64,000 nucleotides of DNA from positions 8,796-72,795 of the forward strand of contig JAKPQA010000074.1 in NCBI GenBank assembly GCA_029547025.1, read 5' to 3'. Positions 1 to 64,000 of the stretch are shown one piece after another. The DNA comes from Armatimonadota bacterium. Its GTDB lineage: Bacteria > Armatimonadota > Zipacnadia > UBA1398 > JAKPQA01. The translations under genes were made by a program, and so were the position numbers. Numbering within the stretch: the first letter of the stretch is position 1; the number at the start of each line of letters is the position of its first letter. Below the pieces are notes generated by a model, which saw only the letters and a program-made list of their open reading frames with translations, ran no database searches and was not told the origin of the DNA.

Positions 1-2694
1 CCGGGTAGGCACCGGCTGACGCTGTGCGTGGACAACACGCTGAAGCTCAACATGGGCTACGCGGCGCATTCCACTTCGGAGCAGACTCAGACGAACTGGA
101 ATGGCGTGGTCGGCCGCATCGAGCTACGCGCGACGCCATCGGCGTGGGTCGCGCGCTTGCAGGCCTATCCGGACGTGCATGGCCATTGCGTCCGGGCAGC
201 GGCCCACATCGAGCCCGTGGGCGAAGCCAGTGGAGATCTGCAGCTCGCCGTGCGCGATCTCGCCTCCGGGACCATGGTGGCGGCGGCCCGCGTCCCCGCC
301 GCGCCGGGCGGGATGGTCGAGGCCACACTGCCGCTGGGTGCCGCAATGCGCCGGTGGGACGAGTTCTCGCCGAGCCGTTACGAGCTTGTCGCCACGCTCC
401 GCCTCCCCGATGGTGCCTCCGACGAGCGTCGTGTGCGCTTCGGCATGAGGGACCTGGAGGTGCGCGGTGGTAGACTGGTGCTTAACGGGCGGCCGGCGTT
501 CCTGCGAGGTACGCTGGAGTGCTGCGTCTTCCCGCTCACCGGCTATCCGCCTACAGATGTCGAGAGCTGGTTGCGCATCTTCCGCATTGCCCGGTCGTAC
601 GGGCTGAACCACATGCGCTTCCACTCGTGGTGTCCGCCTGAAGCGGCCTTCGAGGCAGCCGACCGGACCGGGTTCCTCTTGCACGTCGAGGCACCGCAAT
701 GGACCTTCGACGTGGGTCAAGACCCACCAAGGGACGAGTTCATCCGCCAGGAAGTGATGCGGATCCTCGATGCGTACGGCAACCACCCTTCGTTCGGCAT
801 GCTGTGCATGGGGAACGAGCTTACAGGCGACGTGAGCTTCCTGCAGACGCTGGTGCTGTTAGGGCGCGAGCACGACCCGCGGCACCTGTACACATCATCC
901 ACGGCATGGTCGTTCGGCCCGAACGACCAGTACAACGTGGCCGCCGTGCGCGGGCTTCATGGCCCGACGACCGACGCCGACTTCGCAGAGGCCGTTCGGC
1001 AGAGCCCCGTGCCGCTCATCTCCCACGAGGTGGGCCAGTGGAGCGTTTTCCCGAACATCAGGGAGATCCGGAAGTACACCGGAGTGCTCAGGCCCCGGAA
1101 CTTCGAACGGGTCCGTGATAGCCTGAGGGCGCATCACCTCCTGAGTCAGGCCGACGACTTCACTTGGGTCACGGGCCGGCTGTCCGCGCAGCTCTACAAG
1201 GAGGAGATCGAGGTGCTGCTGCGGACGCCCGGTCTGGGTGGGTTCCAGTTGCTGGACCTGCATGATTTCCCGGGCCAGGGAACGGCGCTAGTGGGCATGC
1301 TCGATGCCTTCTGGGACAGTAAGGGCTTCATCAGCGCCTCCGAGTTCAGCCGGTTCTGTGGGCCCACGGTTCCGCTGCTGCGGATGAAGCAGCGCACCTA
1401 CACGACGGCGGACACCCTTTCGGCACGCGTGCAGATCTCTCACTTTGGGCCGCGACGTCTGCGAGGCGTGGTGCCCCAGTGGTCGCTGGTCGCCGAGGAC
1501 GGCCGCCGGATCCACTCAGGTGCACTGCCCGCCCGCGACATCCCGACTGGGCAGCTCAGCGACCTCGGCGCCATCGAGGTGGCTCTGAAGGGGGTGAGGG
1601 CGCCGGTAAGGGCCACGATCGAGGTGAGGCTGAGCGGGCTAGGCATCGCCAATGACTGGAACATCTGGGTGTACCCCGAGAACGAGGCCGCCGGCGAGCC
1701 GCCGGATGTGCTGGTCACCCCCTCGGTGACCGAGGCCCTGGCCGCTCTCGATGCCGGTGAGAGGGTACTCCTGCTTCCGCGCGGTCCCTACCTGGTTCGC
1801 TCGCGGCCGGGGAGCTTCACACCGGTGTTCTGGAGTCCTCTGTGGTTCAGCAGCGCGGCCCGAGGAACAATGGGCATCCTGTGCGACCCCGAGCACCCGG
1901 CTCTGGCCCAGTTCCCCACAGAAGCACACGCGGACTGGCAGTGGTACGACCTACTCCAGCGCTCGCGGGCCATGAGTATCGACGGCCTTCCTCCACGTCT
2001 GAGACCCATCGTCCAGGTCGTCGACAACTTCACCGCCAACCAGCGTCTGGCGAACCTATTCGAGGCTCGCGTCGGCCCGGGACGTGTGGTGGTATGCTCG
2101 GTCGACCTGGGCAACGATCTCGGCGTTCGCCCCGCGGCTCGCCAGCTTCGCCGGAGCATCCTGGAGTACATGGGTTCGCGCCGCTTCGAGCCGTCCGTCC
2201 AGGTGACTCGCGAGGAGCTGCTCTCGGTCGTCAGCGAGCAACCCGACAGCGTACTGCGCGCCCTGGGAGCGCGGGTGATCCGCGTCGACAGCGAGGACAC
2301 CGCTCACGGCAATGTCGCGGCTTGCGCCATCGACGGCGACCCCGAGACGTTCTGGCACACCGAGTGGGGGACGCAGGAAGCGGGCTTCCCCCACGAGCTC
2401 GTGATCGATGTGGGGAGATTGGTGGAAATTCGTGGTTTCCGGTACCTGCCCAGGCAGGACATGAACAACGGGTGGTTCGCCGGCTATGAGATTGCCGTGT
2501 CGGACGACGGCGCCGAGTGGGGCACTCCGGTGTCGGCCGGCGAGTTCTCCTTCGACGCCGACGAGAAACGCATCGAGCTGGCGGAAGAGGTGGTGGGGCG
2601 GTACGTCCGTCTCCGGGCCCTCACCGGCTACCAGGGCAAGCCGTGGGTGGGAGTCGCCGAGTTCGACATCGTGGCACAGGCGTCGAAGCGCTAA
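1..2694 (+). CDS. GH2-family glycoside hydrolase with C-terminal F5/8 type C (discoidin/CBM32-like) domain; 5' truncated by window edge
   Basis: Frame is open from base 1; motifs LNGRPAFLRGTLE, YGLNHMRFHSWCPP, NHPSFGMLCMGNEL, SHEVGQW; C-terminal AIDGDPETFWHT...PHELVID...YLPRQD. Confidence 0.85.
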   Translation, partial: PGRHRLTLCVDNTLKLNMGYAAHSTSEQTQTNWNGVVGRIELRATPSAWVARLQAYPDVHGHCVRAAAHIEPVGEASGDLQLAVRDLASGTMVAAARVPAAPGGMVEATLPLGAAMRRWDEFSPSRYELVATLRLPDGASDERRVRFGMRDLEVRGGRLVLNGRPAFLRGTLECCVFPLTGYPPTDVESWLRIFRIARSYGLNHMRFHSWCPPEAAFEAADRTGFLLHVEAPQWTFDVGQDPPRDEFIRQEVMRILDAYGNHPSFGMLCMGNELTGDVSFLQTLVLLGREHDPRHLYTSSTAWSFGPNDQYNVAAVRGLHGPTTDADFAEAVRQSPVPLISHEVGQWSVFPNIREIRKYTGVLRPRNFERVRDSLRAHHLLSQADDFTWVTGRLSAQLYKEEIEVLLRTPGLGGFQLLDLHDFPGQGTALVGMLDAFWDSKGFISASEFSRFCGPTVPLLRMKQRTYTTADTLSARVQISHFGPRRLRGVVPQWSLVAEDGRRIHSGALPARDIPTGQLSDLGAIEVALKGVRAPVRATIEVRLSGLGIANDWNIWVYPENEAAGEPPDVLVTPSVTEALAALDAGERVLLLPRGPYLVRSRPGSFTPVFWSPLWFSSAARGTMGILCDPEHPALAQFPTEAHADWQWYDLLQRSRAMSIDGLPPRLRPIVQVVDNFTANQRLANLFEARVGPGRVVVCSVDLGNDLGVRPAARQLRRSILEYMGSRRFEPSVQVTREELLSVVSEQPDSVLRALGARVIRVDSEDTAHGNVAACAIDGDPETFWHTEWGTQEAGFPHELVIDVGRLVEIRGFRYLPRQDMNNGWFAGYEIAVSDDGAEWGTPVSAGEFSFDADEKRIELAEEVVGRYVRLRALTGYQGKPWVGVAEFDIVAQASKR

Positions 2695-2717
2695 GTTGCG
2701 AACGGGGAGCGGCGCAG

Positions 2718-5700
2718 ATGGTGTCGGTCACAGTTCTATGCACGGCTCTGGCATCGGCGGGAGCGCCGAGCTATGTGAATGCGGGATTATGCCTGGCACG
2801 GCCCACGCCCTCCCAGGTCGAGTGGCAGGACATGGAGATCGAGATGTTCCTGTGCCTCGACCCGTGCACCTGGCAGGAACGGGAGTACGACGACCACTCC
2901 ACACCGCTCACCGCCATCAACCCCCAGCAGCTCGACACCGACCAGTGGGCGCACGTGGCGCTCTCGATGGGGGCGAAGCAGATCCTGTTCGTGGCGAAGC
3001 ACACGGGCGGCTTCTGCTGGTGGCAGACGGAGACAAGTGACTACGGCGTGCGCCAGATCCCGTGGCGCGGGGGCCGCGGCGATGTCGTCGCCGACCTGGC
3101 CGAGTCGTGCCGGAAGCATGGGCTGAAGCTGGGGCTCTATCTAAGCCCGGCCGATGACGTTCACGGAGCGACCACCGGTGGACGCTGCCCGACGGCGGAG
3201 GCGCAGGCGGCCTACGCCCGCATCTACCGCCAGCAGCTGGCCGAGCTCCTCGGGCGCTATGGCCCCATCAGCGAGATCTGGTTCGACGGGAACCTGGTCA
3301 TCGACGTCGCCGACATCCTGGAGCGATTCGCGCCGGAGGCCATGGTCTTTCAGGGTCCGCGAGCGACCATCCGCTGGGTCGGGAACGAGGAGGGTTACGC
3401 CCCATACCCGGCGTGGAACGCTGTGGCTCGCGGGGATGCCGCCTCGGGAGGTGCCACCGCTGCCCACGGTACACCCGACGGCGACGTCTGGCTTCCCATC
3501 GAGGTCGACACCGTCAACGTGTCGCCCCACTACTGGTTCTGGAAGCGGAGCCCCGAACGTCGCCTGCGTACCGTGGCGGAGCTGATGGACTGCTACTACC
3601 GCTCGGTCGGTCACGGTGCCGTGCTGTTGCTGAACCAGAGCCCTGACACTCGGGGGCTCATTCCTGCGGAGGATGCGCGCGTCGCGGCGGAGTTCGGGGC
3701 CGAGATCCGTCGCCGCTTCGGCCGGAGCCTGGCAGAGACACGCGGCCAGGGGACCCGGGTGGATCTGGACCTGGGCGGGTGGCGGTGGGTGGATCACGTG
3801 GTCACGATGGAGGAGATCCGGCGGGGCGAGCGCATCCGCGAGTACTCGCTGGAGGGCAGAACCAGCTGCGGCTGGCAGGAGTTGTGCCGTGGCACGGCCG
3901 TGGGACACAAGCGGATCGACCGCTTCGCCCCGGTCTGGGTCTCGGCGATCCGGCTGCGCTGCACGCGATCGGCTGCGACGCCGGTCATCCGGCGGCTAGC
4001 GGCCTACTACGTTGGTCTGTGTGAACCACGCGGTGGGGCGCTGCGATGGACCTTTGACCGCGACGAGGTCGGCGCGGCAGCCGGCCTCTACCGGGCCGAG
4101 CCGCGCGGCGCGCGGCTCGTTGCGGGCATTATCGGCGACGCCCTGCAACTGGACGGCCATGGTGCCCATGTCCGCCTTGGCGATGTTCCGATTCCCGAGG
4201 GAGACTTCACCCTGGCCGCGTGGATCTGCCCGCGCACCGTGACGCGCCGCGAGCAGATCATTGTGGCCAAGGAGCGGAGCGGCGTCGCCGACCACCAGTT
4301 CCGCCTGTACCTGGCGCCAGGCAACCGGGTGGGGTTCATCCACTCGGATGGGGAAGGCCACGGCGCGTGGCCCTCTGCCGGAGTGGGGGACGCGCTACCG
4401 GCGAGGCAGTGGTCGCATGTGGCGGTGACGCGGGGTCCGTCCGGGTACACCGCCTGGGTGAACGGCCAGGCCGTGGCGACCGCGCCTCCCTCGGGCAGCA
4501 TCCGGCACCGCAACACGCTGGAGCTGCGCGCCGGAGCGCGCTACGCCCCATCGGGCGACGGCGCGGACAGCCCATTCGACGGCCTGATCGACGAGGTCAT
4601 TCTGGCGCCGCGGGCTCTGTCGGAAGCAGAACTTCAGCCATCTCCGGCCGCCCGGGCGCTCATGTCGCAACCGGTGGAGATGACGCCCATGCAGAGAGGC
4701 CCACTGGCCAAGCCCACGCCGCAGCAGGCGGAGTGGCACGACCTCGAAGTGGGGATGTTCATCCACTTCGGTCCCAACACGTGGCAGAACCAGGAGGGCG
4801 ACGACCTCTCGACGCCGCTCGATCAGATCAACCCCCAACGACTGGACACCGACCAGTGGGTCTCCGTCGCTGATTCCATGGGGGCCCGGTACATTGTCTT
4901 CGTCGCCAAGCACGTCGGTGGCTTCTGTTGGTGGCAGACGGACACGACGGACTACAGCGTCGGCCACACGCCATGGCGCGGCGGCCGGGGCGACGTGATG
5001 GCTGATCTGGCCGCATCGTGCCGCAGGCGCGGGATGAAGCTCGGCGTCTACCTGTCACCTTGCGACCGCAAGCACGGCATCGACGTCGGTGGTCGCGCTC
5101 CGACTCCCGAGGCCCAAGAGCAGTACAATGCCCTCTACCGGCGCCAGCTCACCGAGCTACTCACCCGCTACGGTGACATTGTCGAGATCTGGTTCGATGG
5201 CAGCATTGTGGTGCCGGTGGGCGACATCCTGCAGGAGCATGCGCCGCGGGCGATGGTCTTCCAGGGTCCCCACGCAACGATCCGGTGGGTGGGCACCGAG
5301 TCGGGCTTCGCGCCGTACCCGGCCTGGAATGGCGTCAGCCTGGCTGACGCGAGATCGGGAGTCGCCACGGCAGCGCACGGGACCCCCGACGGCGATGCTT
5401 GGCTCCCCAACGAGGTCGATACCGTCAATGTGGTCCCACACTACTGGTTCTGGAACACCGACCCGAACCGGAGACTCAAGACCGTCGACGAGCTCATGGA
5501 GTGCTACTATCAGTCCGTCGGGCGCGGGGCGGTCCTGCTGCTGAACCAGACGCCAGACACGTCGGGACTCATCCCCCAGGCCGATGCGCGCCGCGCCGCC
5601 GAGTTCGGGGCGGAAGTGAGGCGGCGGTTCGGGATACCCATCGCAGAGACGCGGGGCCGGGGCCAGACCGTCGAGCTCAAGCTGCCACGGACGGCCTCGG

Positions 5701-5936
5701 TGGACCATGTCGTCGCCATGGAGGACATCCGCCGAGGCGAGCGGGTCCGCGAGTACGTGGTCGAGGGCCTTGTGGGCACCGAGTGGCGCGAGCTATGCCG
5801 CGGCTCGGCCATCGGGCACAAGAAGATCGACCGTTTCCCGCCGGTCGAGGTCGCCGGCATCCGGCTGCGATGCCTCGAGTCGGCCGGCGATCCGATCATA
5901 CGAAAGCTGGCGGCGTACCGCGTCGGTGGGGGCTAG
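2718..5936 (+). CDS. Tandem GH29 (alpha-L-fucosidase-like) protein: GH29 - LamG - GH29
   Basis: ATG 2718 after GGGGAG; two homologous modules (PTPxQxxW, AKHxGGFCWW, KLGxYLSP, EIWFDG, IRWVG, YYxSVGxGAVLLLN, GHKxIDRF) flanking a LamG segment (FTLAAWI, WSHVAVT, FDGLIDEV). Confidence 0.85.
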   Translation: MVSVTVLCTALASAGAPSYVNAGLCLARPTPSQVEWQDMEIEMFLCLDPCTWQEREYDDHSTPLTAINPQQLDTDQWAHVALSMGAKQILFVAKHTGGFCWWQTETSDYGVRQIPWRGGRGDVVADLAESCRKHGLKLGLYLSPADDVHGATTGGRCPTAEAQAAYARIYRQQLAELLGRYGPISEIWFDGNLVIDVADILERFAPEAMVFQGPRATIRWVGNEEGYAPYPAWNAVARGDAASGGATAAHGTPDGDVWLPIEVDTVNVSPHYWFWKRSPERRLRTVAELMDCYYRSVGHGAVLLLNQSPDTRGLIPAEDARVAAEFGAEIRRRFGRSLAETRGQGTRVDLDLGGWRWVDHVVTMEEIRRGERIREYSLEGRTSCGWQELCRGTAVGHKRIDRFAPVWVSAIRLRCTRSAATPVIRRLAAYYVGLCEPRGGALRWTFDRDEVGAAAGLYRAEPRGARLVAGIIGDALQLDGHGAHVRLGDVPIPEGDFTLAAWICPRTVTRREQIIVAKERSGVADHQFRLYLAPGNRVGFIHSDGEGHGAWPSAGVGDALPARQWSHVAVTRGPSGYTAWVNGQAVATAPPSGSIRHRNTLELRAGARYAPSGDGADSPFDGLIDEVILAPRALSEAELQPSPAARALMSQPVEMTPMQRGPLAKPTPQQAEWHDLEVGMFIHFGPNTWQNQEGDDLSTPLDQINPQRLDTDQWVSVADSMGARYIVFVAKHVGGFCWWQTDTTDYSVGHTPWRGGRGDVMADLAASCRRRGMKLGVYLSPCDRKHGIDVGGRAPTPEAQEQYNALYRRQLTELLTRYGDIVEIWFDGSIVVPVGDILQEHAPRAMVFQGPHATIRWVGTESGFAPYPAWNGVSLADARSGVATAAHGTPDGDAWLPNEVDTVNVVPHYWFWNTDPNRRLKTVDELMECYYQSVGRGAVLLLNQTPDTSGLIPQADARRAAEFGAEVRRRFGIPIAETRGRGQTVELKLPRTASVDHVVAMEDIRRGERVREYVVEGLVGTEWRELCRGSAIGHKKIDRFPPVEVAGIRLRCLESAGDPIIRKLAAYRVGGG

Positions 5937-6036
5937 TCATCTCCGACCCAAGAGCACGACAATGAGCCCCAGGCCGTGCAGTCGAAGGCACGAGTGCTGT
6001 TTGCCCGGACCGACGTGTGCCGTGTGGAGGCCGTCC

Positions 6037-8205
6037 ATGACCGAGCGCGTCAGCGCCCTGCGGGACCGTGCATTGCGCAGCCGTCGAGGCGAGGACCGGA
6101 CGACGCCGAGCCTGTGGCAGGAGTCCTATCGTCGGACCGAGGGCCTTCCCGAGGTGACGCGCTGGGCCATGGCGACGGCTCACGGCTACCGCACGCAGCC
6201 TGTGTACGTGCAGGAGTTGGAGCTCCTCGTCGGGACGCCCCCGGGCATGGTGTACGACGAGGACGGGCCGGTAGTCCCGCAGATCTTCGGCCGCCAGCCC
6301 TTCGTGTGCCCGTGGCCAGTCTCGGACGAGATCCAGCGCCTGTTTGGAGCAGGGCTGTTCTCGCCGGCGGGAAACCATACGACCATCGACTACGATGCCA
6401 TCATGGTGGGCGGGTTTCGCGGGCTGATCAGCCGTGTCGATGCGAGGCTCGCGTTGCCGCAGGTTCGGGCGGACGACGAGCAGACCGCTTTTCTGGGGGC
6501 GCTGCGGACCATCGCGGAAGGCTACATCGACTACTGCGGCCGCCATGCCGACGAAGCGCTGGCACAAGCGGCCGCCTGCGCGGACCCCCAGCGCGCTCAG
6601 GAGCTCCGCACGATCGCGGGCAACTGCCTGCAGGTGGTTGCCGATCCTCCCCGGACTTTCTGGCAGGCATGTCAGTCGGCATGGTTCTCGTTCGTCTTCC
6701 TGCCTGACGCGCCGGGGCGTGTGGATCAGTACCTCTATCCCTTCTACCGCGCGGACATGGACTCGGGGCGGCTCGACGATGACCGCGCGCGCGAGCTACT
6801 GAGCTGTCTGTGGCTGCGATATCTGGAGTTCGCGGGCGCTGCGGCGGCGGTCAGCGCGTTCCACCACCTCACTCTGGGCGGCATGCGCCCCGACGGTTCC
6901 GACGCGTCCAACCAGCTCACGTGGCTTTGCCTTGACGTCACGGAGGAACTCAGGATCCAGCGCCCCCAGGTCGGGCTGCGATGTCATGCAGACACCCCGC
7001 CGGCATTGCTCGAGCGGGCAGTGAGGGTGCTGCGGGCTCGAGCGGGGAACCCGGACTTCTGCAACGACGAGCAGATCGTGCCGGCGCTGGTGCGCACTGG
7101 CATTTCCCTCGAGGACGCGCGGGACTTCTCGCTCTCCGGCTGCCATGAGGTCATCGTGACGGGCCGTGCCCAAATGGGATCCGTCGAGGGCTTCATCAAC
7201 CTGCCGAAGGTTCTGAGGGCCGTGCTGGGGCTCGAGCCGGGGCTGCTTGGCGGGGCCACCCCCCCGTTCCCGGAGTCGTGGGAGCAGCTCTGGGAACAGC
7301 TGACATCGGCCATGAGGTGGGTGGCCTGGCGTGCCCATGAGGCGGCCCTGGCGCGCGACGAGGAGGCGGCACGTGGGGCGGGGGGCCACCTCCAAGCATC
7401 CCTCGTGGTGGGTGACTGCGTCGAGCGCGGCAAGGGCTACACCCAGGGCGGCGCCCGGTACAACCACTGCAACTGGAACGTCATCGGCCTCGCCAACCTC
7501 ACCGACGCCCTCAGCGCCATCCGGTGGCTGGTGTTCGACCAACGCCAGCTCACTCTGGCGGAGCTCGCCGGCGTGGTGAGCGCCAACTGGGTGGGTCACG
7601 AGCCACTTCGACAGCGGGTGCTCGGAGAGTCACCGAACTTCGGCAACGACGATGACCGGGCAGACGCCATCGCGACCGACCTGCTGCGGATGATCGCCGC
7701 GGCCTTTGAGGGCCTCACGCCATTTCGAGGTGGCAAGTACATCCTCGGCACTCTCGCGGGTGGGGAGAACATGCATATCGAGTTCGGCCGGATGACGGGA
7801 GCAACACCAGACGGCCGGCGCGATGGTGAGCCGCTGGCCGACAGTGCCGGGCCGGCGCAGGGACGCGACCGCCGCGGTGTGACTGCCATGATGAACTCGG
7901 TGGCCAAGCTCCCGCACCACCTGCTGCCGACGGCGACGACACTCAATGTGAAACTCGACCCGAGGCTGCTCGAAACCGATACGGGCCTCGCCAAGGTAGC
8001 TGGGCTGATCCGCGCGCACTTCGCCGCCGGCGGCCAGCAGTGCCAGTTCAACATCGTGGACCGCGAGATGCTGCTCGAGGCCCGGCGGGATCCAGAGCAG
8101 TACCGCGATCTGATGGTCCGCGTCGCGGGCTACAGCGCGCCCTTCACTTCGCTGTGGGAAGACCTGCAGGACGAGATCATCGCGCGGACGGAGCACGCGC
8201 TGTGA
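6037..8205 (+). CDS. Glycyl radical enzyme (pyruvate formate-lyase family), substrate unknown
   Basis: ATG 6037 after GGAGG; GRVDQYLYPFY, Cys loop SGCHE, GATPDGRRDGEPLAD, C-terminal glycyl loop LMVRVAGYS. Confidence 0.9.
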   Translation: MTERVSALRDRALRSRRGEDRTTPSLWQESYRRTEGLPEVTRWAMATAHGYRTQPVYVQELELLVGTPPGMVYDEDGPVVPQIFGRQPFVCPWPVSDEIQRLFGAGLFSPAGNHTTIDYDAIMVGGFRGLISRVDARLALPQVRADDEQTAFLGALRTIAEGYIDYCGRHADEALAQAAACADPQRAQELRTIAGNCLQVVADPPRTFWQACQSAWFSFVFLPDAPGRVDQYLYPFYRADMDSGRLDDDRARELLSCLWLRYLEFAGAAAAVSAFHHLTLGGMRPDGSDASNQLTWLCLDVTEELRIQRPQVGLRCHADTPPALLERAVRVLRARAGNPDFCNDEQIVPALVRTGISLEDARDFSLSGCHEVIVTGRAQMGSVEGFINLPKVLRAVLGLEPGLLGGATPPFPESWEQLWEQLTSAMRWVAWRAHEAALARDEEAARGAGGHLQASLVVGDCVERGKGYTQGGARYNHCNWNVIGLANLTDALSAIRWLVFDQRQLTLAELAGVVSANWVGHEPLRQRVLGESPNFGNDDDRADAIATDLLRMIAAAFEGLTPFRGGKYILGTLAGGENMHIEFGRMTGATPDGRRDGEPLADSAGPAQGRDRRGVTAMMNSVAKLPHHLLPTATTLNVKLDPRLLETDTGLAKVAGLIRAHFAAGGQQCQFNIVDREMLLEARRDPEQYRDLMVRVAGYSAPFTSLWEDLQDEIIARTEHAL

Positions 8206-8274
8206 GGGGAACAGGAACCACGCAGGGGCGCTGGCCACATGACGAGCGAGTGGCGATGGGACTACGGGTGGAAT

Positions 8275-9852
8275 ATGCGGACGCCCGCCCGGGTTAGGCG
8301 GGCCACACTCGGCCAGGCGCTCGCGGCTTTGGGAGGTCTCATGTTCGCTCTTGCTTGGGCTCTGTGCGCGACCGGCGCCTCGGGCGCCGACTGCTTCGCC
8401 ATCCGCGTCGTCGATGAGGCCACGGGCCGCGGCGTCCCGCTGGTGGCCCTACGCACGGTCGACGGAACGGTGCGGTACACCGACAGTGCCGGCTTCGTGG
8501 CCGTGCGCGACCCCGAGCTCATGGGCCAACGGGTCTTCTTTCACATCAGCAGCCACGGCTACGAGTACCCGGCTGATGGCTTCGGCAACAGGGGGATTGC
8601 GCTAGACGTGACGCCCGGCGGACGAGCCGAAGTGCGCGTCCACCGGGTGAACATCGCCGAGAGGCTGTACCGGCTGACTGGAGCGGGTATCTACCGCGAT
8701 AGTGTCATCCTCGGCGAGCCCGTCCCTGTCCGTCAGCCCTTGCTCAACGCCAGGGTCACGGGGCAGGACTCGGCCCTGGCCATCCCGTGGCGAGGCCGCA
8801 TCTACTGGTTCTTCGGCGACACGAACCGTATCGAGTACCCGCTGGGGAACTTCCACACGTCCGGTGCGACCTCAGCCCTGCCGGGCGACGGCGGGCTGGA
8901 TCCTTCGATCGGGGTTGATATCGAGTATCTGGTTGATGACGATGGCTTCAGCCGGGCCATGTGCCCCATGGCAGGCGAGGGGCCCGTGTGGCTCGACGGG
9001 CTGGCCGTGGCCCGGGACCGTGACGGCGCCGATCGGCTGGTGGCCCACTACTCCCGGGTGCGAGGACTTGAGACGCTCCTCGAGCACGGCCTCGCCGTGT
9101 TCGACGACGAGAGACAAGTGTTCACCAAGCATGTCGAGTTCGCACTCGACGACACACAGCGCTGTCCACGGGGCCATCCGGTTGCGATACGCGAGGACGG
9201 GCGCGACTGGCTCCTCTTCCCGACGCCTTTTGCCAGTCTCCGGTGTGAGGCAACCATCGAGGCACTGTCGGACCCCGGGCGCTATGAGAGCTTCACGTGC
9301 CTCGCCCCCGGAGCGCGCTTCGCGGCGGAGCACACCGCCGTCGAGCGTGGCCCCGATGGCACCCTCGTATGGGGATGGAAGCCGAACACCGATGCCATTA
9401 CGCAGGCACAGGAGGCCGAGCTGGCGGTCGCCGGCCTCTTGAGGCCGGACGAGTGCCGCTATCAGGTCCGCGATGGCACGGGGCAGGCCATCCGCCTGCA
9501 CAACGGGTCGCTCGCGTGGAATGCCTACCGCCAGCGATGGATCATGATCGTGGCACAGGCGGGAGGCAGCAGCTCGGTCCTCGGCGAGATCTGGTTCGCC
9601 GAAGCCGACTCACCCACGGGGCCCTGGACGAGCTGCACGAAGATCGTGACCCATGACCACTACGGCTTGTACAATCCGGTGCACCACCCGTTTCTCGATC
9701 AGGATGGAGGGCGGGTGATCTACTTCCAGGGGACATACAGCCAGACGTTTGAGGGGCCCGTGGCCCCCACGCCCCTGTATGACTACAACCAGATCATGTA
9801 CCGGCTCGACCTGTCCGATGCCCGGTTGGGCCCGCCACCATCGCGGCGCTAG
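8275..9852 (+). CDS. Secreted hypothetical protein, probable beta-propeller (DUF4185-like)
   Basis: Signal-peptide-like N-terminus; IYWFFGDT, SLAWNAYRQRWIMI, ADSPTGPW, LYNPVHHP; start could be 8239 or 8341. Confidence 0.65.
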   Translation: MRTPARVRRATLGQALAALGGLMFALAWALCATGASGADCFAIRVVDEATGRGVPLVALRTVDGTVRYTDSAGFVAVRDPELMGQRVFFHISSHGYEYPADGFGNRGIALDVTPGGRAEVRVHRVNIAERLYRLTGAGIYRDSVILGEPVPVRQPLLNARVTGQDSALAIPWRGRIYWFFGDTNRIEYPLGNFHTSGATSALPGDGGLDPSIGVDIEYLVDDDGFSRAMCPMAGEGPVWLDGLAVARDRDGADRLVAHYSRVRGLETLLEHGLAVFDDERQVFTKHVEFALDDTQRCPRGHPVAIREDGRDWLLFPTPFASLRCEATIEALSDPGRYESFTCLAPGARFAAEHTAVERGPDGTLVWGWKPNTDAITQAQEAELAVAGLLRPDECRYQVRDGTGQAIRLHNGSLAWNAYRQRWIMIVAQAGGSSSVLGEIWFAEADSPTGPWTSCTKIVTHDHYGLYNPVHHPFLDQDGGRVIYFQGTYSQTFEGPVAPTPLYDYNQIMYRLDLSDARLGPPPSRR

Positions 9853-9902
9853 GCTCTTCGCATCCCAACGGACCGATCCGCGGAGTCTGAGGAGGCCGAT
9901 AG

Positions 9903-12386
9903 TTGCTGCTCCCTCTGATCTGCAGTGCGTTTCCCGCCACCGCCCTGGCGTTGGGGGCCTCTGAGCGCCAGGCGGAGGTGACCATCCATCGCGACCAAGT
10001 CATCGCCCACGTCTCGCCGTATATGACGGGAGCTTGCCTGGAGGACGTGAACCACGAGGTCTACGGCGGCATCTATGCGCAGATGGTGTTCGGCGAGAGC
10101 TTCCAGGAACCGCCGGCGCCTGCGCCCGTGGCCGGGTTCACCGCTTACGACGGAGCCTGGCTGGTGGCCGGGGATGGGACGCTTCACGGTGCCGCCGCGC
10201 CTGGCCCAAAGCTGGTTTGTGACCAGGAGTGGCAGCGGCCCGGGGCGTGCGGGGTCGAGGTGTGGTTCGCGGACCGAGCCGAGGGAAATGCCGGCCTGGT
10301 GTTCCCCATCACCGATGCCGGTCGCGGACCCGACCGGATGACCGCGTACGAGATCTCACTGGATCCCTCACGGGGCGTGCTTGTCTTGGGCAAGCACGAA
10401 CAGAACTGGCGGCTCCTCGCCGAGCATCCCGTCGACATTCCCGTCGGCGAGTGGGTGCCGCTCACGGTGCGGCGAGACGCGAAGACGATCACGGTCGACA
10501 TCGCAGGGCGCCGCGCGCTGTCGTTCCTCGATCCCGGTGAGCCGATCGTTCGCGGCGCCGTGGGCTTGAGAACGTGGAACCGAGAGGCCTCCTTCCGCAA
10601 CTTGTGGGTCGAGCACGAGGGAGGGCACTCCGACCTACCCTTCCGGCAGGACGGGTCCCAGGACACCCGTGACCAGGTCAGCGGCATGTGGCGCCCCGTC
10701 CGCCGGGGCACGGCGCGTGCGGCGTTCTTCCTGGTCACCGACGCACCGTACACCGGCAGCCAGAGCCAGCGTATCTGTTTCGAGTCGGGCTCAGGCGCGG
10801 TGGGTGTTGTGAATCGCGGACTGAACCGCTGGGGCATGGCCTTCCTCCGCGACCACGACTACGAGGGATGCCTCTGGGCGCGATGCCCGAGGTCGACGCG
10901 GCTGGCCATCGAGGCGCAGACAGCCAGCGGAGAGGCCTCTCTGGCGCGGGCGGTTGTGAGCCTGCCTGCAGGAGACTGGCAGCGGCTGACCTTCACTCTG
11001 TCGCCCGACACCGGTACCGAATCGGGCCGCCTGGCCATTCTGCTCGAGGAGCCCGGCCAGGTCGACCTGGGCTACGTGTCGCTCCTGCCGGGCGAATGGG
11101 GACGCTTCCATGGGCTCCCGGTGCGGCGCGACGTGGGCGAAGCGCTCCAGAGGCAGGGGCTGACCGTGCTCCGCTATGGGGGCTGCATCGTGAACACAGA
11201 CCAGTACCGGTGGAAGTCCATGATCGGCCCGCGGGATCGGCGTCAGCCCTATCGGGGGTTCTGGTACCCCTACTCGACTAACGGGTGGGGCATCATCGAC
11301 TTCGTCGACTTCTGCCGCGCCGCGGGGTTCCTCGCCATTCCCGCGTTCAACATGGGTGAGACCCCCGAGGACATGCGCGACTTCGTCGAGTACATGAACG
11401 GGCCCAGCTACTCGGAGTGGGGGAGGCGACGAGCCGCCGACGGTCACCCCGAGCCCTATGGCCTGCGGTTCATCCAGCTCGGGAATGAGGAGGCCGTCAA
11501 CGAGGAGTACTTCGCGCGCTTCAGGCCCATGGCGGAGGCGATCTGGACCGCCGACCCGGACATCACGATCGTGGTCGGCGACTTCCTCTACTCCGAGCTG
11601 ATCGCGGACCCCTTCAGCTTCGATGGGAACCCGGTTATCCGGACGCTGGCAACCCACAAGGACATTCTCGAACTGGCGCGGCGCCATGGCCGCGAGGTGT
11701 GGTTCGACGTGCACGTAACGAGCGAGCGCCCGGAGTCTGTGGCGTGCATTGATCCACTGCCAACGCTGGCAAGTGCCCTGAGACAGCTGTGTCCTGGAGC
11801 CCAGTTCAAGTTGGCCGTGTTCGAGCTCAACGCAAACCAGCACGATCTGGGCCGGGGCCTGGCCAACGCACGGGCCATCAACCAGCTCGAGCGGATGGGC
11901 GACCTGGTCCGCATCGTCTGCTCGGCCAACTGCCTGCAGCCCGACGGGCAGAATGACAACGGTTGGAACCAGGGCCTGCTGTTCCTGAACCCGTCGCGCG
12001 TCTGGCCTCAGGCCGCCTACTTCGTCACGCAGATGCTGTCGGAGCACTATCTGTCGGTGTGTGTGGGGGCCGATGTCGCCGGGCAGGCCGACTGCCTTGA
12101 TGTAACCGCCAAGACCAGCTCCGACGGCCGGTTGGTCCAGCTGCAGATGGTCAACTGGGCCGATGAGCCCACGCGTCTCACCATACGCCTGGAGCCCCAC
12201 GGCTCGCTGGCCAGGCCGGCACACCGCGTCGAACTATGCGGGGGGACTAACCAAACCAACACCGCCGCCGAACCGGACGCCGTGGTCCCTGTGGCAGGGG
12301 ACATCGATCTCGTATCCACCGGCGCGGCGACCGAGTACGTTCTTCCACCGCGCTCCTTCACGGTGCTGCGCGCGCGAGCGGAGTAG
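9903..12386 (+). CDS. GH51 alpha-L-arabinofuranosidase-like protein with inserted DUF1080-like domain
   Basis: TTG start after GAGGAGG; EDVNHEVYGGIYAQM, LRYGG, YRWKSMIGPRDRR, GHPEPYGLRFIQLGNEE, C-terminal LPPRSFTVLR. Confidence 0.8.
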   Translation: MLLPLICSAFPATALALGASERQAEVTIHRDQVIAHVSPYMTGACLEDVNHEVYGGIYAQMVFGESFQEPPAPAPVAGFTAYDGAWLVAGDGTLHGAAAPGPKLVCDQEWQRPGACGVEVWFADRAEGNAGLVFPITDAGRGPDRMTAYEISLDPSRGVLVLGKHEQNWRLLAEHPVDIPVGEWVPLTVRRDAKTITVDIAGRRALSFLDPGEPIVRGAVGLRTWNREASFRNLWVEHEGGHSDLPFRQDGSQDTRDQVSGMWRPVRRGTARAAFFLVTDAPYTGSQSQRICFESGSGAVGVVNRGLNRWGMAFLRDHDYEGCLWARCPRSTRLAIEAQTASGEASLARAVVSLPAGDWQRLTFTLSPDTGTESGRLAILLEEPGQVDLGYVSLLPGEWGRFHGLPVRRDVGEALQRQGLTVLRYGGCIVNTDQYRWKSMIGPRDRRQPYRGFWYPYSTNGWGIIDFVDFCRAAGFLAIPAFNMGETPEDMRDFVEYMNGPSYSEWGRRRAADGHPEPYGLRFIQLGNEEAVNEEYFARFRPMAEAIWTADPDITIVVGDFLYSELIADPFSFDGNPVIRTLATHKDILELARRHGREVWFDVHVTSERPESVACIDPLPTLASALRQLCPGAQFKLAVFELNANQHDLGRGLANARAINQLERMGDLVRIVCSANCLQPDGQNDNGWNQGLLFLNPSRVWPQAAYFVTQMLSEHYLSVCVGADVAGQADCLDVTAKTSSDGRLVQLQMVNWADEPTRLTIRLEPHGSLARPAHRVELCGGTNQTNTAAEPDAVVPVAGDIDLVSTGAATEYVLPPRSFTVLRARAE

Positions 12387-12417
12387 AGGGGCGCGGGGGC
12401 GCGCTGGCGCGGCGGCC

Positions 12418-15390
12418 TCAGCGCAGTAGCACGGCCTCGGCCCAATCGGCGTGGTCCGCACCGATACCGTCGCCGCCATCGGTGACAACCAGTGTGAGCC
12501 GGCGGACGCCCCGGATGTCCACCCGGATCGGGATCGGCGTCGAGCGAACGCGCATGACCGGGCTGCGATACAGCTCAGCACCGTCTCCCTCGACGGCAAA
12601 GACCACCGAGTTGCCCGAGACCTCCTGGTCGCACCCGACCGTGGCCACGAAGGCCGTGTAGGCACCATCGATCTGATAGGTGATCCTGGAGTTCGCGTGG
12701 GTGCCGATGCCGCGACGGTGCACCCGGTTGCCGATGACCATGGGGGTCCCCATGACGCTGGCGTTCCGGTGGACCTGGCCCCAACCGGCCGTGGCTTCGG
12801 TCCAATCGAGCGCATCCAGGTACACCCCGTCCACATCGGTCGTGCGCCGCTTCATGCGGGAACTGGTCGCGCCCGCCTCCTTGGCATTCGCCAGCGGCAC
12901 GAGCGTCACTGACCACGGGCGCAACCCGGCAGGCTTCACGGGGAAGCTGGGGCCGACTGGCGGCTCCGCGCCACCGGAGCCGGCCCGCCGCTCGCCGCGC
13001 ACGAAGACGGCGCAGCGGCACTCGTCATCCGGGACGGTCAGCCGGTAGGACACACGATGCCGTCCCGCCGGCAGGGGGGCGAGGAACCACTGCCAGTCCT
13101 CCTGGGGTGTGGCGCCCGCAGCATAGAAGGTACCGCGGGAGCCGGTGACCTCGGGGGCAACCACCTGGCCGTCAACAACGATGTCGCACAGCGGCATTGC
13201 GCTTCCGGCAGGCCCTTCGGCCAGCAGACAGAGCTCCGCCGGCCGGGAGGTCCGCAACTCGCCAGAGCCCGAGAGCACCAGCGCCTCCGGGGAATCGCCA
13301 TCGGGCGAGGTCCACGATGGGCCAAGGGGAGGACGGTCATCCTCGAACGTGACCCGCTCGAAAGCCGGACTCGCCACCGGCCGCCACTCCACCCCGAGAC
13401 CAGGCACTACAGCCGGTGCGACACCGCGAGCAGGGACCGGAAGCACCTCGAGTACCGCCGTCTCATAGGGGCCCAGGGCCACACGGGGAAGGGCCTCGCC
13501 GCTGCGGGCAACGGCGAGCACGCAGCGAGCCGGGTAGTGCATCACCAACTGCCGGGCGCCATCGGTCCTGCACTCGGGCAAGACCACCTCGGCCTCCGAG
13601 ATCCACGGGTTGCGCGCGAAGTAGAGAGGCCGGTCGAGCCGCGGGTAGGCGTATCCGTAAACCTCCCTCGCCGAGGGATCCCCGCCGAATGGCTCAGGGC
13701 TCTGGAGTCTGGCGCGGTTCTCCCGTGCCCACTGCATCAGCTGGGCAAAGAACCGCCACTCATCGGCATCCATGTACAGCGGGTTGATGTACGTCGACTG
13801 AAACCAGTGGCCACGAGCGACCGCCATGACAGCGTGGTTGTAGAACGATCCCGAACACTGCACGATGATATCGAAGCACTCCAGTGCTGAGCTGGGCATC
13901 CAGAACGCATCGCGACCACGCAGATTCGCCACATCGCGCGCCGTGGTGAGCGACTCCATCCAGTCCGGGGCCGGACACACTCCTCGCGGGCAATCATCGC
14001 CGAACGGGCCGATCACAAACGGGGTGTGCATCAGCCACCACGGGCTAGGGAAGTACCCGAGACATGTGGGTTCGAGTGCGATGTCCGGGGCCTGGGCACG
14101 CAGGGCGTCGAACACGTCCAACAAGCCCTCGGCGATGGGCTGGTAGGACTCAGAGGCCGGCCGGTGGCCGTGCTCGGCAGAGGGGCAGGGCCATGCCAGG
14201 CCGTCGAACTTCACATGGGCCATCTGGCCGTCCCGCACATGGCTCAGGACCGCCGACTTGAACGACTGCTGATACCGTCCGCCACGAGCCAGGCACGCAT
14301 AGCGAGTGCCGGCCGCGTTGGTGAACGTCTCGTAACCCTCCCCATCCAGCCACTCGTTGTCCAGCGCCGGGGGATAGCAGCTACTTGGCGAGACCCACAG
14401 CCCCGGCCGGCAGCCCATGGGCGCCAGAGCCCTCGCGATCCGGCGAAAGCCCTCGGGGTAGGCCTCTCCGTTCACCTGCCACACCGTGTGCGGGTCCGAC
14501 CAACCCATGTCCATGGCATACGAGTCAAAGAAGAAGCCCGTACGGTCGTACAGGCTCGCCTTCAGGTCCGCAATGTTGGCGAGCACGTCGTGTTCCGTGA
14601 ATGGGACCGGCATCGTCCACCAGTTGTTGTAGTGGATGTGCATGTCCTTGGGCTTCACCCACACCGTGTCAAGATACCGCAGGAAGGCCACGCGCACCGC
14701 TTCGGCGCCGCGCGTGACGTCCTCCAGCGAGGCCGCCCCGAACACAGCCGAAGGCACGTCGACCCACTGGCTGCCGACGGTGATGTACGAGTGCTGGGCA
14801 ATGTGGAGGGCATCGCCATCGACCTGAGTCATGGCCGACGGGTGTTCGACCCCGGCGAAGATCCGATCACCCACCACGGGGCATGAGACATGCTCGGGGC
14901 CTATGCGCCGCAGTGTCTGTCCGGGCAGGCGCAGATCCAGGAGCCCGACCCGCTGGATGACCACCGGGGCCGCAAGGGCGCGCAGACGCGTACGTACCCG
15001 CAGAGTCCGACCGTCCGCGCAGAAGCCAAAGGTCTGCCGCACCCGCACGGCAGTGGGCAGGAGCTCGGCCTCGAAGATGGCCTCACGATCGCCCGGCTCC
15101 CCGCCTGCGAGGAAGCGGAAGCCCACGTCACCCAGGTTGGCGCGGATGCCATCCTCAGTCTGCAGGCTGAATCGCGGGCCGTCCACCGGCCAGGTGAGCC
15201 CCGTCGCCACGTCGCCGAACGCGCTCCAGCGATACCGCCCGCCCGCCTTCGCGAACACCACACGCGTGCCACCCGGCCCTGCCAGCACCACCTGCTCGGG
15301 CTGCGCCGAAACCGCCGACACCCCGATGGTCAGAGACGCGATGCCAAGCACGACCGACCGCCGGCATCCGGTTCCGAATCTTGTCCTCAC
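12418..15390 (-). CDS. Clan GH-D-like (alpha-galactosidase-like) hydrolase with C-terminal NPCBM domain
   Basis: GTG 15390 overlaps upstream stop (GTGA); HYNNWW, MDMGW, GLWVSP, HVKFDG; C-terminal RGIGTHANS...GDGIGADHADWAEA. Confidence 0.7.
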   Translation of the reverse strand: MRTRFGTGCRRSVVLGIASLTIGVSAVSAQPEQVVLAGPGGTRVVFAKAGGRYRWSAFGDVATGLTWPVDGPRFSLQTEDGIRANLGDVGFRFLAGGEPGDREAIFEAELLPTAVRVRQTFGFCADGRTLRVRTRLRALAAPVVIQRVGLLDLRLPGQTLRRIGPEHVSCPVVGDRIFAGVEHPSAMTQVDGDALHIAQHSYITVGSQWVDVPSAVFGAASLEDVTRGAEAVRVAFLRYLDTVWVKPKDMHIHYNNWWTMPVPFTEHDVLANIADLKASLYDRTGFFFDSYAMDMGWSDPHTVWQVNGEAYPEGFRRIARALAPMGCRPGLWVSPSSCYPPALDNEWLDGEGYETFTNAAGTRYACLARGGRYQQSFKSAVLSHVRDGQMAHVKFDGLAWPCPSAEHGHRPASESYQPIAEGLLDVFDALRAQAPDIALEPTCLGYFPSPWWLMHTPFVIGPFGDDCPRGVCPAPDWMESLTTARDVANLRGRDAFWMPSSALECFDIIVQCSGSFYNHAVMAVARGHWFQSTYINPLYMDADEWRFFAQLMQWARENRARLQSPEPFGGDPSAREVYGYAYPRLDRPLYFARNPWISEAEVVLPECRTDGARQLVMHYPARCVLAVARSGEALPRVALGPYETAVLEVLPVPARGVAPAVVPGLGVEWRPVASPAFERVTFEDDRPPLGPSWTSPDGDSPEALVLSGSGELRTSRPAELCLLAEGPAGSAMPLCDIVVDGQVVAPEVTGSRGTFYAAGATPQEDWQWFLAPLPAGRHRVSYRLTVPDDECRCAVFVRGERRAGSGGAEPPVGPSFPVKPAGLRPWSVTLVPLANAKEAGATSSRMKRRTTDVDGVYLDALDWTEATAGWGQVHRNASVMGTPMVIGNRVHRRGIGTHANSRITYQIDGAYTAFVATVGCDQEVSGNSVVFAVEGDGAELYRSPVMRVRSTPIPIRVDIRGVRRLTLVVTDGGDGIGADHADWAEAVLLR

Positions 15391-16019
15391 GGGTTCTCCC
15401 ACACCTGAATGTCGCGGAAGCGCACGTCCATGACCGTGCCCGAGTGCATCTGGAGCGCGATGTGGCCCCTGGGCCGGCCCGGGTCGTCGCGGAGCTGCGC
15501 CGTCACGGTGCCGTTGAGCCGCACCTCGACGGTACCACCCGAGGCAAGGATCTCCAAGTCGTTCCAGTCGCCCGGCCTCACCCATCGCTTCTCGTCGTCG
15601 ACCGTGGGGTGCACGAGCCATCCGCGGTCGTAACTCTCATAGATCCCGCCGTTGCCGCTGCCGATAGGCCCCACCTGTATCTGCAGACCGTGCGCCTCAT
15701 CCGGTGGCTGGATGTCGGTGCGGATGTACACACCGCTATCGCCGTTGTCGGACTTGTACCGGAGGCGCAGCCGGAAGTCGCGGAACGTGTCCTTGCTGAC
15801 GAGCAGACCATAGAGCTTCTCATTGCAGGCGCGACCAACGAGCGAGCCGCTCTCGACGGTCCAGAGCCCGTCCCCCACCATATGCCACCCGGCGAAAGTG
15901 TAGCCGTCCATCAGTGGGCGCCAACCAGTCGGCCGGCGCGGAGCGCACCACGACGGCGAGGGCAGCGGAACGAGGCAAGCAAACAGGCAGCCAGCGAGAC
16001 AGAATCGTCTGCGATTCAT
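15387..16019 (-). CDS. DUF1080 (3-keto-disaccharide hydrolase family) secreted protein
   Basis: ATG 16019 after GGGAGG; WRPLMDG..FAGW, DFRLRLRYK, GDSGVYIR, GDWNDLEI, GHIALQMH, VRFRDIQV. Confidence 0.85.
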   Translation of the reverse strand: MNRRRFCLAGCLFACLVPLPSPSWCAPRRPTGWRPLMDGYTFAGWHMVGDGLWTVESGSLVGRACNEKLYGLLVSKDTFRDFRLRLRYKSDNGDSGVYIRTDIQPPDEAHGLQIQVGPIGSGNGGIYESYDRGWLVHPTVDDEKRWVRPGDWNDLEILASGGTVEVRLNGTVTAQLRDDPGRPRGHIALQMHSGTVMDVRFRDIQVWENP

Positions 16020-16213
16020 CGTACCCTCCCAGGTGATCCGACCTGCCGGCCGGTTGAAACGCTGCCGGCCACCGTGGCTTTCCCCCTGGGGATGCGCAAG
16101 CCCTTGCATGCCGGCGAATGGCTGGCCCACGCGCCCCCAAGGTCGGCCGGGCCGCCGCGCTGAACACAGTACCCGCATCACCACTGGCTGTTCCCGCTCA
16201 AGGAGGCTCCGCC

Positions 16214-18745
16214 GTGCGAGTCCTGCCCACTCTCCTGCCCCTGCCCATTATCGGAGGCGTGCTCGTGCCCACCCACGCCGCTCCGGTGGATCTGCCACCT
16301 GAGGTCGCGCTCAACCGCGAGTGGGCGGAACGGGCCTTCTCTGCTGGCGGTGGGGAGCCCGTCCCCGCCCACCGGCTGACCGTGGTCCACGAGGATTCCG
16401 CAGGCGACACAAAGGTCGGCCGGTGCTCGTTCGGCGGGCCCATGCGGCTCGGCGACGACACCTACGCCCGCGGGATCGGCGTCAACTCGCACAGCGTGCT
16501 GCGGGTGAGTCTGGCACGCCCTGCCGAGCGGTTCCTCGCCCGCATCGGCCTCGACCGTAATGTCGACAACACCCCCGCCTCCGTCCGCTTTCATGTCGCC
16601 GTGGGGGGACAGGACGTTTTCGCGACGGACGTTCTGCGCGCGGGCGCGCCCCCGCAGGATATTGACGTGTCCCTCGCCGGCGCCACTGAGCTCGAGCTCA
16701 TCGTGGACGTCGGGCCCGACGATCGTGGCTGGGACCAGGCCAACTGGGCCAACGCCCGAGTAATCCTGGATGATGGCTCCGAAGTCTGGCTAGACGACCT
16801 GGCCCGGAGCGCGGAGCTCCAGGCCGGTCCGCCGTTCTCGTTCGTCTACGACGGACGCCCTTCGTCCGAGCTCCTGAGCACATGGGATCGGTCAGAGGCG
16901 ACTGAGGAGCGGGCGGACGGCAGTATCGTCAAGACACTGACGTTCCGCGACCCCGCCACAGGGCTCGAGGTCGAGGCCACATGCACCATCTACACCGATA
17001 CGGCGGGCGCCGACTGGGCCCTGCGCTTCACGAATGGGGGCGACGCAGACACTCCCGTGCTCGAGCAAGTGCAGGCGGTCGATGCGACTCTCGGCCTCGG
17101 GCCCGGCAGCCAGGTGACCCTTCACCGGCTGAACGGGGCACCGTGCCTCGTGGACGACTGGATGCCTTTCGACCAGCCCGTTCCCCCTGGGCAGGCCGTG
17201 GCCTTCTCGGCCACCAACGGCCGGTCGTCGAACGTCTCGCCCTTCTTCAACGTGAGCTGGGGGGGCGGCGGCGTCATCACGGCCATCGGCTGGTCGGGCC
17301 AGTGGGCGTCCTCAGTCGGCCTGCAGGAAGACCGGCTGCGCATTCGGGCGGGCACGGAGAACCTGCGGACCGTGCTGCACCCGGGCGAGTCGATCCGCAG
17401 TCCGCGGATCCTGCAGCTCTACTGGACCGGTGACGATTCCTGGCGGGCCTACAACCTGTTCCGGCGCACCATGTTGGCGCACATCGTCCCGCGAGAGGGC
17501 GACGGCCCGGCCTTCCCTCCCATTGCACACCTGAGCACTTCCTTCTACGAGCTCAATGCGACGAACCAGGAGAACGTCCTCTCTCACCTCAACTCGGTGA
17601 AGGGTCTCGGCTTCGAGGTGTTCTGGTTGGACGCCTACTGGACCGGCCCGGATGGCTTCCCGAACAGCATGGGCAACTACGGTCTGCCCCTCGAGCGGGT
17701 CGAGCCCAGGGACCGCTTCCCCGATGGCTTGGCAGCCATCGGCCGAGCGGTAAGCGATGTGGGGCTCAAGTTCCTGATGTGGTTCGAGCCCGAGCGCGTG
17801 GCGCCGGGGACACGCATCGCCCGCGAACACCCGGAGTGGGTCCTCTCGCCGGGCGGCGACGGCAGCGGGCTGTTCCACCTGGGCATCCCCGAAGCGCGGG
17901 CGTACATGACCGAGTACCTCGACGCGGCCATCAAGGGCTATGGGCTGAGCTGGCTCCGGATCGACTACAACATCGACCCTCTCACATTCTGGCAGTTCGG
18001 CGACCAGGACCGTCCCGACCGGTTAGGCATGACCGAGATGCGCTACATCGAGGGCCTCTACCAGATGTGGGACGACCTTCGCGCCGCGAACCCGGGTCTT
18101 CTGATCGACGACTGCGCCTCCGGCGGCCGTAGGGTCGACCTCGAGACCTGCTCGCGGTCTCTGATCCTCTGGCGGAGCGACAACACGTGCGACATGGTGG
18201 GTTCGAGCCGCGACTCGATACTCATGGCCGCCGTCAAGAACCAGCTCATGAGCGCCGGGCTGAACCGCTACCTGCCGATGAGCATCGTGGGCCAGATGGG
18301 GGCTGCGCCGTACTTCTTCCGCAGCGGCTTCAACGGCGGCATAGCCTTCGGCGAGGACGTCCGGCCCGCCGACTACCCGCGGGACCAGCTCAAGCAGGCC
18401 ATCGCCGAATGCAGGCGGATCCGTAAGTACTGGTTGGGCGACTTCTACCAGCTCTCCGAGGCCACCCCCGACCCCCGCGACTGGTGTGTGCTGCAGTACC
18501 ACCGCCCGGAGCAGGAGGACGGCATCGTGCTCGCGTTCCGCCGGCACTTGTCACCCTACAGCGGCTACGATTGTGCCCTGCGGGCGATCGACCCGAACGC
18601 GACCTACGCGGTGACCGTCTCCACCACCTACGAGCCCTCCCCGGAGGTCACGATGCACGGCGCCGAGCTGCAGCGGCTTAACATCGTCATCCACGAGTGC
18701 CCAGGGTCGGCGCTGCTGGAGTACCGGAAGACCGGCGGAGGGTAG
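16214..18745 (+). CDS. GH36 alpha-galactosidase-like protein with N-terminal NPCBM domain
   Basis: GTG 16214 after AAGGAGG; ARGIGVNS...DQANWANAR; FWLDAYW, WFEPERV, LRIDYN, IDDCASGGRR, WRSD. Confidence 0.85.
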   Translation: MRVLPTLLPLPIIGGVLVPTHAAPVDLPPEVALNREWAERAFSAGGGEPVPAHRLTVVHEDSAGDTKVGRCSFGGPMRLGDDTYARGIGVNSHSVLRVSLARPAERFLARIGLDRNVDNTPASVRFHVAVGGQDVFATDVLRAGAPPQDIDVSLAGATELELIVDVGPDDRGWDQANWANARVILDDGSEVWLDDLARSAELQAGPPFSFVYDGRPSSELLSTWDRSEATEERADGSIVKTLTFRDPATGLEVEATCTIYTDTAGADWALRFTNGGDADTPVLEQVQAVDATLGLGPGSQVTLHRLNGAPCLVDDWMPFDQPVPPGQAVAFSATNGRSSNVSPFFNVSWGGGGVITAIGWSGQWASSVGLQEDRLRIRAGTENLRTVLHPGESIRSPRILQLYWTGDDSWRAYNLFRRTMLAHIVPREGDGPAFPPIAHLSTSFYELNATNQENVLSHLNSVKGLGFEVFWLDAYWTGPDGFPNSMGNYGLPLERVEPRDRFPDGLAAIGRAVSDVGLKFLMWFEPERVAPGTRIAREHPEWVLSPGGDGSGLFHLGIPEARAYMTEYLDAAIKGYGLSWLRIDYNIDPLTFWQFGDQDRPDRLGMTEMRYIEGLYQMWDDLRAANPGLLIDDCASGGRRVDLETCSRSLILWRSDNTCDMVGSSRDSILMAAVKNQLMSAGLNRYLPMSIVGQMGAAPYFFRSGFNGGIAFGEDVRPADYPRDQLKQAIAECRRIRKYWLGDFYQLSEATPDPRDWCVLQYHRPEQEDGIVLAFRRHLSPYSGYDCALRAIDPNATYAVTVSTTYEPSPEVTMHGAELQRLNIVIHECPGSALLEYRKTGGG

Positions 18746-19183
18746 AGCGCTCTCACCTGACACGAGCGCTCCTCATGACCCTCGCCGCAACCGGCACGCC
18801 GCGATCGCCCACGTGGACGCGCGCGCCCGTGGGTCGGTACCACGTGGTGTCTGCGGAGAGGACCTACTCCGCTGGCTGCGCGCCTTCGCCGACATGACGC
18901 CCGCGCTTCCATGCCCGGACATCCCCCCTTGTAGGCATCGAAGCGCGACTCGGTGATGCTCTGGGACTGGGCCATGATTGTCCCGCGGGGGCGGCCGGGC
19001 GAGTTGAGTTCGACCATGCGCGACATGGTTGCCCGGGGCGACATCAGCCCGGATGTGGCCCGACGGCTGAATGTGCTGTCTGCTAAGTGACGCCCGCCAA
19101 GGGAGTCCCTGGCTCGTGGGCGAAACAGGGCGGTAGATCAACCAGTGTCCAAGGACGTGCGCGAGACCGAGAGGTGAGTGGGC

Positions 19184-20419
19184 ATGCTCCAGGCTAAGTT
19201 GTCGCCGACACTCCTGGCGGCTCTGTCGTGCGGCGGTGGTGCACTCCTTATCGGTGCGTCTGTGGCCGGCGGAGCCGAAACGGAACGATGGCAGATCGGG
19301 ACCCCCATCGCGACCTACTGGGCCGGACCGCCCATGACGGACGCCACGGCAGAGCAGATGGCCGACGGCGGGTTCAACGTCGTGTGGTGCACTCCCGACG
19401 AGCTCGACACCGTCCAACGGCACGGCCTGCGCGCCCTCCTGGCGAGTGGCCTCATCGCGCCGGAATCCCTCGACGACCCCGCCAAGCGACAGGAGCTCGA
19501 CGCGCTCATCGCCCGCGTCAAAGGCCACCCGGCCCTGTACGCCTACTTCGTCACCGACGAGCCCAACGCCTCACGCTTCGCGGCCCTCGGCAAGCTGGTG
19601 GCGTACCTGCGCGAGCGAGACCCGGCCCACCTGGCCTACATCAACCTCTTCCCCAGCTACGCGACCAATGAGCAGCTCGGCACAGCTGGTGACCACGAGG
19701 CGGCCTACGCGGAGCACCTGCGGCAGTACGTCGATGTGGTCAAGCCCGACTTGATCAGCTACGACCACTACCACTACACGTCGGCGGGCGATGGCGGCTG
19801 GTACTTCCTGAACCTGGCCATGATTCGGCAGAAAGCCCTCGACGCCGGCCTGCCGTTCCTCAACATCGTCCAAGCCTCCTCGTGGACTCCCTCCATGCGC
19901 GTCCCCAACGGCGACGAGCTCGCGTGGCTGGTGTACACGTCGCTGGCGTATGGCGCCCAGGGCATCTCCTACTTCGTCTACTACTACCCCGACTGGCAGG
20001 GCGCCATGGCGAACGCCGACGGCACCACCACGCCGCTCTACGACGCCGCCTCTCACCTGAACAGGGAGTTCGTGGCCATCGCGAAGGAGCTCCAGCCGCT
20101 GACGTCTCTCGGCGCGTACCACCTCGGCGAACTGCCGCGCGGTGCCGAGGCGCTACCCGACGATTCGCCCGTGAAGGTCGTGGGGGCCCAGCCCGCCCAG
20201 GGGCTCGTGGTTGGCCTTTTCGGCCGCGACGGCACGGCCAGCCACGCCGTCATCGTCAACCGTGACTACCGGTGGGGCGTGCGTGTGACGCTCTCCGTGC
20301 CGCGGGACACCCGTGTGTTCGGCGGCGCGGCGGCCGGATGGAGCCCGACCTATGGCAACGGAAGTGTCACCGTCGAGCTGGGACCGGGCCGAGGCAAGCT
20401 CGTGCGGTGGAAGCGATAG
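19184..20419 (+). CDS. Secreted hypothetical protein, probable TIM-barrel glycoside hydrolase-like
   Basis: GAGGTGA RBS and signal peptide; GGFNVVW, HPALYAYFVTDEP, AYINLFP, LISYDHY, LAYGAQGISYF. Confidence 0.65.
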   Translation: MLQAKLSPTLLAALSCGGGALLIGASVAGGAETERWQIGTPIATYWAGPPMTDATAEQMADGGFNVVWCTPDELDTVQRHGLRALLASGLIAPESLDDPAKRQELDALIARVKGHPALYAYFVTDEPNASRFAALGKLVAYLRERDPAHLAYINLFPSYATNEQLGTAGDHEAAYAEHLRQYVDVVKPDLISYDHYHYTSAGDGGWYFLNLAMIRQKALDAGLPFLNIVQASSWTPSMRVPNGDELAWLVYTSLAYGAQGISYFVYYYPDWQGAMANADGTTTPLYDAASHLNREFVAIAKELQPLTSLGAYHLGELPRGAEALPDDSPVKVVGAQPAQGLVVGLFGRDGTASHAVIVNRDYRWGVRVTLSVPRDTRVFGGAAAGWSPTYGNGSVTVELGPGRGKLVRWKR

Positions 20420-20453
20420 AGGCCCGAGACATACTGGGCCGCTTCAGGAAGGA

Positions 20454-21005
20454 ATGGTGGTTGGCGCAATGCGTTCGGCGCACCACGTGATCATAGTAAT
20501 AGCCCTTTCCGCAGCCATCGCCGGGTGTGGGAGCGGCGCACCCGTGGACCAGACGGTCGAGCCCCCGTCTCTTCAGGTCCAGGTGACCTGCACCGAGCAC
20601 TGGCTCGATGCCAGCGGAGCCGCCGGGAGAGCACTGCTCATCGATACACCGTTCAACAAGGTGCAGATCACTGTCGATGAGCAGCCCGAGGGGGGCACCC
20701 TCACCTTCACGCCGCTCTATATCAAGGAGGGCGTGCAAGTCTACACGCCGACCGGGAACACTGCCGGACTCAGGCAGGCCGGAACCTGGGACACCGTCTT
20801 CACGGTGATCTCCCCGCGAACACACTGCCTGCCCGGCCACTACGTGCTGACGATCCTGCCGTACGTCGAGACGTCCGTCATCGACTCGGGCTACTACCCC
20901 TTGCCAAACCAAAGCAGGACGGTCGAGCTGGACATCACCGATACCCAGCATGCGACGGCCACGGCCGCGGTTGAGACGTCCTGCATCAAGTTCCCGGGCG
21001 ACTAG
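20454..21005 (+). CDS. Hypothetical lipoprotein
   Basis: Hydrophobic stretch ending in lipobox IAGC; beta-rich mature part; start 20454 or 20469. Confidence 0.6.
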   Translation: MVVGAMRSAHHVIIVIALSAAIAGCGSGAPVDQTVEPPSLQVQVTCTEHWLDASGAAGRALLIDTPFNKVQITVDEQPEGGTLTFTPLYIKEGVQVYTPTGNTAGLRQAGTWDTVFTVISPRTHCLPGHYVLTILPYVETSVIDSGYYPLPNQSRTVELDITDTQHATATAAVETSCIKFPGD

Positions 21006-22594
21006 GTCGCGAACGCGGGGCGAAGCATCGCCCCGCGTGCTCCCGATACCGTCACATCCAGCGTGCCGTCGATGTACACGCGGAACACATCGGCATGCGG
21101 CATCGTGGCCCAGTGATAGACCACCGTCCCCACGTTGGCCACATGCAGGGCGCCGCCGATCACGCTGAGGACCGCGATGATGAGGGCTGCCAGCTCGCTG
21201 GCCGCCGCTGCCGATAGGCCGACGCAGACGATGGCCAGAAGGGCCTCGACGCCCTCGGTGCCGATGAGCGAAATGCCCGTGAGGACGATCTGCACAACGG
21301 CACGGGTGGCCGACTTCCAGTTGAAGTGGCCAATGAAAGTCCGCAGGTTGTTCAGCATGTCCATGAAGTTCCGTGAGCTCGCGATGCTCTTGTAGAGATC
21401 GGTGCAGGTAAGCGGCAGCTTATCGCCGCCCGCGAGGAACCGGGCGTTGCTGATCCCCGAGATCACGGCGATGATGGGGAAGAACACGTAGAGCACGATG
21501 CTGATCCCCCAGGCGTCCATCGTGCTCTCGGGGATGTCGTCAGGTAGCGGCTCGGTCGCCGCCGCGAAGCCCGGGCCGCGGATCCAGTACTCGAGGCACG
21601 AGATGCCCTTTGTGTCCCGACTGTCGAGCCCCTTCGCCTCCTGGAACTGCGTCCAGGTCAGCAGCGAGCCAATACTCAGTGGCACCGCGCCGGGCATCGA
21701 GTTGATGCCGTCCGCCACCGTCTCCCAGTCCAGGTACTCGCCGTCGGTGTCGACCGGGTGCCGGTGGATGTTCACCCAACGCATGCCGTGGTTCTCCATG
21801 AAGACGTCCACGTCGCGCGGCTTGCCCGGGTTCCACGTGGTGCCGCCCGTGCCCGCTCCAGGCACTTTGAAGCGCGACCAAGGGCTCGGACCTTCCACTC
21901 TGAGCTTCACGTCATAGTCGTTGATGTCCCGCGCCAGAGCTTCGGGAGCCGCGGGAGCGTGGTAGTCGCACCACTGCGAGTAGCAGTCCGACAGCAGGTC
22001 TGATAGGTGCTCATCGTTGGCGACCAGGTCAGCCAGAGCCTCTGTCGGGAGCTTCGTCGCCAGGTAGCGGGACAGAGTGCTGAAGGTGCCGTACCCTTTG
22101 AGCTCAGCGATGACCTTCGCCGCACCCTCTGGGTCCGTGTCGAGAATGCCCGGCGTCAGGAACAGCAATCCCATGGCCGTGCTATCGGCGTCGAACTGCG
22201 GCGCCGCGCGCGATGACGCCCCTGCCGTCGCGGAAACCGTCACGGCCAGGCCACGAAGTGTGCGGTTCTGGTCCAGCGCGAACAGGAGCTGCGGACCTTC
22301 GCCAGACACCTGAGTCCGGAAACTGCCGGTCGCGGAGAGTGCGGCGCTCTGTTGGTACGCCGAGAGCACCGTCAGCCCCTCGCCGCCGATGGCCGTGCGG
22401 TCCACATAACCGGTGACCGTGACCACCTCGGGCGCGTTCGGGTCATCCGCGAAGTGGGTGGCGGTGGGGTCGCCCCCGTTGTTGCCACCGTTGCCGTGGT
22501 TGTCGTTGTTGCCGTCGACCGGCGCTGGCCCTCCCCCGCAGCCCGCAATCCCCACCATGACCGCGATCAGCAGCCACGCTATACCCCTGCTCAT
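21002..22594 (-). CDS. Hypothetical lipoprotein with hydrophobic C-terminal helices
   Basis: MSRGIAWLLIAVMVGIAGC lipobox; Gly/Asn linker; several hydrophobic segments near the C-terminus. Confidence 0.7.
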   Translation of the reverse strand: MSRGIAWLLIAVMVGIAGCGGGPAPVDGNNDNHGNGGNNGGDPTATHFADDPNAPEVVTVTGYVDRTAIGGEGLTVLSAYQQSAALSATGSFRTQVSGEGPQLLFALDQNRTLRGLAVTVSATAGASSRAAPQFDADSTAMGLLFLTPGILDTDPEGAAKVIAELKGYGTFSTLSRYLATKLPTEALADLVANDEHLSDLLSDCYSQWCDYHAPAAPEALARDINDYDVKLRVEGPSPWSRFKVPGAGTGGTTWNPGKPRDVDVFMENHGMRWVNIHRHPVDTDGEYLDWETVADGINSMPGAVPLSIGSLLTWTQFQEAKGLDSRDTKGISCLEYWIRGPGFAAATEPLPDDIPESTMDAWGISIVLYVFFPIIAVISGISNARFLAGGDKLPLTCTDLYKSIASSRNFMDMLNNLRTFIGHFNWKSATRAVVQIVLTGISLIGTEGVEALLAIVCVGLSAAAASELAALIIAVLSVIGGALHVANVGTVVYHWATMPHADVFRVYIDGTLDVTVSGARGAMLRPAFAT

Positions 22595-22644
22595 GCCCAC
22601 CCGGACGCGTCGGGTCACCAGCGTCGCGCTCCTCTCATGTTCCC

Positions 22645-24129
22645 TCACTCGTCGCCCGACGGGACGACTCGTATCGTGCACGCCCTGCTTGCCGGCAAAC
22701 AGGTCACGAAGTCGCTCGCCTCTGGATCCAAGCGCATGACCGCTCCGTTACCGAACAACCCGGACGTCGGGTTTGAGAGATCCACTGGGTACCCATCGAA
22801 GACATAGACACGACCCAGTGGCGTCACCGCAATCCCCGTCGCCAGCTTCACGTTCGACATGTGCCCGAACAGCGCTTCCATCTGCTTCATGCTCACGTTG
22901 TGATATGCGACCAGGTTGCCAGAGTTGTCGAACTTGAACAGACTGCGATCCCGGGTCGAGCCGATGACGCAGACGTTGCCCGCGTCGTCGACATCGACAT
23001 CGTTGGCCAGCATCTCGTCGACGACGCTCCCACAGGCGAATGTGTAAGTCCACTGCGTGCGGAGACTGCCCGCTCGACCGAACTTCACGATCCGCTTGTT
23101 GCCCGTGTCGGCCACGAAACAGTTCCCATAGCGGTCCACCGCCATGCCCTGTGGGTCCTTGAGCTGACCCTCGCCCGAGCCCACCGGAATGAGCTGGCGC
23201 GAGATGTCACGGAACTTGGCGTTCACTTGCACGATGCGGTAGGCGGCCAACCCGGTCGACGAGTCCACTGCCGGCCCGTCCAGCACGAAGACGGTGCCGA
23301 ACGGGTCGATGTCGATGGACCGAGGCGATATGAACACCATCGGGTCCCACGGCGAGCTCGGACAACCCGCCTGGTACTCGCCGCCTCTCGAGAACACCTG
23401 AATGCGGTTGTTGCCTGTGTCGGCGACCCATATGTCGTGCGTCTCGGGGTGCACCGCGATGTCGTAGGGATACGAGAGCTGACCCAAGCTCACACCTTGC
23501 CCCCCACCGATCTCGCGACTAAGCACCGGATCGCCGCTGGACAGGTCGTACTGGGCTATCTTGCTCTGCTGCGTGTCGAGGACGTACACGGTCAGGTCGC
23601 CATCGGCGGCGAGCTTGCACGGTGCCTGGAACTCACCGGCACCCGTGCCGTAGTAGCCCCAGCGGACATCGGCCACGTCGTACGCCCGCCGGTCGGTCTC
23701 CGGCTCAGAGAGGATCACTGACGCGTAGGTGATCCCATCGATGTTGGGCTTGATCGACACGTTGGCCTCGCCCCGGGCAAGCCACGGGTCTCTGTGTGCG
23801 GCGCTGGCGTATGCCGTCGCCTGCAACGTCGCGGCGCCCGCACGAACCGGGTCGAAAACCTTCTCGGTCTCCGGATAGTCGATATTCCCCGCGGTCCGAG
23901 TGGCATCGGCGTAGATGATGTAGAGGCTGATCGACCGCGCGGCATCCGGGATGACGCGAGTGCTCGAGGGAGCCTCGGGCCACTTCACGCGAACCACGAC
24001 CCGCCCCACCGAGCCGCTCTCCGACTCGGTAAGCGAGTCGCCGCCGAGTCCGCACCCCGCGAGGGCCACCACGCCCGCCAAGGCCAGGAGGCGAACGCTC
24101 GGTGGGGCACCACGGTTATCGAACAGCAC
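22645..24129 (-). CDS. NHL-repeat (beta-propeller) lipoprotein
   Basis: GTG 24129 after GGGGAG; lipobox LAGC; repeats GQLSYPYDIAV..IWVADTGNNRIQVF and GQLKDPQGMAVD..FVADTGNKRIVKF. Confidence 0.8.
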   Translation of the reverse strand: MLFDNRGAPPSVRLLALAGVVALAGCGLGGDSLTESESGSVGRVVVRVKWPEAPSSTRVIPDAARSISLYIIYADATRTAGNIDYPETEKVFDPVRAGAATLQATAYASAAHRDPWLARGEANVSIKPNIDGITYASVILSEPETDRRAYDVADVRWGYYGTGAGEFQAPCKLAADGDLTVYVLDTQQSKIAQYDLSSGDPVLSREIGGGQGVSLGQLSYPYDIAVHPETHDIWVADTGNNRIQVFSRGGEYQAGCPSSPWDPMVFISPRSIDIDPFGTVFVLDGPAVDSSTGLAAYRIVQVNAKFRDISRQLIPVGSGEGQLKDPQGMAVDRYGNCFVADTGNKRIVKFGRAGSLRTQWTYTFACGSVVDEMLANDVDVDDAGNVCVIGSTRDRSLFKFDNSGNLVAYHNVSMKQMEALFGHMSNVKLATGIAVTPLGRVYVFDGYPVDLSNPTSGLFGNGAVMRLDPEASDFVTCLPASRACTIRVVPSGDE

Positions 24130-24320
24130 GACCGACCACTCCCCAGAGAGGACAGGGACGCGCGCCCACCGCGCGCCCCCTCGCGCGTCACCGCTCACCA
24201 TTCGGACGGAATCGCGCGCACGCCTCCGCGACTCGGGAGCCGCAGGCGCTTCCCCGACACGCACCGAATACCCGCTCCGAGTCGCAGATCCCCAGATCCC
24301 TCAGACAAGACGGAGCGTAC

Positions 24321-27300
24321 ATGATGCCACTTCTGCTTGCATGCCTGTGGGTTATGGCCCCCTCGAGCCCCGTTCCGGCCAGCTTCCCGTTCGACGGCAC
24401 GCTCGCGTCCACCGTCGGGCACGCTCCAGTGCTTGCCGAGGGCGTCTTGTTCACCGAGGGCCGTCAGGGAGAGGCGGCCTACGTGGGCGGCCGCGCGCAC
24501 CTGGCCTATCCCGTGGGGGGCCTCTACGATCCCGCCAAGGGCACAATAGGACTGTGGGTGCGCCCCAGATGGAACGCGCGAGACATACGTGGCGACCGGC
24601 TCCTATGGTCGGTCGCGGGCGACGCGGGAGCTGACAACCAGATCGCTCTCGGGTTCTACGGAGGCGGCGACCGCACTATCGTCTACTTCTCGAACCCCGC
24701 CGGCGCCGACGGCGTGGTCTGGCCCATCGGCTGGCAGGCCGGCGAGTGGCATCACCTGCTGGCCTGCTGGGATGAGTCCACACGCTGCAGAGCCCTCTAC
24801 ATCGATGGCGTTCGCGTGGGCGTCTCGAACTTCCGGCGCGACATGCCACGCACGGCTACGACCTTCCAGGTCGGCTATCTGCCGGGCGAGTACCAGGGCG
24901 CGACAGACGCGTGCCAGGCCGAGTGTGACATCGACGACCTGCGCCTCGCCCAGACCGTCGAACCCGCCGACTTCGCCGAGGCCGTCGCTGGGCTCGAGGA
25001 GAGTGCCACACGCGCCGAGCGTGAGGCGCTCCGGGCACGGCTCGCCGAGACGTTCTCCCTGGACCGCGTCGCGCGAGAGCACATCGAGGTCACCTGGGAC
25101 GACGTCCTGGGCCTCTGCCACCCCATGACGAAGCGCGTGCCGATCCAAGTCCGCCACCACCCTGATGTCGTCTTCGTCCAGCCCGACATGTCCATCTCCC
25201 TTGGCACCCGCGACGATGCTCTGGGCCTCGGCCTGGCCCTCGGGATTCCGCCCCGTCTGCCGGGCCTGCGCCAGGTGGTGCTCCGGCTCCACCGAGGCTA
25301 CCAGCCGATCGTCATCAGCCAGTGGGAGACGGACGGGCTAACGGTGACCCAGACGGCCCTGTGCACGCTCGTGGGGGCCGAGGATGTGAGAACGGGCCGC
25401 GAGACCCAGTACGTCATCACCCACACCACCGTCAGCAACACCGGGGACACCACCCGGGAGACCACCCTGACAGCTCTCATCGGCCGAATGGGCGGCTCGC
25501 AGAACACCAACTACGGCCCCTTCATGGCCCCGGTGGACCGTTGGCTGCAACCGGACATGGGCCTGCGCCTTGCCGACGGAGTGGTGACGGTGGGCGACCG
25601 AGGCCTGCTCGCCTACCGCGCGGAGGGCACCAGCGGCCCCGAGCTCCGTCCGACCCTGGCGCTGCCCGTGCCCACAGGAGCCCCCCAACGCGAGCTCACG
25701 AACTGCCTGTGCTTCCCCACCAGCCTCGCCCCGGGCGAGGAGACCACCGTCGACCTGGTCGCTCCCACCGCGCCGGGGCTCTGCGACCCTCAGGACCTGG
25801 CCCAAGCTGCATTGACTCCGTTCGCCGAGGCGCTCTCCAGGGCGGAGGCCTACTGGGATGCTCCACTCGCCAAAGGCATGAAGCTGACCACGCCGGAGCC
25901 GCGCTATAACGACATCTACCGCCACCTGATCCTCTCGTCGCTGCAGAGCACCGTCCAGGAGCCCGACCGGCCGTGGCACGTGCCCTACCAGAGCGTCTTC
26001 GCGCCCTCCATGGTCTGGCCGTGGGAGTTCGCCCACATGGCCGTGCCCCTCATGTCCATCGGCTACGCGGAGGAGATGCGGCCGTCGCTGGCCTTCTTCA
26101 CCGAGCGGCAGACGGGCGTCGGACCGCACTCTGCCGGCCGAGGGCCCGAGGGCGATGTGCTCTCGGTGGACGGCTGCTACACCGGCACGTCGATGTACTG
26201 GATGTGCGAGACGGGCTCCGTCCTCTGGGCACTTGGCGAGGAGTATCTCCGCTCGGGCGATGCCGACTGGCTCCGCCAGCAGCGCCCGAGCATCCTCGCC
26301 GCCTGGGGGTGGATCCAGCGGGAGCGGGCCCGCACACGTCTGCGGTATGACGACGGCCGAAAGGTCGAGTACTACGGCCTTCTGCCCAAGGGCCGCGTGC
26401 ACGACTGGGAAGGGCACCGGTACCACTTCGGCTTCTCCGACGGATACACGTGGAAGGGCATGTCGACCATAGCCAATGCATTCGCGCGCGCCGGCCTGCC
26501 GGAAGCAGACCGGCTGACCGCCGAGGCCGAGGAGTACAAGCAGTGCATCCTCGATGTCGCGCGGCGGGCCGAGTTCACCGATCCCGAGACCGGCCTCTCG
26601 TTCGTCCCGAGCACCGTGTTCCACCGCGAGGGCGCCCGGGGCGGCGTCTGGTGGGCCGATGGGCCCCAGGCGCTGTTCGCCAGCGGGATCCTCGACCCCA
26701 CTGACCGGCGGTTCGAGCCGATGCTCGAGTACCTCGACCGGAAGTGGACTACCCTCATGGGGCTCATGGGCCACATGGATGGCCCTCCCGACAACACCTA
26801 CTGGTACGTGAACTCAACTGAGCGCGAGTACTACCGAGACTTCCTCGCCCGGGGCGAGTTTGAGAAGGCGTGGCTCGTGTTCACATCCAACCTGGCCTAC
26901 ACGCTGTCACACGACTGCTATCAGACCGTTGAGCGGATCGACGTGTATGAGAGCAACTTCGCGCCCTTCCAGCCCAACCCGTCGGGCAACGGCCGGCTGC
27001 TCGATATGTTCAAGCGAATGGTGGTCGACGAGCAGGATCCACGGACGCTGTGGCTCCTCCGCGGGTGTCCGCGCGCGTGGCTGGCGCCGGGGCAGTCGGT
27101 TCGGGCCTCGGACGCCCCGACGGCCTTCGGGACCGTTGGCGTCGAGTCCCGATCGACGGAGGGTGCCGTGGTAGTCCAGATCGACCCACCGGCGCAGTGG
27201 CCGCCCGATGGTCTCCGGGTCGTGGTGCGCCGGCCCGGAGGCGGCCGGTGGAGCCGCATAACGGTCAATGGCCACCGGGCCGAGCTTGAGGATGGGATCG

Positions 27301-27356
27301 AGACCGTCCGCGTGCGGAAGGCATGTCGGCACCTCACGCTGGTGTGCCAGCCGTGA
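24321..27356 (+). CDS. Secreted LamG domain plus six-hairpin (alpha/alpha) glycosidase-like protein
   Basis: Signal peptide; GTIGLWV, GEWHHLLACWD, IDDLRL (LamG); C-terminal helical region with WPWE, GDADWL, GLLP, LWLLRGCPRAWL. Confidence 0.7.
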   Translation: MMPLLLACLWVMAPSSPVPASFPFDGTLASTVGHAPVLAEGVLFTEGRQGEAAYVGGRAHLAYPVGGLYDPAKGTIGLWVRPRWNARDIRGDRLLWSVAGDAGADNQIALGFYGGGDRTIVYFSNPAGADGVVWPIGWQAGEWHHLLACWDESTRCRALYIDGVRVGVSNFRRDMPRTATTFQVGYLPGEYQGATDACQAECDIDDLRLAQTVEPADFAEAVAGLEESATRAEREALRARLAETFSLDRVAREHIEVTWDDVLGLCHPMTKRVPIQVRHHPDVVFVQPDMSISLGTRDDALGLGLALGIPPRLPGLRQVVLRLHRGYQPIVISQWETDGLTVTQTALCTLVGAEDVRTGRETQYVITHTTVSNTGDTTRETTLTALIGRMGGSQNTNYGPFMAPVDRWLQPDMGLRLADGVVTVGDRGLLAYRAEGTSGPELRPTLALPVPTGAPQRELTNCLCFPTSLAPGEETTVDLVAPTAPGLCDPQDLAQAALTPFAEALSRAEAYWDAPLAKGMKLTTPEPRYNDIYRHLILSSLQSTVQEPDRPWHVPYQSVFAPSMVWPWEFAHMAVPLMSIGYAEEMRPSLAFFTERQTGVGPHSAGRGPEGDVLSVDGCYTGTSMYWMCETGSVLWALGEEYLRSGDADWLRQQRPSILAAWGWIQRERARTRLRYDDGRKVEYYGLLPKGRVHDWEGHRYHFGFSDGYTWKGMSTIANAFARAGLPEADRLTAEAEEYKQCILDVARRAEFTDPETGLSFVPSTVFHREGARGGVWWADGPQALFASGILDPTDRRFEPMLEYLDRKWTTLMGLMGHMDGPPDNTYWYVNSTEREYYRDFLARGEFEKAWLVFTSNLAYTLSHDCYQTVERIDVYESNFAPFQPNPSGNGRLLDMFKRMVVDEQDPRTLWLLRGCPRAWLAPGQSVRASDAPTAFGTVGVESRSTEGAVVVQIDPPAQWPPDGLRVVVRRPGGGRWSRITVNGHRAELEDGIETVRVRKACRHLTLVCQP

Positions 27357-27438
27357 AGCTGGCGGCGGAACGAGGGAGCGTGTGGGTCAGGGCCGTTGTG
27401 GGGCCCCATGGCCCCAGCACATAGGGAGGTGCATCACG

Positions 27439-28125
27439 ATGCGACACGGAGCATGGATCACGGTGAGCGTCGTCGTGGCAGTTGCCGTCGGGCTCGCCGC
27501 AGCGCAAGACAATGGGTATGCGCTGAAGGACTACATGCCAAGAGCCGTAGGGTCGATCTGGTCGATGCAGCCAGCCGGTGGCGGCCAGCGCACGACACTC
27601 GAGGTACTGCCGCCCGAAGACATCAATGGACACCAGGTCTCGGCGCTCGTGACGAAGTCGCCCGATGGCACGGTCCGTATGGGGACGTATGAGACCGTGG
27701 ACGCCGACAGCTATATCGTCTATGGATCACTATTCGTCGCCGGTCCGGGCGGCCCCGGCGGGGGCCCGCAGGGCCCCGCCCCGGATGAGCCCCGGAAGGT
27801 CCTCCACGACCCGCCCGCACGATTCCCGGGCACCCTCAAAGTCGGCGAAACCTACGAGGCCACCTTCAGCTCCACCGGCGGCCGGCGGCCGGCCCAGGTG
27901 ACCATGAAGATCACCCTCGAGGCCGTCGAGTCAGTCACCGTGCCCAAGGGGACCTTCGACGGCTGCCTCAAGGTCGTGACCTCCACCACTCGAGGACAAC
28001 GCGAGATGAAACGCACCACTTGGTACGCCAAAGGCGTTGGGCCAGTGAAGACGGAGCGCGTGGGCCGCAATGGGCTGGCCAACGTCACCGAGTTGGTCGA
28101 GTACAAGCTCGGCGAGACCCCATAG
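27439..28125 (+). CDS. Secreted hypothetical protein (DUF3108-like beta-sheet family)
   Basis: GGAGGT RBS; signal peptide; ESVTVPKGTFDGCLKV...WYAKGVGPVK. Confidence 0.7.
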   Translation: MRHGAWITVSVVVAVAVGLAAAQDNGYALKDYMPRAVGSIWSMQPAGGGQRTTLEVLPPEDINGHQVSALVTKSPDGTVRMGTYETVDADSYIVYGSLFVAGPGGPGGGPQGPAPDEPRKVLHDPPARFPGTLKVGETYEATFSSTGGRRPAQVTMKITLEAVESVTVPKGTFDGCLKVVTSTTRGQREMKRTTWYAKGVGPVKTERVGRNGLANVTELVEYKLGETP

Positions 28126-28201
28126 GAGCCTGGCGCGTGGAGCGAAGGGGGAGGGCAGTGGCTGATCACGACCTGGGCCGGATCAGCCCTGCCCGACCCA
28201 T

Positions 28202-28987
28202 TCATGCCCCCGCCGGCATCAGCCGGACGGCATCCGCGTTGCAGTAGCCCTCCGATGGAGTCTGTGTGGTGAACTCGATGTAACTGCCAGGGCCCAGTGT
28301 AAGGGTCGCCAACGGGAACCACTCATTCCCGTTCCGCCTCAGACTGACATAGTAGGTATGGTCGGTTCCCGACGAGTCGTGCACGATGATCGGCTGGGCG
28401 GCGGTTCGGTTTTCCGCAGCCGACCAGTAGACCGAGATGTCATACAACGCCACGGTCGCCAGGTCCAGCGTGAAGCGGGCGCGCGCGAGCGGATCGGGAG
28501 GCGTGCTGTAGGCGTACGCGAAGTCGGCGCCCCAGCACCCATTCCCATCGGTTGTGGGCGACAGATCCCAGGTCCCCTCGACAACCGAGAACGCCGCATC
28601 GGTGTTGTCGATAGCCATGCCTACAGTGACCGTGACATCGTCCACACTGGAGGCGCTTCCATCGTTGGCAGTCAGGCGGAGCACATAGACGCCCATGGCA
28701 TCGAACGTAGCCGTCGTGTCCACGGCCGCGGCATTGCCGAAAAGGACGTTCCCCGGCCCGCTCACTCGACTCCACGTCGTGGTCAGCGTCCCGCTTGGGC
28801 TCCCATCATCTGTCGCTGTGGCGTCCAGATTCAGCGCAATCCCCACAAGGGCCGCGAGGTCTGCCCCGGCATTGACAACCGGGGCGGCGTTCCCGCCACC
28901 CCCACCGCCACCGCATCCGGCCGCGACGAGTCCAAGTACCACAACCGCAGCGACCGGAGCGATCGCACTCCGACGTTCCCGGTCCAT
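28202..28987 (-). CDS. Lipoprotein with PKD/K319-like Ig domain and golvesin/Xly-like C-terminal domain
   Basis: GGAGG RBS; lipobox AAGC plus poly-Gly; NAAPVVNAGAD...TDDG...WSRVSGPG...YVLRLTAND; YDISVYW...NADAVRL. Confidence 0.75.
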   Translation of the reverse strand: MDRERRSAIAPVAAVVVLGLVAAGCGGGGGGGNAAPVVNAGADLAALVGIALNLDATATDDGSPSGTLTTTWSRVSGPGNVLFGNAAAVDTTATFDAMGVYVLRLTANDGSASSVDDVTVTVGMAIDNTDAAFSVVEGTWDLSPTTDGNGCWGADFAYAYSTPPDPLARARFTLDLATVALYDISVYWSAAENRTAAQPIIVHDSSGTDHTYYVSLRRNGNEWFPLATLTLGPGSYIEFTTQTPSEGYCNADAVRLMPAGA

Positions 28988-29060
28988 CGCGATCCCTCCA
29001 CCTTCTCATGTCCGCACGCATTGAATGCAGTCTGAGTGGTGGGTTCGCGACTGCGCCAGA

Positions 29061-30287
29061 CTAGTCCTCGATCGAGGCTAGGCGCACAACCTCCGAACAC
29101 ATCGCAACCACGTGGTAGTCGACCTTCCACTCATTCCCCTTGTCGGCATTGCGAGCATCCTCGTGCGGATACCAACCTCCAACCTCCGGATCGGTGAAGT
29201 GCTCGCGCCAGAAACCAACGTTCCGCAGCAGCGCCTCCGCCAGGTCGCCCCGACCCCGAGCCGCCACATGATGCGCCAGAGCCCGCGTGGCCTCGCACTG
29301 CTCCCACCAGCCCCTCGGGCGCGAGCGGTCCCCAGCGCCTCCACCGACCGGGTAGGACGTCCTCACCCCTCCGTCGGCGTCCATCCCATGTGCGAGGCCG
29401 AACTCCAGCAGCGCCGCGGCGGGACCGGCATAGCGGCTCGGCAGGCCGACCTCGACCGCGCGTGAGAGCAGGAATGCCCACTCGAACAGATGGCCGATGT
29501 TGATCCAGCCACCGGCGGAGTCGGGCAGGGCGCGCCAAGCCGGGTCATATGTCTCGGGGAGCGCTCCGTCGGCGCGCATGAGCTCTCCGGTGATGAAGTC
29601 GCCCACGCCCTGCGCCGCTGACGTCATGTGCCCCATCCCCGGAACCATGCTGAGCCACAGCAGTGCCTCGAACATGTGCATGACCGGGTTCTGGCTGCGC
29701 ACCTCGTCCAGGATCTGGATGCCTTCTCGGTCGGTTCGCTGCGCCAGCCCTCCGGCATCATCGGCCAGGTGCTCCTCGACCCACCGCCACACACTCTCGG
29801 CCGCTGCGGCGTAGCGGTCATCGCCCGTGCACGCGGCGGCGTTGGCCAGGCCGAAGAGGGCGAAGGCGTGCCCGTAAGCATCCTTGTAGTCCTCGAGGAC
29901 CCGACCGCCACGCCCGACCGACCAGAACACGCCGCCGAAGTCGCGATCGACGAAGTGCTCCACGATGTAGTCTGCCCCACGCCTCACGACCGTGCGATAG
30001 CCCTCGTCACCGGTCAGCACATGCCCCGCGGCGAAGTTGTGCACCAGCCGACCCTGCGACACGATCGTGCTGAACCCGCGGTCCACGGGGCGCCACCGGG
30101 CGTCGACGTGCGGCAGAAGCAGGCCCTCAGGCGTCGGTGCCACCGCAAGCCACCTGGGCAGCAACTCCTCGGCAATATGAGCACGGAACCAAGCCACGTC
30201 GAGCAGGGCGCTAATCCCTGACACCGAGACACCGTCCCAACGCAACCAGCCGACAGGAGCCACCGGAAGGCCGCCCGGCACCGCCAC
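29061..30287 (-). CDS. AGE family epimerase/isomerase (cellobiose 2-epimerase / N-acylglucosamine 2-epimerase-like)
   Basis: KDAYGHAFALFG, QNPVMHMFEA, GHLFEWAFLL, WWEQCEA, WKVDYH (catalytic His motifs); start uncertain. Confidence 0.88.
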   Translation of the reverse strand: MAVPGGLPVAPVGWLRWDGVSVSGISALLDVAWFRAHIAEELLPRWLAVAPTPEGLLLPHVDARWRPVDRGFSTIVSQGRLVHNFAAGHVLTGDEGYRTVVRRGADYIVEHFVDRDFGGVFWSVGRGGRVLEDYKDAYGHAFALFGLANAAACTGDDRYAAAAESVWRWVEEHLADDAGGLAQRTDREGIQILDEVRSQNPVMHMFEALLWLSMVPGMGHMTSAAQGVGDFITGELMRADGALPETYDPAWRALPDSAGGWINIGHLFEWAFLLSRAVEVGLPSRYAGPAAALLEFGLAHGMDADGGVRTSYPVGGGAGDRSRPRGWWEQCEATRALAHHVAARGRGDLAEALLRNVGFWREHFTDPEVGGWYPHEDARNADKGNEWKVDYHVVAMCSEVVRLASIED

Positions 30288-30292
30288 CGCGG

Positions 30293-30867
30293 CTACGGGT
30301 AGATGTACCCGCCCTTCGTGGCGTCGAACCGCACCATCGGTGCACCCTCAGGGGAGTGGCTTCGCAGCATGGCCTCAAGCGAGCCGTCGCACATCGCCAC
30401 GCGGATCGTTGGATTCGCGCACGCCGTCTGCTCCGCCAGATCGCCGAACTCTATGCCCTCGACGGGCTCCCGCTTCGACAAGTCACTAGATCGCACGAAC
30501 CGAAAGCTCCACTGCGCGGGTCTGCTCGACTCATAGGCCATCAGGAAACCCTTACCGTCCCGGCAGACCGATGTGTTGAGCAGGTGCTCGTCCCCTCGAC
30601 GCGTCACGACCTGCTCCTGTCTCCATGTCCTCAGGTCGGTCGACCAGAAGCAGCGGATGTCCTTGGTCCACTCCGTGTTGGTGTTCTCGGTAGCGAACAG
30701 GCTGAGCCCATCGCCGTTGACGAACCCGCTAACGAAGGAGAACCCCGTCAGACGACCGCGGTGTTCTCCATCCCTTCGCCGAAGGCGAACGGCAGCTTGG
30801 TGAGCACCGGGTTGTCCGGCGCTGCCTCGCCCGGGGCGAGGAATGGGCAGACGCTCAGGGCAGACAC
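30293..30867 (-). pseudogene. Frameshifted, probably internally deleted remnant of a secreted beta-propeller (GH43/BNR-like) protein
   Basis: Frame A (signal-like...LTKLPFAFGEGMENTAVV) stops at 30748; frame B continues GFSFVSGFVNGD...WSTDLRTW...RSSDLSK to 30293 with no start codon upstream of 30607. Confidence 0.55.
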
Positions 30868-30883
30868 GAGGCGCCGAGGGAGC

Positions 30884-31591
30884 CTACTCCGGCTTCGCCT
30901 CTCCGGCCACCCGCGGGTAGACCAGCCCCGAGGCGAGCGCCCCAACGATGGGCCCGACCCAGAACAACCAGAGCTGCTGCAGAGCCCAACCTCCAACGAA
31001 GACCGCCGGCCCCGTGCTCCGAGCTGGGTTCACCGAGGTGTTCGTGATCGGGATGCTGATCAGGTGGATGAGAGTGAGACACAGGCCAATGGCGATGGGT
31101 GCCAGGCCGGCGGGAGCCCGCGAGTCGGTCGACCCCAGGATCACGAACAGGAACATAAACGTCAGCACGATCTCCGCAAGCAGGCCCGATTCCAGCGGGT
31201 AGAAACCCGGCGAATGCTCCCCGTAGCCGTTGGATGCAAAGCCGCCTTTGAGGTCGAACTCCGGGTTGCCGTTGGCGACAACATACAGCACGCCCGCAGC
31301 CGCGATGGCCCCGGCCAACTGCGCGGCAATGTACGGCAGCAGGTCAGAGCCGCGGAACCGCTTGCCGGCCCAAAGCCCCAGCGAGACGGCGGGGTTCAAG
31401 TGGCACCCCGAGATGTGCCCGATCGCGTAGGCCATCGTCAGGACCGTGAGACCGAACGCGAGGGAAACCCCCACAAGGCCAATCCCCACCTCGGGGAAAT
31501 TGGCCGCCAGCACCGCACTGCCGCAACCGCCGAACACGAGCCAGAACGTCCCGATGAACTCCGCTGCCGCACGCTTACCGATGGGCACCAA
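30884..31591 (-). CDS. aqpZ: Aquaporin Z
   Basis: [56 protein letters not shown]. Confidence 0.95.
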
Positions 31592-31789
31592 ACACCCTCT
31601 CCTCTCCCCAAGCCGCGCCGACGATGCGGCTCGTTGCAGACCAACCTAGGAACGAGGAACCCAGTGAACTCCAACGGTGGGCCCGGTGACCGGGCTGCGC
31701 GACCTCGAGCATCGCGGCATAGTTACCATGTTCACGTAAGCACCACGCCACTCCTTTGCCACGACGCGCGGCTGAGCGCCGACAGGGGC

Positions 31790-33943
31790 CTAGGGGCGGG
31801 AGCCGCGCAGGGCGCGCACGTCGGCGAACTCGCACTGGCCACGCCCGCCCGGCTCCTGGAACTCGACGCGCGAGCCGTCGTACGGGACCTTACCCACCGC
31901 CAGCGACCGCGGCCCGTCCGTCGGCCCGACGTACTCCACATGAACCGGCCGCCACACCGACCCCTCGGACGATGACTCCAGCACCACGCACCCCTCGGCC
32001 AGCCGCACGCGAAGCCAGAACCACGTACCCAGCGGGTAGCCGTCGAACAGAAGCTGAGACCCCGGACGGTCGCCTTGAGCCTTCCCATCTGACCGCAGGC
32101 CAAACCGGAAGATCCGGTTCCCGGCCCGGAACAAGATCGCCGGGCCCCATGACATGCCGCACTCGCCTGTCGCGCGAATCCTCAGCTGCACGGCCGCGAC
32201 GTCCCCGGGCAGGTCATGCTCCAGGCAGACCACCGTGTGCGCCAATGCGTCGATATGCAGCACGCCCCCCTCAGAGGAGAGCGCCGCATCGCTTCTCGGG
32301 CTGAGGTAGGCTCGCCAGCCGCCGGGGAGCTCATGCTCGCCGGGCCCGAGTCCCCCAAGGGCCGCAACGAAGCCGGGGTCCGCCAGGTTGGCCGCCCACA
32401 CCTCCGACAGCCCGGCTTCGCCACCCTCCCGGGCCGATCGCATCGCCTCCCAGATCCCGGCCCCAGCGGCCTGTCGCCGAGCCGCGGCGCGCTCCACGCG
32501 ACCCTTCAGGCGCTCATCGAGCGCCGGCCAGTACCACTTCCGCATGGCCTGCGTCCGCTGGTCTCTGGGGCCGCCCAGCAGGTAGTGCAGTCGGATGTTC
32601 CGGTCCAGCAGGCTGTCGACGAACGCCTGGTCCAGCGGGTAGTCGTTGTTGTTGCACAACACCCCGATGGAGTTGCTGATGTGGTACGTCGAGACGAAGT
32701 AGCGCAGGTAATCGGGGTTGGTATACTCGGCCTGGACGCCCTCGCCGCGCAGGATGTAGTCGAAGTAGGTGTCGATCTGCGGCAGATAGACCCCCCCGCC
32801 CGGTGGGCTCCCTGTGGCGTGGTACTCGAGCAGCCCCCCTTCGCCGACGATCTCCCGCGCCTTCCGCGACACAATGTACGTCCTCACCACATTGTCGTAG
32901 ATGCCGTCGAAATACAGCCCGTCTGGCCGGTACTCGCGCATAACCTTGGCGATCTCCTGAACGAAGATCGGCCAGTTCAGCCCGCGGCCGTCGCCCGGCG
33001 AGAAGCCGGTCACCGCGAAGTTGTCGAAGCTATTCATCGCCTTGTCCTCAAGCCCGGTGCCTGTGAGGAAGTAGTACGGCGACGTGTACACGATGTTGCG
33101 CATCCCCAGCCGCTCGCACGTCCGATTCACCCGCTCGAACTCGCCGACGCCATTCCGGGGGATGAACCGCAGGCTCCAGTCCTTCCACAGCATCACCTCG
33201 GACTGCTGAAGCAGGATGTTTCCATACCGACACCACCGCTCGATCTGCGCATCGGTGGGGTACCCGGTCTTCATCGACCAGTGCCAGCACACCCGATCGC
33301 TCAGCGATGCCTCCCACGGGTACTTGCGCGGCGGCGCCACCGACACCCACAGAACTTGCTCGGGCGCCAGGCTACACGTGATGCGCCCGTCGTCCCCCGG
33401 AACGCATCCGGGCCCCGAGCCGGTCGCGAGGTAGCTCCCGATCCCGCCGTACTCGTCCAGTAGCAGCATGTTCCCTGAGGACTGGCGGATGGTCGCAGGC
33501 GAGAAGCCCAGCGCGTAGCTAAGCTCCAGAGCCCTCGCGTACCGGATCATCAGCAGCGAGTCGCCGTTGATGCGCATCTGCAGCCGGCCCCGATGGGCCG
33601 AGAGCATGACAGCACCGTCGCTGTGCCAGTCCACCTTGAGCCCGGTGAGCGCCGTCGGGGGGAAGGTGACCGTCGCGACCTGCCGCGCCTTCCCGATCCG
33701 CTGCCGCAGCTTCAGCGTGCCAGCCGCCGGCTCGAAGGCGAACTCAGCGCCGGTGGTCCGAACCGTAATGCCCCGCTCACTCTCCCGGACCCACTCCAGG
33801 GCCATACCGAACTGGGCAGACGAGAAGTCCCGCGTCGTCATCAGGTAGTCGGCATCGTGCTCGATCGAAGGCGACACGGGTGGCAGAGGCGACCCTTCTG
33901 CACCGAAAGACTGCAGCGCCAGAGCAATAGCAAGGACGGACAT
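31790..33943 (-). CDS. Secreted hypothetical glycoside hydrolase-like protein with C-terminal lectin-like domain
   Basis: Signal peptide MSVLAIALAL; GMRNIVYTSPYY, PDGLYFDG, ILRGE; C-terminal WFWLRVR...ESSSEGSVW. Confidence 0.6.
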   Translation of the reverse strand: MSVLAIALALQSFGAEGSPLPPVSPSIEHDADYLMTTRDFSSAQFGMALEWVRESERGITVRTTGAEFAFEPAAGTLKLRQRIGKARQVATVTFPPTALTGLKVDWHSDGAVMLSAHRGRLQMRINGDSLLMIRYARALELSYALGFSPATIRQSSGNMLLLDEYGGIGSYLATGSGPGCVPGDDGRITCSLAPEQVLWVSVAPPRKYPWEASLSDRVCWHWSMKTGYPTDAQIERWCRYGNILLQQSEVMLWKDWSLRFIPRNGVGEFERVNRTCERLGMRNIVYTSPYYFLTGTGLEDKAMNSFDNFAVTGFSPGDGRGLNWPIFVQEIAKVMREYRPDGLYFDGIYDNVVRTYIVSRKAREIVGEGGLLEYHATGSPPGGGVYLPQIDTYFDYILRGEGVQAEYTNPDYLRYFVSTYHISNSIGVLCNNNDYPLDQAFVDSLLDRNIRLHYLLGGPRDQRTQAMRKWYWPALDERLKGRVERAAARRQAAGAGIWEAMRSAREGGEAGLSEVWAANLADPGFVAALGGLGPGEHELPGGWRAYLSPRSDAALSSEGGVLHIDALAHTVVCLEHDLPGDVAAVQLRIRATGECGMSWGPAILFRAGNRIFRFGLRSDGKAQGDRPGSQLLFDGYPLGTWFWLRVRLAEGCVVLESSSEGSVWRPVHVEYVGPTDGPRSLAVGKVPYDGSRVEFQEPGGRGQCEFADVRALRGSRP

Positions 33944-34203
33944 ACCACCAACTCCGTGCTGGGAATGCACCTGTGTTCGGCAGGGCCCGGCCGAACCCTG
34001 CTCGCCCGCAGACCAACCGGCACTACCCTCGGAGACCAACCACCTACCGGAGACGGCCGATCGAGAGTAAGTGAATCACCAACCTGACCGCAGGCGGCGA
34101 CATCGCGCAAGAGGTTAGGCGGCACGCGTGGGGAACTGGGGGGCAGCGCACAGCGTGCTCCTGTCCGGACCGTGACGACAGACCAACGGTGAGAGGAGTC
34201 GCG

Positions 34204-36669
34204 ATGCAAAGCGTGCTCGATGGCGTCAGTGTCCTCGTGATCGGCGACGAGTCCGAGATATGCGCGCAACTCGAGAGCATCCCGGGACCCACATGCGTTC
34301 GGCGCGCGGCCGACCTCGACCGGGCGCGGCGTGAGCTCGCGGCAAGGCCGGTGGATATCATTCTACTGGATCTCCACCTCCCGGGCTTTGCCGGGCACGG
34401 AGCGCTCGATGCACTCCTCGCCACGACCTCAGACGTCCCTGTAATCGCGGTCACGGAGCGAGGAGACGACGCGCTCGCCACCGAGGCGCTGCGCCGCGGT
34501 GCCCAAGATTGCCTGCCACGGGCCGAAGCCAGCCGGACCGTGTTGGTACGGAGCATTCGCTATGCCGTCGAGCGCCGCCGGATGGAGCGCGAGCTCGGGG
34601 CGGCGCACATCGAGCTGAGCCAGCGAGTGCGAGAGCGCACGGCGGAGCTGGACGCGGCCAAGGAGCGAATGGCCCGCGAGCTATCCGAGCTCCGAGGTGA
34701 GCGGCTGCGCCTCGAGACGGTGCTCGACGGATTCCCCGCGTGGGTGTGCATCCTCGATGCCGAATATAGTATTACATTCACCAATATCATGTTCCGGGAC
34801 ACGTTCGGCCCGACTGAGGGACGCAAGTGCTACGAAGTGCTGGCAGCGCAAGCGCAACGATGCGAGCAGTGCCCTCTACAAGAGGTCGGCAAGGGCCTGG
34901 CCGCCGGCAGGTTTCACGAGACGACCCTCGCTGACGGCCGACGGTACCAGGTCTACGCCTACCCATTCCAGGACGAGTGCGGCGCGCCTCGGGTGCTTGA
35001 GATGGGCGTCGACGTGACCGCCTCCCGCGAGGCAGCGGAAGCCCTGGAGCGGAGCGAAGTCCTCTTCCGGGCCGTAGTCAACTCGAGCGTTGACGCCATG
35101 GTGGCCATCGACGCCCAGAGCCGGGTACGCATCTTCAACCCGGCAGCGGAGCGTATGCTGGGCTGGCAGGCCGAGCAAATGCTCGGGCAGCCCGTGGACG
35201 TCATCATGCCCGAGCGATTCCGTGGTGACCACAGGAGCATGGTGGCCAGCTACTTCGCGACCGGTCAGCCGTGCGGCGCAGTTGGCCGCACGGTCTCGCT
35301 TCCGGCGCTGCGGTCCGACGGAACCGAACTGCCCGTGGAACTGACCCTCTCGCACCGCTTCGATGCCGAGGACCCGATCGTGCTGGCCGTGATGCGGGAC
35401 ACCACCGAGCGCGAACGCGCTCTGGAGGCCTTGCGTGAGAGCGAAGCTCGCCTCCGCGCCATCTACGAGGGATCCAGCGACGCCATCATGCTCCTCAGCG
35501 AGGACCACTTCATAGACTGCAATCCTCGAACGCTGGCCATGTTCGCGGTGGAGGACCGGGCTCGGCTTGTCCAGATGCGTCCAACTGACCTGTTGCCGCC
35601 GGTACAGCCGGACGGTCGGCCATCCTGGCAGGTCGCACGAGAGCACATCAGGACAGCATATGAGCAGGGGCACCACCGTTTCGAGTGGATACACCGCAGG
35701 ACGACGGGCGAGGACTTCGCGGCTGAAGTCATCCTTTCGGCCTTCGAACTCGGGGGGCGCACTGTGCTGCAAGCCACGGTGCGGGACATCAGCGAGCGAA
35801 GAGAGGCGGAGCAGCGCCTGCGCCGTGCCCAGAAGCTCGAGGCCATCGGACAACTCGCCGCGGGCATTGCCCACGAGATCAACACACCCGCTCAGTATGT
35901 CGGCGACAACACTCGCTTCCTTCAGGAGTCTCTATGTGGGCTCATTGAGCTGATAACAAGCTATGATACTCTCCTCACCCAGATCAAGTCGGGCGCGCCC
36001 GTAGATCCCGAGCTGGTGCAAGACATCGAGACGGCACGAGAGATTGCCGACATCGAGTACCTCTGTGAGGAGATCCCCAACGCCATCAAACAGTCACTCG
36101 AGGGCATCGACCGCATCTCCACGATCGTCCGCGCCATGAAGGATTTCTCTCACCCCGGCGTCGACGAGCGAACGCCTATCGATCTGAACCGATGTGTCGA
36201 GAGCACCATCACCGTGGCCCGGAATGAGTGGAAGTACGTCGCCGAGCTTGATGCGGAGCTGGACCGGTCTCTTCCCCTCGTACCATGCTTCCCTGCCGAT
36301 ATCAACCAAGTTGTGCTCAACCTCATCGTGAATGCGGCCCACGCGGTGGCCGAGGCCCAGGAGCAGGGCGCTCCTCGACCCGGCCGGATACGAGTATCGA
36401 CACACCGAGCGGGAGACTGGGCGGAGATCCGGGTGGACGACTCGGGACCAGGCATCCCCGAGGCGATCCGCGACCGCATCTTCGAGCCTTTCTTCACGAC
36501 CAAAGCGGTCGGCAAGGGTACGGGTCAGGGACTGTCGCTCGCCCACTCGACGATCACCCAGAAACACGGTGGAGAGCTGCTCTTCGAGACATGCATGGGC
36601 CAGGGCACGACCTTCATCGTCCGTCTGCCTCTGGCGACACCGAGCGCGGAGGGCGGAGATGCGAGATGA
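34204..36669 (+). CDS. Multi-PAS sensor histidine kinase with N-terminal receiver-like domain
   Basis: IILLDLHLPG; three PAS-like segments; H-box LAAGIAHEINTP; NQVVLNLIVNA, DDSGPGIP, FEPFFTTK..GKGTGQGL. Confidence 0.95.
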   Translation: MQSVLDGVSVLVIGDESEICAQLESIPGPTCVRRAADLDRARRELAARPVDIILLDLHLPGFAGHGALDALLATTSDVPVIAVTERGDDALATEALRRGAQDCLPRAEASRTVLVRSIRYAVERRRMERELGAAHIELSQRVRERTAELDAAKERMARELSELRGERLRLETVLDGFPAWVCILDAEYSITFTNIMFRDTFGPTEGRKCYEVLAAQAQRCEQCPLQEVGKGLAAGRFHETTLADGRRYQVYAYPFQDECGAPRVLEMGVDVTASREAAEALERSEVLFRAVVNSSVDAMVAIDAQSRVRIFNPAAERMLGWQAEQMLGQPVDVIMPERFRGDHRSMVASYFATGQPCGAVGRTVSLPALRSDGTELPVELTLSHRFDAEDPIVLAVMRDTTERERALEALRESEARLRAIYEGSSDAIMLLSEDHFIDCNPRTLAMFAVEDRARLVQMRPTDLLPPVQPDGRPSWQVAREHIRTAYEQGHHRFEWIHRRTTGEDFAAEVILSAFELGGRTVLQATVRDISERREAEQRLRRAQKLEAIGQLAAGIAHEINTPAQYVGDNTRFLQESLCGLIELITSYDTLLTQIKSGAPVDPELVQDIETAREIADIEYLCEEIPNAIKQSLEGIDRISTIVRAMKDFSHPGVDERTPIDLNRCVESTITVARNEWKYVAELDAELDRSLPLVPCFPADINQVVLNLIVNAAHAVAEAQEQGAPRPGRIRVSTHRAGDWAEIRVDDSGPGIPEAIRDRIFEPFFTTKAVGKGTGQGLSLAHSTITQKHGGELLFETCMGQGTTFIVRLPLATPSAEGGDAR

Positions 36670-37877
36670 AGCTGCGCGTGCTGTTCGTCGATGACGAACC
36701 CAACGTGCTACAGGGTCTCCGCCGGATGCTGCGCCCTCAACGCGATGAGTGGGACATGGACTTCTCGAGCAGCGGCGCGGCCGCGCTGGCTGCCATGAGG
36801 GAGTCGCCCTACGACGTCATCGTGTGCGACATGCGGATGCCGGGGATGGACGGAGCGCAGGTGCTGGCTGCCGTACGCGACCAGTTCCCAGGCACAACGC
36901 GCATCATCCTCTCTGGCCAGTCGGACGACGAGAGCGTGATGCGCACCGTCGGCCCGGCCCATCAGTTCCTCTCGAAACCTTGTGACCCGTCGGCACTACG
37001 GGACGCTATTGCCAGAGCCCAGTCGCTGCGGAGGCTACTGAGGTCCGACAACCTGCTGTCACTCGTGGGGCGCATCGATGTCCTCCCTCCGCTGCCAAGG
37101 ATCTACACCGAGCTCGTCGAGGTCCTCCAGTCTCCCGGTTCCTCAGCGAAGGAGGTTGCCTACGTCGTCTCCAAGGATGTCGGGATGGCCGCGAAGATAC
37201 TGCAACTCGTGAACTCGGCATTCTTCGGATTGCCGCGCCGGGTCACCAACATGACCATGGCCGTCAGCTATCTCGGCAACGAGACCATCCGAGCCCTGGT
37301 CCTGACCGCCAGTGTCTTCTCACAGCTAGGGCGGCGGCGCATGGAATGGTTCCCCATGGAGGCGCTCTGGAACCACTGCATCCTGGTGGGCGCGGTGGCG
37401 TCTCGTGTGTGTACCATACATCAGGCCGACCGCCCCTTGGTGGACGATGCCATGCTGGCCGGTTCGCTGCACGACGTGGGGCGCTTGGTCCTCGCCGTCG
37501 CCGACAGCGCTGCCTACAAGGAGGCGATGGCTCTGGCCGCCAAAGAGCAGCTGTCGGCTGGCGACGCGGAGGCCCGGGTGCTCGGAGCCACGCACGCCGA
37601 GGCCGGTGCATACCTCATGGGCCTGTGGGGGCTGCCTGACCCGGTGGTCGAGGCCGTCGCCTACCATCACCGCCCTGCCGAAGGCGGCCCGCCCTCCTGG
37701 TCGCCACTCGCAGTTGTCCACGTAGCCGATGTGGTGGCCCATGAGGCAGTGCCGCCCCCCGATCGATGCCGGCCGGGTGTGCTGGACCAGAAGTATGTGG
37801 CGCCCCTGGGCGTGCTCGAGACATGGCACTGCCTGATCGAGGAATTCCGTGGCCTCGTCGAAGGAGACACGCGATGA
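36666..37877 (+). CDS. Response regulator, REC plus HDOD domain
   Basis: ATGA overlap with kinase; VLFVDDE, CDMRMPGMDG, LSKP; KILQLVNSAFFGL, LHDVGRLVL, HAEAGAYLMGLWGLP. Confidence 0.92.
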   Translation: MKLRVLFVDDEPNVLQGLRRMLRPQRDEWDMDFSSSGAAALAAMRESPYDVIVCDMRMPGMDGAQVLAAVRDQFPGTTRIILSGQSDDESVMRTVGPAHQFLSKPCDPSALRDAIARAQSLRRLLRSDNLLSLVGRIDVLPPLPRIYTELVEVLQSPGSSAKEVAYVVSKDVGMAAKILQLVNSAFFGLPRRVTNMTMAVSYLGNETIRALVLTASVFSQLGRRRMEWFPMEALWNHCILVGAVASRVCTIHQADRPLVDDAMLAGSLHDVGRLVLAVADSAAYKEAMALAAKEQLSAGDAEARVLGATHAEAGAYLMGLWGLPDPVVEAVAYHHRPAEGGPPSWSPLAVVHVADVVAHEAVPPPDRCRPGVLDQKYVAPLGVLETWHCLIEEFRGLVEGDTR

Positions 37878-39013
37878 ACCACCGCGTCCTGTGTGTCGAC
37901 GACGATCCAAACATGCTGGCTGCCTGCCGCCGGCGCCTGCGAGGCATCTGCTCGGTTCAGACCGCAACCGGCGGTGCCGAGGCCATGGAACGCCTGGTCT
38001 CCGGCGGCCCTTTCGCGGTGATGGTGACTGATCACCGCATGCCCGGCATGAGCGGCATCGAGCTCCTCAGCCGCGCGGCGGAGCGCGTGCCCGACACGGT
38101 CCGGATCATGCTGACAGGACATGCCGACCTGGCGAGCGCAATGTCCGCTGTGAACGATGGGCGTGTGTTCCGTTTCCTCACCAAGCCATGCGCCGCTGGG
38201 CAGCTCGAAGGAGCCGTGCGCGATGCCCTCGAGCAGTACCGCCTGGTGACAAGCGAACGGGACTTGCGCACGCGCCTGGAGGCTCGGGTACGGGAGCAAG
38301 TGGACCAGATCGCGGCGGCTCAACTGGCGGTCATCGTCGCCATGTCCCGACTCGCCGAGTCGCGCGACCCGGGCACCGGCCATCATCTGGAACGGATCGG
38401 TACCTGCTGCCGGGTCCTTGGCGAGCGGCTGCAGGCCTGCTCCCGGGACGGCTATCAGATTGACGGCGCCGCCCTCGACGTGCTGTGCGCCGCCAGCGCA
38501 CTGCACGACATCGGCAAGGTGGGGATCCCCGACCGGATCCTCCTCAAGCCCGGCCCGCTCGCCGAGGACGAGTGGGCCGTGATGCGCACCCATACCACGC
38601 TCGGCGCCGAGACCCTCCGTGCCGTGGACCGACAGCATCCTGGAAACGCACTGGTGCGCGCCGGGATCGACATCGCAGAGGCCCACCACGAGTGGTGGAA
38701 CGGGCAGGGCTACCCTCGCGGCTTGACCGGAGAAGCCATACCTCTCTTCGCGCGCATCGTTGCCGTTGCCGATATGTATGACGCGCTGACCTCCGATCGG
38801 CCTTACCGGTCCGCCCTTGAGCACGGCCGCGCGGTCGAGCTCATCGTCACTGCGGCTGGCCAGCAGCTCGACCCAGTGCTCGTGGACGCGTTTGAGGCCA
38901 CCGGGGAGCGCCTCCACCAGCTGGGGGCCCGCCTCCGCGATGGGTGCGGGGCCCCTGCCGCAGCCGGCATACCAGGGGGGAGATCCGGTGAATCCAAAGG
39001 TTCTCTGCGTTGA
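37874..39013 (+). CDS. Response regulator, REC plus HD-GYP phosphodiesterase (RpfG-like)
   Basis: ATGA overlap; ESRDPGTGHHLER, LHDIGKVGIPD, HHEWWNGQGYP, ARIVAVADMYDAL, RPYR. Confidence 0.92.
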   Translation: MNHRVLCVDDDPNMLAACRRRLRGICSVQTATGGAEAMERLVSGGPFAVMVTDHRMPGMSGIELLSRAAERVPDTVRIMLTGHADLASAMSAVNDGRVFRFLTKPCAAGQLEGAVRDALEQYRLVTSERDLRTRLEARVREQVDQIAAAQLAVIVAMSRLAESRDPGTGHHLERIGTCCRVLGERLQACSRDGYQIDGAALDVLCAASALHDIGKVGIPDRILLKPGPLAEDEWAVMRTHTTLGAETLRAVDRQHPGNALVRAGIDIAEAHHEWWNGQGYPRGLTGEAIPLFARIVAVADMYDALTSDRPYRSALEHGRAVELIVTAAGQQLDPVLVDAFEATGERLHQLGARLRDGCGAPAAAGIPGGRSGESKGSLR

Positions 39014-40151
39014 TGACGAACCCAACGTGCTGGCCGCGTTCCAGCGGCAGCTGCGCCGCGAGTTCGCGCTGGACACGGCGGAGGGCGGAGCGGCGGGGCT
39101 GAAGGCCCTGGCCGCGTCCGGTCCCTATGCCGTGGTGGTCTCGGACCTTCGCATGCCGGGCATGGACGGCATCGAGTTCCTCTCGCGTGTCCGGCAAGCG
39201 GCACCGGATACGGTGCGCATTATGCTGACCGGGAACGCGGACCTGAGCACTGCCATCGACGCCGTCAACGAAGGAGCGATCTTCCGCTTCCTCACCAAAC
39301 CATGCCCCATGGACACTCTGGTGACCACCATCCGCGCGGGGGCGGCGCAGTACCGGCTGGTCACCGCAGAGCGCGAGCTCCTGGAGAAGACCCTTACCGG
39401 AAGCATCAAGGTGTTGACCGACGTGCTCTCCCTGGCGAACCCGGCGGCGTTCGGCCGCGCGGCTCGGGTGCGTCGGATCGTGTACTCCGTCGCCGAGGCG
39501 ATGGGACTCGCCGATGCGTGGCTCTATGGCATCGCTGCCATGCTCTCGCAAGTGGGATGTGTATCCCTCCCCGAGGTCATTCTCCATAAGCTCAACTCCG
39601 GCCAGCCCATGGATGCGGAGGAACAGCGGCTGTTCGAGGAGCATCCAGGCATCGGAAGTGAGCTCCTCGCCAACATCCCTCGACTGGAGCCGGTGGCAAA
39701 GATCGTCGCCTACCAGGAGAAGAACTACGATGGCACCGGGGTCCCGGCCGACGACGTCAAAGGCGACGAGATACCTCTGGGCGCCCGTGTGCTCCACGCC
39801 GCGCTTCATTACGACGCACTCCTGTCGGCCGGCAAGTCGAGTACAGCCGCCGTTGCCGCAATGCAACGGCGCTCAGGGCACTACGATCCTGCCATCGTCT
39901 CGGCACTGGCCGAAGTGGCAGGGGCCGAGAGCTCATGGGAGGAGCGGCTGGTGTCGGCCTGGGATCTCGCAGCAGGCATGTCGCTCCTCGATGACGTAAC
40001 CACACCAACCGGCGCCCTCGTGGTCTGCAGAGGCCAGGAGGTGACCCCGTCGATCCGAGCCCGCCTGATCAGCCTGGTCAGGCGAGCCGCTGTCCGAGAG
40101 CCATTTCGGGTGCTCGCGCCAGTCACCCCGATGAGGGGTGGCGATGTCTGA
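38988..40151 (+). CDS. Response regulator, REC plus degenerate HD-GYP-like domain
   Basis: GTG 38988 after GGGGAG; intact REC; LSQVGC replaces LHDIGK and YQEKNYDGTGVP replaces HHExxDGxGYP. Confidence 0.88.
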   Translation: MNPKVLCVDDEPNVLAAFQRQLRREFALDTAEGGAAGLKALAASGPYAVVVSDLRMPGMDGIEFLSRVRQAAPDTVRIMLTGNADLSTAIDAVNEGAIFRFLTKPCPMDTLVTTIRAGAAQYRLVTAERELLEKTLTGSIKVLTDVLSLANPAAFGRAARVRRIVYSVAEAMGLADAWLYGIAAMLSQVGCVSLPEVILHKLNSGQPMDAEEQRLFEEHPGIGSELLANIPRLEPVAKIVAYQEKNYDGTGVPADDVKGDEIPLGARVLHAALHYDALLSAGKSSTAAVAAMQRRSGHYDPAIVSALAEVAGAESSWEERLVSAWDLAAGMSLLDDVTTPTGALVVCRGQEVTPSIRARLISLVRRAAVREPFRVLAPVTPMRGGDV

Positions 40152-40425
40152 GGCCAGGTCTGAGCCCTGGTTGTCCGACCTCGCGGATCGCCCTGGCACA
40201 AGAGAGCCCCTCGGGTCGGAGTGTCTCGCCTCCCTGTTGAAGGGTGAATGGCGCCCCGTCGGCGAGCGCACCGAGTTCCCCGGCGTCTCCATCCGTCACA
40301 CAGACTCGAGGCGGCCGCCGTTACTCCCCGTACTGCTGGACGCGCTGAAGCTGCTCTCGATGGCGTGGGAAGTCCTGCCGCCCAGGCAGCAGCCCGCCGA
40401 CGAGACGACCCAGGCGGAGGGCTGA
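40144..40425 (+). CDS. Small hypothetical protein at end of signalling operon
   Basis: ATG 40144 overlaps previous stop, GAGGGG upstream; no recognisable motif. Confidence 0.4.
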   Translation: MSEARSEPWLSDLADRPGTREPLGSECLASLLKGEWRPVGERTEFPGVSIRHTDSRRPPLLPVLLDALKLLSMAWEVLPPRQQPADETTQAEG

Positions 40426-40515
40426 CTCGACGGCGCCGCCCTGCTCGCCGCCAGTGCCGACGTCGCCAGGACCGCGCTGCGGCGCGCGAGCCGCGATGGG
40501 GGGCGCGGCCGCAGG

Positions 40516-42771
40516 CTATCTCCGCCAGCCGGCCCGCGAGGCCCGAGGGGCCCGGTCCGCCGCCTCTGCTTGCGCCACGATCTCGAACGGCAACGCAGGC
40601 AACACTCCGGCCGCAACCCGTCGTGTTGTTGCCGGCTTGCCGCCCTGGGCCTTGGTCTCGAGTTCCGCGTACAGCTCGACGATCAGATTGTCGACGTACC
40701 CGGCCGGCGGGGAGTCACTACCGGCGCTCAGTGTCAGCAGCAGGCCGCCGGGCACTGGCTCGACACCGTCCAGCGCGATCCCCGCCGGCGGCTCGCTCAG
40801 CGAGAGCCGAACCATCGACAGAAGCGGCCCGGCCGGCGAGTTCACCCGCACCTGCACACTCCCGCCCGCCGGGACCCGCACCGGCCCCGCGTCAGCCCAG
40901 GACACCGTCGGCACCCGCCCCCCCAACCCCGTCGTCGTCGCGAGCAGCTCCATCGAGGGCACCAGGTGCCGGTACGCGAAGGCCTGCATCATGTCTTCAG
41001 CCGGAACGGCTTCGTGAATCACCATCTGCCCAGCGATCGCCGCGGTCCCCTGCAGCCGCAGTGACACAGGCCTCCCGAACGGCTGCTTCGGCGCCGAGAC
41101 CGTGATGCGGATCGAGTCGAGCCCAGCCGGGACGCGCCCTCCCGCCAGCGCGTAGCCGGCTGGGGCATCAGCGAGCGAGACCTCGATCTCACCGTCGAAG
41201 CCGTCCTTGCGGATGGCGTGTACCGTCGCCGCGGCCGACCGCCCCGCCGGAATGCTCAGGCTCGAGGGCGTCACCCGCAGTGCGAAGTCGGGTCGGGGCC
41301 CGCTCAGACGAAGCCGGTAGCCATAGCGTTCGCCCCCATGCTGCTGAACATCCGACACGCGGACGAAGTACGGGCCATCTGCCGGTAGCTCCGCCCTCAC
41401 ATACGAGTCGGCGTGGTGCGTGATAAGCCCGGCCCCGGGGTCGGGGCTATCGTCGTTCCACGCGATGATCTTGCCGGCGCCGTCCATGAGCCGCACCAGC
41501 GAGTCCAGTTCGGAGCCGAGCCGACGAGCACTCACCTCGGCGACGACTGTCTCCCCCGCCCGGCCATCGAAGCGGTACACATCCACATCGCCCGCCCGCT
41601 CAATCCGGCCGCTCACACACACAGGCAGACGGACACTCTGCGCACGCTCCAGGCCATCGTTCGGCTCGGCCTCAACGCACTCAGGCAGCTCACCGCCCCA
41701 AGGGGCCATCGGGGTCAAGCCTAGCGGCTCGCCACCAGGCGCCGCCTCGGCCACAACCAGCCGGTACACGAAGTCCTCTCGCCCGCGGTAGAGCGCGTCG
41801 CGCACCTCGATCTCATACTCGCCATCGCTAGGCACCTCGTACAGCAGCCGAGGGTCCGGATCGAAGCCGTTGTCGTCGCAGAAGGCCACCTCGGTCCCTT
41901 TGGGGTCGCGCAGGGCCAGCACCGCCTGGAACCACCCGGGTACCGCGTCGGCCAGATAGGGCATGAGCCGGCGCGCGTGGACTTCGATCTTCAGCCGCTC
42001 CCCTTGCCGCGCCGCGAAGCGGACTCGGTCGACATCGCCGGCCAGGACCTGTCCGTTCAGGACGAAGGCGGACTCCGCCGTCTGTTGCCGACTCCCCGGT
42101 CGGTCGTTGGGCTCGCTCTCGAGCAGTTCCGGCGCCGCACCAACCTCAAAGCGCAACGGGTTCGACAGCCCCATGGGACCCGCCAGTCGGATCTCGCGGC
42201 CGCCGGGCACCGCGTTCGCGTCGATGCGGACCTCGAGCAGCACCGTCTCGGCGATAGCCCGCTGGGGCGGTTGGAGGTTTCGTGGGCTGAAGAACCACCG
42301 GGCCAGCTCCACCAACTCCGGCAACGTCTTGCTGTCCAGATCGCGAAGCAACGGGTGATCGGGCAGGTTCAGCGGCTTTGCATCGGGCGCGCGCGGCGGG
42401 ACCCGGCGCCGCAGGACGCCGAGCGTGTGTGCCGGACCCCGCTGGTCTTCCGGTATCTCGGCAACGCGCTTCTCCGCCGCCTCGGAAAAGTGGCGAGCCA
42501 CTTCCTCGAGCAGGTCCTTGTTGAGAGGGGTTGGCGGGCCGCTCGGCCGCGCCACCGAAGCCCGTACCCCCGCACCCGACACATGAGCCGCGTTGACCCC
42601 GCGCAAGAACTGGCCCCCGACGATCACCCGCACCGTGCCGCCACGCTGCCCGCCCGCTGGGTACAAGTACCCCACGTGGGGCGATCGGATGTCCGCCTGG
42701 CCCCAGCACGCACTGGCCCACAGGAGAAGCGCGGACAACGTGGCCCTACATGAGCTCCGCAAGCAGCCCAC
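40516..42771 (-). CDS. Secreted PPC (pre-peptidase C-terminal) domain protein of DUF1501/DUF1553 clusters
   Basis: PHVGYLYPAGGQRG, ESEPND, DVDRVRF, EAEPND, DVDVYRF, PRPDFALRVTPSS. Confidence 0.8.
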   Translation of the reverse strand: MGCLRSSCRATLSALLLWASACWGQADIRSPHVGYLYPAGGQRGGTVRVIVGGQFLRGVNAAHVSGAGVRASVARPSGPPTPLNKDLLEEVARHFSEAAEKRVAEIPEDQRGPAHTLGVLRRRVPPRAPDAKPLNLPDHPLLRDLDSKTLPELVELARWFFSPRNLQPPQRAIAETVLLEVRIDANAVPGGREIRLAGPMGLSNPLRFEVGAAPELLESEPNDRPGSRQQTAESAFVLNGQVLAGDVDRVRFAARQGERLKIEVHARRLMPYLADAVPGWFQAVLALRDPKGTEVAFCDDNGFDPDPRLLYEVPSDGEYEIEVRDALYRGREDFVYRLVVAEAAPGGEPLGLTPMAPWGGELPECVEAEPNDGLERAQSVRLPVCVSGRIERAGDVDVYRFDGRAGETVVAEVSARRLGSELDSLVRLMDGAGKIIAWNDDSPDPGAGLITHHADSYVRAELPADGPYFVRVSDVQQHGGERYGYRLRLSGPRPDFALRVTPSSLSIPAGRSAAATVHAIRKDGFDGEIEVSLADAPAGYALAGGRVPAGLDSIRITVSAPKQPFGRPVSLRLQGTAAIAGQMVIHEAVPAEDMMQAFAYRHLVPSMELLATTTGLGGRVPTVSWADAGPVRVPAGGSVQVRVNSPAGPLLSMVRLSLSEPPAGIALDGVEPVPGGLLLTLSAGSDSPPAGYVDNLIVELYAELETKAQGGKPATTRRVAAGVLPALPFEIVAQAEAADRAPRASRAGWRR

Positions 42772-44074
42772 CCCCCGCGACCCCGGCCGGCGCGGGAAGC
42801 AGCGACCCGCCTTCGGCACCGCGCATCGGCATCGGGCCGTCCGGGTCGATCCCCAGCAACGTGTAGATGCTCCGGATGACCTCGCTCGGATGCACCGGCC
42901 GCTCCAGAACCTCGGATCCCGTGGCATCCGACTCCCCGACCACCAGCCCGCCCCGGAACCCGCCGCCGGCGACCACCGTCGAGAAGCAGTTGCCGTAATG
43001 GCCCCGCCCGCCGTTCCACGGCTCCTCCCACTGCACGCGCGGGGTCCGCCCAAACTCCCCGCCCCACCATACGATGGTGCTGTCGAGTAGCCCCCGCTCC
43101 GACAAGTCGCCGATCAGCGCGGCCATGCCCTGATCCATCTGGGGCAGCTTCTGACGCATGGTCTCGAAGTGCCGCTTGTGTGTGTCCCACCCCTGGTAGT
43201 TGATGGTCACGTAAGGCACCCCGTGCTCCACCAGCCGCCGCGCCACCAGACACGACTGCCCGAATGTGTTCCGTCCATACCGATCCCGCATCTCGGGCGA
43301 CTCCTCGCCCAGGTCGAACACCTTCCCCCCCTGCCCGAGGATCAGGTCGTACGCCTTCGCCTCACAGCCGTCGAGCTGCTCGAACAGCTTCTCGCCCGGC
43401 ATCGCGGCCCCCAGTGAGTCCAGCGAGTGCAGCAAGTCGCGCCGCGCCTGCTGTCGCTCGGCCGTCACGCCCTCGGACACGATCCCCTCGACGGCGAACA
43501 CCTTCTGGTTGGGGTCGCCACCGGTCGCGAACGGCTTGTACCGGGCGCCGAGGAACCCGGCCTCCGAAAACCGTCCCTGCGACTGGGTGAGCACGATGTA
43601 GGGCGGAATCAAGCCCTCATACCCGTGGTCGTAGCCCCTGAACAACGACACGACCGCACCGGCCGACGGATACACGCTCCCGCCGGGCTCGCGTCCCGTC
43701 TGGACGATGTACGACGCCGTCTCGTGTGCGTTGACCCTGTGAGTCATGCTGCGGATGATCGAATACTGGTCCGCCAGCCTGGCCAACTGAGGCAAGAGCT
43801 CACCGACGAAGACCCCGGGCACGTTCGTCTCTATCGGATGGTCTAGCGGCCCGCAGTAGTCCCGCCCGGCTTCCGGCTTCGGGTCGAAGGTGTCCAGGTG
43901 CGATGGCCCCCCCCACATCCAGATCTGGATCACGGACTTGGCCCTGGGAGCCGGCGGCGTCGGCTGCGAACGCGCCCGGCCGGGACCCAACAAGGCCACG
44001 CCCGCCGCACCCACCAATCCCCGCCTCAGCAGCTCCCTGCGCGTGAGACCCGCGCCACATCGTTGCCCGTCCAT
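42746..44074 (-). CDS. DUF1501 domain protein with Tat-like signal
   Basis: ATG 44074 after GGAGGAGG; TRRELLRRG; AKSVIQIWMWGGPSHLDTFDPKP, FGQSCLVARRLVE, GWDTH, GEFGRTP. Confidence 0.92.
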   Translation of the reverse strand: MDGQRCGAGLTRRELLRRGLVGAAGVALLGPGRARSQPTPPAPRAKSVIQIWMWGGPSHLDTFDPKPEAGRDYCGPLDHPIETNVPGVFVGELLPQLARLADQYSIIRSMTHRVNAHETASYIVQTGREPGGSVYPSAGAVVSLFRGYDHGYEGLIPPYIVLTQSQGRFSEAGFLGARYKPFATGGDPNQKVFAVEGIVSEGVTAERQQARRDLLHSLDSLGAAMPGEKLFEQLDGCEAKAYDLILGQGGKVFDLGEESPEMRDRYGRNTFGQSCLVARRLVEHGVPYVTINYQGWDTHKRHFETMRQKLPQMDQGMAALIGDLSERGLLDSTIVWWGGEFGRTPRVQWEEPWNGGRGHYGNCFSTVVAGGGFRGGLVVGESDATGSEVLERPVHPSEVIRSIYTLLGIDPDGPMPMRGAEGGSLLPAPAGVAGGGLLAELM

Positions 44075-44152
44075 CGGCCCCTCCTCCAACTGCCGTCGGC
44101 GCGAGACTGGCCGGCCATACCGAGGACTCGCACGGCGGAGTCCTCCGCCACC

Positions 44153-44405
44153 CATTGGCGGTAACTGAGGGCTCCAGTGGCCCATCAGCCTGGTTGCGGA
44201 GGGGCGCCATGGGGGGAACCACGCGTCTCCCAGCGTGGTGGGCCCCCAACGCGCCCGATCGGCACGCGCCAACGTCGGGCCGGTCAGGGGCCCCGCGCCC
44301 TCTGGGCACACCCCTGCGCGGCCCCTCCGAAAGACCAGGCGGGCGTTCCCCGCGACCTTCGCGAGACCCAGCCGCCCGGCCCAGGGCCCTATGTTACCGC
44401 CAATG
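44153..44405. mobile_element. MITE copy 1 (253 bp), 13-bp perfect TIR, 11-bp TSD
   Basis: TIR CATTGGCGGTAAC 44153-44165 / GTTACCGCCAATG 44393-44405; direct repeat CCTCCGCCACC at 44142-44152 and 44406-44416; homologous to 62982-63386 in inverted orientation. Confidence 0.9.
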
Positions 44406-44483
44406 CCTCCGCCACCTCACCGGTGGTCGGACCCTATCCGGCCCGCGCCGGCCGCAAGGCCCACGTGGGCAGATCGCCAGCCG

Positions 44484-46049
44484 CTAATGCCGGCACAGGA
44501 ACTCCTTCGTGTTGATCAGTGCCCACGCCAGATCCTCGACAGCCTGCTTGGGCGTCCGACCGCCCGCCTCCAAGTAGGCGGATGCGGTCGCGACTTCGGT
44601 CGGCGTCGGCGGGCGCGACAGGACCATGTAGTAGACCGCAGTCACCTGATCCCGCCGGTTGCCCCTCCTGAGGGCGATGGCTGCTCTGAGCCGCGGGCTC
44701 GTCTCGAGCATCCGCCGGATGTCCGTCGAGTTCAGGGTGTAGAGGCGCTGCGCATCGGTCGGCTGGCCGCTCCGTTCCGAGTCCGTCCCCGTGTCCCGCG
44801 CCGGGCGGCCGAACATCTCGAGGAACGAACTCGAAATACTGCCATCCGCCAACTCGATGGCCCGCTCGTCGTCAGGCACGTACGTGAACGGCTCGGGAAT
44901 CGCGCTAATGTAGTGCTCCGGCTCCGCGCCCAGCCACCGCAACGCATCGTTGAGCACTTCGGCCTCCAACTGCCGCACCGGGTAGTAGGCGAACAGTGCC
45001 GCCGCCTCCGGGCCGTCGCTCTGCGGGATCGACGACTGCTGGTAGGTCCGCGATGTCAGAATCAGTCGGTACAGGGCCTTCAGGTCGTAGTGGCTCGCCA
45101 CAAATGCCTGCTCAAGGTAGGCCAGCAGCTCGGGGTTCGATGGCGGGTTGTCAGGCCGGATGTCATCCGGCTCCTCGACAATCCCACGGCCGAGCAACCA
45201 GGCCCACACGCGGTTGACGATAGCTCGCGCGAACCATGGATTGCCATCCGCCAGCAGCCAGTCGGCGAAGACCTGTCGCGGGTCTTGGTCGGCCGCAATA
45301 TGCACCGCTGTGCCATCCGGGAGAGTGGCGTCGAACGGCCCCAGCGGCGTCGGGTCGAGGCACACGATCTCCTCTTTCCATTCGTCGGTCTTCTTGTACG
45401 CCACCCGAAAGAAGAAGCGCGCCAGGTTCTCCCGCTCGGTCTGCGGCCAACTCGCAAGCCGCGTCCCCATGAACGTCAGCGCCACGGCTCCGGCGATGTC
45501 CTCGGGCTTCCGGCCCTGCACAGCACGGTAGAAGTTCGCCGGCGGTACCCGGAAAGCGCTGCCACTCGAGGTCAGCAGCTCGCGCGCGAACAGGTCGTAG
45601 GGCTTGTTGGTGGCCATGGCCTCGCGGACCCAGCGCTGGTAACACTGAACCGCGTTGGGCCACAGGTTGATGGGAAACTCCGCCTTGACCCGGAGCACAT
45701 CACACCACTTCATCGCCCAGTAGTCGGCGAACTCCGGGCGCTCCAGCAGCGAGTCGATCAGTCTCGCGCGCTTCTCCGGCCGCCGGTCTTGCAGGAAGGC
45801 GCGCACAACCAGGGGCTCCGGCAGCGTGCCGATGATATCCAGGTGTGCCCGGCGCACGAACACCTCGTCGGAGCAGAGGTAGGCCGACTCGATGCCCGCA
45901 ACCTGCAGCGAGGCACCGACGAGCTCATCAATGCGCGTCGCGGGCACGACCTCATCCGGCCGTTCGAAAGGCGCCACGGCCGGCGCCCGTGCGTCGACCG
46001 CGCTCGAGACGGCAATAAACGCCACCGCGCCCCACAAGGCTCCCCTCAC
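44484..46049 (-). CDS. DUF1549/DUF1553 domain protein
   Basis: CSDEVFVRRAHLDIIGTLP, KRARLIDSLL, NPWFARAIVNRVW, PPSNPELLAYL, EDLAWALINTKEF. Confidence 0.92.
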   Translation of the reverse strand: MRGALWGAVAFIAVSSAVDARAPAVAPFERPDEVVPATRIDELVGASLQVAGIESAYLCSDEVFVRRAHLDIIGTLPEPLVVRAFLQDRRPEKRARLIDSLLERPEFADYWAMKWCDVLRVKAEFPINLWPNAVQCYQRWVREAMATNKPYDLFARELLTSSGSAFRVPPANFYRAVQGRKPEDIAGAVALTFMGTRLASWPQTERENLARFFFRVAYKKTDEWKEEIVCLDPTPLGPFDATLPDGTAVHIAADQDPRQVFADWLLADGNPWFARAIVNRVWAWLLGRGIVEEPDDIRPDNPPSNPELLAYLEQAFVASHYDLKALYRLILTSRTYQQSSIPQSDGPEAAALFAYYPVRQLEAEVLNDALRWLGAEPEHYISAIPEPFTYVPDDERAIELADGSISSSFLEMFGRPARDTGTDSERSGQPTDAQRLYTLNSTDIRRMLETSPRLRAAIALRRGNRRDQVTAVYYMVLSRPPTPTEVATASAYLEAGGRTPKQAVEDLAWALINTKEFLCRH

Positions 46050-46316
46050 GCGTCGAATCCTCCCACTCCCGCCCGAAGGCCTACCACACGCCCTGCGACG
46101 ACAACACGACGGTTCTCAGCCATACTGCTGCCATCTCCTGTAACCCTCCACAACCCCTACGGGTCTCGCAACCAACCCCGCGCAGTCCTGACGGCACCCA
46201 TCGGCCATACTTGTCCCGGACGCCAAATCCCCGCCCAGAGGACACACCGGCTCCGAAGCCGAACTCCCCACCCGCCGTGACACCGGGTGCGGTAGCCGAC
46301 GATAGGACCTCACTCC

Positions 46317-47243
46317 ATGACTTCCCGCGAGCGTGTTCTCACGACCATCGCCCGCCGCGAACCCGATCGCGTGCCCTACAACCTGCGCCCTTCCCACGAG
46401 CTACTCCTGCAGTTCCGTGCACACGTGGGCGAGGGCGACTTCGCCGACCACTTCGGCCATGATGTCCGGTATGTGAGCCTGGCACTCCCCGAGAGGCCCG
46501 CCCACGTCCCGGAAGACCAGTGGACGCCCACCCCAACGCCCGCTGACATCGCCGCAACAGCCGTCGCCACCGCCCGACTTCACGGTCGCGGGCTGGCCGT
46601 CTGCGGGGCCTACGCGTGCGGCGTGTTCGAGCAGGCCAAAGCCTGGCTCGGTGACGAGGGCGCCCTCGTGGCGCCTTTCGAGGACCCCGCCGGCCTTGCG
46701 CGAACGCTCGACCGGATCACCGAATGGAAAGCCTCCATCTACGGCGCCTACGCAGAGGCTGGCGTCGACATCGTCTGGATGGGCGATGACCTCGGAAGCC
46801 AGCGCTCACTCGTCATGAGCCCCGAGCACTACCGCCAGTGGTACCGTCCACGACACCAGGAGCTCGTCGAGCATATCCGCTGGCGCGGCCCGTCGGCCCA
46901 GATCGCCTTCCACTGCTGCGGGCACGTCACGCCGCTGATCCCCGATCTGATCGAGATGGGCATCGACGTGCTCGAAGCGGTCCAGGCCGAGGCCATGGAC
47001 ATCGCTCAACTCAAGCGCGAGTTCGGACGCGACATCAGCTTCTGGGGTGGGGTAGGGGCCCAGAGCATCCTCGCCCGGACCGAGCCCGACGAGGTGATGG
47101 CCGGCGTCCGGGATGCCCTGGCCATCATGGCCCCCGGCGGCGGCTACATCGCCGCCCCGTGTCACACCCTCACCGACGAGGTCCCTTGGGCCAGCGTCAT
47201 CGCGTTCCATGAAGCCGTCGTGCGATTTGGAGGATATGGGTAG
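46317..47243 (+). CDS. Uroporphyrinogen decarboxylase / MtaA-CmuA methyltransferase family protein
   Basis: MTSRERV...EPDRVP, GDDLGSQ, FHCCG, FWGGVG, PGGGYIAAPCH. Confidence 0.88.
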   Translation: MTSRERVLTTIARREPDRVPYNLRPSHELLLQFRAHVGEGDFADHFGHDVRYVSLALPERPAHVPEDQWTPTPTPADIAATAVATARLHGRGLAVCGAYACGVFEQAKAWLGDEGALVAPFEDPAGLARTLDRITEWKASIYGAYAEAGVDIVWMGDDLGSQRSLVMSPEHYRQWYRPRHQELVEHIRWRGPSAQIAFHCCGHVTPLIPDLIEMGIDVLEAVQAEAMDIAQLKREFGRDISFWGGVGAQSILARTEPDEVMAGVRDALAIMAPGGGYIAAPCHTLTDEVPWASVIAFHEAVVRFGGYG

Positions 47244-48062
47244 ATGAGGATTTGGGACTGCCACTGCCACGCCCGAGGCAACGAGACCGCCGACCAGGTC
47301 CTGCGCTGGATGGACGACGCCAGGATCGACCGCATCAACCTCTTCGCCCGCTATCCCGGTCCGGTAGACGGCCAGTACCGTCGCGACGACGCTCATGAGT
47401 CCATCGACCACATCGCCCAGATCCAGGCCGCCGATCCCGACCGCATCTACGGCCTGATCTGGGCCGAGCCGCGCACACCGGGCATGGTCGAGGAGATCGA
47501 GTACGGCATCGTCGAGAAGGGCCTGCGTGGGATCAAGATGATCCCGCGCCACTGGTCGCCCACCGACGAGATGCTCTTCCCCATCTACGAAAAGATGCAG
47601 GCCCTCAGGAAGCCGATCCAATTCCACTCGGGCATCCTCTATGGCTTCGAAGACAGCTCGCGCTTCTGCCAACCGGTGCTCTACGAGGTGCTCGTCAACT
47701 TCCCCGGCCTGCGGTTCTCCTTGGCCCACATCGGTTGGCCGTGGGTCGATGAGTGCATCGCCGTGTTCGGCCGCTTCCGCGCGGCCGTCGGCTACCAGAC
47801 CGCCAACTGCCAGATGTGGGTGGACACGTGCCGCGGCACGCCGGACGCTTGGCGCGAAGAGGCCCTCCGCAAGACCATCGCCTTCTGCGGCTCGGAGCAC
47901 GTGATGTTCGGAGTCGACGCCACGCCGGCAACCTTGGTCGGAAACGCTCCGGTGCACGTGGCCAAGGACTTGGCCCTCTTGCGCGACATCATCGGCCTCA
48001 GCGAGACTCAGATCGACCAGTTCTTCTGGGGTGCCTGTGAAGCGTTCTACTCGCCCCAGTAG
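47244..48062 (+). CDS. Amidohydrolase family (Amidohydro_2) protein
   Basis: Abuts previous stop; DCHCH, LRGIKM, IQFHSG, LAHIGWPW, VMFGVD. Confidence 0.85.
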   Translation: MRIWDCHCHARGNETADQVLRWMDDARIDRINLFARYPGPVDGQYRRDDAHESIDHIAQIQAADPDRIYGLIWAEPRTPGMVEEIEYGIVEKGLRGIKMIPRHWSPTDEMLFPIYEKMQALRKPIQFHSGILYGFEDSSRFCQPVLYEVLVNFPGLRFSLAHIGWPWVDECIAVFGRFRAAVGYQTANCQMWVDTCRGTPDAWREEALRKTIAFCGSEHVMFGVDATPATLVGNAPVHVAKDLALLRDIIGLSETQIDQFFWGACEAFYSPQ

Positions 48063-48188
48063 CCGGCCGCTGCCATCCCGAGCGCGTCGCCTGTACGCCA
48101 AGGCCGGCGAATGGCACACGGCGAAAGGATCCGGCGACGTCTCCTGGCGCGGGTTGCGAGCCGCCGCGCCCCCATATCGGAGGTCCCC

Positions 48189-51100
48189 ATGGAGGTCGCT
48201 CTCGCTGGTCTGCTCGCCGCCGCTCTGGCGTGGGGCGTCGCGCCGCCCAGTGAAGTGGCCTGCGGGTCGATGGCGCTGGACTTCGACGCCGTCACGGGTC
48301 AGTGGTGCGGCTGGTCGGAGAACGGCCGGGAGCTCCTGTCTCCCTCAACTCGACCTGATGTTACCGTGGCCGGCCCGGAACTCGAATGGCCGGCACCCGG
48401 CTTGTGGCAGGCCGATGAGCCCGTCGCCATCGTGGAGCAGGGCGTATACCGCGTCTCCGTCCGCCGGCACGCCGGAGACTGGACGCTGACCACCCAGTTC
48501 GAGGCATACCCGGACGAGAGGCGCCTGGTCCGAAGCGTCACACTCCGCTGGAATGGGGCGGCCACGCTTCGCACCCACCAGGTAACCTTGCGCGTGCCTG
48601 GCCTCAGCCTGGGTGACTCGCAATCCGCCGTCGGCTGCCTACCCGGCGCCTACCCACCCCACGAGTTCCCTCTGGCAATCGACGGGCCGTCGCGGGCCGA
48701 ACTCGAACCGGGGTGGACGTGGTCTGAGACCGGCTGCGCCTACGTGCGCTCGGACGCCGCCGGCCTTTCGGTGCTCGGCGCTTACCGGCTCGAGGACGAC
48801 CGCGCGCGCGTGAGCCTCGAGACGGGCCAGGGCGGGCCGGCGCTCGTGCACCATTTCGAGGTGGTGGCCCGGCTCGCGCCGGGCAGCGAGATCACGGTCG
48901 GCTCCCAGTGTCTGCAGCTGGCGGAGCCAGACCTGCCAGCGATCCGCGAGGCGGGGGCAAGCCTGTCGGAACGGGTCAACTTCGGACCGCCGCCTGACCG
49001 GCCCCAATGGCTCGACGGAGCCGTGCTCTACGAGGTCCACCCCTGGGGCCGACTCGAGGCCTGGGGCGCCGGCGACCGCGGCGACCGGTTCCCGAGTCTC
49101 GAAACCCAGTTGCCTTACCTGAAGAGCCTGGGCGTCAGCGCCCTCTGGCTCCTGCCCGTGACCGAGAAGCCCCCGTGGGTCTACTACCTGCCGAAGCTGC
49201 GGGAGATCGACCCCGACGTGGGCACGCTCGCCGAGCTCGCCTCCATGATCCGCGCCGGCCACGGCCTCGGCATACGCACGCTCATGGACATCGTCACCTA
49301 CGGCGTCGCGCCCGATAGCCCCGACGTGGCCCATCTGCCCGACACCGTGTGGTGTCTCGATGAGAATGGCGAGCGCCAGAAGGCCTGGGGTGGTACCGTC
49401 ATGGCCGCGGACTGCTCCAACTCGGACTGGAATGCCCACATCGTCGACCTGGGCTCCTACTGGGTGCGCGAGACGGGCTGCGATGGCTACCGGCTCGACT
49501 GTGGTGGCGCCGGCCAGGTGCCCAACTACAGCCCGAAAGCCCACCCCAAAGCCAACCGGGCCATGCTCGCCGGCGGGGTCCGGCAGAACGCCCTACTGCG
49601 GGCCGCGATCCGCGCCATCAACCCCGATGCGGTCCTCTTGCCCGAGGCGGGCGCTACCGGGAACTTCCGCTCGGCCGACATGCTGTTCGACTACCCCTTC
49701 TATATGGCGTGTCGCGAGCTGACACGGGAGCCCGACACCGGCCTCGCCGTCACCCGGCTTCGCGACTGGCTCGCCGCGCAGCAGATCACCCACTCGCTGC
49801 GCCAGCAACTCTCGATGGTGCGTTTTCTGGAGCTGCACGACACCGTCTCGGCGCAGGAGTTCTTTGGTCTCGGCCCATCGCAGGCCCTGACCGCGCTGAG
49901 CACCTTCATCCCCGGGGTGCTCCTCCTCCAGCAGGAGCAGGAGATCGGCATGGCCGAGGAGCTTCGCCAGTGGCTGCAGCTCCGGCACGAACTCCCCGAG
50001 CTCGGCAGGGGCGAGGCCGACTACCGGGGCGTCACCGTCGACGACCCGCGCGTGCTCGCCTTCACGCGGCGGTCGGTCGACGGGGCCTCCATCGTCCTGG
50101 TCAACTTCGCCCCGGTGGCGCTGTCGTGCCACGTCCGCTGGCAGGAGGACCTCACCGAGGTGTTCCCCGAGGCCACCGATGCACTCACCGGCGCGGCCGT
50201 CGCGGATGGGCAACCGATCACCGTGCCCGCGTACCGCCCGATCGTCATCGCGCTCCGGCGGGACGGAGCCGGGCCGCGACCTCGCATCCCCTCGCGCGAA
50301 GCGACGCCCGGCCCCCTCTGGGCCGCCGCGCCCGAAGTCGCTCCCCTCGGCGATGGCCTCGAGCGTCATACCGTCCGCGTGACCGGCGCCACCGAATGGT
50401 TCGTCCTCACCACCGAGGGGTTCGCCATGGACGAGTTCGTCGATCGCCATCGGGGCACGAAGCCGGGCGAGACGCACGTCGATGCCGTGCCGCCTTTGGC
50501 CCGCGTGTGGCGGCCACTCGAGAACCGCCTCTGGGACGGCCCCGGCCCCACCGGGTTTGGCCTGGCCGGAGCCGCCGGAGACGCCGTGTGGCTCCCCATC
50601 ACCGATCGCGAGGCACTCCGCGGCGCCCGGATCGAGGCTGACTCGCCGGCCGGCGGCGACGTCCGCCTGGTGATCGACGCCCCCGCAGGGGCCCAACCCT
50701 TCGAGATCGCCGAGACGACCCGCGACGAGCTGCTGAGCATGGCGCGAGTCGCACGACCCCCCGCATCGGCCGCGCGCGTCGAGGTCGACCCGCTCTTCGT
50801 CCGCGTCTCGAACGGCCACTACACCGCCAGCATGGCGCGCCGGCACGGCGGCGTCCTCGCGGGGCTCTGCGCACCCGGCGGCAAGCCCCTTCTGGCCGGC
50901 ATGGCCGACGTCTACACGGACTGGGGGCTATTCGAGAGAGGCATCCGCATCGCCAGCGAGTGGGAGACGAGCCCGCGTATGTCCATCCGCGAGGCGCACG
51001 GCGCGGCCGAGGTGACCTTCGAGGGCGCCCTCCGCCGGCCCTCTTGGAACGGCGTGGCGGCGGGACCCGTGGCCGATCCCGTCGTGCGCTACACGCTGAC

Positions 51101-51509
51101 CTACCGCGCAGATGACTCGGACACCCTCCATGTCTCGCTGACCGTCCGCCCCACCACAGACCGGCCGGATACGAACGCCTTCTTCGCGCTGCGGATTCCC
51201 TTCGCAGCCACGGCTTGGTCGGTGACCGGGGCGACGCAGGAGCTCTCCGGTGACGTCGGCACGCACCCCGGCCAGCGCATCTACCAGGCCCGCGAGGTCA
51301 CCACCGGCCGCGATGGTGTTCGCATCCGCCTGAGCGGCGACGCCGGCACGGTCACGCTCTCCGAGGACGGAATCGCCCAGAACCCCTTCCTACTCGACGG
51401 CGGCCCGAGCACCATCCACCTCTTCTTCGCCCTGCTCGACGGCCAGGCCGTCACCTTGCCCGCCAATACGGACCGGACGGCAACGGCTCGCATCGAAGTG
51501 GGCCAGTAG
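48189..51509 (+). CDS. Secreted multidomain protein with GH13 (alpha-amylase-like) catalytic domain
   Basis: GGAGGT RBS; LPYLKSLGVSALWLLP, IDPDVGT, DGYRLD, LPEA, FLELHD (regions II-IV). Confidence 0.8.
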   Translation: MEVALAGLLAAALAWGVAPPSEVACGSMALDFDAVTGQWCGWSENGRELLSPSTRPDVTVAGPELEWPAPGLWQADEPVAIVEQGVYRVSVRRHAGDWTLTTQFEAYPDERRLVRSVTLRWNGAATLRTHQVTLRVPGLSLGDSQSAVGCLPGAYPPHEFPLAIDGPSRAELEPGWTWSETGCAYVRSDAAGLSVLGAYRLEDDRARVSLETGQGGPALVHHFEVVARLAPGSEITVGSQCLQLAEPDLPAIREAGASLSERVNFGPPPDRPQWLDGAVLYEVHPWGRLEAWGAGDRGDRFPSLETQLPYLKSLGVSALWLLPVTEKPPWVYYLPKLREIDPDVGTLAELASMIRAGHGLGIRTLMDIVTYGVAPDSPDVAHLPDTVWCLDENGERQKAWGGTVMAADCSNSDWNAHIVDLGSYWVRETGCDGYRLDCGGAGQVPNYSPKAHPKANRAMLAGGVRQNALLRAAIRAINPDAVLLPEAGATGNFRSADMLFDYPFYMACRELTREPDTGLAVTRLRDWLAAQQITHSLRQQLSMVRFLELHDTVSAQEFFGLGPSQALTALSTFIPGVLLLQQEQEIGMAEELRQWLQLRHELPELGRGEADYRGVTVDDPRVLAFTRRSVDGASIVLVNFAPVALSCHVRWQEDLTEVFPEATDALTGAAVADGQPITVPAYRPIVIALRRDGAGPRPRIPSREATPGPLWAAAPEVAPLGDGLERHTVRVTGATEWFVLTTEGFAMDEFVDRHRGTKPGETHVDAVPPLARVWRPLENRLWDGPGPTGFGLAGAAGDAVWLPITDREALRGARIEADSPAGGDVRLVIDAPAGAQPFEIAETTRDELLSMARVARPPASAARVEVDPLFVRVSNGHYTASMARRHGGVLAGLCAPGGKPLLAGMADVYTDWGLFERGIRIASEWETSPRMSIREAHGAAEVTFEGALRRPSWNGVAAGPVADPVVRYTLTYRADDSDTLHVSLTVRPTTDRPDTNAFFALRIPFAATAWSVTGATQELSGDVGTHPGQRIYQAREVTTGRDGVRIRLSGDAGTVTLSEDGIAQNPFLLDGGPSTIHLFFALLDGQAVTLPANTDRTATARIEVGQ

Positions 51510-51559
51510 GGCGTGGACGCAAGCAACACAGATCCGCAAGAGAGGAGGGGACAGGGCGC

Positions 51560-51664
51560 CATTGGCGGTAACTTGGGCCCAGGTGGTGCGCCGAAGGCCC
51601 GTACGCCGCACCGCCCCTCCACGACCGCGTCCACGGGCCGATGGAGCCCGATGTGACCGTCATG
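51560..51664. repeat. Short degenerate relative of the MITE lacking the central module
   Basis: Perfect CATTGGCGGTAAC at 51560; right end GCCCCTCC..GGGCCGATGGAGCCCGATGTGACCGTCATG aligns with 63334-63386; no TSD. Confidence 0.65.
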
Positions 51665-51759
51665 CCTCCCGGCCCCCCGGGCACTGACGGCTAGCGGCGC
51701 GCAGGGGGGATCGCGAAGCGCGTCTGGCTGATCGGGCGCGCGGCAATGGAGTCCACGGA

Positions 51760-53931
51760 ATGGATGACCGCCTTGTGACGCTGTGTGGCCTGCCCATGGC
51801 GATGCTCGCGGCCGGCGCGGCCGGTCTGGGGACGCCCTGGTATCAGCAGGCGCTCGTCGGGATGGAGGTCGGCCCCACCGGCGCCCAGTTCGGCGCCGAG
51901 GGCGGCGACCCGCTCTATGCGGCGCGGTTCAACGGCAGCGAGATCGTCCGGCGATGCCGCGAGGCGGGAAGCGAGTACGTGGTAGTCTGGGCCCGCGATG
52001 GAGTCTATGCATACTACGACTCGGCCGTCCAGCCCAAAGCGCCTGGCCTCAGAGAGCGCGACGTTCTGCGTGAGGCGGTGCGGGAAGGGCGCCGCCTCGG
52101 TATGCCCATCATCGCTTACTGCGTGCTCCAGTACCCCACGACGGCTCTTGCGGAGCACCCGGAGTGGGCCATGCGCGACGCCGATGGCAAACCCATCCCA
52201 GACCGGGTGTGCTTCAACAGCCCCTACCGGGAGCACGTCAAAGACCTGCTCAAAGAGATGCTCGCCTATGGGATCGACGGGTTCCACCTCGACATGGTCG
52301 ACCAGGGCTTCGGCCCGCCCCACGGATGCTGGTGCGACCACTGCGCCCGGCTCTACGAGGCCCGCTATGGTGCGGCCATGCCCACCGGCGTCACGTGGGA
52401 CGAGAGCTGGAACCGGATGCTCGAACTCCGGTATGAGACGAGCGCCGGCTTCGAGCGCGAGCTCACGCAGTTCATCCGCTCCGAGGCCCCGGGCGTCACC
52501 GTCGACTACAACTACCACGGCAACCCTCCCTTCTCATGGGAGGTGGGCCAGAGACCGGTCCAGCACGCCGTGAACGGCGACTTCGTGACGGGCGAGACGG
52601 GCATCTGGGGCTTCAGCGCCCTCACCACGGGCCTCAATGTCGAGATCTACCGGGCGGCCACCCCCGGCAGACCCGTACAGGTGGCGATGCAGCGCGGCGT
52701 GAGGATGTACCACGACCAGACGACCCGACCGCTTGCCGACATGCAGTGGGAGTTGTACACGCTCCTGGCCCACGGCGCCTTCGTGACCATGGTCGACAAG
52801 ACGGCGTACGATGGATGGCTCGACCCGGTCGCGTACGAGCGGATCGGCGAGCTGTTCGCTGAGGCGCGCCGCCGCCGCGACGAGTTTGGTCATGCGCCCG
52901 TCGCTGACGTAGCACTCTGGTTCAGCGACAGGAGCCGCGACTGGTACGGGCGCCAGGATCCGAGCCGGTACTTCGCCGGCTTCCTCGGCGCGCACAAGGC
53001 CATGACCTACGAGCACCTGCCATGGTCCGTCGTCCTCGAGGAGAACGCGTCCCTCGCGACCCTGAAGCAGACCCCGGTGGTGCTGCTACCCAACGCGGCC
53101 ATCGTCGGCGAGGCCACCGTCCGCCTTCTCAGCGACTACGTGACTGGCGGCGGCAACCTCATCGTCACGGGCATCTCCGGCTGCTTCGACCACATGGGAC
53201 AACCGCGCCCCCACTCGGCCCTCGAGAACCTCATCGGCGGGCGCTTGGTGCGGCCCCTCGAGTCCCGAGACAACCACGTCCGGTTTGCCCGGGGACAGGG
53301 TCCGGAGGCACTCACGGCGGGCCTGCGCCCTGATTGGCCATTCCTCGTCGAAGGCCCCGCAGTGGTGTACGAGGCGACCGAGGCGACCGCCATCGGCGAG
53401 TTGCTCGCACCGCACCGCACCGTCCGCCAGATCCAGGGTGTGGAGGACACGGCTTGGCCCATGAGCGCCGGCGAAACAGTGGGACCGGCAGCGCTCCTGA
53501 ACCAGCTGGGCAGCGGCCAGGTCCTCACCCTGGCATGCTCGCCCGACGCAGCCACATCCGGCGAGCACCCGATCGTCGAGGCACGACGGCTCCTCGCGAA
53601 CGCGGTTCGCCTTCTCGCTCCGGAACCGAGAGTCAGGGTGGACGCTCCGGTGACGGTCGAGGTGGTCGTTCGCGACGACCCGGAGCGACGGATTCTGCGG
53701 GTGCACCTGATCGGGTACTCCGCACCCCCGCAGACACTCCCCGCCCGCAACCGCCCGTACGTACTGCCAGGCCTGATGGAGGAGCCGCCAATCTACGAGG
53801 CAACCGTAACTCTGCGCGATAGGCCCCGAAGCCTGCGGGTGGTGGGGCGGGCTGACCCACCCAGGCGCGACGGGCGCCGTATCGCCCTGACGGTCAGAGA
53901 CACCCACGCCGTCCTCGTGGTCGGCTACTGA
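51760..53931 (+). CDS. GHL6-like hypothetical glycosyl hydrolase with beta-galactosidase trimerisation-like domain
   Basis: RDVLREAV, HPEWAMRDADG, CFNSPYRE, IDGFHLDM, CWCDHC, VVLLPNAA, YVTGGGNLIVTG; start could be 51796. Confidence 0.8.
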   Translation: MDDRLVTLCGLPMAMLAAGAAGLGTPWYQQALVGMEVGPTGAQFGAEGGDPLYAARFNGSEIVRRCREAGSEYVVVWARDGVYAYYDSAVQPKAPGLRERDVLREAVREGRRLGMPIIAYCVLQYPTTALAEHPEWAMRDADGKPIPDRVCFNSPYREHVKDLLKEMLAYGIDGFHLDMVDQGFGPPHGCWCDHCARLYEARYGAAMPTGVTWDESWNRMLELRYETSAGFERELTQFIRSEAPGVTVDYNYHGNPPFSWEVGQRPVQHAVNGDFVTGETGIWGFSALTTGLNVEIYRAATPGRPVQVAMQRGVRMYHDQTTRPLADMQWELYTLLAHGAFVTMVDKTAYDGWLDPVAYERIGELFAEARRRRDEFGHAPVADVALWFSDRSRDWYGRQDPSRYFAGFLGAHKAMTYEHLPWSVVLEENASLATLKQTPVVLLPNAAIVGEATVRLLSDYVTGGGNLIVTGISGCFDHMGQPRPHSALENLIGGRLVRPLESRDNHVRFARGQGPEALTAGLRPDWPFLVEGPAVVYEATEATAIGELLAPHRTVRQIQGVEDTAWPMSAGETVGPAALLNQLGSGQVLTLACSPDAATSGEHPIVEARRLLANAVRLLAPEPRVRVDAPVTVEVVVRDDPERRILRVHLIGYSAPPQTLPARNRPYVLPGLMEEPPIYEATVTLRDRPRSLRVVGRADPPRRDGRRIALTVRDTHAVLVVGY

Positions 53932-54123
53932 GCGCGCGACCATGGCCTGGGGGCCATCCCCATCCCGCCGACCCTGAGCCGCCGCGTTCACGCGGCGTGA
54001 CGAAGGGCGGCGGGACCGCTGCCCAGCGGTCGGTGTGCGGGAAGGCCGAGGAGCGCCTCGGCAACCAGGGCCATGGGCCGACATGACCCCAACGCCCGGC
54101 CAGTGCCCCTGGCCGCTCTCCCC

Positions 54124-55404
54124 TCAGTACGCGTACCCCTGCGACCTCAGGTAGTTGCCCACATCTGCGCGATGCGTGACCGCCCGTGGCGCTCCGCCGC
54201 CGGCGACGGGCTGCAGCCAGATCTCCCGCACCAGCCCCGGCGCGTCGGTCGTCGACGATAGCACGCCAGACCCATCCCACGTGAACGCTGGGCCAAACTG
54301 GTCCACGTCAGGCACCCCGGGAAGCTCGCGGGCCGCACCCCCGGTCGCGCTGACGAGCCCGACGCGATACAGGCCACCGCCCGTACGGATCGTGCACGCA
54401 ATCCACGTGCCATCTGGCGACCACACCGGATGCAGGTACCAGGAGTCGCCTTCCGGGCTCAAGCGCTTGGCCCCCTGGCCGTCTGCCGCCATGGTCCAGA
54501 GGTCGTAGGCCACCCCCTCGGGCGTTTCCCTCTCACGGACGAACGCGATCGACTGTCCGTCCGGCGACCAGCACGCGTCCTCCTCGCCGGCCGGGTCCGC
54601 GGTGAGCCTCTTCACGTTCGTCCCGTCAGCGCTCATCGTGTAGATGTCGCCAGGCCCTCGGGTGGTGTCTTCGGCCACCGGGCGCGCGTCGAACAGGATC
54701 GTCCGGCCGTCGGGCGAGAACGTCGGACGGTAATACGCCATCCGCGGGCTCTGCGCGATGATGCGCCGGTTCCCACCGTCGACGTCCATCAGTGCGATGG
54801 CCGAAGGGTTGTCCGCGGCCCCGCCCGTTTCGAACACGATGGCCTCCCCGTCTGGCCTCCAACAGGGATGAAGACCCTCGTCGAGACGTGCATCATAGCC
54901 TTCAGGAGCGTCCGCCACATTCGGCGTCAGGTTCCTCGGGTTCGAGCCATCGGCGTCCATCAGCATCACGTCGTACTCGCTGTCACCGCCGTCTTGCACC
55001 GAGTAAACGATCCGTCCGTCGGCGTGGCACGCCCCGTATGCATAGGGGACCACATGCACGTCGACCGTGTCCGTCTGCCCGCCCGCAGCCGCCGACAGGG
55101 TCCCGTGGGCGCGCCGGGGCCCCGCCGTGAAGGTCCCGTCGGCATCGATGGAGCCGATCGGGCCCGCGACCGTCCAGGCGGGCCTCAAGTTCGGGTCGGC
55201 CGCGCCGTCGAACTCGATCCGGGCGCTCATCGACTGCCTCTGGTTGATGTAGATCACCAATGGCTTCGGCGAGACCACGATCGCCCGGACCTTCGCGTCG
55301 GCCTGAGCCAGGCAGTGGGACGTGGGGACCCAAGTCAGCAGGAAAACTGCGACCGACCAGATCAGACCGCCTTGGCGGAGCGAACTTGGCATGGTGAACC
55401 TCAT
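54124..55404 (-). CDS. Secreted TolB-like PD40-repeat protein with N-terminal Ig-like segment
   Basis: Repeats MDADGSNPRNLT, PTFSPDGRTILF, MSADGTNVKRLT, WSPDGQSIAF, PVWSPDGTWIA. Confidence 0.85.
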   Translation of the reverse strand: MRFTMPSSLRQGGLIWSVAVFLLTWVPTSHCLAQADAKVRAIVVSPKPLVIYINQRQSMSARIEFDGAADPNLRPAWTVAGPIGSIDADGTFTAGPRRAHGTLSAAAGGQTDTVDVHVVPYAYGACHADGRIVYSVQDGGDSEYDVMLMDADGSNPRNLTPNVADAPEGYDARLDEGLHPCWRPDGEAIVFETGGAADNPSAIALMDVDGGNRRIIAQSPRMAYYRPTFSPDGRTILFDARPVAEDTTRGPGDIYTMSADGTNVKRLTADPAGEEDACWSPDGQSIAFVRERETPEGVAYDLWTMAADGQGAKRLSPEGDSWYLHPVWSPDGTWIACTIRTGGGLYRVGLVSATGGAARELPGVPDVDQFGPAFTWDGSGVLSSTTDAPGLVREIWLQPVAGGGAPRAVTHRADVGNYLRSQGYAY

Positions 55405-55406
55405 TC

Positions 55407-56399
55407 CTATGGGGTACGCACCTCGGTGTTCGCATCGCGGATCACCACGGTTGCGCCCGGTGGTACCGAGCTGAGGATCCACACGCTGCTGCCGATCACC
55501 GCGCCCTTACCGATCACCGTGTCGCCGCCCAGGATGGTCGCGTTGGCGTACACCACCACGTCATCCTCGAGCGTCGGATGGCGCTTGATCCCCTTGACCA
55601 GCGTCCCGTCGTCAGCAACCTTGAAACTCCGCGCGCCCAGTGTCACTCCCTGGTACAGCTTCACATTCCGTCCGATCTCGCACGTCTCGCCAATGACCAC
55701 ACCCGTTCCGTGGTCGATGAAGAAGCTCTCGCCAATCTCGGCGCCCGGGTGGATGTCAATTCCCGTGTGCGAGTGGGCATGCTCGCTCATGATCCGGGGA
55801 ATCAGCGGAACCTGAAGCCGGTAGAGCTCGTGAGCAATGCGGTGTGTCGTGATGGCCTTCAGTCCCGGATAGCTCACCATGATCTCCGCATAGGTGGTCG
55901 CCGCCGGATCGCCTCGATATGCGGCCTCCACATCTTTCACCAGCATAGCGCGGATCGCCGGAATGCGCGTCAGGAACTCCGCGGTGATGCGATTCGCCTC
56001 GGCCCGCGCGTCAGACATCGGTTCGGTCTTCCCCTCCGATGCCGCCAGGGCCCCGGTCCAGCGGAACGGTAACGCCTTCTCCACCTCGACCAGCAGGAGC
56101 CGGTACGCCTGGCTCAGCCGCTCCTCGACGAAAGCCTCCAGACTGGTCTGCTCCGTCAGCTCGGACGACATTCGCCCGGGGAACAGCACGTCTTGCAGGC
56201 AGTGCAGCGCCTGCACCACGTGCTGGAGCGACGGGATGCGGCCCGAGGCGCCCATGGGCACGTCGGAGCCGTCCTGCACGTAGCTCGGCAGCAGCGCCGT
56301 GGTAACCTCACAGATGCACCGCGCGGTGCTGTGCCTCAGGCACTCCACGGGCGCGCAACGCACTCGAGTGGTCGGCAACTCACCGGATTGATCTCCCAT
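55407..56399 (-). CDS. cysE: Serine O-acetyltransferase (CysE/EpsC type)
   Basis: DVEAAYRGDPAA, HRIAHELY, TGIDIHPGAEIG, FIDHGTGVVIGET, LYQGVTLG, KRHPTLED. Confidence 0.93.
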   Translation of the reverse strand: MGDQSGELPTTRVRCAPVECLRHSTARCICEVTTALLPSYVQDGSDVPMGASGRIPSLQHVVQALHCLQDVLFPGRMSSELTEQTSLEAFVEERLSQAYRLLLVEVEKALPFRWTGALAASEGKTEPMSDARAEANRITAEFLTRIPAIRAMLVKDVEAAYRGDPAATTYAEIMVSYPGLKAITTHRIAHELYRLQVPLIPRIMSEHAHSHTGIDIHPGAEIGESFFIDHGTGVVIGETCEIGRNVKLYQGVTLGARSFKVADDGTLVKGIKRHPTLEDDVVVYANATILGGDTVIGKGAVIGSSVWILSSVPPGATVVIRDANTEVRTP

Positions 56400-56620
56400 C
56401 GATCCTACCGCCTTCGTCCCGCCAGATTACCACCGGCTGCTCGGCCAGCCGCGAGGGCCGCTTTCGGCCACCAACGCGGCCCCGGAGGCAGGAGTTCCTC
56501 CGCCCAGGCGATTGGCGGAAGCCGATTGTAGCCACGTGACGCCTCGACACACAACAGGGGCGGCTACGGGGCAGGACGGCGATGGCCTTTCGGCGAAACC
56601 AGTCCACGGAGGTGCGTCCC

Positions 56621-57541
56621 ATGCGCGTGTCTCGGCTCATCTGGACCGCGGCCGCCGTCGGCCTCGCCCTGGGCGTGCCCGGCACCTCGGCCCAGGCTCC
56701 CGGCGATTCGGCCCCCGAGCGAGTGCTCTTCGCCGAACCCTTCGAGGACGCCGGCTGGGCAGCGAGGGGCTGGTACGACGGCCCCCACATGGAGCTCACG
56801 GCGGACGAGCACGCGCCTGGCAGCGTCCACTCCTGCGCGTGGCACTGGGCGGAGGCCGGCGCCGTGTCTCCGCGGGGCGGTGGCGCCCGGGTCCGCCTGG
56901 AACCCGTCGACAACGTCACGCTGAGCTTCTGGATCAAGCACAGCGCAAACTGGGCCTGGACCGGGCTCGGGTGGCATCCACACGAGTTTCATTTTACCAC
57001 CACAGAAGATGATGAGTACGTCGGTCCCGCCTATACTCATCTCACCTTCTACGTCGAAGCCGTCGATGGCAAGCCGCGGGTCGCCATTCAGGATGGCCGC
57101 AACATCGATCAGGACCGCATCGGGCAGGACCTGGTCGGCATCACAGAGCATCGCGCCGTGGCCGGCGGCAACGGGGACAGCGACGGCACCGGGGCCGGGG
57201 ACCACTACCGGAACGGCGACGTGTATTGGAACGGGAAGAGCTGGGATGCCGATGGCATCTACTTCGGCGACGAAGCTGGCCCCCGCTACAAGGGCGACTG
57301 GCACCATGTGAAGGTCAGGCTGAAGCTGAACTCAGTGGTGGACGGCGTCGGTCAGAAGGATGGGGTGTTGCAGTACTGGTTCGACGGCGAGCTGCTGATG
57401 GACCATAGCCGGCTCGTTTTCCGCACGGGGCAGCACCCGAACATGAGGATCAACCAGTTCCTCATGGCACCGTACTATGGCCCGGGTGTGCCGCACGCTC
57501 AGACCATCTGGGTCGATGATCTCACGATCACCACCCAGTAG
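56621..57541 (+). CDS. Secreted beta-jelly-roll protein, polysaccharide lyase-like
   Basis: GGAGGT RBS; signal peptide; GDWHHVKVRLKLNS, DGVLQYWFDG, VFRT, QTIWVDDLTI. Confidence 0.6.
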   Translation: MRVSRLIWTAAAVGLALGVPGTSAQAPGDSAPERVLFAEPFEDAGWAARGWYDGPHMELTADEHAPGSVHSCAWHWAEAGAVSPRGGGARVRLEPVDNVTLSFWIKHSANWAWTGLGWHPHEFHFTTTEDDEYVGPAYTHLTFYVEAVDGKPRVAIQDGRNIDQDRIGQDLVGITEHRAVAGGNGDSDGTGAGDHYRNGDVYWNGKSWDADGIYFGDEAGPRYKGDWHHVKVRLKLNSVVDGVGQKDGVLQYWFDGELLMDHSRLVFRTGQHPNMRINQFLMAPYYGPGVPHAQTIWVDDLTITTQ

Positions 57542-57646
57542 GCCGTCGTCACGGGCGCGCCTGGTATACTCACATGCTCATATGACCAGTCGCATGCCTC
57601 CGAGAACAGGAATCTCGTCCATTTCCTTACCATTCGGGGCCCGAAT

Positions 57647-59014
57647 CTAGCTCGCGAGACGTACGCGAGCATAGCGAATGGTATGGCTCTCTCCGGGGCA
57701 CTCGCCGAGCAGATCCAGGGTGTACGAGGGGGGCGAACCGGCCCGGACAGTGGCTGTGAAGAATGAAGAAAAAGGATACTCTAGGGGCACTCGAACGGCT
57801 GGCCCCGCCGGAGCACCGTCCCGCAGCTCGAGGAGCCGATCCTCGGAGAGCCCCTCGCCCGCCGCGTTCACTCCGCTGACATAGCCGAACACGAAGAGGC
57901 GGCCATCGGGGGTGACCTGGAATCGATGCTGCCCGGGCACCTCACCGCCCAGACCCTCGCCGGCTTCGAGCAGGGTTCGCCGGTGCGTCACCTGGCCATC
58001 GCGGACGATGGCGTACTCCAGTGCGTGTCGCTGCTTCGCCTCGGGGAAGAAGCGGTCGCGGAGCCGCTCGTCGATGGCCCGTTCGGTCCACAGGACATGG
58101 ACGGCGCCGTCTGGAGCCACGTAGAGGTCGCAGGGCGAGATCCATCCGCAGGTCTTGTCGCGGCTGGCGATCTCGACCCACGGCGTGAACCGGGCTGTTC
58201 GGATGTCCGGGCACGCCGTAAGGAAGAGGCGTCGGAAGTCGTAGTCCCATTCGCGTCCAGTGAGCTCCCGCTTGAAGTCCCGCCAGACGTGGTAGGGCTC
58301 GACGATGTCGCTCACGCCGCAGAAGTAGACGGCTCGGTCGCGCAGGGCGACGTTGGGGTAGCACACCCGAATGGGCTGCGGATCGTCGTACTCGGCGCCG
58401 AAGGGCCACTGGAGCTTGCCGGCTGCGACCCACTGGCCTGAGCGGTCGCGGAAGGCCCACTCGGCATGGGTGTAGCCGATGTTCTGGAAGAGGATGAGCT
58501 CGCCGTTGGGTCCGTCGGCGGCGAAGCTACGGTAGGAGTGCTCGGTGAATGCCGGCTCGCCCTCCCATCGCGGTTCGAGGACCGTGGGAGGCGCATCGGG
58601 CGCGATGGCGCGGAAGGCGAGGATCTGAGGCTTGGCGGGTCCGCCGCCCTCGGTGCCCGGGGGCGTGAGTGTCGGGTTCACCGACAGGAAGACCTGGCCG
58701 CCATTGAAGGCGGTCATGGGGCTCGGCTCGCGCGTGCGTCCGCCGTCCTTGGCAATGAGCCGCCAGCCCCCGTCGTAACGGGTGTAGAGCGTCCACCGCA
58801 CGTTATTGAGCGGCTGGGCGCCTTCGATGGTTTCCTGGCCCGAGGCGAACAGCCGGCCCCCGGATCGCACCAAGCAGGTGGAGCCGAAGCACCACATGGG
58901 CCCCGCACCGTTGTTGGGTGCGGTGTAGGTGTAGACCTCCTCTTCGACCTCAACCACTGGCGAAGCGAGGGCCACGATCGCACCCATGAGCAGCAGATCG
59001 GATCCGAGCATCAT
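57647..59014 (-). CDS. Secreted hypothetical protein, probable beta-propeller
   Basis: 455-aa ORF with signal-like N-terminus; NNGAGPMWC, CYPNVALRD, DGAVHVLW. Confidence 0.65.
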   Translation of the reverse strand: MMLGSDLLLMGAIVALASPVVEVEEEVYTYTAPNNGAGPMWCFGSTCLVRSGGRLFASGQETIEGAQPLNNVRWTLYTRYDGGWRLIAKDGGRTREPSPMTAFNGGQVFLSVNPTLTPPGTEGGGPAKPQILAFRAIAPDAPPTVLEPRWEGEPAFTEHSYRSFAADGPNGELILFQNIGYTHAEWAFRDRSGQWVAAGKLQWPFGAEYDDPQPIRVCYPNVALRDRAVYFCGVSDIVEPYHVWRDFKRELTGREWDYDFRRLFLTACPDIRTARFTPWVEIASRDKTCGWISPCDLYVAPDGAVHVLWTERAIDERLRDRFFPEAKQRHALEYAIVRDGQVTHRRTLLEAGEGLGGEVPGQHRFQVTPDGRLFVFGYVSGVNAAGEGLSEDRLLELRDGAPAGPAVRVPLEYPFSSFFTATVRAGSPPSYTLDLLGECPGESHTIRYARVRLAS

Positions 59015-59125
59015 CCATGCCCCCTTGCGGCACTGCTGGGCGCTGCGCGGACGCGATTCGGTGCCCGGTGTCGGAGGACCTTGGGACCATCGAGCTCGGG
59101 CGGTTGCAGGTTCTGGCGTATCCGT

Positions 59126-59971
59126 CTACGGGCCAGCCGCAGTCTCGGGCAGGTCGGCATCCGTGATGGCAGGGCCCGCTGCCTGGCGGCGGGCCCTGCG
59201 GATTGACATGTGGATGGAGTCCGTGGGGCATCCCTGGACGCAATCGGCGCAGACCACGCACTCGGTCGTACCGGGCACGGTGTGCTGGATGCACTCCCTG
59301 GGATAGCGTCCGCACCCGGTGCAGCCATGGGGGTCGCGAGCGATGCGCCACAGCGAGATCTTGTTGGCGAGTCCGAGGAGCGCCCCCAGCGGGCAGAGGT
59401 AGCGGCACCAGCCGCGAAGCACGAGCAGGCCCAGCACAACGGCTGCGGCCAAGACCCAGAGGCGGATGGCGTAGTGGGGTCCGCCGAGGGCCAGCGCGAT
59501 CCAGATGGGCTCGAGGCTGAACGTGTGCGGGGAGCGCACGACGTAGGGGTAGGGACGGGCCACGTCGATGCTCTCGGAGATGGCGATAGCGGCGACGGCA
59601 ACGAGGGCGGGATAGCGGAGCCAACGGAGGGCCGAATCGATCTTCGGCCACCCGCGTTTCCACGCCGATCCCTCTGTCAGGCGGCGCACGAACGATGGAC
59701 GCGGAAGGGAGCCGAGGGCTTCCTCGACGAGACCCATCGGGCAGGCCCACCCGCAGAAGGCCCTCCCGACGAGGAGGACCGACGCTCCCAACACCCAGAT
59801 GAACCACCACTGGATCCAGGTTCCCCAGCAATCGGCGAGGGGACACGAGGCGCACCCCACGAAGGGGACGGCGAAAGGGCAGCGGGTCCAGCCCACGTAG
59901 AGCCACTGGCCGGTCAGCGCGAAGAACGCCAGTTGGGAGATGCGGCGCGGAATCGTGATGGGCTGTATCAC
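59126..59971 (-). CDS. Membrane-bound 4Fe-4S binding protein (NapH/MauN-like)
   Basis: GTGA overlap with upstream gene; GRAFCGWACPMG, RGWCRYLCPLG, CTGCGRYPREC, CVVCADCVQGCP; hydrophobic segments. Confidence 0.88.
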   Translation of the reverse strand: MIQPITIPRRISQLAFFALTGQWLYVGWTRCPFAVPFVGCASCPLADCWGTWIQWWFIWVLGASVLLVGRAFCGWACPMGLVEEALGSLPRPSFVRRLTEGSAWKRGWPKIDSALRWLRYPALVAVAAIAISESIDVARPYPYVVRSPHTFSLEPIWIALALGGPHYAIRLWVLAAAVVLGLLVLRGWCRYLCPLGALLGLANKISLWRIARDPHGCTGCGRYPRECIQHTVPGTTECVVCADCVQGCPTDSIHMSIRRARRQAAGPAITDADLPETAAGP

Positions 59972-62073
59972 CGGGCACCCTCTCGAACCAGAACGGCACG
60001 CGCCTGTTTCGCCCAGCGCGATCTCGGCCAACGGGAGATGACGTCATTGAGCGTGGCGCGAGCCCCCTCATCGTCGCCACGTGCGAGGAGGCACTCCCCC
60101 AAGCGACACGTGGCCTGGGCGGTGATGTCCCCCGCATTCTTCAGCTTCTTACTGGGAGCGGCAACGGTCAGGACTTTGAGGAACTCGAGCAGCGTATCGT
60201 CATGTGTCGCCAAGCCGGCGGTATGGAACTCCTGGGCGATGCGAAGGCGAACGAGCGCATCGTCGGATTCGGGCTCGTCCTGGTCCGGAAGAGGGCGTCC
60301 CAGCCGGGAGGTGCGATGGAGCGCTCTCAGAGCGGCGGCGGCTTTGGGTGACCACGGGGAGCCCGCATGAACCGCCGCGCAGACGTGCCACTGCCATGCG
60401 GCGCTATGGGGCCACCCGGCCGCCACCGAGGCGACTCCGGCCCTGTAGCGGGCCTCGGCCTGGTCGCCGTCGGTCCCGTACTCGCCGGAACAGAGCTTGA
60501 TGAACTCCTTGAGGGCGCCCTGGTAGAAGCCGAGTTCGTAGAGGCGCATGGCCAGAGTCATCCCGCGTGCCCAGTGGGTGTCAAACTGCGGCGACCACGG
60601 GGGCATGGCCACGGGAGAGGACGCCACAGGCTCCGGACTGCCGTGTTGTTGCATGAGCGCCTGGATGGCGCGCTCGGCCGCCGGCATTTCGGTGCTGGGG
60701 TAGTTGAGTGTGCAGACTTTGAGGTAGTCCTTGACGGCGGCTTCAACATACCCGAGGGATGCGAGCCGCTCGGCCAGCGCCATCTGCCGGGTGCCCCCTT
60801 TGGGCGGGGCGCTCTCATCGACAGGCCGCCAGGCGGGTGGACGGGTGCCGGTCGCGCCATCGCGGGCGAGCCGATCCCGGGCCACGGATGCCCAGTGGCT
60901 GTCGTCGTACCACGCGATACCCGGGACGCCGCCCAGGCACTGGAGGGCATCGGACGAGAACTCGTTGGGCAGGGGCCTCGGGAGGATCTCGGCCGCATGG
61001 GCCCAGACCCGGTGGGCGGCGTCGGTCTGGCCCTGGGCGTGGAGGAGGTCGCCCAACTCGCACAGGGCCCGGCCGTCGTATATCGAGGGCCCGAACAGGC
61101 AGACCGCCACCAGGTACCGGCGCGCGGCGGCGGGGATGGCGTTGTGTTCGACGAGCATCTGGGCGAGGCGGACCTGCCAGCCAGGCATATCGCGGGGCGC
61201 GGAGAGCTCAAGCATGGGCCGGTAAGGGTTTGCCTCGGGTGATGCGGTGGGGATGTAGCCCGCCCGCTTCAGGAGTTCGGCCGATCGGGGATCGGCCAGT
61301 GCAGCGACGAACCGCGCGGCGGCCTCTGGCCTGGTGCTGGTTCGCAGGGCGGCGGCGCACTGGGGCATTGAGGCCCGGCCCTCTTTCATCCGGACCAGAT
61401 GCCGGGGTGCGATGGACACGATGCGTACGGTCCCTTGGGCCGTGGCAGAGGGCGTCAAGGAGAGAGGGACCACGGCGACATCGGCGACTCCCTGGCGGAG
61501 CGGATCGAGCAGGTGGCGCCCGCACTTGGGTGAGTCAACCATGTTGGCCTGCCACCGCTCGACAAGGCCGGGGCTTTCGGCGGCACTGATCGAGGCCATG
61601 AGCTGCCCGACGACCTTGCCCTTGGGGCGCATGGCCGCGGGCGCAGCAGCCACGCGTACGCCGGGCTTCCCGAGGTCCTCGATGCAGGTGATGGGCTGAG
61701 CGCAACCGGGGTTGACGGCGATGACCATCGGGTCGACCGCGAAGAACGTGGGCTCGGCCGCCAGGAGTCCGCGCTTCTCGAGAGCCAGCCAACCCGGCCC
61801 ACCGCGCCCTACGATGACATCGGGCTTCCGGGGGCCGCGCAGTGTGAGATCGAGGAGATACTGCACCGGCGCAGCGGTGTAGCAGACGCGAATGCCGTGC
61901 GCGGTCTCGAATCGCCTCACGAAGTCTGACAGGAACTCGTAGTTTCCGCCACAAGACCAGACCACAAGAGCCTTCCGGTCACGGAGGCCCTGGCCGGCCA
62001 GGAGTACTGTCGCGGTCGTCCACACCACTGCCAACGCCGCCGCGTTAGCCGCGCGGATCTGTCGCCGGCTCAT
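59968..62073 (-). CDS. ModA-like substrate-binding domain fused to TPR-like repeats
   Basis: GGAGGT RBS; N-terminal anchor; IEDLGKPGVRVA, ADVAVVP, PEAAARFV...LLKRAGY; C-terminal repeats such as AEARYRAG, QATCRLGECL, VISRWPRSRWA. Confidence 0.75.
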   Translation of the reverse strand: MSRRQIRAANAAALAVVWTTATVLLAGQGLRDRKALVVWSCGGNYEFLSDFVRRFETAHGIRVCYTAAPVQYLLDLTLRGPRKPDVIVGRGGPGWLALEKRGLLAAEPTFFAVDPMVIAVNPGCAQPITCIEDLGKPGVRVAAAPAAMRPKGKVVGQLMASISAAESPGLVERWQANMVDSPKCGRHLLDPLRQGVADVAVVPLSLTPSATAQGTVRIVSIAPRHLVRMKEGRASMPQCAAALRTSTRPEAAARFVAALADPRSAELLKRAGYIPTASPEANPYRPMLELSAPRDMPGWQVRLAQMLVEHNAIPAAARRYLVAVCLFGPSIYDGRALCELGDLLHAQGQTDAAHRVWAHAAEILPRPLPNEFSSDALQCLGGVPGIAWYDDSHWASVARDRLARDGATGTRPPAWRPVDESAPPKGGTRQMALAERLASLGYVEAAVKDYLKVCTLNYPSTEMPAAERAIQALMQQHGSPEPVASSPVAMPPWSPQFDTHWARGMTLAMRLYELGFYQGALKEFIKLCSGEYGTDGDQAEARYRAGVASVAAGWPHSAAWQWHVCAAVHAGSPWSPKAAAALRALHRTSRLGRPLPDQDEPESDDALVRLRIAQEFHTAGLATHDDTLLEFLKVLTVAAPSKKLKNAGDITAQATCRLGECLLARGDDEGARATLNDVISRWPRSRWAKQARAVLVREGAR

Positions 62074-62095
62074 GGGACCTCCTGCGAATCATGCC

Positions 62096-62728
62096 TCACT
62101 TGAACTGGGTGGTGGGTTGCTGCACCAGGAACTTGGCATGCCCGTCGAGGTACCCAACAACCATGGCGCGACGGTGACCGACATGCACGGGGTAGGCCGT
62201 TTCTTTGTAGAAGTAGTCGGAGACGATCCAAGTGGTGGGTTCCCACCCGTCGGTAACCTGCCGGGGCTTGTTGCCCCAGTTGTTCGGGTTCGTGAGAAAC
62301 TGCTTGTCGACCCACTGCATGGGCAGTACGCCGGTACTGGGGAGTTCAGAGAAACAGAACCAGTAGTAGCTGATGTTGCCTGCGGCCTGGTTCTGCTCGT
62401 TGCAGACGATATCGGCGACCTGGGCGGCCGGTGCGCTCGGACAGTAGTAGATGCCCATGGCCTTGGTGTAGGGCCAGAGCTTGCTGATGAGGAGGGCATG
62501 GGGATTGCCGGCGTGGTAGTCGGACGGTAGCTCGCCGTCGTAGTCGGACGCGTACATGAGCGCGCCGTAGAGCAATTGCTTGCAGTTCGAGATGCAGGTG
62601 GCCACACGGGCCTTATCCCTGGCCTTGGCGAACACTGGGAAGAGAATGGCCGCCAAGATGGCGATGATGGCGATGACGACAAGGAGTTCGATGAGCGTAA
62701 AGCCTGGTGAGCGAGTTCGGTTGGCCAC
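62096..62728 (-). CDS. Prepilin-type N-terminal cleavage/methylation protein (DUF1559, H-X9-DG-like motif)
   Basis: GTG 62728 after GGAGG; [52 protein letters not shown]. Confidence 0.92.
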
Positions 62729-62981
62729 CTCTGCACCTCCGGTTGACCCGCGAAGGGCTTGCATCTATATGCAATTCGCATTGATATCAGGATTCCTGAC
62801 AACGGAATCTGGGAAGCACAGGTATACGCGAGGCCGGCTGGTGGGGGCACTGCGCCTGTGGCGAACGAATGAGGCGAGCGAAGGCAGCGGATTGGAGTCG
62901 GCGAACGCGAGGGAATGGGGCGGGAAGCAGGGGCTGAGACGGTGAGGCGGACCGTGAGCGGACCCAAAGACCCAAGAGGCG

Positions 62982-63386
62982 CATGGGCGGTAACATAGGG
63001 CCTTTGGCCGGGCGGCTGGGTCTCGCGAAGGTCGCGCGGAACGCCCGCCTGGTCTTTCGGAGGGGCCGCACAGGGGTGCGCCCAGAGGGCGCGGGGCCCC
63101 TGAGCGGCCCGAGGTTGAGGCGTGCAGATCGGGCGCGTTGGGGGCCCACCACGCTGGGAGACGCGTGGTTCCCCCCATGGCGCCCCTCCGAAAGGCATTG
63201 GAACCACCGAGGAGGGGCGGCACAGGGGGGCGCCCAGAGGGCGCGGGGCCCCTGACCGGTCCGAGGTTGAGGCGTGCGGATCGGGCGCGTTGGGGGCCCA
63301 CCACGCTGGGAGACGCGTGGTTCCCCCCATGGCGCCCCTCCGCAACCAGGCTGATGGGCCACTGGAGCCCTCAGTTACCGCCAATG
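62982..63386. mobile_element. MITE copy 2 (405 bp) with duplicated central module, 11-bp TSD
   Basis: CATGGGCGGTAAC 62982-62994 / GTTACCGCCAATG 63374-63386; direct repeat CCCAAGAGGCG at 62971-62981 and 63387-63397; 133-bp modules at 63058-63190 and 63210-63342. Confidence 0.9.
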
Positions 63387-63424
63387 CCCAAGAGGCGGGA
63401 CCGGCATGGCCCCGCCTCTTGGGC
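63386..63424 (-). terminator. Probable groEL terminator hairpin
   Basis: 14-bp stem GCCCAAGAGGCGGG / CCCGCCTCTTGGGC with 11-nt loop, about 60 bp after the groEL stop; the original TCTTT tail now lies beyond the MITE at 62966-62970. Confidence 0.6.
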
Positions 63425-63486
63425 GTGCTGGCGAACTGAACAGCGCCCCTCAGTCCCGCCCTCTCCGGAGAGGAGAGGGGGAGGAC

Positions 63487-64000
63487 CTAGAAGTCGTCGT
63501 AGCCGCCACCACCGGGAGGGGCGGGCGGGGGCGTCTTCTCGGGCTTCTCGGCGATGAGCGCTTCAGTCGTGAGGACCAGCGAGCCGATGCTCGCGGCATT
63601 CTCGAGAGCGCATCGAGTGACTTTGACGGGGTCGACGACGCCCGCTTTGACCAGGTCCTCGTACTTTTCGGTGAGGGCGTTGAGGCCGACCATTGGGTCC
63701 TGAGCATCGCGGACGGTGGCGGCGGCGATGGAGGGTTCGAGGCCCGCGTTGGCCGCGATCTGGCGCAGGGGTTCCTCCAGCGCGGCACGGATGATCTCCA
63801 CGCCCGTTTTCTCGTCGCCCGAGGCGCGGACTTTGTCGAGGGCGGCGATGGCGCGGATGTAGGCGGTGCCGCCGCCGGGGACGATGCCCTCCTCAACGGC
63901 CGCTCGAGTCGCGGAGAGTGCGTCCTCGTAGCGGTGCTTTTTCTCTTTGAGTTCGGTTTCGGTGGCGGCGCCGACCCGAATGACGGCGACGCCTCCGGCG
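63487..64000 (-). CDS. groEL: Chaperonin GroEL, 3' part (truncated by window edge)
   Basis: [73 protein letters not shown]. Confidence 0.97.

What the first reader, a model, noticed from the sequence alone, without database searches (positions are those of the whole stretch)
44142..44416. Unannotated MITE family with 13-bp TIRs and 11-bp target-site duplications
Seen: a 253-bp segment bounded by a perfect inverted repeat (CATTGGCGGTAAC) and flanked by an exact 11-bp direct repeat (CCTCCGCCACC). A second copy at 62982-63386, inverted, has a different exact 11-bp duplication (CCCAAGAGGCG). Two independent intact TSDs indicate real transposition. Known: 5'-CAT ends with 10-13 bp TSDs are typical of IS4-family DDE elements (IS231/ISH8/IS4 subgroups). 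Inference: a non-autonomous element mobilised in trans; no transposase is in this window.
Basis: partly seen in the sequence, partly recalled or inferred. Interest (0 to 1): 0.8.

Follow-up and report, generated by a model that had tools for sequence, protein, structure and literature searches.

The report
Small non-coding jumping DNA element family
The two flagged segments are real copies of a small non-coding mobile DNA element that occurs in roughly 60 or more copies in this uncultured bacterium's genome; it is an ordinary kind of element, and the enzyme gene that moves it was not found.

Summary
Copy 1 (44153-44405, 253 bp) has perfect 13-bp terminal inverted repeats (TIRs) and an exact 11-bp target-site duplication (TSD). 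Copy 2 (62982-63386, inverted) has one TIR mismatch, its own exact 11-bp TSD and a 152-bp internal tandem duplication.

The exact TIR occurs 64 times in this genome against 0 for a reversed control. Counts are at background in 78 class and 400 phylum genomes and in the GTDB-wide scan.

Of 27 TIR-bounded elements, 8 have perfect 11-bp TSDs and 7 have 1-2 mismatches; 0 of 27 displaced controls come close. A near-identical metagenome contig carries an insertion where this genome has the empty site. A related strain lacks copy 1.

Target sites share a two-fold symmetric G/C motif. No element of 700 bp or more carries these TIRs, and no IS4-type transposase with them was found. The IS4 (IS231/ISH8-like) link therefore rests only on the CAT ends and the TSD length.

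Verdict: a new member of a known kind, of modest interest.

The parts
44142..44152 (.). left target-site duplication of copy 1 (CCTCCGCCACC)
   Evidence: Identical 11-mer at 44406-44416.
44153..44405 (+). MITE copy 1, 253 bp, one internal module
   Evidence: 100% self-hit plus 170 further HSPs in the genome. Folds at -160.8 kcal/mol, z = -7.0. Contigs of 4 runs pile loose ends at exactly 44153 and 44405/44407.
44153..44165 (+). left TIR CATTGGCGGTAAC
44393..44405 (-). right TIR (GTTACCGCCAATG on the + strand)
   Evidence: perfect complement of the left TIR.
44406..44416 (.). right target-site duplication of copy 1
42749..44077 (-). DUF1501 gene downstream of copy 1; the start codon near 44077 is followed by a TAT-like signal
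   Evidence: Pfam PF07394, E = 6.5e-94; translation. The start position is my reading of the translation.
44487..46115 (-). DUF1549/DUF1553 (PSCyt2/PSD1) gene upstream of copy 1
   Evidence: Pfam PF07587 (3.2e-44) and PF07583 (4.8e-30). In run X3 one contig joins 44087 to 44484 with only 19 other letters between them.
62971..62981 (.). target-site duplication of copy 2 (CCCAAGAGGCG)
   Evidence: Identical 11-mer at 63387-63397.
62982..63386 (-). MITE copy 2, 405 bp, inverted, two internal modules
63059..63342 (.). 152-bp tandem duplication of the internal hairpin module inside copy 2
   Evidence: TRF: period 152, 1.9 copies, 96% matches.
63387..63397 (.). second target-site duplication of copy 2
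63387..63423 (-). 13-bp-stem hairpin just after the groEL 3' end; copy 2 was inserted into one arm of it
   Evidence: Read: CCCAAGAGGCGGG at 63387-63399 pairs with CCCGCCTCTTGGG at 63411-63423. A terminator role is inferred. The consensus scan did not call it.
62099..62764 (-). prepilin-type N-methyl/DUF1559 gene downstream of copy 2
   Evidence: Pfam PF07963 and PF07596.
63490..63999 (-). 3' part of a groEL-type chaperonin gene upstream of copy 2
   Evidence: Pfam PF00118, 2.9e-31.

Best explanation
Both segments are copies of a non-autonomous cut-and-paste DNA transposon (a MITE). It is too short to encode a transposase. A DDE-type transposase supplied in trans binds its 13-bp terminal inverted repeats (extended consensus CATTGGCGGTAAC-NNN-GGGC). 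Staggered cuts 11 bp apart in the target produce the 11-bp duplication.

The family prefers a two-fold symmetric G/C-rich target (GnGG | CC-N7-GG | nCCC). Such targets are often hairpin or REP-like sequences between genes, and include a motif inside the element itself, which gives nested copies. The element's core is a hairpin-rich module of 128-152 bp that varies in tandem copy number, probably through slippage or recombination.

Shown: the structure, the copy number, the TSDs, the target motif, one insertion polymorphism, and absence from a related strain. Inferred: that the transposase belongs to the IS4 family (IS231/ISH8-like). I put that at about 0.55. No partner gene was found, so the family may now be orphaned or mobilised from DNA outside this assembly.
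For: Structure and copy number:
- The strings sit where reported.
- The genome gives 171 BLAST HSPs, 64 exact TIRs against 0 control, and 58 left and 40 right ends.
- 65 of 738 contig termini end in the element.

Target-site duplications:
- Of 27 TIR-bounded elements, 8 have a perfect 11-bp TSD, 4 have 1 mismatch and 3 have 2. Of 27 displaced controls, 0 have fewer than 5 mismatches.
- 23 of 56 testable left ends have a perfect 11/11 partner among the right ends, and 8 more have 1 mismatch.

Mobility:
- Metagenome contig L178 carries a 251-bp copy at 2683-2933 with TSD CCCACCCACCC. G000 C254:35747-35757 has a single CCTACCCACCC, within flanks 99.85-99.93% identical.
- Copy 1 is filled in run X1. 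In run X3 a contig joins 44087 to 44484 with 19 other letters between them.

Target motif (29 reconstructed sites): G at -3 in 24, C at +2 in 23, G at +10 in 22, C at +15 in 22, against a background of 0.338 each for G and C.

No coding or RNA role:
- No Rfam family matches.
- 0 of 77 predicted pairs show compensatory change.

IS4 traits: CAT ends with repeats of 10-12 bp (IS231) or 10 bp (ISH8) are given in Table 1 of PMC2266710 (passages read).
Against: No autonomous partner was found:
- PF01609 in the genome gives 4 hits. Two are DDE_Tnp_1_4 (IS1380-type) genes without these TIRs, and two are short fragments.
- PF13546 gives 0 hits. The rve (13), Y1_Tnp (2) and Transposase_mut (3) hits lie on no contig position that matches a MITE end.
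- There are 0 TIR-bounded elements of 700 bp or more.

TSD and age:
- 11 of 27 TIR-bounded elements lack a TSD on their own contig.
- Copies differ by 4-9% from one another (pairwise identity 91.3-96.0%, median 94.1%, 36 pairs), so there was no very recent burst.
- The X3 allele replaces the whole 396-bp spacer, so it is not a clean empty site.

IS231 signature: it is matched only in part. CAT and AA at positions 11-12 match, but position 17 is G, not A.
Confidence: 0.88

Rival explanations
1. It is a MITE, but its transposase is not an IS4-family enzyme. It could belong to another or an undescribed DDE lineage, possibly carried on a phage, plasmid or unbinned contig.
For: No PF01609-type gene with these TIRs is present. 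The TIR is at background in 78 class genomes and 400 phylum genomes. The 68 GTDB-wide hits are all single hits, against my estimate of about 69 expected by chance. A phage-like metagenome contig (L198: portal, capsid) carries a related copy. The IS231 end signature is only partly matched.
Against: In Table 1 of PMC2266710, repeats of about one helical turn go with the IS4 subgroups. The three related families listed there give 4-6 bp. The CAT ends fit IS231 and ISH8. That other IS families rarely give 11 bp is my recollection and was not tested here.
Confidence: 0.35
2. It is a fossil family. The partner has been lost, the copies no longer move, and the differences between strains arise from deletion or recombination between copies rather than from new insertions.
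For: Copies are 4-9% diverged. No partner was found. 11 of 27 elements lack their own TSD, and several flanks pair with flanks of other copies, such as C278, C306, C180, C277 and C27. The X3 allele is a replacement, not a clean empty site.
Against: The L178/C254 pair is a clean filled-versus-empty site with one 11-mer against two, in flanks 99.9% identical. Simple deletion rarely restores a site so exactly. Flank swaps could also be chimeric joins made by a short-read assembler.
Confidence: 0.3
3. It is a REP/REPIN/BIME-type repeat moved by a RAYT (Y1 HUH) transposase.
For: The core module is bounded by an inverted pair of REP-like motifs and forms tandem arrays with linkers, as BIMEs do. A Y1_Tnp gene exists at C157:24587-24907.
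Against: The elements have TIRs and 11-bp TSDs. As I recall, REPINs make neither. The Y1_Tnp gene is flanked by a different hairpin repeat (GAGGCTTCAGCCTCG type), not by the MITE motif.
Confidence: 0.03
4. It is a family of structured non-coding RNA genes or regulatory RNA elements, not a mobile element.
For: The fold is strong (z = -7.0). Both window copies are intergenic.
Against: No Rfam family matches. 0 of 77 pairs show compensatory change. Copies lie in both orientations, and they have TSDs and an empty site.
Confidence: 0.02

Closest known systems
IS4-family elements of the IS231 and ISH8 subgroups, and the IS231-derived MIC231 cassettes of Bacillus cereus
   Same: They share 5'-CAT termini, short TIRs and target duplications of about one helical turn (IS231 10-12 bp, ISH8 10 bp; PMC2266710 Table 1). 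Positions 11-12 (AA) of the IS231 end signature are present. IS231 shows target specificity (PMC2266710), and so does this family. MIC231 appears only in that paper's reference list; what I say about it is recalled.
   Different: No DDE/YREK transposase is linked to this family. Position 17 of the IS231 signature does not match. According to that paper, IS231 is almost restricted to Firmicutes and ISH8 occurs mostly in Euryarchaeota. This host is a GC-rich uncultured bacterium, called Armatimonadota in earlier notes of this scan; I did not check that label.
BrickBuilt MITE of Porphyromonas gingivalis (PMC4596501; abstract read)
   Same: It is a MITE with small inverted-repeat ends that contains an internal tandem repeat of variable copy number. 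It is always intergenic and limited to one host lineage.
   Different: The BrickBuilt repeat unit is 23 nt without spacers. Here the unit is a hairpin module of 128-152 bp with linkers. The sequences are unrelated.
Bacterial MITEs in general (Correia/NEMIS, RUP, Nezha, Chunjie); names recalled, not read here
   Same: They are small, multi-copy and non-coding, with TIRs and TSDs, and they are intergenic and strongly folding.
   Different: The 11-bp TSD is longer than I recall for most described bacterial MITEs. No cognate IS is known for this family.
REP/BIME/REPIN elements with RAYT
   Same: These are GC-rich hairpin motifs in inverted pairs, arranged in tandem arrays with linkers, lying between genes.
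   Different: This family has TIRs and TSDs. The genome's own Y1_Tnp gene is flanked by a different repeat.

Membership tests
MITE (non-autonomous DDE transposon) | Small size and no room for a transposase | tested here: met
   TIR-bounded elements are 222-615 bp. The frames that run through copy 1 gave no Pfam domain within it: the DUF1501 match starts at residue 159, outside the element.
MITE (non-autonomous DDE transposon) | Terminal inverted repeats | tested here: met
   13 bp, perfect in copy 1 and with 1 mismatch in copy 2. They are conserved across 20 aligned copies.
MITE (non-autonomous DDE transposon) | Target-site duplications of fixed length that differ between copies | tested here: met
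   11 bp: 8 perfect and 7 near-perfect of 27, against 0 of 27 controls. 11 of 27 have none on their own contig.
MITE (non-autonomous DDE transposon) | Many dispersed copies | tested here: met
   58 left and 40 right ends; 64 exact TIRs.
MITE (non-autonomous DDE transposon) | Empty site at an orthologous locus | tested here: met
   L178 is filled and C254:35747-35757 is empty. A contig in run X3 lacks copy 1, though its whole spacer differs.
MITE (non-autonomous DDE transposon) | A cognate autonomous IS with the same TIRs | tested here: not met
   None is present in the assembly, in the returned metagenome contigs, or in GTDB or viral scans.
IS4 family (IS231/ISH8 subgroups) | DDE transposase with the Y(2)R(3)E(6)K motif | tested here: inconclusive
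   No transposase could be tied to the element. The PF01609 hits are IS1380-type genes or fragments.
IS4 family (IS231/ISH8 subgroups) | Direct repeats of about 10-12 bp | tested here: met
   11 bp, against Table 1 of PMC2266710.
IS4 family (IS231/ISH8 subgroups) | 5'-CAT ends | tested here: met
IS4 family (IS231/ISH8 subgroups) | IS231 end signature CAT-------AA--TAA--- | tested here: inconclusive
   CAT and AA at positions 11-12 are present. Positions 15-16 are TA in many ends. Position 17 is G, not A, in the aligned copies.
REP/REPIN with RAYT | No TSD, and the same REP flanks the RAYT gene | tested here: not met
   TSDs are present. The Y1_Tnp gene at C157 is flanked by a different repeat.
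Rfam RNA families | A match at the gathering score | tested here: not met
   0 matches over 43000-64000.

The most novel reading that the evidence does not exclude
The family is still mobile in wastewater populations although the host carries no cognate transposase. On this reading it is moved in trans by an enzyme brought in on a phage or other mobile DNA, or by an undescribed DDE lineage that makes 11-bp duplications and recognises a symmetric REP-like target. The element's BIME-like core would expand by a second, independent mechanism. That would make it a hybrid of two repeat-propagation systems.
Probability: 0.1. Interest if true: 0.55.

Novelty: new member of a known kind. Interest (0 to 1): 0.3.

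Why it matters
For this uncultured lineage, the family explains about 9% of the contig breaks in the assembly (65 of 738 termini). It marks possible chimeric joins. It also provides insertion-polymorphism markers that separate closely related wastewater strains.

Its strict 11-bp duplication and symmetric target motif give a precise search key for the missing transposase. If that enzyme proves to be IS231/ISH8-like, it would extend those subgroups well beyond the hosts listed in 2008.

Copy 1 sits inside a two-gene DUF1549/1553-DUF1501 unit. Copy 2 splits a hairpin after groEL. Both could therefore affect transcription, but this is untested.

As biology it is an ordinary MITE.

Tried and rejected
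- Partner search by TIR pairs. Six pairs 1.2-4.8 kb apart proved to be one real MITE end plus a chance match. The two I examined by Pfam (C30 and C202) hold ordinary genes: a metallo-beta-lactamase fold, a glycoside hydrolase and URO-D.
- Self-complementarity test over 18 nt: 0 elements of 700 bp or more.
- Contigs C267 and C355 carry DDE_Tnp_1_4 transposases but no MITE TIR, even at up to 3 mismatches.
- Metagenome contigs L167, L183 and L198, which are not in the assembly, hold chemotaxis, ferritin, glycosyltransferase and phage structural genes, and no transposase.
- GTDB-wide pattern scan: 68 single hits in unrelated taxa. I estimate about 69 are expected by chance for 17 fixed bases in 596 Gb.
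- Viral scan: 3 hits with no further similarity.
- Weak hits of the core module in same-order genome G005 (E about 3e-4) are a different hairpin repeat.
- Consensus scans found no promoter and one weak terminator-like site.
- Empty sites fold better than random 61-mers (-24.4 against -20.6 kcal/mol, Mann-Whitney p = 0.0012). However, they are also richer in G+C (72% against 68%), so I give this little weight.
- By-sequence look-ups could not link this family to the earlier MITE note. C172 coordinates did not fit that note either.
- Literature: one paper holds both 'miniature inverted-repeat transposable' and 'Armatimonad', and it is about house microbiomes (listing only). Supplements were not seen.
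- In runs X2 and X4 the junctions of copy 1 were not covered, so nothing follows from them.

Full report
**Observation**

The sequence is exactly as described.

Copy 1 runs from 44153 to 44405 (253 bp). It begins CATTGGCGGTAAC, ends with the perfect complement, and is flanked by CCTCCGCCACC on both sides.

Copy 2 runs from 62982 to 63386 (405 bp) in the opposite orientation and is flanked by CCCAAGAGGCG on both sides. One of its terminal repeats has a mismatch (CATGGGCGGTAAC). Aligned to copy 1, it is the same element with a 152-bp tandem duplication of the internal part.

**A family, not a pair**

The window is G000:C342:8796-72795, in a 6.3-Mb assembly of 369 contigs.

- Copy 1 gives 171 BLAST HSPs in the genome.
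- The exact 13-mer occurs 29+35 times against 0 for the reversed control. With up to 1 mismatch the counts are 51+62 against 2+1.
- BLAST with the two 41-nt ends finds 58 left and 40 right termini. This suggests roughly 60-70 insertions, but strain-variant contigs in the assembly may inflate the figure.
- 65 of 738 contig termini lie within 60 bp of an HSP, so the element is a major cause of assembly breaks.

An alignment of 20 complete copies shows conserved ends and a mosaic interior. There are 253-bp forms, 298-bp forms with an extra hairpin, 265- and 311-bp forms, and block-wise differences in hairpin loops. Arrays of the internal module reach about five units with linkers of about 26 nt (C6, C176, C94). 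The nine 253-type copies are 91.3-96.0% identical to one another, with a median of 94.1% over 36 pairs.

**Target-site duplications**

Twenty-seven TIR pairs lie 100-700 bp apart on one contig. One or two of them are probably chance pairs.

| Mismatches between flanking 11-mers | Elements (of 27) |
|---|---|
| 0 | 8 |
| 1 | 4 |
| 2 | 3 |
| 3 | 1 |
| 4 or more | 11 |

With 11-mers displaced 11 bp outward, 0 of 27 have fewer than 5 mismatches. None of the 8 perfect TSDs extends to 12 bp.

Across contigs, 23 of 56 testable left ends have a perfect 11/11 partner among the right ends, and 8 more have 1 mismatch. Several elements without their own TSD have flanks that pair with flanks of other copies (C278 with C306, C180 and C277; C306 with C27; C12 with C120). 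This points either to recombination between copies or to chimeric joins by the assembler. I cannot tell which.

**Mobility**

It fails to refute.

Metagenome contig L178 (Ga0116184_10005086) matches G000 C254 at 99.85% and 99.93% on either side of a 251-bp copy at 2683-2933. That copy is flanked by CCCACCCACCC twice. C254:35747-35757 has the uninterrupted site with one CCTACCCACCC.

For copy 1 itself, contigs of run X1 cross both junctions. X1 may be the source sample, so it is not independent. In run X3, from another study and year, one contig joins 44087 to 44484 with 19 other letters in place of 396. Its flanks differ at 21 of 342 and 7 of 815 positions. That related strain therefore has the two genes nearly abutting and no element, but the whole spacer differs, so it is not a clean empty site.

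In all four runs, many contigs stop matching at exactly 44153 and 44405/44407, and their onward letters disagree. This confirms the element's ends from many loci.

**Target choice**

Twenty-nine reconstructed sites show the following, against a background of 0.338 each for G and C:

| Position | Base | Sites (of 29) |
|---|---|---|
| -3 | G | 24 |
| +2 | C | 23 |
| +10 | G | 22 |
| +15 | C | 22 |

The pattern GnGG|CC-N7-GG|nCCC is two-fold symmetric about the centre of the duplication, as expected for a dimeric transposase. A few of the sites share one right end, so they are not fully independent.

Many sites are REP-like motifs. GGAGGGGCCGAATAGGGG has only 15 copies in the genome, yet it hosts several insertions. 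A similar motif inside the element hosts nested copies (C226, C97).

Copy 2 was inserted into one arm of a 13-bp-stem hairpin just after groEL. Copy 1 sits beside a smaller hairpin. Empty sites fold somewhat better than random 61-mers, but they are also richer in G+C.

**Surroundings**

Copy 1 lies between a DUF1549/DUF1553 gene (44487-46115, minus strand) and a DUF1501 gene. The DUF1501 start is probably near 44077. Copy 2 lies between the 3' end of groEL (63490) and a DUF1559 prepilin-type gene (62099-62764). Both copies are intergenic.

- No Rfam family matches.
- The element folds strongly (z = -7.0).
- 0 of 77 predicted pairs show compensatory change across 18 copies.

The structure therefore looks like that of palindromic DNA rather than a selected RNA.

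**The missing transposase**

PF01609 finds four places in the genome. Two are DDE_Tnp_1_4 (IS1380-type) genes on small contigs without the TIR, and two are short fragments. Further Pfam searches gave the following:

| Family | Hits in the genome |
|---|---|
| PF13546 (DDE_5) | 0 |
| PF00665 (rve) | 13 |
| PF01797 (Y1_Tnp) | 2 |
| PF00872 (Transposase_mut) | 3 fragments |

None of these coincides with a MITE-end match. No TIR-bounded element of 700 bp or more exists.

The TIR is at background level in 78 other genomes of the class and 400 of the phylum. Across 185,579 species genomes the extended pattern gives 68 single hits, close to the roughly 69 I calculate as expected by chance. The three viral hits are also chance. 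The assembly is 96% complete and repeats are often unbinned, so a partner may exist outside it.

**Comparison with what is known**

Table 1 of De Palmenaer et al. 2008 (PMC2266710; passages read) lists the following:

| Group | Ends | Direct repeats (bp) |
|---|---|---|
| IS231 | CAT-------AA--TAA--- | 10-12 |
| ISH8 | CAT-----------T----- | 10 |
| IS4 | - | 10-13 |
| IS701, ISH3, IS1634 | - | 4-6 |

This family has CAT ends, AA at positions 11-12, often TA at 15-16, but G at 17, and an 11-bp duplication. That fits an IS231/ISH8-like enzyme but does not establish one, because the defining feature, the transposase, is missing.

A RAYT origin is rejected. The elements make TSDs, and the genome's Y1_Tnp gene is flanked by a different repeat. 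A MITE with an internal tandem repeat has a precedent in BrickBuilt (PMC4596501; abstract read).

**Earlier notes of this scan**

Note e1-922717 reported a new MITE family of about 230 bp in dozens of copies on another piece of this genome, and called the host Armatimonadota. I confirm that the genome holds such a family. I could not link the two by sequence or by coordinates. I did not check the phylum name.

Note e1-1380464 reported REP repeats with RAYT in relatives. I saw a Y1_Tnp gene with its own flanking repeats in this genome.

**Verdict**

This is a genuine MITE family, specific to this lineage, with an 11-bp TSD, a symmetric target motif, a variable tandem core and one clean insertion polymorphism. 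Its partner transposase is unknown. It is a new member of a known kind. Interest: 0.3.

Noticed in passing
L198 (Ga0116184_10004417) about 3077-3365; also 6021-6089 and 8059-8190: A phage-like metagenome contig (SPP1-type portal, capsid, weak tail-tube match) is not in the assembly. It carries a copy of a MITE subfamily, 96% identical to the C17/C82 ends over 188 bp, between the portal and capsid genes. It also carries other repeats shared with the host genome. It may be a prophage of a sister strain or a phage that picked up host repeats.
   Followed up: partly
G000:C157:24200-25400: A Y1_Tnp (RAYT-like) gene at 24587-24907 is flanked on both sides by tandem copies of a different hairpin repeat (GAGGCTTCAGCCTCG type). 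This is a classic REP-RAYT arrangement and is unrelated to the MITE.
   Followed up: partly
G000:C267 (L031) and G000:C355 (L032): Two small contigs each hold an intact-looking DDE_Tnp_1_4 (IS1380-type) transposase of 464 and 450 aa. C267 has 22-nt inverted repeats at 394-415 and 2046-2067. They may be contaminant or unplaced IS copies.
   Followed up: partly
G000 contig pairs C50/C357, C79/C341, C212/C347, C18/C19, C339/C340 and others: Pairs of short contigs are 90-95% identical over their whole length. This suggests that the assembly mixes two related strains, which could inflate repeat counts.
   Followed up: no
G000: MITE flanks at C278:30539-30760, C306:12204-12456, C180:19926-20178, C277:59976, C27:113960: The 11-bp flanks of these copies match each other crosswise rather than within one element. 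This indicates either recombination between copies or chimeric joins through the repeat in the short-read assembly.
   Followed up: partly
window 44088-44483 compared with run X3 record 18: A related strain has only 19 nt between the DUF1549/1553 and DUF1501 genes where this genome has 396 nt. The pair is therefore probably one operon, and the long spacer here is secondary.
   Followed up: partly
G000:C134:2-793 and C80:4558-5338: These are tandem arrays: a period of about 159 bp at the start of C134, with related units on L198, and a period of about 89 bp in C80. They were seen in the self-comparison.
   Followed up: no
L035 and L038 (genome G005, same order): A hairpin repeat (GGGGCCGCATTGGGGGGACCGCCGAAGGCGGTGGGCCCC type) resembles part of the MITE core at about 75% identity. 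It is a possibly related REP-like motif family in the order.
   Followed up: no

Follow-up and report, generated by a model that had tools for sequence, protein, structure and literature searches.

The window analysed in this study comprises 64,000 nt and corresponds to positions 8796-72795 of contig C342 in the genome G000, a short-read assembly of 369 contigs and 6.3 Mb with 67.6% G+C that is 96% complete. Close to the end of this window, a repeat element of 405 nt containing two internal modules (copy 2) was located between groEL and the gene of a DUF1559 protein, both of them transcribed from the minus strand. The element lies 100 nt downstream of the groEL stop codon, and the DUF1559 gene is the next gene downstream of it. 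A one-module copy in the opposite orientation (copy 1) and a relic are also present in the window. The features considered here are the following:

44142-44152 and 44406-44416, no strand: target-site duplication of copy 1, CCTCCGCCACC, perfect over 11 bp
44153-44405, minus strand: copy 1 (one module), 253 nt, in the opposite orientation to copy 2
44153-44196, 44197-44329 and 44330-44405, minus strand: arm C, module and arm A of copy 1, respectively
51560-51664, plus strand: relic of 105 nt, arm subtype A'/C', module deleted
62096-62764, minus strand: gene of a prepilin-type N-terminal / DUF1559 protein (Pfam PF07963 and PF07596)
62971-62981, no strand: left target-site duplication of copy 2, CCCAAGAGGCG, the same 11-mer being found at 63387-63397
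62982-63386, plus strand: copy 2 (two modules), 405 nt
62982-63057, plus strand: arm A of copy 2, 76 nt, opening with the terminal inverted repeat CATGGGCGGTAAC
63058-63190, plus strand: module 1 of copy 2, 133 nt, a pair of REP-like half-units in inverted orientation, closed by CGGAGGGGC...GCCCCTCCG
63191-63209, plus strand: spacer of copy 2, 19 nt, type 2, AAAGGCATTGGAACCACCG
63210-63342, plus strand: module 2 of copy 2, 133 nt, 96% identity to module 1
63343-63386, plus strand: arm C of copy 2, 44 nt, with the terminal inverted repeat GTTACCGCCAATG at its end
63387-63397, no strand: right target-site duplication of copy 2, coinciding with the left arm of the hairpin 63387-63425
63487-63999, minus strand: 3' end of the groEL (Cpn60) gene (Pfam PF00118, E = 2.9e-31)

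An earlier note on this DNA had placed one module in copy 1 and two in copy 2, and both the numbers and their coordinates were confirmed. The tandem of copy 2 was recovered by Tandem Repeats Finder (period 152, 1.9 copies, 96% matches, score 533) and, in a separate repeat search of the window, as a 135-nt direct pair (96%, spacing 152); copies 1 and 2 were 94-95% complementary to each other over 213 and 176 nt. The inverted repeat GGAGGGGC/GCCCCTCC, which had been proposed to bound the module, was found as described and corresponds to the core of the REP-like unit analysed below. The description of the relic as lacking a module was nearly right: only the last 10 nt of one (CGCCCCTCCA) persist in it. 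The right terminal repeat of this relic has decayed to GTGACCGTCATG, and the relic could be aligned with C277:40729-40852 and C172. When folded as single-stranded DNA, the modules gave z values against shuffled sequences of -4.4 (module 1), -5.0 (module 2) and -3.4 (module of copy 1), with 0 of 200 shuffles being as good for each of the three modules.

Analysis of the insertion sites revealed that copy 2 is inserted into one arm of a G+C-rich hairpin (63387-63425) located behind the groEL stop codon. This hairpin was left intact by the target duplication, and the sequence that formerly followed it was displaced by 405 nt; a consensus scan did not call the hairpin a terminator. Copy 1 is located between a DUF1549/DUF1553 gene and a DUF1501 gene, inside a decayed half-unit of the type described below. 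Elsewhere in the window (2793-5662), three direct repeat pairs of 300, 182 and 101 nt with 71-82% identity and a spacing of 1911 throughout were observed, which look like an old tandem duplication of a gene segment of ~1.9 kb. A 58-nt stretch also occurs three times within 36678-39057, with spacings of ~1.1-1.2 kb and 66-74% identity, and looks like the conserved start of three adjacent paralogous genes; from the wording GTxCTxxxxGTxGAxGACGA.., we presume that these paralogues possibly encode response-regulator receiver domains.

Iterated nhmmer profiles of arm A, the module and arm C were run over G000 and yielded 60, 146 and 71 matches, respectively, distributed in 135 clusters. The termini of the element consist of 13-bp terminal inverted repeats (CATTGGCGGTAAC / GTTACCGCCAATG); the exact 13-mer CATTGGCGGTAAC is present in 64 copies in G000, where the reversed-pattern control gave 0, and is found at most once per genome in 78 other genomes of the class. 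Target-site duplications of 11 bp were perfect in 7 of 23 two-armed copies and had one mismatch in 4 more. The elements range in size from 105 to 615 nt and are non-coding, though open frames cross them. Additional evidence was obtained from the metagenome contig L031, in which an A-module-C element is placed between CCCACCCACCC duplications. The corresponding insertion site in G000 (C254, ~35746) is empty and single-copy, and the rest of L031 is >99.7% identical to C254. The comparison of the filled site in L031 with the empty site in C254 indicates that the shell, i.e. arms A and C, has moved recently in this population. Altogether, these data show that the element is a real mobile MITE.

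The 11-bp targets match a CCC-N5-GGG-like profile. In addition, a REP core was found within 40 nt in 21 of the 112 outer flanks of the MITE, in comparison with 0.8% of random windows; landing in REP-like units may be a simple by-product of the CCC-N5-GGG-like target. Taken by themselves, the 13-bp terminal repeats and the 11-bp duplications suggest a DDE-type transposase acting in trans. Elements of the IS231 type within the IS4 family, as well as their MIC231 derivatives, have ends beginning with CAT and 10-12 bp direct repeats, features that would presumably fit the CATTGG... ends and the 11-bp duplications of this MITE. An autonomous partner with the same terminal repeats was found neither in G000, whose assembly is incomplete, nor in the genomes of the class, and the terminal-repeat pairs separated by up to 6 kb in G000 enclose ordinary genes and no transposases. 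Single terminal-repeat matches in G034, G051 and G075 had no partner repeat and look like chance. Two genes of the DDE_Tnp_1 family (PF01609), encoding proteins of 464 and 450 aa, are located on the short contigs C267 and C355 (L011 and L012); they were considered as partners and rejected, their terminal repeats being different. In C267, 22-nt inverted repeats (394-415 / 2046-2067) bound an insertion sequence of ~1.7 kb that is unrelated to the MITE.

The MITE family is restricted to this lineage. Searching the DNA of 40 relatives gave hits in three genomes only, all of them marginal (E no better than 3e-4), and none of 185,579 species genomes contained a match to a 24-nt module pattern. The same pattern matched 78 metagenome stretches, 68 of which share at least 300 nt with G000, mostly at identities of at least 99%. 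Four stretches (L022, L039, L043 and L069) showed just 76-92% identity, which points to other organisms. The runs containing the locus correspond to activated sludge, wastewater and digesters. The groEL fragment of the window matched many phyla, at 57-69% identity.

The number of modules per element was determined in the same assembly. At least two module matches were present in 19 of the 135 clusters. Contig ends cut 53 clusters, and complete elements were counted among the 27 clusters with both arms, 18 of which lie at least 1 kb inside contigs. Within these 18 inner elements, one module was found in 16, two in a single case (copy 2) and three in another one (C176:25209-25822). Arrays that are cut by contig ends or that miss an arm contain four modules at C106:1-503 and five at C6:7720-8368, and arrays were also observed in independent metagenome assemblies (L025, L028, L040, L044, L049 and L077). 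Both the 19 clusters and the three-module element support the end-(module)n-end layout put forward in the earlier note. That note had asked whether any other copy varies in module number, and such variation does occur, with n = 1, 2 and 3 in complete elements and cut arrays of 4 and 5.

These counts refer to clusters and not to proven loci, since contig ends share flanks through the repeat. In three pairs, a copy located 30-207 nt from a contig end has a flank in common with the copy of another contig. The flank-sharing copies are C66:39795-40092, C254:38848-39145 and C65:57268-57520, together with C180:19926 and C306:12204; they seem to represent contig overlaps through the repeat, or recombinants, and to inflate the copy counts. 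In two cases (L049 vs C6 and L044 vs C176), one locus in two assemblies differs inside the modules, and the arrays are probably under-assembled.

For 16 of 17 array modules (the exception being C6:8053), a relative from another locus was at least as close as any array-mate over a 95-nt core, a comparison that rests on differences of one to a few bases; the existence of such equally close outside relatives argues against very recent duplication on the spot. When apparently free-standing modules were inspected, ~17 of 20 were found to run into a GCAA(C/G).. arm stub, and several had recognisable decayed arms. Given that this cassette type is almost never found without arm stubs, there is no direct sign of past movement by a RAYT.

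Regarding its fine structure, the module behaves as a mosaic. A 31-nt hairpin block after GGAGGGGCC and a 38-nt hairpin block before CCCCTCC are each absent in some copies, the loop of one module hairpin alternates between GGGAGAC and GAAGCCC, and the centre of the module, where half-units meet tail-to-tail, is either short or ~45 nt longer, the longer form resulting in elements of 298 nt. At least three arm subtypes (A/C, A'/C' and A''/C'') enclose related modules. A 27-nt linker, CAAGACRGKCAACGGTTGGCGTGTCGT, was found at 23 places, and the 19-nt linker between two modules at 4 places (C3, C4, C164 and copy 2).

The 19-nt spacer of copy 2 (63191-63209), together with its flanking sequences CCCCTCCG and AGGAGGGG, constitutes a head-to-head hairpin of a separate repeat family, designated H. 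This is a palindromic repeat of ~135 nt with ~50 copies in G000, whose loop is the 19-nt spacer and which shares the bounding repeat GGAGGGGC/GCCCCTCC with the module. The CATTGG within the spacer had been regarded as TIR-like; this assignment was not borne out, and its origin as a terminal-repeat remnant was rejected because the 19-mer in its entirety forms the loop of the H repeat. The H repeat also occurs in a five- to six-fold tandem with a period of ~160 nt at C134:49-1104, where the 133-nt module is inserted between two loop copies in the last unit.

Comparison of these sequences led to a template for the half-unit, of ~55 nt, which consists of GGAGGGGCC, N2-3, AYRGGGG, a variable hairpin and GGGNCCC..CCGGCCC. 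The template fits each half of the module, each arm of the H repeat and, at C91, C1 and C227, both halves of a variant module, and the two halves of the module align with each other in inverted orientation. Cassettes are joined head-to-head by the 27- or 19-nt linkers, so that the orientation of half-units alternates and the linkers are fixed, a BIME-like arrangement. An analysis of covariation gave 12 compensatory and 28 broken changes out of 1865 pair cells, with copies that are too alike and a consensus fold that is poor.

The start of this template, GGAGGGGCNNNAYRGGGG, has 208 occurrences in G000 and 0 for the reversed-pattern control. It was also found in 18 other genomes of the class, including 28 occurrences in G015, 8 in G027, 8 in G066 and 6 in G055, with controls near zero. 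In G055, a 172-aa protein matches NCBIfam NF047646 at 97.9 bits (cut-off 80) and contains the motifs HVH and YVLANP, and the gene of this RAYT carries an H-like repeat of ~135 nt (CCCCTCC, 29 nt, GGAGGGG) on both sides. Homologues of the G055 RAYT (E <= 1e-10) were identified in 57 of 79 genomes, and 30 RAYT loci, one per genome and taken with the best matches first, were compared. GGAGGGG or CCCCTCC was present within 450 nt of the RAYT gene at 29 of the 30 loci, with scarcely any elsewhere in them. The usual pattern is a forward core upstream and a reverse core downstream of the gene, along with short tandem runs of units at several loci. The density of the core was 1.29 per kb at RAYT loci vs 0.13 per kb at 80 unrelated groEL loci, and no core was found at 8 of 12 Y1-transposase loci identified through Pfam in five relatives. 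Furthermore, the halves of the module align with the RAYT-flanking units of G003, G042 and G056. Upstream of GGAGGGG, the sequences ..CGTT, ..CGTC or ..GTCTTGC are frequent, at no fixed position.

The fit of the template and the presence of the core at 29 of 30 RAYT loci point to a REPIN-like module, the link between module and RAYT consisting of a core of 7-9 nt and a common layout. Judged by its sequence, the module pairs two REP-like units of a RAYT clade in inverted orientation, with arrays that resemble BIMEs, and the half-unit family belongs, on the same grounds, to a RAYT clade widespread in this bacterial class. The nested cassette suggested in the earlier note thus gains a sharper definition: it consists of two inverted REP-like units, and their core is the one that brackets RAYT genes in relatives.

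Two Y1 genes were found in G000, on contigs C157 and C246. The product of C246:5830-6252 (L094:1390-1854) shows 46% identity to the G055 RAYT (E = 6e-29) and 55 bits with NF047646. This gene contains an in-frame TAG and encodes HLY where HUH is expected, and a variant half-unit ending in GGCCCCTCCG lies directly upstream of it, on one side only. It is probably a pseudogene; an intact cognate RAYT could be absent from the 96%-complete assembly and yet present in the genome. The second gene, C157:24587-24907 (L093:1339-1887, minus strand), encodes an intact RAYT of 182 aa (NF047646, 133 bits) that shares 34% identity with the G055 RAYT, and it has tandem arrays of the REP hairpin GAGGCTTCAGCCTC in its flanks. 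It was rejected as the partner of the cassette because the flanking GAGGCTTCAGCCTC repeat is unrelated; this RAYT and its REP represent a second, separate REP-RAYT system in G000. The proposal that the cassette has its own copying mechanism was therefore upheld only in part: the core brackets RAYT genes in relatives, but the cognate RAYT of G000 is broken, the free modules mostly lie between arm stubs, and 16 of 17 array modules have relatives at other loci that are at least as close as any array-mate.

We propose, with a probability of roughly two in three, that the element is a composite non-autonomous transposon in which a DDE-type MITE shell carries and spreads a REPIN-like cargo. According to this proposal, a DDE-type transposase missing from this assembly would move the shell formed by arms A and C in trans, and the cargo would be the 133-nt REPIN-like cassette, in a copy number ranging from one to at least five. 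The number of cassettes would change at the repeated 9-bp cores, through slippage across hairpins, recombination between copies or past RAYT action, and every new form would then be disseminated by transposition of the shell. With the RAYT of G000 broken, the MITE shell would now be the means by which the cassettes multiply, and if each form travels with the shell, the near-constant presence of arm stubs around cassettes of this type would be accounted for. Insertion of the shell into REP-like units is a speculative route by which a cassette may have been placed between two ends. A more specific version, which we advance tentatively and regard as rather doubtful, is that a DDE-type MITE has captured a population of REPINs, their own tyrosine transposase being decayed, and that these now multiply on the machinery of a different enzyme.

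The closest competitor of the composite transposon is a plain BOX-like modular MITE, in which slippage during replication or unequal recombination would make the internal hairpin segment expand or contract, and any resemblance to the RAYT-flanking units would be due to chance or to convergence in G+C-rich palindromes. Such an element would equally have terminal repeats, duplicated targets and a variable number of modules, all of which were observed, its cassette would be expected between arm stubs, where it nearly always is, and the broken state of the cognate RAYT fits it as well; BOX itself has the same layout without any RAYT in the parts of its description cited here (PMC3049150). We nevertheless consider it unlikely, given that the same core is found in the same layout at 29 of 30 loci of the RAYT clade, that an 18-nt pattern is common to other genomes of the class with reversed-pattern controls near zero, that the half-units match the RAYT-flanking units along their whole length, and that the spacer forms the loop of another repeat family, itself REPIN-like.

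Two further explanations concern copy 2 and the function of the cassette. The two-module structure of copy 2 might be an artefact that arose during assembly, if the path through this high-copy repeat was collapsed or mis-threaded, and the true locus would then have one module. The assembly is a short-read one, many of its contigs end in the repeat and share flanks through it, and assemblies of the same locus differ within modules, as seen above for L049 and C6 and for L044 and C176. Moreover, no read or contig bridges the two-module stretch 63058-63342 in the Logan contigs of DNA runs: contigs of two runs reach into copy 2 from both flanks (62700-63033 and 63353-63600), and the records over 63161-63218 end there or enter another repeat, so that they leave the module-spacer-module joint unconfirmed. 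Against these observations, the two modules of copy 2 differ at several positions, the specific 19-nt spacer recurs at C3, C4 and C164, copy 2 sits 2.6 kb inside a contig of 74.8 kb with a perfect target duplication, and independent metagenome assemblies also contain arrays, all of which makes an artefact improbable. The cassette could also be a selected structured RNA gene or regulatory RNA domain whose copy number tunes the expression of its neighbours. The strong fold of the modules (z -3.4 to -5.0), the position of copy 2 directly behind groEL and the contigs from an RNA library that cover parts of the element would agree with this idea, the latter indicating presence only, as contigs do not show strand or transcript ends. 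However, a search of 43500-64000 detected no Rfam family at E <= 1, module 1 folds about equally well on its two strands (-90.1 vs -88.0 kcal/mol), as a DNA palindrome should, and the module of the reverse-oriented copy 1 also folds (z = -3.4). These results, along with the hundreds of copies, the target duplications and the insertion polymorphism, leave very little room for an RNA function, by far the least probable of the explanations considered.

The composite transposon that we favour can be compared with several known systems. In the passages cited here, the BOX elements of pneumococcus and Streptococcus suis are described as boxA-(boxB)n-boxC, with different end types enclosing the same module in S. 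suis (Croucher et al. 2011, PMC3049150). As far as that description goes, the analogy with BOX drawn in the earlier note is apt: our element has the A-(B)n-C layout with variable n, and varied arm subtypes are found around one module, as in S. suis. Terminal-repeat, target-duplicating ends around a variable tandem of a self-folding module and a wide size range are also common to both. On the contrary, the module described here has 133 nt, 19- and 27-nt linkers and a high G+C content, and appears to be a doublet of RAYT-type REP units; the element differs as well in its 11-bp target duplication and in its host, an uncultured sludge bacterium. It would thus work like BOX without being a member of the family, homology being unlikely given the host and the base composition, and the likeness coming from layout alone.

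With regard to REP-type systems, REPINs have reportedly been the subject of work by Bertels and Rainey in 2011. In REPtrons and TIRtrons, as presented in the part of the source used here, REP-type units bracket a RAYT or TIRYT transposase gene (Di Nocera et al. 2013, PMC3733652). Within the limits of such partial descriptions, the cassette resembles REPINs, BIMEs and REPtrons in that inverted pairs of palindromic units give long hairpins; its units are single, dimeric or clustered, in alternating orientation and with fixed linkers, as in REPs and BIMEs; and in relatives these units lie to either side of a tyrosine transposase gene present in single copy, as in REPtrons. Unlike REPINs, which have neither terminal repeats nor target duplications, the doublets are carried within a MITE that has both. 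The units also differ from REPs in their length (~55 nt vs 20-40 nt) and in having no clear GTAG tag, and the RAYT of G000 is broken.

Bacterial MITEs with an inner array are represented by BrickBuilt of Porphyromonas gingivalis, in which, according to the sections cited here, a leader and a tail surround an inner array of tandem repeats whose length varies (Klein et al. 2015, PMC4596501). End pieces around an inner array of varying length are thus a common feature. In contrast to our element, the BrickBuilt repeat has 23 nt, lacks spacers and is not a palindromic doublet, and those sections give no tie to a RAYT. Insertion into REP sequences is mentioned, in the portion of the source used, for IS1397 and IS621 (Delihas 2011, PMC3184786). 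Similarly, the flanks of our MITE are enriched in the REP core and copy 1 itself lies in a decayed unit; in this case, unlike in those IS elements, the preference may just follow the CCC-N5-GGG-like target. In the open-access literature, we found no MITE with RAYT-type REP doublets as modules, i.e. a MITE-REP chimera, and no REP/RAYT system described in this phylum.

To our knowledge, BOX-type modular repeats have been known for decades and the origin of their module has never been settled. In the element studied here, the module appears to be traceable to a RAYT-tied REP family and the shell to a separate transposon class, which would provide a concrete, testable account of how modular repeat mosaics arise and a case of two nested kinds of non-autonomous mobile DNA. 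On the practical side, the family breaks short-read assemblies, with 53 clusters located at contig ends, and its variable-number loci may be usable for strain typing of this sludge bacterium. If the capture of a REPIN population by the MITE proves true, the REPINs would have changed their replicative host, passing from one transposition system to another, unrelated one, and the result would be a repeat within a repeat that can grow as a BIME-like array and then spread whole.
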